IMG/VR virus record: IMGVR_UViG_3300042360_000358
Coordinates: 1-25,754 of that record
DNA: 25,754 bases
DNA from: a virus
Lineage: Duplodnaviria > Caudoviricetes
Strand: one strand, 5' to 3'
Position numbers and translations under genes: made by a program. A model generated the notes under the pieces. The model was not told where the DNA came from. It saw only the letters and a list, made by a program, of their open reading frames with translations, and did no database searches. Below, piece after piece: positions 1 through 25,754 of the stretch (positions within the stretch are counted from its first letter, which is position 1; each line of letters starts with the position of its first letter).

Positions 1-896
1 TGGAGGGACGCGACGAGGCGGTCGCCCAGCTCGATAGGCTGCGGTCGTACACCGTTGCGCAGGCCAGTATAAACGCGCTCAATGAGGAGGCTGATCGTAT
101 ATCGCAGCAGCGTGCAAACTCCGAGACGTTGGTGAGCATCGCGCAGCGGAACGGCGCGACCACTGAGCTAGGGTCATTGCAGGCGCGTAGCGAGGCGCGC
201 GCGCGTGAGGTCGAGGAGCTACAGCGCATCTATGAGGTGCGGCTGAAAATCGCGCAAGAGTCCGGCAACCGTAAACTATTGCAGGACGCAGAAAATCTGC
301 GCGTGCGCATCGAGGAGCTTAGGGCGTCAACTGATTTATTGGGGCAGGCATTTGACAACATTTTTGTTGGCAGCGCCGCCGATGCGTTCGCGGCGTTTGT
401 GACTGGTGCAAAATCAGCAAAAGATGCGTTCAACGATTTTGTGGGGAGCGTCGTCTCACAAATCTCGCGATTGGCAGCGCAGGATATCGCGGGCTCGCTC
501 TTCAAGGGGTTGGGCGGTGGCGGTGGTGGTGGTGGATTGTTAAATTTATTCTCATCATTTTTTGGCGGTGGCGGCGGCTTCGGTGGGCAAACAGCCGGCG
601 GCATGTTTACACTACCCGGCGAGGGGTACGCCAAGGGCGGCGCGTTTACAAATGGCGTTGTAGACACCACAACATTTTTTAATCCGGCGATGATGGGCGA
701 GGCGGGGCCCGAGGCTATAATGCCGCTGGCGCGAGATAGCAGCGGGCGGCTGGGCGTGCGTGGCAACAGCGGCGGCGCTAATGTCAACATCACGTTTAAC
801 ATTTCAACCCCGGACGCCAATAGCTTCCGCGCCTCAGAGAGTCAAATTTCTGCGCGCATGCACGCGGCTGTAGTCGCCGGGATGAGAAATAGATAA
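1..896 (+). CDS. Tail tape measure protein, C-terminal part (5' truncated)
   Basis: Frame open from position 3 to TAA 894-896. Ala/Gln/Glu helical region, Gly-rich linker, then the lambda-type TMP C-terminal motif YAKGGAF...MGEAGPEAIMPL.R...GRLGV; sits directly before the tail-tip genes. Confidence 0.9.
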   Translation, partial: EGRDEAVAQLDRLRSYTVAQASINALNEEADRISQQRANSETLVSIAQRNGATTELGSLQARSEARAREVEELQRIYEVRLKIAQESGNRKLLQDAENLRVRIEELRASTDLLGQAFDNIFVGSAADAFAAFVTGAKSAKDAFNDFVGSVVSQISRLAAQDIAGSLFKGLGGGGGGGGLLNLFSSFFGGGGGFGGQTAGGMFTLPGEGYAKGGAFTNGVVDTTTFFNPAMMGEAGPEAIMPLARDSSGRLGVRGNSGGANVNITFNISTPDANSFRASESQISARMHAAVVAGMRNR

Positions 897-1474
897 TGTT
901 TTTAGAGACGCCACGATTTCCGGATGACGTGACCTATGAGTTTGAGGGCGGCCCCGCGTTTTCGACCGAGGTCGTTATTAACGCGGGCGGGTACGAGTCG
1001 AGAAATCAAAATTGGGCACAGGCGCGAAGGTCGTGGCGCTGCAATCACGCGCCCAAAGACCGTGCGCTGACCGACGTGTTGACGGCGTTTTTCCACGTCA
1101 CCAATGGCAAGGCACACGGATTCCGGTTTAGAGACTGGACAGACTACGAGGCTACGGCATCGCAGGGCGTTTTTGTAGCAATCAACGCCACTACATACCA
1201 AATGCATAAACGCTATGGCGCGGGCGCGTTTTCGCATGATCGAAAAATCGTCAAACCCGTCTTAGGCACGATCACAGTCACAGGTGGCAGCGGCGTCAGC
1301 ATCAATCACGCGACTGGCATTGTCACGGTGTCGAGCGGAGCACCTACGGCATGGGCTGGCGAGTTTGATACTCCGGCGCGTTTTGATTCTGACGAGATGC
1401 GATTGCAGGTCGTACAGACGTCGCCGCGCCGATATGTGTGGGGTGACATCAGCTTAACGGAGATCAGAGCTTGA
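896..1474 (+). CDS. Distal tail protein, DUF2460/TIGR02217 (GTA-like)
   Basis: FLETPRFP...GGPAFSTEV...GYESRNQNW...GFRFRDWTDY...GEFDTPARFDSD motifs; position after tape measure. Confidence 0.88.
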   Translation: MFLETPRFPDDVTYEFEGGPAFSTEVVINAGGYESRNQNWAQARRSWRCNHAPKDRALTDVLTAFFHVTNGKAHGFRFRDWTDYEATASQGVFVAINATTYQMHKRYGAGAFSHDRKIVKPVLGTITVTGGSGVSINHATGIVTVSSGAPTAWAGEFDTPARFDSDEMRLQVVQTSPRRYVWGDISLTEIRA

Positions 1475-2340
1475 AGGCCGTTTCTGAGGCGCTTAAGGAG
1501 CATCTTGCGAGCGAGACCACAACGCTCGCGACATGCTGGCTGGCCACGTTGCAAAATGGCACGGTCTACGGGTTCACGTCGCATTCGTCCGATATTGTTT
1601 TTGGCAATCGCACATACGCCGCAGCGACAGGCATAACGCCGTCCGCGATTGCATCAAACGCGGATTTGGCAGTTGACAATCTCGACGTCGACGGCATGCT
1701 TGACGCGTCTGTGATTACCGAGGCAGACATCGCCGCTGGCTTGTGGGATTACGCGGCGATAGAGATTTTTATGGTCAACTGGTCTGACCTATCTATGGGT
1801 CAAATCAAAATGCGCTCGGGCAGATTGGGCGAGGTGAAAACAGGGCGAGTGGCCTACACCGCAGAGCTGCGCGGTTTGGCTCAAAACCTACAGCAGGTCG
1901 TAGGTGAGCTGTACTCACCGACGTGCAGGGCATCGCTCGGCGATGCCCGGTGCAAGGTCTCGTTGGCCGCGTACACACACAGCGGCACGGTCGCCAGCGT
2001 CCTGACTCAAGAAAGTTTTTCGGCGGCCCTCACGCTGCCGGATGACTACTGCACAAACGGGCGCGTGACGTTTTTGAGCGGCCAAAACAGCGGACTGGCC
2101 ATGGAGGTCATTGCATACTCGCGTGGCGTTTTTACTCTCGCGCTCCCAATGCCGTACACAATCGCAGTGGGTGACACGTTTACAGCAATCGCCGGATGTC
2201 AAAAACAATTTTTACGCGACTGTGTTGGAAAATTTGCCAATGCGATCAATTTCCGCGGCGAGCCATACCTGCCCGGCAATGATGTGATGACGGCGAGCGG
2301 GTACAACAACGCGGCCCCGAGCGAGGAGCCGCAGACGTGA
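1471..2340 (+). CDS. Baseplate hub protein, DUF2163/BR0599 (TIGR02218)
   Basis: TTTLATCW...GFTSH, ELRGL...CRASLGDARC and C-terminal AGC.K....C..KF.NA.NFRGEPYLPG Cys motifs; TTG start overlaps the upstream stop. Confidence 0.9.
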   Translation: MKAVSEALKEHLASETTTLATCWLATLQNGTVYGFTSHSSDIVFGNRTYAAATGITPSAIASNADLAVDNLDVDGMLDASVITEADIAAGLWDYAAIEIFMVNWSDLSMGQIKMRSGRLGEVKTGRVAYTAELRGLAQNLQQVVGELYSPTCRASLGDARCKVSLAAYTHSGTVASVLTQESFSAALTLPDDYCTNGRVTFLSGQNSGLAMEVIAYSRGVFTLALPMPYTIAVGDTFTAIAGCQKQFLRDCVGKFANAINFRGEPYLPGNDVMTASGYNNAAPSEEPQT

Positions 2341-2768
2341 TTAAACGCGCTCAGGTGGCCGCAGAGGCTAGGACGTGGCTTGGTACACCATGGCAGCATC
2401 AAGCGCGACTCAAAGGCGTTGGGTGCGATTGTGTGGGCCTTGTTATTGGCGTTGCTCGCGACCTTGGCGTTGTAGATGCGGATTTTAATGTTGACGGGTA
2501 CAATCGCATACCCGACGGCGTCACGTTGATGACGCAGTGCCACGCGCACATGGCGCGGATTGACGCGGCATCTATTGATGTAGGCGACGTTTTGTTGATG
2601 CGATTTAATGGGGATCCGCAGCATCTCGCCATTGTTGGCGACTACGCGCATGGCGGCCTGTCAATAATCCACGCCTACGCGCTCTCGCGCCGCGTGGTCG
2701 AGCACGCCCTCAGTGATCAGTGGCGGCAGCACGTTGTTTGTGCCTATAAATTGCCGGGAGTCGAATAA
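2337..2768 (+). CDS. NlpC/P60 family tail-associated peptidase (TIGR02219-like)
   Basis: ARTWLGTPWQHQ...GCDCVGL (catalytic Cys), QHLAI (His), IIHAY. Confidence 0.92.
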   Translation: MIKRAQVAAEARTWLGTPWQHQARLKGVGCDCVGLVIGVARDLGVVDADFNVDGYNRIPDGVTLMTQCHAHMARIDAASIDVGDVLLMRFNGDPQHLAIVGDYAHGGLSIIHAYALSRRVVEHALSDQWRQHVVCAYKLPGVE

Positions 2769-5700
2769 TGGCGCGGCTGGTATTAGGGGCGGTTGGAGCT
2801 GGCATTGGCGGGTTTATGGGCGGCTCGATTGGTGCATCTATTGGCTGGTCGGTTGGCGCAGCTCTAGGCGGTCTAGTTGACCCGCCGGACGCGATTAAAC
2901 AACAAGGCCCCCGCTTAGGCGACCTAAAATTACAAGCGTCCAGCTACGGCGCGCCAATCCCCGTCGTCTACGGCGCGGTGCGGGTAGCTGGCAACGTGAT
3001 ATGGGCGTCAGAAATACGCGAGACGGCCACGACAACTAGCGAGGGCGGCAAAGGCGGCCCGGAGGTAGAGACGACGACCTATACCTATGCGGTCGATGTG
3101 GCGATCAGCATAGGCGAGGGCGAGCTGGTCGGCGTTAGTCGTATGTGGGCCAATAACCAACTGGTCGCCAATTTCTCGACGACGAACACAGACATCGCGG
3201 AATCCGTCGTTTTTTATTCGGGGACAGAGACGCAGCTGCCCGACCCAACGATGGAGGCTGCATTAGGTGTTGGTCGCGTCCCTGCTTATAGGGGGCAGGC
3301 CTACATCGTGTTCGAAAATTTACAGCTTGCCGATTACGGCAATCGCGTCCCGAATTTTGAATTTGAGATAGGCGCTGGCGAGTTGACCGAGGGGGAGCCG
3401 CCGATAATCGTCGACACCGGCCTGCCAGCCCGCGACTACCAAAATTTTAATACTATCGATGCTTACGATTGTTTGTGGGTGTCGCAGCCGGACTTAGAGA
3501 CGCTTGTACGCTATGACTTAAAAACAAAAAAAACGCTTGTCACACGCCTTCTTGTCCCGTCCATTAAACCAAACGGCTACCCGCCAATAGACCTATTAAG
3601 GCCATACGCCATGGCCGATGACGGCTCGCTTTTTTGCACCCGAGCGCAGTTTGCTGGCGCTTGTTATTTATCGCCAACGGGCAGCGAGAGTGACGCGGGC
3701 GCGGAAATTTGGGTGCCAAAAAGTGGTGTTTACCCCGGCTATCATCAGCCTCAGTTCGGCGTCGCCGAGCTATTCGCAACACCCGGCGGGTTAGGTGTGC
3801 TCAAATTTGGCGAGCGCGAAAACACCGTTTTGGCCGTAGGCTCGCACTATTATGGCGGCTACGGCGTGCGCCATTATAGAGATGGGCTTTTAGCTAAAGA
3901 TACGGAATACGAAGACTTTGTTATCCCGGATCAAATGGGCAGCAGCGTCCGGCGCGGCAACACCACAGTCCCGTATCCGTGGCCGTCCAATAATTACACA
4001 TACAGCATGCTCCCGCCGCACTGGCACAACGGGATTGTATTTAATCAAGCCTCGCCTTTTGTTAATGCCCCTCAGTCTGGCCGGAGAATAAAAATTGAGG
4101 GTGTCGAGACGGTCGCGCTGATCCGCTCTACAACTTATGACGGGTATCGCGCCGGCCCCTATAATCGCGTTGTTTTGGCTACCGTATCCGACGGCGGGCT
4201 GAACGCACTACTCACAAACATGGATGTCGCCGCGTGCGATGCGGTGCAGGTCGATCCCAATGGCACGATCTACCTAATTTCGTCATCCGCTGCCAAAATT
4301 TATAAATACGCCCAACAACCCGGCGGCCAAGGGCTAAATTTTGTTTTGGCCGCTACGCTCAATATCGCATCCCTCCCGTCGTTTAATTCGGCGAGTGCCC
4401 GCATCCCGTCAAGCGGCGGAATAATGGTGGCGTTCTATGGCGCGCTGTACTCGGCTCGTGTAGCGTTTATCAATCTCCAAACGATGATGATTGTCAAAAC
4501 CGCGCCGACGCCGAGTTTTTTTCAGCCGGTGATGCTGGACAACCACAAATCCAGCCAAATCGTGGCTTGTATTGACGCATTTAGCCAGCGGATTTATACA
4601 ATTGACTACAGACGAGCGACCAATTCGGGGGAGGGCGTTTTTATCCCCTCCACTTTTAGCGTGCCGCTGGCCGACATCGTTGAGGATTTGTGCGAGCGAT
4701 CAGGATTGAGCGCGTCACAAATCGACGCGACGGCGCTGGAGCCATACACCGTGCGAGGGTATGCACTCTCGCGTCAGGCATCGGCGCGGGCGAATATAGC
4801 TCAGTTGCAACAAGCATATTTTTTTGATGCAGTTGAGTCCGACCACAAAATCAAATTTGTCCCGCGCACGCAGCAGCCTGCCGTGACGATTGATGCTGAC
4901 GAGTTAGGCGCGTATGCCGCAGGCGGCCAGCCTACTGAATTGCTGGAGGTGCGGCGCGGGCAGGAGGTCGAGCTACCGTCGCGGGTCAGCGTGACGTACC
5001 CTGATCAAAATTTTGACTACCAGCTCAAAACACAAAACGCGCAACGATTGTTGACCGCATCGGTAGTCGAGTCCGCCGAGGCATTGGCGGTGGTGCTATC
5101 AGCGGACGAGGCGCGTAGCATCGCCAATCGCGCATTATATTTTGCCCACATCGAGCGCACCAGATTTGCGTTTGGGACGAGTAAAAAATACCTATACCTA
5201 GAGCCTACCGACGTCGTGACAATCAACGGCCCTAACAAATCGTACATCGCTCGACTACAAACCGCCTCAACATCCGGCGGCCTGATACAGTGGGAGGCGA
5301 TTGCAGCGACTGGCACCGGTGCGGCGATTAACGCACCCGTGATTATTAGCCCACTCAGTGCGGGCGCGGTGGCAGGGGTGGCGTTTAGCTACACAATTTT
5401 GGCGACCAACACGCCGACATCGTACAGTGCGACCGGACTGCCTGCTGGCCTGACTCTAAACACGTCAACAGGCGCGATTACAGGCACCGTGGCGGCATCC
5501 GGGACGGCGGTGGCTACTATCACTGCCACCAACGCCTCCGGGAGCGGCAAATCGCCGTTAACGATTACCACGACGGCATCCGCCGTCGCACCAACAATTA
5601 CGAGCGCGGCGACCATCAACGCCAAGGTCGCGGCGCTGGTTAATGCGTTTTTGAGCGCGACAGGGACATCGCCTATTGTGTGGGCTGTCACGAGTGGCCA

Positions 5701-6823
5701 ACTGCCGGCAGGTCTGTCCCTCAATGCCTCAACTGGTGCCATTACAGGGACGCCGACGACTGAGGGGACGGCATCATTTACCGTTCGCGCGACCAACGGG
5801 ACTGCGCCTAACGCGACATTGGCAATGACCGCCATTGTGCAGGCCTCAGGTCAGTCCCCTATTGATGTCGTTGTGCCCGGCGCGACCTACGCACAATATC
5901 TCGATATTCCGCTCCTACGCGACAAGGACGACGGCGCGGGATTTTATGTGGCGCTGACGGCAGCGGCAGCCCCGTGGTCAGGGGCGACCGTGCTGCAATC
6001 GGCGGACGGCCTGTCATACACGTCGCTCGCTTCGGCGTTTTCGAGCGCGGCTTCAGGGTTTGCCACGACCCAGCTAGGCGCTGGATTCAACACCAACATG
6101 ATTGACGAGGCGAGCTCGGTCACGGTCTACATCAATGGCGGCGGCACGCTCGCATCAATCACGACCGACGAGCTGCTCAATGGCGGCAACGCATGCGCCA
6201 TTGGCGGCGAGATTTTGTGTTTTGGCACTGCCACCCTTGTGGCGGCTCAAACATACCGCCTAAGCCGCTTTATACGCGGTTTGTTTGGCACTGAGGCAGC
6301 ACAGGCTACGCATCCCGGCGGCGATGCGTTTGTGATGCTCAATGGCGGCGGCGTGGTGCGCGTTGCTGGCACGACTGCGCAGATTGGTCAGCCGCTGCAA
6401 TACAAATCCATCACCAACGGCCAAAAATTAAACACGGCGGCGGCAGTACCGTTTACAAATTTTGCCGCCGGACTCAAGCCACTGCCTCCGGTTTTGGTCA
6501 ACGCGAGCAAACAACCTAACGGGGATTTTATAATCCGGTGGACGCGGCGCGGGCGCATTGATGCGGCGTGGCGGTCTACGGTTGATGTGCCACTAGGTGA
6601 GACGGTCGAGGAGTATGATCTAGAGCTATACCCGCTCCAGCAATCTGGTTTTTATGTTCTTAAACGCACGGTGCGAGTCACAGCGCCGACGTACATCTAT
6701 ACGCTGGCGCAGCAGGTGGCAGATGCAGGCAGCGGCATCGCGGCAGGCGCGCTTAGTCATCGCGTCTATCAAATATCGAGCGTGGTCGGTCGCGGCTTTG
6801 GCTCGCCTATTGCAAACACGTAG
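2768..6823 (+). CDS. Megatron-like central tail/host-specificity protein with variable central region and two putative Ig (He_PIG-like) domains
   Basis: N-terminal GPRLGDLKLQASSYGAPIPVVYG.VRVAGNVIWA and PAYRG.AY.VFENLQLADYGNR.P motifs; C-terminal WTRRGR...DVPLGE..E.Y motif as in GTA-type tail proteins; Ig-like repeats ATGLPAGLTLNTSTGAITGT and GQLPAGLSLNASTGAITGTP at about 5333-5840. Confidence 0.85.
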   Translation: MARLVLGAVGAGIGGFMGGSIGASIGWSVGAALGGLVDPPDAIKQQGPRLGDLKLQASSYGAPIPVVYGAVRVAGNVIWASEIRETATTTSEGGKGGPEVETTTYTYAVDVAISIGEGELVGVSRMWANNQLVANFSTTNTDIAESVVFYSGTETQLPDPTMEAALGVGRVPAYRGQAYIVFENLQLADYGNRVPNFEFEIGAGELTEGEPPIIVDTGLPARDYQNFNTIDAYDCLWVSQPDLETLVRYDLKTKKTLVTRLLVPSIKPNGYPPIDLLRPYAMADDGSLFCTRAQFAGACYLSPTGSESDAGAEIWVPKSGVYPGYHQPQFGVAELFATPGGLGVLKFGERENTVLAVGSHYYGGYGVRHYRDGLLAKDTEYEDFVIPDQMGSSVRRGNTTVPYPWPSNNYTYSMLPPHWHNGIVFNQASPFVNAPQSGRRIKIEGVETVALIRSTTYDGYRAGPYNRVVLATVSDGGLNALLTNMDVAACDAVQVDPNGTIYLISSSAAKIYKYAQQPGGQGLNFVLAATLNIASLPSFNSASARIPSSGGIMVAFYGALYSARVAFINLQTMMIVKTAPTPSFFQPVMLDNHKSSQIVACIDAFSQRIYTIDYRRATNSGEGVFIPSTFSVPLADIVEDLCERSGLSASQIDATALEPYTVRGYALSRQASARANIAQLQQAYFFDAVESDHKIKFVPRTQQPAVTIDADELGAYAAGGQPTELLEVRRGQEVELPSRVSVTYPDQNFDYQLKTQNAQRLLTASVVESAEALAVVLSADEARSIANRALYFAHIERTRFAFGTSKKYLYLEPTDVVTINGPNKSYIARLQTASTSGGLIQWEAIAATGTGAAINAPVIISPLSAGAVAGVAFSYTILATNTPTSYSATGLPAGLTLNTSTGAITGTVAASGTAVATITATNASGSGKSPLTITTTASAVAPTITSAATINAKVAALVNAFLSATGTSPIVWAVTSGQLPAGLSLNASTGAITGTPTTEGTASFTVRATNGTAPNATLAMTAIVQASGQSPIDVVVPGATYAQYLDIPLLRDKDDGAGFYVALTAAAAPWSGATVLQSADGLSYTSLASAFSSAASGFATTQLGAGFNTNMIDEASSVTVYINGGGTLASITTDELLNGGNACAIGGEILCFGTATLVAAQTYRLSRFIRGLFGTEAAQATHPGGDAFVMLNGGGVVRVAGTTAQIGQPLQYKSITNGQKLNTAAAVPFTNFAAGLKPLPPVLVNASKQPNGDFIIRWTRRGRIDAAWRSTVDVPLGETVEEYDLELYPLQQSGFYVLKRTVRVTAPTYIYTLAQQVADAGSGIAAGALSHRVYQISSVVGRGFGSPIANT

Positions 6824-6834
6824 AGGATAAAAAA

Positions 6835-7485
6835 ATGGCAGACAGTACAAGCAACATGCCGCAGATGTCGAGTTTCCAGGCGGCCAAAGAAGTCACGTTT
6901 AATTCGGTCGTCGACGCGCTCTCGCCTGCCTCGATTTTTGGGCGCAATTTTGCAACAAGCTCCGGTCTCGTGTGGGGATTTTTAGGGGGACGGATTGAGG
7001 TCGATGCGGTGCCAACGCTCATAGCTAATGGCACTCTCACGCTCACGGCATCGACCACCTGCTACATCGAGGCGACGAGGGCGGGCGTGGTCTCATGCAA
7101 CACGACGGCATTCACGCCGGGCCGAGTCCCTCTCTATGTTGTTGTGACTGGCTCGGCCAGCGTCACGAGCTGGCAGGACGTGCGGCAGCCGGGCGCGGCG
7201 GTGTGCAACCGCGCAGTCGTCAACATCAACAACGCCAACGTGACTCTCACAGCGGCGCAGGCGCGGTGCCAAATCATCGAGGTCACAGGCACACTCAACT
7301 CGTCCCATCGCTCAATTATTGTGCCGCTGGCATTGCAACAGTGGACAATTTTTGCAAACACGACCGGAGGCGTTGGCGTCAACATCATCGGCGCGACTGG
7401 CACCGGTGTCACGGTGGCAGACGGTCATCGCGCCATCGTTTATAGTGACGGGACAAATGTTGTTCGCGCAACGGCTGATGTATAG
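6835..7485 (+). CDS. Small tail fibre/tail-associated protein (N-terminus DUF2793-like)
   Basis: Q.AKEVTFN...DAL N-terminal motif typical of the gene after GTA-type megatrons; beta-rich C-terminus ending VYSDGTNVV; RBS GAGGA. Confidence 0.65.
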   Translation: MADSTSNMPQMSSFQAAKEVTFNSVVDALSPASIFGRNFATSSGLVWGFLGGRIEVDAVPTLIANGTLTLTASTTCYIEATRAGVVSCNTTAFTPGRVPLYVVVTGSASVTSWQDVRQPGAAVCNRAVVNINNANVTLTAAQARCQIIEVTGTLNSSHRSIIVPLALQQWTIFANTTGGVGVNIIGATGTGVTVADGHRAIVYSDGTNVVRATADV

Positions 7486-7522
7486 TTATAATTGTTTGAG
7501 TTTTTTTTAATAGGGGACACAC

Positions 7523-7720
7523 ATGGACGGATTTTATTTAATTGCAATTTTGCTAATCACGATCATTATTTTGGCCGTGATTTTTTTTACTGATCGCGAA
7601 GACAAAAAAACTACGCTCAAAGGTGGCCCCGGCGAGGGCCCCGGCGGTCATCCGTTGAGCGGTCGTCAAAATAACATTACTCCCGGCGGCCCCGGCGAGG
7701 GCCCCGGAGGGCACCCTTGA
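7523..7720 (+). CDS. 65-aa membrane-anchored/secreted peptide with two GGPGEGPGGHP repeats
   Basis: RBS AGGGG; one hydrophobic helix (FYLIAILLITIIILAVIFF); two 11-aa repeats identical in protein with 5 synonymous codon differences, which supports real coding. Confidence 0.8.
   Translation: MDGFYLIAILLITIIILAVIFFTDREDKKTTLKGGPGEGPGGHPLSGRQNNITPGGPGEGPGGHP
7622..7717 (+). repeat. 33-bp imperfect direct repeat (7622-7654 and 7685-7717) encoding GGPGEGPGGHP
   Basis: ggtggccccggcgagggccccggcggtcatccg vs ggcggccccggcgagggccccggagggcaccct. Confidence 0.95.
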
Positions 7721-8112
7721 AAAGAGTCGCAGCCGCGCTTGCTATAGGCGCGGTTTTTTTTAATTTCTCGGCGGAATGGGCGCTGCCGGGATTCAGCCCG
7801 TACGCAACTTGGTACATCCAGCAGAGTATTTGGGTAGCCATTTTGTGTGTGGTGGTGCGTTTGCTCATTGACTCATACCCGCGATCCGCCGTGTGGGCGC
7901 TCGCGGCGACGGCGTGTTTTGTAGGCGCGTCTGAGGGGTTACAAAACGCGACATGCAGGCTGCTTGTCAACAATGGCAGCAGCATACCGCGTGGCACGAC
8001 CGTATGCGATTATGTGACTGGCCTACCCGTACAGGCCACGTCGGTCACGCTGTATTTATTTTTATTTTTGTGGAGCGTCTACAAATGCAGACCGACCCGC
8101 AGGATTTTATAA
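7717..8112 (+). CDS. Hypothetical integral membrane protein (about 4 TM)
   Basis: TTG start overlaps the peptide gene's TGA (TTGA); four hydrophobic stretches; loop with two Cys (ATCRLL...TVCD). Confidence 0.7.
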   Translation: MKRVAAALAIGAVFFNFSAEWALPGFSPYATWYIQQSIWVAILCVVVRLLIDSYPRSAVWALAATACFVGASEGLQNATCRLLVNNGSSIPRGTTVCDYVTGLPVQATSVTLYLFLFLWSVYKCRPTRRIL

Positions 8113-8471
8113 CCGTCGTCGTCGCCATATTGGCGCTGGTGACGAGTAAGGAACTGGCCGGGCTTGTCGGCCCATACGCCGGGATCGCGGCCTGCGCGTG
8201 TGCTGGCGCAGCCGTCTCTCTCTCCGGCAACGACGAGCCGATGACGGTGCCGCAGGCGCTTGGGTATGTGTTGCTGCGCGTCTTGCTCGCGACCATCCTC
8301 ACGGTAGGACTCGCTGAGCTATTGCAGCACGTCATACCGGCCATCAAACCGCGGTATTCGCTCATTCCTTTGGCGTTCGCCATTGGTTGGATTCGCGACT
8401 ACTCTAGCCTGCGTTCGTGGCTCGGCGACACCATACAAACCATAATCTCGCGCCGGGTGGATCGACCATGA
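8085..8471 (+). CDS. Membrane protein, holin/antiholin candidate (128 aa)
   Basis: ATG 8085 with GGAG RBS preferred over the track start 7953; 3-4 hydrophobic segments, basic C-terminus; lies in the lysis cassette. Confidence 0.6.
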   Translation: MQTDPQDFITVVVAILALVTSKELAGLVGPYAGIAACACAGAAVSLSGNDEPMTVPQALGYVLLRVLLATILTVGLAELLQHVIPAIKPRYSLIPLAFAIGWIRDYSSLRSWLGDTIQTIISRRVDRP

Positions 8472-8746
8472 CTCAGGAGCTGCTTACTGCAATCAATTTT
8501 TTTATATGCTCCCTCGGCGGATTTTGTTGTATTTGTCGGCTGCGGATTATGGGCGCGTCAACAAAAAAACCAATCCGATTTCAATACGCAATTTGGTTCG
8601 CGGTGTTTTTTTATTCCGCGTTTAGTTGGACGTATGGCGACCACCCAACCGGGATCCAGGTCGTGCTAGGCGCTGCTGTGCTCGCGCATATTTTGCTCGG
8701 CTTTAGCGCGTGGCGTGACGGCCTGCCAAAGTACGCAAAAAAATAG
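8468..8746 (+). CDS. Putative holin (3 TM, 92 aa)
   Basis: ATG 8468 overlaps the upstream stop (ATGA); three TM segments, basic tail WRDGLPKYAKK; immediately precedes the putative endolysin. Confidence 0.6.
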   Translation: MTQELLTAINFFICSLGGFCCICRLRIMGASTKKPIRFQYAIWFAVFFYSAFSWTYGDHPTGIQVVLGAAVLAHILLGFSAWRDGLPKYAKK

Positions 8747-8754
8747 GGGACGGA

Positions 8755-9213
8755 ATGGAATTAGAACTGAGACGCCGCCCGTCATCGGCGACCTGCGCCA
8801 TCGGAGAGTTGTTTGTAGACGGCAAATTCGAGTGCTACATACTAGAGGACGTGGTGCGAGAGATTGAGGGCGTTTCGGTCGCCGTTTGGAAAACGCACGG
8901 CGCGACGGCCATACCTGTAGGCACCTATCAAATCACCCTCACACAGTCCCCGCGTTTTAAGCGCGTTTTGCCATTGCTCAATCGCGTCCCCGGGTTTAGT
9001 GGCGTCCGAATCCACCCGGGCAACGATGCCGATGACACCGAGGGGTGTTTGCTGCCTGGCCTGACCGTTGACGACGACGGCGAGGGTGTCGCGTATTCTC
9101 GCGCCGCGTTTGATCGATTGTTTGACAAACTCGCGCGAGCGGACGCCATAGGTCAACCGATGTTTATCACAATCGAAAACAGTCACACGACCGACGACGA
9201 GGCTGTCGCGTGA
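8755..9213 (+). CDS. DUF5675 family protein, putative endolysin
   Basis: T/IGEL.VDGKFECY.LED...TAIP.GTY...LPLL..VPGFSGVRIHPGN...DTEGCLLPG motif; located between holin-like and spanin genes. Confidence 0.8.
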   Translation: MELELRRRPSSATCAIGELFVDGKFECYILEDVVREIEGVSVAVWKTHGATAIPVGTYQITLTQSPRFKRVLPLLNRVPGFSGVRIHPGNDADDTEGCLLPGLTVDDDGEGVAYSRAAFDRLFDKLARADAIGQPMFITIENSHTTDDEAVA

Positions 9214-9779
9214 TCTCCGCGATCCGCATGTGGCTCGATGTTGTGCTGCCGTTTTGGCGCATCGCTGCGGCATTGGCCACCGTCGCCGCGCTCGCTGGTG
9301 TGGTGTGGTGGGTGCGTGATACTGGAGTGCAGGCAGAGCGCGCCCGCTGGCAGATTAAAATGAGCAAATCCGACGCGCACTGGCAGGCTCAATTAGACGC
9401 GGCCAATGCGTCAAACCGCTCGAGCGAGCGGCGCAGCGCCCAAGCGATTGCAAACGTGTCAACCCGGTACCAACGCGAGATTAAAAATGTCGATGCGAAA
9501 AAAAATTATGATCGTAGTAGTGTGCGGCGCGGCAGCCTCCGGCTGTTCGACCGTCCCGATCACGCCACTAAACAAAACGATTGTCGAGCGGTGTCCGCAA
9601 CCAGTGACCCTACCGCCTCCACCCTCGGACGTGATGGTAGAGAGGCGACCGAACTTTCGCGAGCGACTACTGAAAATCTTTTTGACATCGTCAACGACGC
9701 CGATGCCGTCGTCGCACAACTTGCAGCCGCCCAGTCCGTAATTTTGGAATATCAAAAATTATGTGGCGCCGGCTTATGA
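9210..9779 (+). CDS. rz: Rz-like inner-membrane spanin
   Basis: N-terminal TM helix, coiled coil, VRRGSLRL and AELS...ADAVVAQL.A.Q..I motifs; follows the endolysin. Confidence 0.8.
   Translation: MISAIRMWLDVVLPFWRIAAALATVAALAGVVWWVRDTGVQAERARWQIKMSKSDAHWQAQLDAANASNRSSERRSAQAIANVSTRYQREIKNVDAKKNYDRSSVRRGSLRLFDRPDHATKQNDCRAVSATSDPTASTLGRDGREATELSRATTENLFDIVNDADAVVAQLAAAQSVILEYQKLCGAGL
9493..9741 (+). CDS. rz1: Rz1-like outer-membrane lipoprotein spanin, fully embedded in rz (+1 frame)
   Basis: MRKKIMIVVVCGAAASG-C lipoprotein signal and lipobox, Pro-rich mature part (CPQPVTLPPPPS); start could be ATG 9487 or 9493. Confidence 0.78.
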   Translation: MRKKIMIVVVCGAAASGCSTVPITPLNKTIVERCPQPVTLPPPPSDVMVERRPNFRERLLKIFLTSSTTPMPSSHNLQPPSP

Positions 9780-10019
9780 TCAGTCATCACAAACCGCCTT
9801 CCGCGCTCTAAGCTGCCATTGCTGGCAGCGCGTAGGTGCTGCGCTTATCGCCACCATCGCGCCTCGTGCATAGGCCGATTCGGCTCGCCTGTCTGCGGCT
9901 GCGTCAATCTCCGGGACGACGAAAAAATAAAACGTCATTGAGGCTATAGCTGCGCCAAGCGCGCAAAAAATCGTGAGGAGCGCGAGCGCAAAAATTGTGC
10001 GTTTATTGTGGTTTTTCAC
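9780..10019 (-). CDS. Hypothetical single-TM protein
   Basis: Basic N-terminus plus hydrophobic helix; last gene of the leftward operon, overlapping the upstream stop. Confidence 0.6.
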   Translation of the reverse strand: MKNHNKRTIFALALLTIFCALGAAIASMTFYFFVVPEIDAAADRRAESAYARGAMVAISAAPTRCQQWQLRARKAVCDD

Positions 10020-10222
10020 AACTTCTGTAACCTCATTTTGACAATTTTTATTTTTTTGTTTGCGATTTTGGTTTTGATTAAACCGATCTCGCGTTCAGTG
10101 TCAAAAATTTTTGTTTGCACTCGCCGCATCTCGCTCGCGTAGTCGGCGAGCAGGCGCGTATACGATGCGCGGTGACACTGTTCGCGCCATTGCAAAAACG
10201 TCAAATATATTTTTGTAATCAT
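10016..10222 (-). CDS. Hypothetical basic coiled-coil protein
   Basis: Start/stop overlaps with both neighbours. Confidence 0.55.
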   Translation of the reverse strand: MITKIYLTFLQWREQCHRASYTRLLADYASEMRRVQTKIFDTEREIGLIKTKIANKKIKIVKMRLQKL

Positions 10223-10713
10223 TTAATCTCCAATCGCGTCCCAGTTTGCAAACGCGCTCCCGGCACAAAATCGCCGGACTTTAGTCTGTCCCCGATTAGT
10301 TTTTTGTCAGGCACCGAAACGACTGGCGGGGTGCGTAAAAATTCGGCGGGTATGAGATCAGGGTTGTCGACAACCACGCTGGCCGGATTGCGTTTAATGG
10401 TCAGCGTCAAAAAAGGGCTGTCTATTTTTGTGATCCCGCACGCCTCCATGTTCGTCTTTAGGTATTCGGTGATCGAGTCGATTTTTTGCTCTAACCTTTT
10501 TCGCCGCTCGGCCATTTGATTTTCCGCTTCGCGGATTGCCTTCGCGGTCGCCTCTATGTTTTTGACAAATAAAGCGACGTTTTTTGATTTTTCCTCGACC
10601 GGGAATTGGAGTCCCTCTAGTGTGTCCCGTATTGTCTCTGCGTCTAAATCGGAGTTCTCAAGCACGGCTAGGGCCGTGCGGTATTCGGTCGTGAGTTCGT
10701 AGAGTGCCGTCAT
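10219..10713 (-). CDS. Siphovirus Gp157 family protein
   Basis: MTALYELT...DTLEGL...EEK..NVA, coiled coil, SVVVD...IPAEF, PDKK.I...LK.G..VPGA.L motifs. Confidence 0.9.
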   Translation of the reverse strand: MTALYELTTEYRTALAVLENSDLDAETIRDTLEGLQFPVEEKSKNVALFVKNIEATAKAIREAENQMAERRKRLEQKIDSITEYLKTNMEACGITKIDSPFLTLTIKRNPASVVVDNPDLIPAEFLRTPPVVSVPDKKLIGDRLKSGDFVPGARLQTGTRLEIK

Positions 10714-10723
10714 AATTTATGCC

Positions 10724-11359
10724 TCAAAATGGGATGTCGTCATCATCAAAACCGCCCCCGATTGGCTGGACGCCATGCCCTATATCCTGCCGCTCTGGAG
10801 GGGCTGGAGGCGCTTGCAACGCCAAAAATTCTGGGGTCGGCGTAATCAAATTTTTGTAGTAATCGGAGAGCGCATTAAATGACGCTAAAACAAATTCGTC
10901 GGGCTCAAGTGACAAATAAAACGACGGATTAATTTGCTCGGGCACCGGAGCACCTTTTGGCAACGCCATCAGCGCGGTAATGCGGGTTTTGTTTTTGTCG
11001 TTTGGCGTCAATTGCAACATGCAGGGTTTGCCCAAAATGTTTTTGGAGTCAAACCCTGCCAGCTCGGTTTGCGAAAACTCGCGACCGCGCCAGTTGACTA
11101 AATCGCGTCTCAAATTGGCCTTTTCTGCCAAGCTGGCCGTGTAGAATTTTGAGACAAAAAACGGCATCCCGGCGCGCTCCCCATCCGGCATCAGCTCGTT
11201 TGGTAGCTCAAAACCAATTACAACCTGACGCCTAAAAATTTTCGAGCCCTTGTACTCGCCCGGCTGCGTACCAATGTCGATCAGCCGAACGCATCGCGCA
11301 ACGTGCGTACCTGCTGGTGCCTGCGCAAAATCGCCGCTGCCTGTGTCAGTCCATTTCAT
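10724..11359 (-). CDS. SSB-like/phage replication protein (NGO0469-like) with acidic SSB-type tail
   Basis: APAGTHVARC.RLID.GTQ...SKFYT.SL.EKANLR.DL..WRGR.F...LGKPCML; C-terminus FDDDDIPF matches the bacterial SSB C-terminal interaction motif. Confidence 0.7.
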   Translation of the reverse strand: MKWTDTGSGDFAQAPAGTHVARCVRLIDIGTQPGEYKGSKIFRRQVVIGFELPNELMPDGERAGMPFFVSKFYTASLAEKANLRRDLVNWRGREFSQTELAGFDSKNILGKPCMLQLTPNDKNKTRITALMALPKGAPVPEQINPSFYLSLEPDEFVLASFNALSDYYKNLITPTPEFLALQAPPAPPERQDIGHGVQPIGGGFDDDDIPF

Positions 11360-11361
11360 TT

Positions 11362-11547
11362 TTAATCCTCATAATTTTGCTGCAATTTGTTAACTAAAAT
11401 TTCTTCCCGCGCAGTTTTGCCGCGCGGATTAAAAATCTCACGCAGTCCGCGCCAGCCGAGCACATCATGACCGTAGTCGTCTCGTGCCGGCGGTTGCTCG
11501 CGCCAATCTAAAAACGTCAAATCATAAGATGATTGCTTAATCGTCAG
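11362..11547 (-). CDS. Possible 61-aa hypothetical protein with a CTG start (absent from ORF track)
   Basis: Open frame exactly fills the gap between neighbours; GAGGAGGAGG RBS directly before CTG; in-frame TAG upstream excludes an earlier start. Confidence 0.4.
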   Translation of the reverse strand: MTIKQSSYDLTFLDWREQPPARDDYGHDVLGWRGLREIFNPRGKTAREEILVNKLQQNYED

Positions 11548-11722
11548 GATCCTCCTCCTCTAGCAAATCACGAACAGCGGCAGAGTACACGCTCAAATAC
11601 TCGGCGACCTCGTATCGGATGTCGAGCGCGCCAGCTCTGATTGACTCGCGGATCACGTCAACAGTCCGTCCGTGCAGTGCGTTGATTTGATCAAAAAATT
11701 TAACACGGTCGTGCGAGTTCAT
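11537..11722 (-). CDS. Hypothetical protein, first ORF of the leftward operon
   Basis: RBS GGAGGGAG upstream of ATG; acidic tail; no HTH or S24 peptidase signature. Confidence 0.65.
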   Translation of the reverse strand: MNSHDRVKFFDQINALHGRTVDVIRESIRAGALDIRYEVAEYLSVYSAAVRDLLEEEDPDD

Positions 11723-11922
11723 TGGTCGCTCCCTCCCTATAAAAAAAATTTGTGCTGTGCCATTTTGTTGCTAGTCGCGCTCGCTTTCTCCGCAGATTCG
11801 CCAGATCGGTGGCCCCGTGTAGGGTTTCGCTCACGCCGCACCGTCGCGCTGTCCCCGCGCTCGCTCGCCTATTGGCCACACTCCTGCGGGGAGCCGATGC
11901 AATACTGTACATCGACAACAAC

Positions 11923-11952
11923 ACTATAACGGATTGCGCTGCCGCTTGTCAA
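11923..11952 (-). promoter_or_regulatory. Leftward sigma70-type promoter
   Basis: Minus strand TTGACA (11952-11947), 18 bp, TATAGT (11928-11923). Confidence 0.75.
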
Positions 11953-11976
11953 CAATTTTTATAGAGTTTTGGAGCG

Positions 11977-12005
11977 TTGACAAAATCGCAGCGCGAGCGT
12001 AAAGT
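11977..12005 (+). promoter_or_regulatory. Rightward sigma70-type promoter for the Cro-like gene
   Basis: TTGACA (11977-11982), 17 bp, TAAAGT (12000-12005). Confidence 0.75.
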
Positions 12006-12036
12006 GCGGTCAACACAATAACCTGAGCAAAAAAAA

Positions 12037-12309
12037 ATGGTGCCTATCATAAACTTAAACAAAAATTGTCCCGAGATCGACCTGATCATCCACGAGCATT
12101 TTTTTGGCAAAACCCGCCTACTACAGGAGGCGCTCGGCGTCACTCGCGCCTGCGTCTCAATCTGGCGTAGGCGCGGCATCCCGGCGATGAGGCGGTACCA
12201 TATAGACGCGGTGATCCGGGAGCGTTCCGGGCGCTTGGAGGGCGATGGCAAAGGCAAGGGCAAAAAAAAACCGCTCCCCTCTGTCGAGGAAATAATCGGA
12301 ATTTTTTAA
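12037..12309 (+). CDS. Cro-like helix-turn-helix regulator
   Basis: FFGKTRLLQEALGVTRACVSIWRRRGIP pattern typical of Cro/YdaS HTH; first gene after the rightward promoter. Confidence 0.75.
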   Translation: MVPIINLNKNCPEIDLIIHEHFFGKTRLLQEALGVTRACVSIWRRRGIPAMRRYHIDAVIRERSGRLEGDGKGKGKKKPLPSVEEIIGIF

Positions 12310-12401
12310 TTGTAAATCGACACACGCGCTGCGGCATACCTTGGGATTGTCAGACCGCTGGGAGTCGGTAGTACCCTGCCGCAGGCGTGGAGCGGCAGGG
12401 C

Positions 12402-12430
12402 TTGACAATGTTGTAAAAATATGGTTTAAT
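12402..12430 (+). promoter_or_regulatory. Sigma70-type promoter upstream of the replication region
   Basis: TTGACA (12402-12407), 17 bp, TTTAAT (12425-12430) with extended -10 TG at 12422-12423. Confidence 0.7.
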
Positions 12431-12442
12431 TTTTTAGTTGAT

Positions 12443-12541
12443 TGCACAGTCAGCATCAAACGATTTTTAGGCGAGAGTTCAGGGGCTATGCCCTGCCCGG
12501 CGTTGTGCACCGGGCCTCTCCCCTAAAGGTCGTTTTTTTTT
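12443..12541 (+). ncRNA. Candidate structured leader RNA/attenuator (three-way junction, possible pseudoknot, U9 tail)
   Basis: 14-bp stem 12458-12471/12522-12535 (two G-U), GAGAG/CTCTC, inner hairpins CAGGG/CCCTG and CCCGG/CCGGG, loop TGTGCA complementary to 5' TGCACA, then T9. Confidence 0.6.
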
Positions 12542-12746
12542 GTCTCAAAATCCCTCAGCAACAAATCAGCACGAGGGAGCCATGCGCGGGCGTGGGCTGG
12601 GCGCGAGCAATCGCGGGGCTGCAAAGCCGGGGGTCCGCAGGGGCGCTGTCCGACGTCGACTCAGGGTCAGGTGCCTGCTCTCTCTCCCTCTGGGGGGTAG
12701 GGGGGGCATGGGAGCGTGAACCGCGCAATCTAGGGTCAGGCAGTTA

Positions 12747-12797
12747 GGACAAACAAGCAAACAAGCAAACAGGACAAACAAACAAGCAAACACAAGG
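12747..12797 (+). repeat. CAAACAAG-type tandem repeats (candidate origin/unwinding element)
   Basis: ggacaaacaagcaaacaagcaaacaggacaaacaaacaagcaaacacaagg; no T on the plus strand. Confidence 0.8.
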
Positions 12798-12805
12798 CGA
12801 CTACT

Positions 12806-13084
12806 ATGAGCAAAAAAACATTGATAGGAGATTGGGCACCAGATGCGAAATTATTGGCGTGGTGCCACGCGCATGGGTACGACGCGGATGCGCATTACGA
12901 GTTTTTTAGGGATTATTGTTTGGCCAATGGTGCGAAATATGCGAGTTTTGACGCCGCGTTCAGAAATTGCTGCCGCGCTGACTGGGGCCAAATCCGAAAA
13001 AATCAAACGCTCGGCCAAAATCACCAAACAAAACAGGATCGGCGAGCCAGTACAATCGCAGGTCTGGTCGGTGGCGAGATATGA
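12806..13084 (+). CDS. DnaT-like domain replication protein (stand-alone C-terminal initiator domain)
   Basis: DWAPD....W......F.DY..ANG.KY..FDAAFRN pattern resembles the C-terminal DnaT-like domain of lambdoid initiators; in-frame TAG at 12731 rules out an N-terminal extension. Confidence 0.65.
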   Translation: MSKKTLIGDWAPDAKLLAWCHAHGYDADAHYEFFRDYCLANGAKYASFDAAFRNCCRADWGQIRKNQTLGQNHQTKQDRRASTIAGLVGGEI

Positions 13085-13608
13085 GCGTCAACGCCAGACT
13101 AGACGCGGCGACCGCGAACAAAACCGTTGAGCGGTTATTTGCGCGCATGGCCGCGCTGTACGGCTCTAAATTTGCCGATCAATGGGCGGGCATCAACCCT
13201 GCCGACGTTAAAAAATGCTGGTCGGAGGAAATCGCTGCCTATCCGATGCAGCAAATCGCCGCTGCTGTCAACGCGCTCACGACCAAAAATTGGCCGCCGA
13301 CCCTGCCCGAGTTTTTGGAGCTAATTGAGGATCAGCGCCCTAGGCTCGCTACCGCGGCCTACAAGCCAACAAAATCTGTTGACGCGGTAGACACTCAAGC
13401 TCCTGACGTTTTGGCCGCCAAGGCGCGTTGTATGGCGTCTATGGCGCGTGGTTTCACCGCCCCAACGCCCGCCTGGGCGTATCGAGCGAAACGCCGCTGG
13501 CTCGATGGTGAGGTCAGGCACTCGCCAGACGTGACGGTCATGATCAATCGCGTCATTGAGCGCGACCGAGGTATGCACGACCCATTTTTACAAATTGAGC
13601 GGAGCTAA
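13081..13608 (+). CDS. Lambda P-like replication protein/helicase loader
   Basis: ERLFARMAALYGSKFADQW...W.EE...WPPTLPEF motif; ATGA overlap with the upstream gene. Confidence 0.7.
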   Translation: MSVNARLDAATANKTVERLFARMAALYGSKFADQWAGINPADVKKCWSEEIAAYPMQQIAAAVNALTTKNWPPTLPEFLELIEDQRPRLATAAYKPTKSVDAVDTQAPDVLAAKARCMASMARGFTAPTPAWAYRAKRRWLDGEVRHSPDVTVMINRVIERDRGMHDPFLQIERS

Positions 13609-13611
13609 AAA

Positions 13612-13797
13612 ATGAAAATTGTGTTGGAAATTGACAACGATTGCATACCCAAAATCAACGGGTTCGACGTCGCCCCAATTATTTTTGAGGCTATAAAAAC
13701 CAATCCAAAATGGTGGTTTGACTCTGCCGATGTTGTGCAGATCGAGGGTACGTTTGGCCGGTACACGGAGGATAGGTGCGATGTGGGGGCCCCGTGA
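13612..13797 (+). CDS. Hypothetical protein
   Basis: GGAG RBS; fits operon tiling. Confidence 0.55.
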   Translation: MKIVLEIDNDCIPKINGFDVAPIIFEAIKTNPKWWFDSADVVQIEGTFGRYTEDRCDVGAP

Positions 13798-14027
13798 AAA
13801 ACGCGGTTAAAAAACTGGTTGAGCAGGGGATTACCGATCCCGCCGTCATCGCCTGCACGCTGCACATTAAACGCGCACGGGTAGAGACTGCGCTCGCGTG
13901 GATTGCGCGGGACACAGATCGAGCAAAAAAAAACGCGACAAAAAAATCAACGCGATTGCAACGGCAAATTTGTTGGTCGACCATGCCGCTGGTAGTCCGA
14001 GAGGAGCGCGGCCATGCCGTCGATTAA
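13794..14027 (+). CDS. Hypothetical basic protein, possible HTH
   Basis: GTG start overlaps the upstream TGA; QGITDPAVIACTLHIKRARVETAL is HTH-like. Confidence 0.5.
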   Translation: MKNAVKKLVEQGITDPAVIACTLHIKRARVETALAWIARDTDRAKKNATKKSTRLQRQICWSTMPLVVREERGHAVD

Positions 14028-14397
14028 ACGCGACTCCACACCGCTGGAGTCGGATGAGCAAATCGCATTTATCCAGTGGTGCCTAATGGCAGGCGCGCCC
14101 TACAACACGATTTTTGCGATACCGAACGGCGGCAAGCGGCACATTAGCACAGCGGCGCGACTCAGGCGCGAGGGCGTGCGCCCGGGCGTCCCCGATTTGT
14201 TTTTGCCGTTTGCCGCCTGCGGGGCGCATGGGTTATTTGTTGAGTTAAAACGCATCAAGGGCGGCTCGGCTACACAGCACCAAAAATTGTGGGAGGACGT
14301 GTTGCAAAAAAACGGCTACGCGCACGTCTATGCCATGGGGTGTGATGACGCTATTAAAAAAATAAAATTGTACGTCAACGGCGGAGCAAAATTTTAG
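14014..14397 (+). CDS. VRR-NUC domain nuclease
   Basis: E..EQ...FAIPNGGKR...GV.PGVPDL...LFVELK...Q..W...L...GY PD-(D/E)XK signature. Confidence 0.9.
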   Translation: MPSIKRDSTPLESDEQIAFIQWCLMAGAPYNTIFAIPNGGKRHISTAARLRREGVRPGVPDLFLPFAACGAHGLFVELKRIKGGSATQHQKLWEDVLQKNGYAHVYAMGCDDAIKKIKLYVNGGAKF

Positions 14398-14413
14398 GAG
14401 GAGGGCTATTTTC

Positions 14414-14809
14414 ATGAGCGCAGAAAATTTGGTTGACCAGTATTTCAGTTGGTTGAAATCAAAGACCGCTTGGCGAGAAATCAATGGATGGACTGAGATA
14501 ACAACGCCCTATCTTGACCGTCACAATGATTACATCCAGATATACCTCAGGCAAAACGGCGATGAATGGGAGTTGACCGACGATGGCGAAACGTTGACAG
14601 ACTTGATTCAGTCAGGATGCGAACTCGATACTCCGCGCCTTAAGGCGTTGCTGCAAACTACCCTGAATGGGTTTGGCATGCACCTCGAGAATGGTGCAAT
14701 CACAGCAAAGACCAAGCAAGACTCGTTTGCCTTACGAAAACACAACCTGATTCAGGCAATTCTGGCGGTCAACGACTTGTTTCGGATTGCGAATACCCAA
14801 AATTTTTAG
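14414..14809 (+). CDS. DUF1828 domain protein (no DUF1829 half)
   Basis: EITTPYLDRHNDYIQIY...LTDDG.TL.DL..SG...KHNLIQAILAVNDLF motif. Confidence 0.8.
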   Translation: MSAENLVDQYFSWLKSKTAWREINGWTEITTPYLDRHNDYIQIYLRQNGDEWELTDDGETLTDLIQSGCELDTPRLKALLQTTLNGFGMHLENGAITAKTKQDSFALRKHNLIQAILAVNDLFRIANTQNF

Positions 14810-14823
14810 GAGGAGGTTGAAAA

Positions 14824-15165
14824 ATGTTGAACGTGAAACAGCTCACCATCGACGAGGCGACGCAGCATGCACAGCTCATGATCGACGCGGCAGCGGACCG
14901 GGCAGATCGCGAGTACAGCGGCTGGTCGAGTTTGGCCTATGCGTTTTTGCGGCATTTTGTCCGAGACAAAAAAAATTTTTGGCCGTGGGAATTGATTGAG
15001 GCGTCCATAGATTTTGGCCTAGTACAACCTAAAAACCTGCGGGCGTGGGGAGGCGTGTATCAACGCGCATCCCGCGAAAAATTGATTGTTCGCGGCTCGC
15101 GGCTAGGCAAACATCCTAACCGTCACGGGACTTTAGTCCCAATCTGGGACGTCGTGCAAAAATGA
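14824..15165 (+). CDS. Conserved hypothetical phage protein
   Basis: AGGAGG RBS; P...RAWGGV...A....LI motif seen in phage hypotheticals. Confidence 0.7.
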   Translation: MLNVKQLTIDEATQHAQLMIDAAADRADREYSGWSSLAYAFLRHFVRDKKNFWPWELIEASIDFGLVQPKNLRAWGGVYQRASREKLIVRGSRLGKHPNRHGTLVPIWDVVQK

Positions 15166-15665
15166 CTACACCAATTTTTTCGGATGAGGTGCAGCTCGCC
15201 GGGTGGAGCGAGAGTCATACGTCTGGGGCTAAAATCACATTTTGGCTCTCTGACCCCGCACAGTTGAGCGCGTTCCGCGGCATGACGGAGCGACGCGGCA
15301 AAACGGCAGGGCAGCGTCTGGCGATGGTGCTCGTCGAGATCAACGATGATGAGACGCTGGCCGATGAGCCGCCATCAACCACAAAACTAGGCCCGTTGTG
15401 CGCGCTGGCGGTGGCGTGGTGCAGTGATGCGCCATTTTTGGCATGGTGGCAACGGCAGCGCGGTCACATGGCTGGCGATGTTGATGTGCGCGGCGACATT
15501 TTGGCGACGTGCGGCATTAGATCACGTCGAGAGTTAGACGCGGACGCGAGGGCGGCAGCGGTGTTTAATGATGTTTTTAGGCTGCCATACATGGCGCACT
15601 GCCGCGAGGCGGCGGCGGTCGAGTACGGTTTTGACAAAATCCACCGCCGGATCGGCGAGTTGTAA
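15162..15665 (+). CDS. Hypothetical phage protein
   Basis: ATGA overlap; A..WC....F..W...CGI.SRRELD motif. Confidence 0.7.
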   Translation: MTTPIFSDEVQLAGWSESHTSGAKITFWLSDPAQLSAFRGMTERRGKTAGQRLAMVLVEINDDETLADEPPSTTKLGPLCALAVAWCSDAPFLAWWQRQRGHMAGDVDVRGDILATCGIRSRRELDADARAAAVFNDVFRLPYMAHCREAAAVEYGFDKIHRRIGEL

Positions 15666-15674
15666 AAATATTTT

Positions 15675-15799
15675 GATTATTTTGCAAAAAAGTGTTGACA
15701 AGCCAAAATTAAGCGCGTATAGTACACACATTGGCTCAACCTGAGCCAGCTGGCGCACCGCAGAGCTTGGTGCAGGAGATCAAAATGCTTAACGTCCAA
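15675..15799 (+). repeat. 125-bp promoter-leader-RBS cassette, copy 1
   Basis: TTGACA 15695-15700, 17 bp, TATAGT 15718-15723, two hairpins, AGGAG, ATG 15785; repeated 726 bp downstream. Confidence 0.92.
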
Positions 15800-16075
15800 A
15801 ACAATCAACTTATCATCACGCGCAAAATGAGCGGCACGGGCAGCGCTCACGATTTGGCAAGCGACCAATATGACCGGTGCGTGCTGCTCCACAAGCGCAC
15901 TCAGTTTGTTGTTGTTCTGCCGGCCTACTTTAATGCCACGCCAACCCGTCACAATACATTCGGCGGCGCTTTGGGCGCGGTTAAAAAACTGGTACGACAA
16001 GGGTACGCGCCAACGGTTATTGACCGCGCTGGCACTACATACTCGCACGCCTATGGCGACTTGGTCAAAGATTAA
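15785..16075 (+). CDS. Hypothetical protein (early/moron gene 1)
   Basis: ATG 15785 behind the AGGAG RBS of the cassette; the track start 15731 lies inside the leader. Confidence 0.75.
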   Translation: MLNVQNNQLIITRKMSGTGSAHDLASDQYDRCVLLHKRTQFVVVLPAYFNATPTRHNTFGGALGAVKKLVRQGYAPTVIDRAGTTYSHAYGDLVKD

Positions 16076-16085
16076 GTAAAAAGGC

Positions 16086-16107
16086 TGGGGCCACGAAAGC
16101 GGCCCCA
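16086..16107 (+). terminator. Hairpin after cassette gene 1, weak intrinsic terminator
   Basis: TGGGGCC-acgaaagc-GGCCCCA followed by tattt. Confidence 0.5.
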
Positions 16108-16117
16108 TATTTATCAA

Positions 16118-16438
16118 ATGAAGATAAAACTCTGTTTCCCGCCCGCGGGCATTGAGGCGATTAAAGCCCTAGGCCTGCGCCAAAAAAATCCTGAGACACT
16201 GCGCCTCACCACTCAGCACGGCTCAAGCAATCACGGGATCGGCGTTTTGCTTCGCGGCAAGTCCGGCGAGATCCTAGATGGACGCAGTTTTGAGGCTATG
16301 CACAAAGGGTTCGGCGCGTGGATTGAGTGTGACAGCGCCGGCACTAAGCGGCGCGTTGGCAATGCTCTGGCGTGTTTTGGCGACGACCATAATATGATTA
16401 GATTATTTTGCAAAAAACTGTTGACAATACAAAATTAG
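16118..16438 (+). CDS. Hypothetical protein
   Basis: 106-aa ORF filling the gap; no clear RBS; its 3' end runs into cassette copy 2. Confidence 0.5.
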   Translation: MKIKLCFPPAGIEAIKALGLRQKNPETLRLTTQHGSSNHGIGVLLRGKSGEILDGRSFEAMHKGFGAWIECDSAGTKRRVGNALACFGDDHNMIRLFCKKLLTIQN

Positions 16439-16525
16439 GTGTGTATAGTACACACATTGGCTCACGTTGAGCCATCTGGCGCACCGCAGATCTTGGTGCA
16501 GGAGATCAAAATGCAAAACGTCCAA
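16401..16525 (+). repeat. 125-bp promoter-leader-RBS cassette, copy 2
   Basis: TTGACA 16421-16426, 17 bp, TATAGT 16444-16449, same hairpins and RBS, ATG 16511. Confidence 0.92.
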
Positions 16526-16819
16526 CAAAACATCGCAGCATTCGCAGCCGCCACCAACAACGAACTATTTGACCCAGATTATAAGGGCGGCACATGGATG
16601 ATCCACGCTGTCGAAACGAGTGAAACGCTTGGTCAAATTGTTGATAGCGCCAAAGGCTGGGCCTGTAAAAGCGACCCAAATTACGGGGTCGTCGCCGGAT
16701 GTCCGTTTGTCGCGTACTCAAAAATGCAAGCTCGTCGCGGCGATGCGCGTCGCTCGCTGTCAGTTGTTGATTTTGGCGACGTGCGGTATGTCCTCGAATG
16801 CAATCTCTCGCACTTTTAG
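16511..16819 (+). CDS. Hypothetical protein (early/moron gene 2)
   Basis: ATG 16511 behind the cassette RBS. Confidence 0.75.
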   Translation: MQNVQQNIAAFAAATNNELFDPDYKGGTWMIHAVETSETLGQIVDSAKGWACKSDPNYGVVAGCPFVAYSKMQARRGDARRSLSVVDFGDVRYVLECNLSHF

Positions 16820-16821
16820 CC

Positions 16822-16858
16822 AAAAAAAACGCGGGTAGAGTTATATATCTCTACCCGC
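16822..16858 (-). terminator. Intrinsic terminator-like hairpin, U-tract on the minus strand
   Basis: A8 at 16822-16829, then perfect 10-bp stem GCGGGTAGAG/CTCTACCCGC. Confidence 0.65.
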
Positions 16859-16900
16859 CCATTCCCGCGCTGCGGGACGCACACGCACACAGGAGGCATT

Positions 16901-17188
16901 ATGATCGATCCTAATTTTGACCCGGCTACAATCCCGCTTGGGCATACACGCGACGCCGCTGGCCGCTTGTTGAGCTACCGCGACGAGTCTGGATTTTGGT
17001 ATGCCTACACACACGACGACGCCGGCCGCGTAGTGAGGTGCATCAACAACCACGGTCATTGGTATGCCTACACTCGCGACGACGCCGGCCGCGTGTTGAC
17101 GTGGATCACCAGCACCGGCTGCCGAGAGTACTACATCTACGACGACGACGGCGACTACACAGTCACACGCACACAGGAGGCATTATGA
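16901..17188 (+). CDS. Small YD/RHS-repeat-like protein, paralog 1
   Basis: AGGAGG RBS; 21-aa repeats WYAYTxDDAGRV. Confidence 0.75.
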   Translation: MIDPNFDPATIPLGHTRDAAGRLLSYRDESGFWYAYTHDDAGRVVRCINNHGHWYAYTRDDAGRVLTWITSTGCREYYIYDDDGDYTVTRTQEAL

Positions 17189-17421
17189 TTGACCCTGATT
17201 TTGACCCGTCGACAATCCCGTTTGGGCGGACACGCGACCACAACGGCCGCTTGTTGAGCTACCGCGGCGGCTACTCTGGACGTTGGTATGCCTACACTCG
17301 CGACGATGCAGGCCGCGTGTTGACGTATCGCGACAGCAGCGGCTGCCGATCTGACTACACCTACGACGCCGACGGCAAATGCACAGTCACACGCACGCAG
17401 GAGGTGCCGTATGCCGCGTAG
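17185..17421 (+). CDS. Small YD/RHS-repeat-like protein, paralog 2 (one repeat shorter)
   Basis: ATG 17185 with the same RBS; MIDPDFDPSTIP...TVTRTQE aligns with paralog 1. Confidence 0.75.
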   Translation: MIDPDFDPSTIPFGRTRDHNGRLLSYRGGYSGRWYAYTRDDAGRVLTYRDSSGCRSDYTYDADGKCTVTRTQEVPYAA

Positions 17422-17815
17422 CGCGCCGCGCCCATGCGGGCATCCCGGATGCGGTGTGCTGGTGTCGGACGGCACGTCGCGCTGCCCAACTCATGCGCGG
17501 TCAGACATGCGCGAGGCTGATCGGCGGCGCGGCTCGGCTCACGCTCGCGGGTACACTGGCAAATGGTCTGCGGCCGCCAAGATGTTTTTGGCTCGCCACC
17601 CGCTTTGCATGTGCCCTGAGTGCGGCGCGGGGACGCTGAGAGTCACACAGGCAACTGTGGTAGATCACATCGTGCCCCATCGTGGAGATATGCGCCTATT
17701 CTGGGACACAAAAAATTGGCAGGCCATGGCCAAATCGTGCCACGACCGCAAAACGGCGCGGCATGATGGCGGGTTTGGCCGGGCTAGGACAACAAAACAA
17801 CAGGAGATAGTATGA
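17411..17815 (+). CDS. HNH endonuclease, terminase-associated (HK97 gp74-like)
   Basis: MP..A.RPC..PGC, RGY...W, HPLC, ATVVDHI.PHRGD..LFWD..NWQ...K.CH.RKT...DGGFG. Confidence 0.92.
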   Translation: MPRSAPRPCGHPGCGVLVSDGTSRCPTHARSDMREADRRRGSAHARGYTGKWSAAAKMFLARHPLCMCPECGAGTLRVTQATVVDHIVPHRGDMRLFWDTKNWQAMAKSCHDRKTARHDGGFGRARTTKQQEIV

Positions 17816-18621
17816 GCACAATCACAACCAAACAGCAGGCATCAATCGCGTCAAAACTGGCAACAATGCAACTGCCATCTGGATTAGGCAACAAGCAGTC
17901 GGCGTGCTCAATCGCGACCATAAATTTGGCGCTGTCAGGCAGGCTCACAGACGAGATCCCGGATTGTATGAGCGAGGTCATTGGTCGTTGGATTATTGTT
18001 GTCCAGGACGCGATGCCAGACGACGTGAGAAATTCGGCGCGATGGAAGTCCCTACTCCCGCTGGCGGCTGGCACCGGGCGGGATAGAGAGCAGGAGCGGC
18101 TCGACATCATTTTGGATTGGATGTGGGGCACCGTTTTGCCGTCGCTACAATCGATTGCAGATCAGCAGGGTTTTGGCGCCCAGTGGCAAAAAATGACTAC
18201 CGAGCGCACAGCCGCCTCGGCAAACGCAGTGGCGGAGGTGGCGGGGGTGGCGGCGGCGACGGTGGCGGCGTGGGCGGCGGCGACGGTGGCGGCGAGGGTG
18301 GCGGGGGCGGCGGCGAGGGGGGCGGCGACGTGGGCGGCGGGGAAGGCGGCAGAGGTGGTGGTGGCGGCGAGGGAGGCGGAGGCGTGGGCAAATTTTGACC
18401 AATGCGGGTTGCTGGAGCGGTTAATCAAAATTGACACCGCCCTGCGAGGAGCACAGCCAGCACCAGCACTTGTGCCGCTGACGGATGAGCAGCGGTCAAA
18501 AATGTACCGGACGGCAGTTTTAAGGGGCGACAGCATCATGATGCGGAGCGACTATGAGCTTGGCATAAGCGACGCAGAGGCCGCCCACGGCGTCGCGGAA
18601 GGCCAGCTGACGCATGACTAA
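17812..18621 (+). CDS. Hypothetical mosaic phage protein with Ala-rich repeat
   Basis: AGGAG RBS, ATGA overlap; Ala-rich tract about 18229-18387; C-terminal VPLTDEQ...EAAHG module. Confidence 0.75.
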   Translation: MSTITTKQQASIASKLATMQLPSGLGNKQSACSIATINLALSGRLTDEIPDCMSEVIGRWIIVVQDAMPDDVRNSARWKSLLPLAAGTGRDREQERLDIILDWMWGTVLPSLQSIADQQGFGAQWQKMTTERTAASANAVAEVAGVAAATVAAWAAATVAARVAGAAARGAATWAAGKAAEVVVAAREAEAWANFDQCGLLERLIKIDTALRGAQPAPALVPLTDEQRSKMYRTAVLRGDSIMMRSDYELGISDAEAAHGVAEGQLTHD

Positions 18622-19429
18622 ACACATTGTTTGTTACAGCGGGGGCCATGGCTCTGCACTGGCGGCGCTCGAAGTCGCCAAAAAGCATGGCGATTTGATT
18701 TTGCTAAATCACGACATGCACTATTCGGTCGAGGATGCCGACATCAAGCGATTTAAGCGCGAAATCGCCGATCACATCGGCGTCCCATTGACTTTTGCAA
18801 ACCGCCGAAATGCCCGGCAGGATCAATTTGACGTTTGTGTAGAGTCTAAGGCTTTTAAGGTCAAAAACGGCCAAGAGCTTTGCACTTCGCGTCTGAAGAC
18901 AGAGCCTTTCATGGCCTGGCTTGCTCAGAACGTTCCAGGCAAGGACGCGATCATTTACTACGGTTTTGATGCCAACGAACAGCACCGCATCCAGCGGCGC
19001 AGCGGGATCATGGGCTCACAGGGGTGGCGCACGGACTACCCGCTGATCTGGCCAGTCCGCACCATCTACAACACCGAAGAAATTGGCATACCACGGCCTA
19101 GCACATACGGAGTATTCAGGCATGGCAACTGCATCGGATGCCTGAAAGCTGGTTGGCAGCACTGGTACATCGTTTACTGCACGCGGCCTGACATCTGGGA
19201 GAAAGCAAAGTGGGCCGAAGAGGAAATTGGTCACGCCATACATCACGATAAATCCGGCCCCGTCTACATAGAGGATATGGAGCCAAAATTTGCAGCCATG
19301 AAAGCGGCGGGCGTACCGGCAACCGAGCACATTCCACATCAGCGCTTTTGGGCGAGCGCCAAAAAAGTCATCAAAATCAAACCGCAGATGGAAATCCATA
19401 TGCCATGCGAATGCACGGAGGCAGTATGA
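18614..19429 (+). CDS. PAPS-reductase-like adenine nucleotide alpha-hydrolase family protein
   Basis: PP-loop YSGGHGS, CTSRLK, YGFDANE..R, YPL, HGNCIGCLK and terminal CEC motifs. Confidence 0.8.
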   Translation: MTKHIVCYSGGHGSALAALEVAKKHGDLILLNHDMHYSVEDADIKRFKREIADHIGVPLTFANRRNARQDQFDVCVESKAFKVKNGQELCTSRLKTEPFMAWLAQNVPGKDAIIYYGFDANEQHRIQRRSGIMGSQGWRTDYPLIWPVRTIYNTEEIGIPRPSTYGVFRHGNCIGCLKAGWQHWYIVYCTRPDIWEKAKWAEEEIGHAIHHDKSGPVYIEDMEPKFAAMKAAGVPATEHIPHQRFWASAKKVIKIKPQMEIHMPCECTEAV

Positions 19430-19722
19430 GCACAATCACAATTGCGCGAGCAACGCTGGAGCTGGCGCTGGAGGCGTTGGAGGGCAACACAACAAATCCG
19501 GTCATTGACCCCGAACAGGCTGCGATTGAGGACCAGGCCATTGCCGTCATCAAGCAGGCCCTTGAACAGCCAGTGCAGGAGCCCACATTTTGGTTAAACG
19601 AGCACGGGCAACTCGCCGCATCGCGGAGATGGGCTGAGCGCACTTGGCGCGGACAGAAGCTGATACCCCTCTACACCACCCCACCAGCACCAGCACCTGT
19701 GCCGCTTGGGAGCAAGCAATGA
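19426..19722 (+). CDS. Hypothetical mosaic phage protein
   Basis: ATG 19426 (GGAGG RBS, ATGA overlap); LELALEALE...QALEQPVQEP...PLYT.PPAP modules. Confidence 0.7.
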   Translation: MSTITIARATLELALEALEGNTTNPVIDPEQAAIEDQAIAVIKQALEQPVQEPTFWLNEHGQLAASRRWAERTWRGQKLIPLYTTPPAPAPVPLGSKQ

Positions 19723-19934
19723 TTGATGCAGAGCTAGTGCATTTTGGCCCAGTTTGGGGCAGACCAGTATCCCGGTCGATGGCTCTTTGCATGGCGGACA
19801 AAGACCCAGGGCTAGAGTCGCGCACGATGACTAGATCGGCTACTACTGTCACCTGCCCGGCATGCCTGCACCTGATGACGGACACCCGAGCCATCGAAGC
19901 CGCCCACGGCATCACGAAAGGCGGTGCGGCATGA
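19719..19934 (+). CDS. Small Cys-containing hypothetical protein
   Basis: ATGA overlaps at both ends; H...C...VTCPAC possible zinc site; ends RAIEAAHGITKG. Confidence 0.55.
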   Translation: MIDAELVHFGPVWGRPVSRSMALCMADKDPGLESRTMTRSATTVTCPACLHLMTDTRAIEAAHGITKGGAA

Positions 19935-20500
19935 AGGAGCGTCCAATCATTTTCAGCGCCCCGATGGTGCGGGCCTTGCTGGAGGGCAGCAAAACCCAGA
20001 CGAGGCGGGTGGTGAAGCCCCAGCCTTCTTTAGAACAAGAATTCAGCGGCCGTGTGCTTTGCCCCTACGGCCAACCCGGCGACCGGCTGTGGGTGCGCGA
20101 GGCGTTCAGCGGCCCGCACCATCAGGATCGCCACCCGCCGCGAGACTGGCACAGCACGGACGAGATCCACTATTGGGCTGACGGCCGCCCAAACTGCGGC
20201 GACTGGACAAAGCCGCGCCCCGGCATGTTCATGCCCCGCTGGGCCAGCCGCATCACGCTGAAAATCACCGGCGTGCGCGTGGAGCGACTACAGGATATAA
20301 CCGAAGACGATGCGCGGGCAGAGGGGATCACAGATGGCGGGTGTCTGAATTGTGGGGAATCTGAAGCCAACTGCGGCTGCCTCAACCCGCAGCCTGACGC
20401 CCGCGACTCGTTTATTTACCTCTGGGAGTCCATCAATGGCCCAGGATCATGGGCAGCCAACCCGTGGGTTTGGGTGGTCGAGGTCGAGCGCGTGGGATAG
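19931..20500 (+). CDS. ASCH/PUA-like phage protein
   Basis: MKERPIIFSAPMVRALL.G.KTQTRR, CPYGQPGDRLWVRE, MPRWASRI.L.IT.VRVERLQDI...DA.AEG, W..NPWVWV motifs. Confidence 0.85.
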   Translation: MKERPIIFSAPMVRALLEGSKTQTRRVVKPQPSLEQEFSGRVLCPYGQPGDRLWVREAFSGPHHQDRHPPRDWHSTDEIHYWADGRPNCGDWTKPRPGMFMPRWASRITLKITGVRVERLQDITEDDARAEGITDGGCLNCGESEANCGCLNPQPDARDSFIYLWESINGPGSWAANPWVWVVEVERVG

Positions 20501-20590
20501 GGTAGGGGGGGTAAAATCCTTTAGGCCAACCGCCGGGAGACCGACGAGTTTACCCAAAATCTGCACGCGCAAATTTTGACCCCTCGGGGT
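20498..20590 (+). other. Probable cos/packaging initiation region
   Basis: Non-coding gap before terS starting GGGTAGGGGGGGTAAAATC and containing GACCG and CGCGCAAATTT, the usual look of HK97-like cos regions; exact cut site not determinable. Confidence 0.55.
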
Positions 20591-20641
20591 AAAAAATCTG
20601 TTAACATTGCGCGACACTTTTTTACGAATGGAAAAAAAATC

Positions 20642-21169
20642 ATGGCAATTAGAGGGCCAAAACCTAAACCAATCGCTCTCAAAATCCTTGAGGGCAACCG
20701 CAGCCGCCGACCGATTGACCCGGCCGGAACGCTGCGCCCTGACGCTGGTGCGCCGGACGCGCCGGATTGGCTACACCCGCTGGCGCGAGTCGCGTGGGAC
20801 CGGCTCGCCAACGAGCTATGTCAGTACGGCGTGCTCACGCGATTAGACCGCGATGCACTCGCTGCACTCTGCCAGACGGTGGCGCGGGTGGAGATTTTGG
20901 AAAAGTTTTTTGTGGAAAAATCGGCGGAGATTGGCGACCCGGTGGCAATCTATTTTGACATCACCCCCAACGGTCTGACCGTGCAGTCGGCCTACTATCA
21001 GGTGCTCAAACGCGAGCAGGAGCACCTGCACAAACAACTGGAGTGTTTTGGCCTGCGTCCAGACGCTCGTAGTCGCGTCTCGATTGCCGCGCCAGTCCGC
21101 GCCAATCTGCAATCGGTGGCGGGAGCAGGTCAGCCCGAGGCGGACGCCGGGTTTGCGGATTTTGACTAA
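20642..21169 (+). CDS. terS: Terminase small subunit, P27 family
   Basis: RGPKPKP..LKILEGN..RR, P.WL...A...W, D..AL..LC, FGL.P.ARSR; ATG 20642 preferred to the track start 20576. Confidence 0.9.
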   Translation: MAIRGPKPKPIALKILEGNRSRRPIDPAGTLRPDAGAPDAPDWLHPLARVAWDRLANELCQYGVLTRLDRDALAALCQTVARVEILEKFFVEKSAEIGDPVAIYFDITPNGLTVQSAYYQVLKREQEHLHKQLECFGLRPDARSRVSIAAPVRANLQSVAGAGQPEADAGFADFD

Positions 21170-21174
21170 CACAA

Positions 21175-22896
21175 ATGTCAAAAAAAACTAAAAAAAAAAC
21201 GTATTTTGATCAGGCGCTAGAATACGCTCACGCCGTGACCGATGGCCACATTGTGGCTGGTCTATACGAGCGGCTGGCCTGCCAGCGGTTTTTGAGCGAT
21301 TTAGACCGCCAAAACACGCCCGATTTCCCCTACCGATTTGACGCGGCGGCGGGAGCGCGCGAATGCCGATTTGTCGAGCTACTCCCCCACATCAAGGGCG
21401 AGTGGGCGCGGCCTAAATTTGTTGATGGCCGCTTGCAGTACGCCAAAATCAAATTGGAGCCGTGGCAGATTTTCGCCGAGATACAAATTTTTGGCTGGCT
21501 GCATGTTGACACCGGGCTGCGCCGATTTAGGCGATCCTATGAGGAGGTGGCTCGCAAAAACGCAAAATCGACTCGCGTTGCAGCGCGTGACCTATTTTTA
21601 CTCACGGCGGACAACGAGCCGGGCTCGCAGGTATACAACGCCGCGACGACTGGCGAGCAGGCCCGAGAGGTTTTTGACGTGGCGCGGAACATGGCGTTGC
21701 GCGAGCCTGATTTTTTGGCGCGTTTTGGCGTCAATGTTGGGAAGCACGATATCACAATCGCCGAGACGGCGAGTAGTTTTAAGCCCCTCAACTCCGAGGG
21801 GTCGACGCTCGACGGATTAAACGTACATGGCGCGTCAATAGACGAGCTACACGCCCACAAAACGCGGGCGGTGTACGATGTCATCGACACCGCCACTGGA
21901 GCGCGAGCGCAGCCCCTGATTAGCATGATCACCACGGCTGGCAGTGACCGCGCCGGGATATGCTACGAGCAGCGCGACTACAGCATCAAAATTTTGACAG
22001 GCGTAGTTATTGACGAGACGTGGTTTGCTGTGATCTACACCCTCGACGACGGCGACGATTGGCGCGACTCCAAAAATTGGCGAAAATCAAATCCAAATCT
22101 AGGCGTGAGCGTCAAAATTGACGACATGGAAGCGGCTTGCCGAAAAGCACTGGCCATGCCGTCGGCGCAGGCCAATTTTTTAACTAAACGGCTGAATGTT
22201 TGGATCGCATCGGACAGCGCGTGGATGGATATGGCGGCGTGGAATAAATGCGCGGATCCGACCCTTGACATTGAGCGCGTGAGTCACCTGCCGTGCTTTA
22301 TTGGATTGGATTTGGCAAGCAAAGTTGACGTCGCGGCCAAAATACTATGGTTTTTTGATGCGGACGCCGACCACCATTATTTGATCCCCGTTTTTTATTT
22401 GCCAGAGCGTGCGGTCGAGCAGGGCAGAAACTCACAATATGACGGCTGGAGGCGCGGCGGCCATCTACAGGTCACAGACGGCGAGGTGACTGACTACGAC
22501 GTCATTGAGGACGATCTGCGTGCGAATATGGCCGCGCTGATGGTGCGCGAGATACCGTTTGACCCGTGGCAGGCCACGCATTTGGCAGGCCACATGCTCT
22601 CAGAGGGTGCGCCGATGGTCGAGTACAGGCAGGTAGTGCAAAATATGAGCGAGCCCATGAAACAGCTTGAGGCGCTTGTATTGGCTGGCCGCCTAACGCA
22701 TAACTCAAACCCGATGATGACGTGGATGATGAGCAACGTGGTCTGTCACGTCGACGCCAAATCTAATATCTACCCGCGCAAAGAGCGCGAAGAGAACAAA
22801 ATCGACGGCGCGGTAGCTGCGATCATGGCTCTGGGTCGCGTAATAGCTCAAAAACCTGCAAAAAAGCCTAATGACGGGACTGTTTTTATGGTATAA
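21175..22896 (+). CDS. terL: Terminase large subunit
   Basis: LEPWQ, Walker A VARKNAKST, Walker B IDELH, ITTAG, nuclease GLDLAS..D and KIDG..A.IMA. Confidence 0.97.
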   Translation: MSKKTKKKTYFDQALEYAHAVTDGHIVAGLYERLACQRFLSDLDRQNTPDFPYRFDAAAGARECRFVELLPHIKGEWARPKFVDGRLQYAKIKLEPWQIFAEIQIFGWLHVDTGLRRFRRSYEEVARKNAKSTRVAARDLFLLTADNEPGSQVYNAATTGEQAREVFDVARNMALREPDFLARFGVNVGKHDITIAETASSFKPLNSEGSTLDGLNVHGASIDELHAHKTRAVYDVIDTATGARAQPLISMITTAGSDRAGICYEQRDYSIKILTGVVIDETWFAVIYTLDDGDDWRDSKNWRKSNPNLGVSVKIDDMEAACRKALAMPSAQANFLTKRLNVWIASDSAWMDMAAWNKCADPTLDIERVSHLPCFIGLDLASKVDVAAKILWFFDADADHHYLIPVFYLPERAVEQGRNSQYDGWRRGGHLQVTDGEVTDYDVIEDDLRANMAALMVREIPFDPWQATHLAGHMLSEGAPMVEYRQVVQNMSEPMKQLEALVLAGRLTHNSNPMMTWMMSNVVCHVDAKSNIYPRKEREENKIDGAVAAIMALGRVIAQKPAKKPNDGTVFMV

Positions 22897-22905
22897 ACTG
22901 AGCGC

Positions 22906-24165
22906 ATGGGAATACTCTCGAACATTTTTTTGCGCGGCGCGATATTGGCTGGCTACAGTCCAAGAGACCCCGCTATCGCTGCGATTTTTGGGCGCGGGAA
23001 TATGTCCACGGCGGGGACAAACGTCACGCCAGAAACGGCCATGCAACACACGGCGGTATGGGCGTGTGTAAGAGTGCTCGCTGAGACGGTGGCGTCTCTG
23101 CCGCTGATAATGTACCAGCGCACAGACAAGGGGCGACGACGAGCGATTGAGCATCCGCTCTATGCGATTTTGCAAACACGCCCAAACAACTGGCAGTCGT
23201 CGTTTGAGTGGCGAGAGCAGTGTATGGCGCACATCGCGCTGCGCGGCGCTGCCTACTCGCGCATACAGCTACAACGCGGCAAACGCACACTCACCGCGCT
23301 CAATCCTGATCGAGTCAACCCGCACCTGCACGACGACGGCACGTTGTCTTATGAGGTGCGCCAAAAAAATGGGGACACACTCACGCTATTGCAGGAGGAG
23401 GTGCTGCGCGTCCCTTTTATGCTGATCGACGGGGTGCGCCCCGTGACACCAATTGAGGCGACCCGCGACGCCCTAGGTACGGCGATTGCCACTAATGATT
23501 TTGTGGCGAGGTACTATAAAAACGACACTAAACCACCTCTATGGATTGAGGCACCGCCAGCCGGATTTCAGAGCGAGGAAGCAAAACGAAAATTCGCGGC
23601 CGGATGGCGCGAGGCGCAGGGCGGCGAGAATCGTGGGTCGACGCCCGTACTAGACAACGGGTTTAGAATCCACGAATTAAGTGTCAACGCCTCAGACGCT
23701 CAGTTGCTTGAGTCACGCGCCGCTAGTGTGATTGACATCGCTCGCATCTATAGGATGCCGCCACACATGATCGGCGCGCTGGAGCGTGCGACCAACAACA
23801 ACGTGGAGCAACAGGCCATTGATTTTGTTGTGCATACGATGCGGCCGTGGTTCGTCCGTTGGGAGCAGGCGCTGGCCCGCGATTTGCTCACGGAGTCCGA
23901 GCGCGGCGAGTATTATTTTGAGTTTTTAGTGGACGGCCTGCTACGCGGGGACAGCGCGGCGCGCGGCGAATTTTATACAAAACAGTTTAACATCGGGGCC
24001 ATGAATCAGGACGAGATTAGGGCGGCAGAAAATCGCGACCCGCTGCCTAATGGCGAGGGGCAAAAATTTTATGTGCCCCTGAATATGATTGCAACAAATG
24101 GGGACACACCTCAAAATAAGCGCGACCAACAGGGCGCGGCAGGAGAAAACGATGGCAGAAATTGA
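22906..24165 (+). CDS. HK97 family portal protein
   Basis: AVWACVRVLAETVASLPL, DAQLLESR, IARIYRMPPHMIG, GLLRGD..AR, EIRAAEN..P. Confidence 0.97.
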   Translation: MGILSNIFLRGAILAGYSPRDPAIAAIFGRGNMSTAGTNVTPETAMQHTAVWACVRVLAETVASLPLIMYQRTDKGRRRAIEHPLYAILQTRPNNWQSSFEWREQCMAHIALRGAAYSRIQLQRGKRTLTALNPDRVNPHLHDDGTLSYEVRQKNGDTLTLLQEEVLRVPFMLIDGVRPVTPIEATRDALGTAIATNDFVARYYKNDTKPPLWIEAPPAGFQSEEAKRKFAAGWREAQGGENRGSTPVLDNGFRIHELSVNASDAQLLESRAASVIDIARIYRMPPHMIGALERATNNNVEQQAIDFVVHTMRPWFVRWEQALARDLLTESERGEYYFEFLVDGLLRGDSAARGEFYTKQFNIGAMNQDEIRAAENRDPLPNGEGQKFYVPLNMIATNGDTPQNKRDQQGAAGENDGRN

Positions 24166-24751
24166 AAAACGAATGCTTGACGCGCCGGCGCTCACGGTGC
24201 ATCGGCGCGACGACGGCAAATCGCCAATGATGCGCGGTCACGCCGCCGTGTTTAATGAGCTTTCTGGCGATTTGGGCGGGTTTCGGGAGCAAATCATCCC
24301 CGGCGCGTTTGCTGAGGCGATTGAGACGGATGACGTTCGGGCGCTTATCAATCACGATTCTAATTTTGTGCTCGGACGCAACCGCGCCGGAACGCTCGCG
24401 ATGCGCGAGGACGTGCGAGGGCTGGCAGTAGAGATCACGCCGCCGGATACCGCGTTTGCGCGTGACCTAATCGTCTCGATGGAGCGCGGCGACGTGACGC
24501 AGATGTCATTCGCGTTTCGCGTGCGCCCCAACGGCGAGGATTGGGCAAAAAATGACGATGGCGTGTGGGTGCGCAGTGTCAAGCGCGTGAGGCTCTACGA
24601 CGTCTCGGTAGTGACGTACCCAGCATACACACAAACAGATGTCGCCATGCGCTCTCTGGACGCATTTGTGCGTACTCTCACACCATCAACCGACTACGTT
24701 GTGACGATGCAGGCGCGGGCGCGGCAGATTGCAATTGCAGAGGCTCTATAA
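24152..24751 (+). CDS. HK97 family prohead protease
   Basis: GHAAVFN, FRE.I.PGAF, ALINHD..VLGR, MSFAF, L.DVSVVTYPAY; ATG 24152 with AGGAG RBS. Confidence 0.95.
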   Translation: MAEIEKRMLDAPALTVHRRDDGKSPMMRGHAAVFNELSGDLGGFREQIIPGAFAEAIETDDVRALINHDSNFVLGRNRAGTLAMREDVRGLAVEITPPDTAFARDLIVSMERGDVTQMSFAFRVRPNGEDWAKNDDGVWVRSVKRVRLYDVSVVTYPAYTQTDVAMRSLDAFVRTLTPSTDYVVTMQARARQIAIAEAL

Positions 24752-24775
24752 CATGTTTTTGGCAATCCGAGCGGC

Positions 24776-24813
24776 GGCAGGCGCGCGGATGCCTTACAGG
24801 TGTCCAGCCTGCC
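24776..24813 (+). promoter_or_regulatory. Stem-loop in the capsid gene leader
   Basis: GGCAGGC/GCCTGCC enclosing GGATGCCT-tac-AGGTGTCC, followed by aattttatttttt and the RBS. Confidence 0.5.
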
Positions 24814-24838
24814 AATTTTATTTTTTACGGAGATTAAT

Positions 24839-25754
24839 ATGAGCAAAAAAATTATTGAATTGCAGGAAAAACGCCTAAAAGCGGTGCACGATGCGCGAGC
24901 TTTGAACGATTCTGTCGCGGCAGAAAAACGCGACATGACGGGCGAAGAGCAGACGCGATTTAATGCGTTTATGTCAGACCAGGAAAAACTGGGACAGGCC
25001 ATTAGGGACGAGCAGCGCCTGCTCGACGCCGAGCGTGAGACCGCAGCAGGCGAGCAGCGCGGCGGCAAAACGACGACCAAAGCAGACGACGGCGCGCCTA
25101 CTGACAAACGCGCCTCCGCAGAGTACGCCGAGGCGTTTGGTGCGTTTCTGCGCGCCGAAAATCAGGCGCATCAACGCGCCCTACAGGCCGATTTAGACAC
25201 GGATGGCGGCTACGTTGTCTCGCCTAAACAGTTTGTGACCGCGCTCATCAAATCCATTGATGATCAGTCATTCGTTCGCCAGAACGCCACCGTCCTGCCG
25301 CTCAACAACGCGGCCAGCCTCGGCGTACCATCGTTGGACGCCGATCCAGCGGATGCGGACTGGACATCGGAATTGGGGACAGGCAACGAGGACGGCGCGA
25401 TGAAGTTCGGAGCGCGCGAATTTAAGCCTTTGCCGCTGGCGAAGCGCATTAAAATTAGCAAAAAATTGCTACGCTCGAGTGCCATCCCAATCGAGCAGCT
25501 CGTGCAGGAGCGTCTCGCGTATAAATTTGCCGTCACCCAAGAAAAGGCCTTTATGCTTGGCAACGGCGCTGGTCAGCCATTAGGATTGTTCGCCGCCTCG
25601 ACAAATGGCATCACAACGGCGCGTGACGTGTCGACTGGCAATACAACAAGCGCGGTCACGATGGACGGTCTGATTAACGCCAAATACTCGCTCAAATCCG
25701 GGTACCTAGCGAATGCCAAATGGCTGTTCCACCGCGACGGCGTGCGCGAGGTGG
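24839..25754 (+). CDS. HK97 family major capsid protein (3' truncated, absent from ORF track)
   Basis: ATG 24839 after GGAG; open to the window end: MSKKIIELQEKR coiled-coil delta domain, DGGYVV.P, ISKKLL.SS, E.AFM.GNG.GQPLGL. Confidence 0.95.
   Translation, partial: MSKKIIELQEKRLKAVHDARALNDSVAAEKRDMTGEEQTRFNAFMSDQEKLGQAIRDEQRLLDAERETAAGEQRGGKTTTKADDGAPTDKRASAEYAEAFGAFLRAENQAHQRALQADLDTDGGYVVSPKQFVTALIKSIDDQSFVRQNATVLPLNNAASLGVPSLDADPADADWTSELGTGNEDGAMKFGAREFKPLPLAKRIKISKKLLRSSAIPIEQLVQERLAYKFAVTQEKAFMLGNGAGQPLGLFAASTNGITTARDVSTGNTTSAVTMDGLINAKYSLKSGYLANAKWLFHRDGVREV

Follow-up and report, generated by a model that had tools for sequence, protein, structure and literature searches.

A short C-terminal tag and a four-helix membrane protein are encoded as a conserved gene pair beside phage lysis genes

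The locus

The window, by which is meant the whole 25,754-nucleotide stretch of DNA that was analysed, is part of a tailed phage and carries an HK97-like portal and terminase along with tail genes. The tail-fibre gene is followed, in this order, by a 65-aa ORF, a 131-aa ORF, two genes for membrane proteins, a DUF5675 gene and genes for Rz/Rz1-like spanins. The product of the 131-aa ORF has four predicted transmembrane helices (4-TM), and that of the 65-aa ORF carries a short repeated core that includes the tag discussed below. The features are as follows.

7487..7492, plus strand: TATAAT in the AT-rich gap 3' of the tail-fibre gene; possible -10 element with no -35 partner; the same in six close loci
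7512..7517, plus strand: AGGGGA ribosome-binding site, read from the sequence, 5 nt before the ATG of the 65-aa ORF
7523..7720, plus strand: 65-aa tag carrier; N-terminal membrane helix at about residues 4-22, predicted N-out/C-in, then two tag-bearing repeats
7622..7654, plus strand: core copy 1, GGPGEGPGGHP (tag GGPGEG)
7685..7717, plus strand: core copy 2, running to the stop; the stop overlaps the 4-TM start (TTGA)
7717..8112, plus strand: 131-aa 4-TM protein of an unannotated phage family; C80-C97 likely disulfide; conserved Y33, E73, Q76, R81, D98, G102 and P104
7731..7763, plus strand: terminator-like hairpin (11 pairs) and T run within the 4-TM start; clade-specific
8085..8471, plus strand: 128-aa membrane protein, holin-like by position; 28-nt overlap with the 4-TM end
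8468..8746, plus strand: 92-aa membrane protein, holin-like by position
8755..9213, plus strand: DUF5675 protein in the endolysin slot (DUF5675 match, E 4e-31)
9210..9779, plus strand: Rz-like inner-membrane spanin (family matches)
9487..9741, plus strand: Rz1-like lipoprotein spanin, embedded (phrog_3198, E 0.0014)

A sequence-only reading of this DNA had placed a membrane-anchored repeat peptide, coupled to a 4-TM protein, at the head of the lysis cassette. Its account of the two genes is correct. The 65-aa ORF has one hydrophobic helix (KD19 maximum 3.2) and two copies of GGPGEGPGGHP, the second ending at the stop; the copies differ at exactly the five codons that had been listed, all of them synonymously; and the stop overlaps the start of the 131-aa ORF in a TTGA at 7717-7720. 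The TATAAT at 7487-7492, to which that reading also drew attention, is present, but it lacks a -35 partner and a sigma-70 scan of the window called no promoter on the plus strand, so that it is a candidate -10 element only and not a demonstrated promoter. The hairpin and T run at 7731-7763 had been overlooked. This hairpin is kept in six close loci and absent from ten distant ones, and as the terminator scan found one such structure against 1.7 expected in shuffled sequences, which is not above chance, it may be fortuitous.

Among the lysis genes that had been seen downstream, the Rz- and Rz1-like spanins are supported by family matches, whereas the 128-aa and 92-aa proteins are called holin-like solely for their position and hydrophobicity, and the DUF5675 protein is a putative endolysin by its position only. 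Neither holin-like protein has a match in Pfam, PHROG or the isolate phage collection. RNA data from one run gave a single contig over 8493-8654 only, a small share, and nothing covering the tag/4-TM pair.

Between 7402 and 10231 the window matches a complete 36.8-kb phage at 92-95%, the head modules of the two being different; the pair thus travels with the lysis cassette. Comparison of the window with genome G001 (L145, L146) shows a mosaic, in which the early and lysis regions are 90-95% alike and the head and tail modules differ, with no integrase of the families tested. Tyrosine integrase (PF00589) is missing from all five related records, two of which are at least 90% complete, which leaves a role in the choice between lysis and lysogeny without support from this search. 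A host search by portal gave best matches below 42%, and no host was assigned.

The repeat in close relatives

A search of IMG/VR found nine close loci, six of which had upstream DNA and were used. The 65-aa ORF is present in all six, and its repeat expands and contracts among them, with two core copies in four loci and three in the other two. Across the 16 core copies of the window and these loci, one of which (L001) is almost identical to the window, there are ten DNA variants, and all ten variable sites lie at third codon positions. Internal copies are conserved as strictly as the terminal copy. The 65-aa ORF is a real gene under selection at the protein level. The preservation of the 11-mer, proposed earlier from the two copies in the window, holds in this respect, with two corrections. 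The copy number varies between two and three, and two of seven database relatives depart from the core: P0007 has one P to H change, and in P0011 one copy has diverged and the tail is of another kind, the remaining five keeping all cores intact.

The cores are separated by 3 or 10 residues and preceded by K, R or P, a variation that leaves no fixed cleavage site. The exact core was found at six viral loci, all of the window's clade, to which the repeat and the 11-mer are peculiar. It also occurs at five loci in metagenome collections and 47 in genome collections, but no small anchored ORF and no relative of the 4-TM protein accompanies it there; a metagenome scan with the close alignment gave 583 candidates, none of which was confirmed, and ESM Atlas scores for the 65-aa ORF were all below 0.85.

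A further set of small viral ORFs (L036, L049, L051, L074, L089, L093, L095, L096, L101 and others) has no adjoining 4-TM gene. ORFs of this L036 type are laid out as a hydrophobic helix, a basic patch, a run of Asp, GGPGEGP and an aromatic tail, and fit the tag pattern, probably by convergence. They have no match in the isolate phage collection, and the gene after them is, in most, what we take to be a T4-type tail gene.

An unannotated family of four-helix membrane proteins

A profile search of 1.84 billion representatives with the 4-TM protein gave 74 clusters at an E value of 0.001 or better; 3 long multi-stretch matches and short fragments were removed before alignment, leaving 66 rows. 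No Pfam or PHROG family was matched by more than one of these 66 members at E 0.01, holin and antiholin models included. By these profiles, the 4-TM family founded on the 131-aa protein has no annotation. Five 4-TM queries of the isolate phage collection gave no match apart from one at E 9, and the profile had no match in 401 bacterial genomes of one order, in a search without positive control (G032 was possibly among the 401).

In agreement with the earlier description, AF2 predicts four long helices for the 131-aa protein, at residues 2-16, 28-51, 58-82 and 105-123 (pLDDT 94). Conserved among 72 sequences are E73 (68), C80 (68), C97 (67), D98 (64), G102 (69) and P104 (64), and further Y33 (62), R81 (55), H16 (53), R15 (51), E40 (49) and Q76 (48); the window protein departs from the family at F15, N16 and Val at position 40. 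Both C80 and C97 are present in 67 of these sequences, neither in four and one only in a single sequence. Loss of the cysteines as a pair fits a structural disulfide, and on the same ground a catalytic cysteine was ruled out.

Flanks of membrane helices that are rich in K/R face the cytoplasm, according to the positive-inside rule. Family means are 0.9 K/R in the four N-terminal residues, 0.7 in loop 1, 1.9 in loop 2 and 2.5 in the C-terminus, while the 23 residues of loop 3 have 1.9 K/R offset by 2.0 D/E. The predicted topology is N-in/C-in, with a disulfide loop and a polar pocket (E-x-x-Q/R/D) predicted to be periplasmic. Foldseek searches of PDB and BFVD gave no match at E 0.001, and the best VIA fold match (Z 7.8, rmsd 4.0, 111 aligned) lies within the helical-bundle background. 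A complex prediction of the 4-TM protein with residues 30-65 of the 65-aa ORF scored 0.00, and as its controls were not folded it is evidence neither way.

A two-helix membrane segment follows the 4-TM protein in several members (L204, L207, L210, L211, L213; P0029, P0035, P0045, P0059, P0066, P0070), fused to it in some and encoded by a separate overlapping ORF in others. P0019 was rejected as a true fusion, its extension looking like an out-of-frame reading of an upstream ORF.

A tag upstream of distant 4-TM genes

Distant loci were collected with three DNA patterns drawn solely from 4-TM motifs, so that the DNA upstream played no part in the choice. In IMG/VR these gave 57 loci, of which 35 encode a family member. 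L252 and L254, which have no upstream DNA, were left out of the tag count, and the remaining family loci fall into 20 clusters at 90% identity and 11 at 50%. Two loci of genome G032 were left out when the motif was compared with control loci. The count was made on the 20 cluster representatives together with L240, amounting to 21 loci and 820 ORF ends.

In 20 of these 21 loci, one ORF and no more ends in a tag of the GG-[PHQS]-G-[ED] type. The expression was fitted after the tags had been inspected, and it finds none in 22 viral control loci without a 4-TM gene and none in 51 bacterial controls; the looser motif GGxG[EDP] is found in 18 of 21 loci, against 0 of 22 viral and 1 of 51 bacterial controls. 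The tag takes forms such as GGPGEE, GGHGEE, GGQGEE, GGHGDP and GGPGPK, with 0-7 residues from there to the end, and 8 of 20 have H, Q or S in place of the Pro. A tagged locus occurs in every one of the 11 clusters at 50% identity. In the distant loci the tag codons vary at third positions, and the tag is retained across 4-TM proteins that are only 25-45% identical. Tagged ends are rare within a genome, at one of 373 ORF ends in the window and two of 1007 in two related genomes. The exception is the cluster of L239 and L242, where the 4-TM gene is intact and the locus has no tag; in that cluster, then, the tag is not indispensable.

In 18 of the 20 loci the tag ORF runs into the 4-TM start or stops just short of it, its stop lying within about 30 nt. 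In the other two the tag is intact but uncoupled, 280 nt upstream in L204 and 590 nt upstream in L240, in each case behind another ORF, which suits action in trans. A Shine-Dalgarno or hairpin reading of the tag was ruled out by its variable spacing to the start and its free third positions. The small tag ORF and the 4-TM gene are a conserved pair beside lysis genes. As a side observation, an HNH-AP2 endonuclease gene sits exactly between the two in L240 (689-1318, minus strand).

The carriers of the tag are unrelated. They are 28-86 residues long and, by eye, membrane-anchored, amphipathic, coiled-coil-like, beta-rich or Pro-rich; 16 of 21 have no hydrophobic helix. The five anchored ones, that of the window included, have no K/R before the helix and 2-4 after it (by charge count), which by the positive-inside rule predicts a cytoplasmic tag. 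Conservation is limited to the six-residue tag and does not extend to the 11-mer, its repetition or the membrane anchor.

These results alter the sequence-only reading. Had homologues of the 4-TM gene lacked an upstream peptide ORF, the pairing would have fallen, and in 20 of 21 loci they do not lack one; of the core, only the six-residue tag is conserved. The layout of a processed precursor, on the other hand, finds no support: most carriers have no helix, the residue before the core varies and the tag is predicted to be cytoplasmic, the last being an outcome that the sequence-only reading had itself named as a refutation. Similarly, an exported signal of the arbitrium kind is unlikely, as the anchored carriers are predicted to be C-in and most carriers have no export signal.

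Co-variation of peptide and partner had been proposed as a check, and a natural cross bears on it. One carrier is shared by L234 and L246 (75%) and another by L243 and L240 (86%), while the 4-TM proteins are 82% identical between L234 and L243, 95% between L246 and L240 and 65-67% between the types. In these four loci the tag variant follows the 4-TM type and not the carrier, as co-variation would have it, although linkage alone could also explain this. No regulator or protease gene was seen to travel with the pair in the loci.

Lysis genes around the pair in distant phages

Thirteen candidate neighbour ORFs, picked by eye, were examined for endolysin families, 8 of the 21 representatives being outside this test. 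Seven of the 13 match named endolysin families of four types (GH108; GH19, three; M15, two, one of them weak; phage lysozyme), three match DUF5675 and three an unnamed PHROG. The order of genes varies between loci, and the tag stays with the 4-TM gene and not with the holin. Homologues of both holin-like genes of the window are visible in L205 and L218, which were outside the endolysin test.

Several of these neighbours are of interest in themselves. The two holin-like genes (8085-8746 in the window; L205, L218 and L203) are a conserved unannotated pair of their own in distant phages. DUF5675 fills the endolysin slot in the window, L204, L210 and L213, and phrog_3108, of unknown function, does so in L234, L240 and L243, where it is a candidate endolysin family.

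How the pair might act

The pair appears to be undescribed, in that no family model, isolate phage or paper covers it; in the literature searched, parts of which were accessible only in extract, no description of it was found, and 'GGPGEE' occurred in one unrelated plant paper. The candidate mechanisms all have distant precedents, and the novelty lies in a wholly unannotated membrane family and an unusual portable tag. The pair is not assigned to the lipocones, arrest peptides, holin/antiholin pairs or arbitrium, each of which it recalls in part.

The reading tentatively preferred, as a possibility short of a probable one, is that of a portable accessory lysis module in which a cytoplasmic tag would bind the 4-TM protein and regulate it in trans. 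The tag on the upstream product, predicted to face the cytoplasm, would serve as a partner motif for the 4-TM protein and hold it off or on, much as an antiholin does; in the window's clade, the two or three copies would add avidity and the membrane anchor would serve as a tether. The 4-TM protein would act on the cell envelope during lysis, perhaps using its pocket, in the manner of VanZ-like proteins, on lipid carriers or the head groups of outer-leaflet lipids. Of this, the pairing, the carrier-independent tag, the protein-level selection and the lysis neighbourhood are demonstrated, and the partner-motif model is preferred because uncoupled tags are intact, internal copies are fully conserved and tag variants track the 4-TM types. 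Several points weigh against it: prediction puts the conserved pocket in the periplasm, opposite the tag, and the cytoplasmic face is only modestly conserved; a six-residue, mostly Gly motif on soluble carriers would a priori be a weak binder; tight linkage can suffice to explain the tags, 18 of 20 being within about 30 nt of the 4-TM start; the L239/L242 cluster is tagless; and unrelated carriers with one short C-terminal motif are, in the part of the source available, a documented layout of arrest peptides (PMC10987492).

Holin/antiholin pairs include lambda S105/S107 and T4 T with RI and RIII, and T4 uses disulfide-bonded periplasmic domains. Like them, the pair consists of small coupled lysis-cassette genes, for a membrane protein and a small partner. 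Unlike them, it has no sequence or family match to such proteins, the partner is a six-residue tag on interchangeable carriers, and separate holin-like genes adjoin the pair.

The main rival, itself rather doubtful, is a nascent peptide acting in cis: the tag would pause or destabilise the ribosome a few codons ahead of the stop and so meter how much of the coupled 4-TM gene is translated. In the window this would extend to the overlapping genes that follow, and the hairpin at 7731-7763 might serve as an attenuator. Such a role would not require the peptide to cross a membrane, and it accords with the 0-7 residues after the tag, with the 18 of 20 stops within about 30 nt of the start and with one tagged ORF per genome (one of 373 ORF ends in the window, two of 1007 in two related genomes). 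In the accessible part of PMC10987492, only a short C-terminal motif is common to the unrelated N-termini of RQH-family arrest peptides, and in these Sec/YidC arrest peptides (RQH/RAPP-like), as in the phage pair, a short G/P motif follows arbitrary carriers and precedes a membrane-protein gene. However, measured against what that part describes, the phage motif GG-x-G-[ED] is not RAPP or RAGP, has no conserved Arg and has H, Q or S at its Pro position in 8 of 20; most phage carriers have no localisation signal and the target is a phage gene; and the phage pair has tandem internal copies, and a stop/start overlap in place of a structured spacer. Two of the 20 tags are uncoupled yet intact, the internal copies, 21 or 42 codons before the stop, are fully conserved, and the hairpin is clade-specific and not above chance.

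A second alternative, quite improbable, is that tagged peptides are released through lysis or holin lesions and that the 4-TM protein senses them with its periplasmic pocket, either in the cell of origin or in infected neighbours, altering the timing of lysis. The disulfide-capped polar pocket predicted on the periplasmic side, the tag variants that track 4-TM subfamilies and the several core copies, spaced by 3 and 10 residues, are in keeping with this. It is opposed by the 16 of 21 carriers without an export signal, by the predicted C-in orientation of the anchored ones and by a cleavage site and a C-terminal residue that are not fixed; nor is there an accompanying regulator or protease gene, or a tyrosine integrase in the five related records. 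In arbitrium, a secreted pro-peptide with a signal peptide, AimP, is encoded beside its soluble TPR receptor, AimR, in a temperate element. Here too a small peptide gene adjoins a candidate partner in a phage. In contrast to arbitrium, however, the phage carriers have no signal peptide, the adjacent gene encodes a 4-TM protein and no soluble TPR receptor was seen in the loci, there is no fixed mature C-terminal peptide and no sign of a temperate cycle (PF00589 in 0 of 5 records), and the host, judged from the spanins, is diderm. A lasso precursor was also ruled out, no cyclase genes being seen and the ring being short for a lasso peptide.

Sorting tags with dedicated membrane enzymes, such as GlyGly-CTERM with rhombosortase and PEP-CTERM with exosortase, suggest a third alternative, in which the 4-TM protein would be a lipocone-like enzyme and the tag its acceptor or substrate, for lipidation or cleavage; we give this very little credence. 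As in those systems, a short tag occurs on unrelated proteins and is linked to a membrane-protein gene. Here, however, no membrane helix follows the tag, there is no export signal and only one tagged ORF per genome, and the 4-TM cysteines, being lost as a pair, are not catalytic. The tag has no invariant nucleophile, and tag and pocket are predicted on opposite sides of the membrane.

The case for a lipocone rests on likeness to the VanZ-Skillet clade. In the available part of PMC12419801, the defining features of VanZ-1/Skillet are an ExxQ in helix 3, acidic residues in helix 4 and a polar one in helix 2, and the proposed role of Skillet-1 is lipidation of a motif carried by the product of a neighbouring gene; the source data of that paper may list families or phage contexts bearing on the 4-TM family. 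Alike, as far as that part goes, are the four-helix membrane core (cone geometry aside), the ExxQ in helix 3 (E 68/72, Q 48/72), roughly, an Asp near helix 4 (D98, 64/72), short helices in the outer loops and a pocket predicted at the outer leaflet. By the same comparison the 4-TM family has no His, Asn or Asp at the helix-2 site, its conserved helix-2 residues being Y33 and E40; its His is at the end of helix 1 (position 16; Asn in the window); its Glu-to-Asp spacing is 25, against 15-19 in VanZ/YfiM; and it has a disulfide loop. D98 lies on a short helix of its own, with G-x-P between it and helix 4, and an HMM alignment to VanZ leaves the acids out of register.

Profile comparisons are no firmer. 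One of 66 4-TM members matches VanZ, at E 0.002. In a lipocone profile test, from which the two G032 loci were left out, hhalign gave 0.8% for VanZ, 2.7% for DUF2809 and 0.4% for the DoxX control, and the best HMM bits were 11.9, 7.4 and 3.4; as the VanZ-DUF2809 positive control failed too, the test had little power. ESM Atlas pointed weakly to DUF2809 (Skillet lipocone) as its top match, at 0.88, a score that below 0.9 is a lead only. Kinship of the 4-TM protein with VanZ and the lipocones is accordingly treated as a lead. If it is real, YfiM shows how such a protein could serve lysis, since this lipocone, in the portion of the report available, cleaves lipid-linked oligosaccharides and causes osmotic lysis on overexpression (10.64898/2026.09.16.752124).

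Finally, that there is no functional link at all, the 4-TM gene being nothing more than an accessory gene of holin-like kind and the tag either a low-complexity tail that hitchhikes or a signal in the RNA read through the codons, is suggested by the tagless L239/L242, by the low information of Gly/Pro tails and by similar tails on unrelated small ORFs without an adjoining 4-TM gene, but is highly improbable given the free third positions, the retention of the tag across 4-TM proteins 25-45% identical and a spacing to the start too variable for a simple Shine-Dalgarno role.

Whatever the mechanism, a tag that is conserved independently of its carrier, near at least four types of endolysin, is an undescribed part of the lysis cassette. 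It could mean a new pair of lysis regulators, a nascent-peptide control element of phages, or a lipid-carrier enzyme with a peptide switch. It is unlikely that the tag, as a portable element grafted onto any upstream gene, is the ligand of a phage-specific 4-TM receptor or lipid-carrier enzyme that sets lysis behaviour; were tagged peptides freed by lysis to reach the periplasmic pocket in other infected cells, this would be a peptide lysis signal in phages of diderm hosts, unrelated to arbitrium or to T4 lysis inhibition. The pair is small enough for cloning, and the natural variants of tag and 4-TM protein offer specificity swaps.

Other regions of the window

Before the terminase, at 17411-20500, the window has an HNH gene, an Ala-rich 269-aa ORF, a PAPS-reductase-family gene and a phrog_874 gene, and parts of this region match related genomes in inverted orientation. 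At 16877-17404 there are tandem paralogous small ORFs with repeated Y-T-x-D-x-x-G-R units, presumably YD-repeat-like, of which two related genomes also have several copies.
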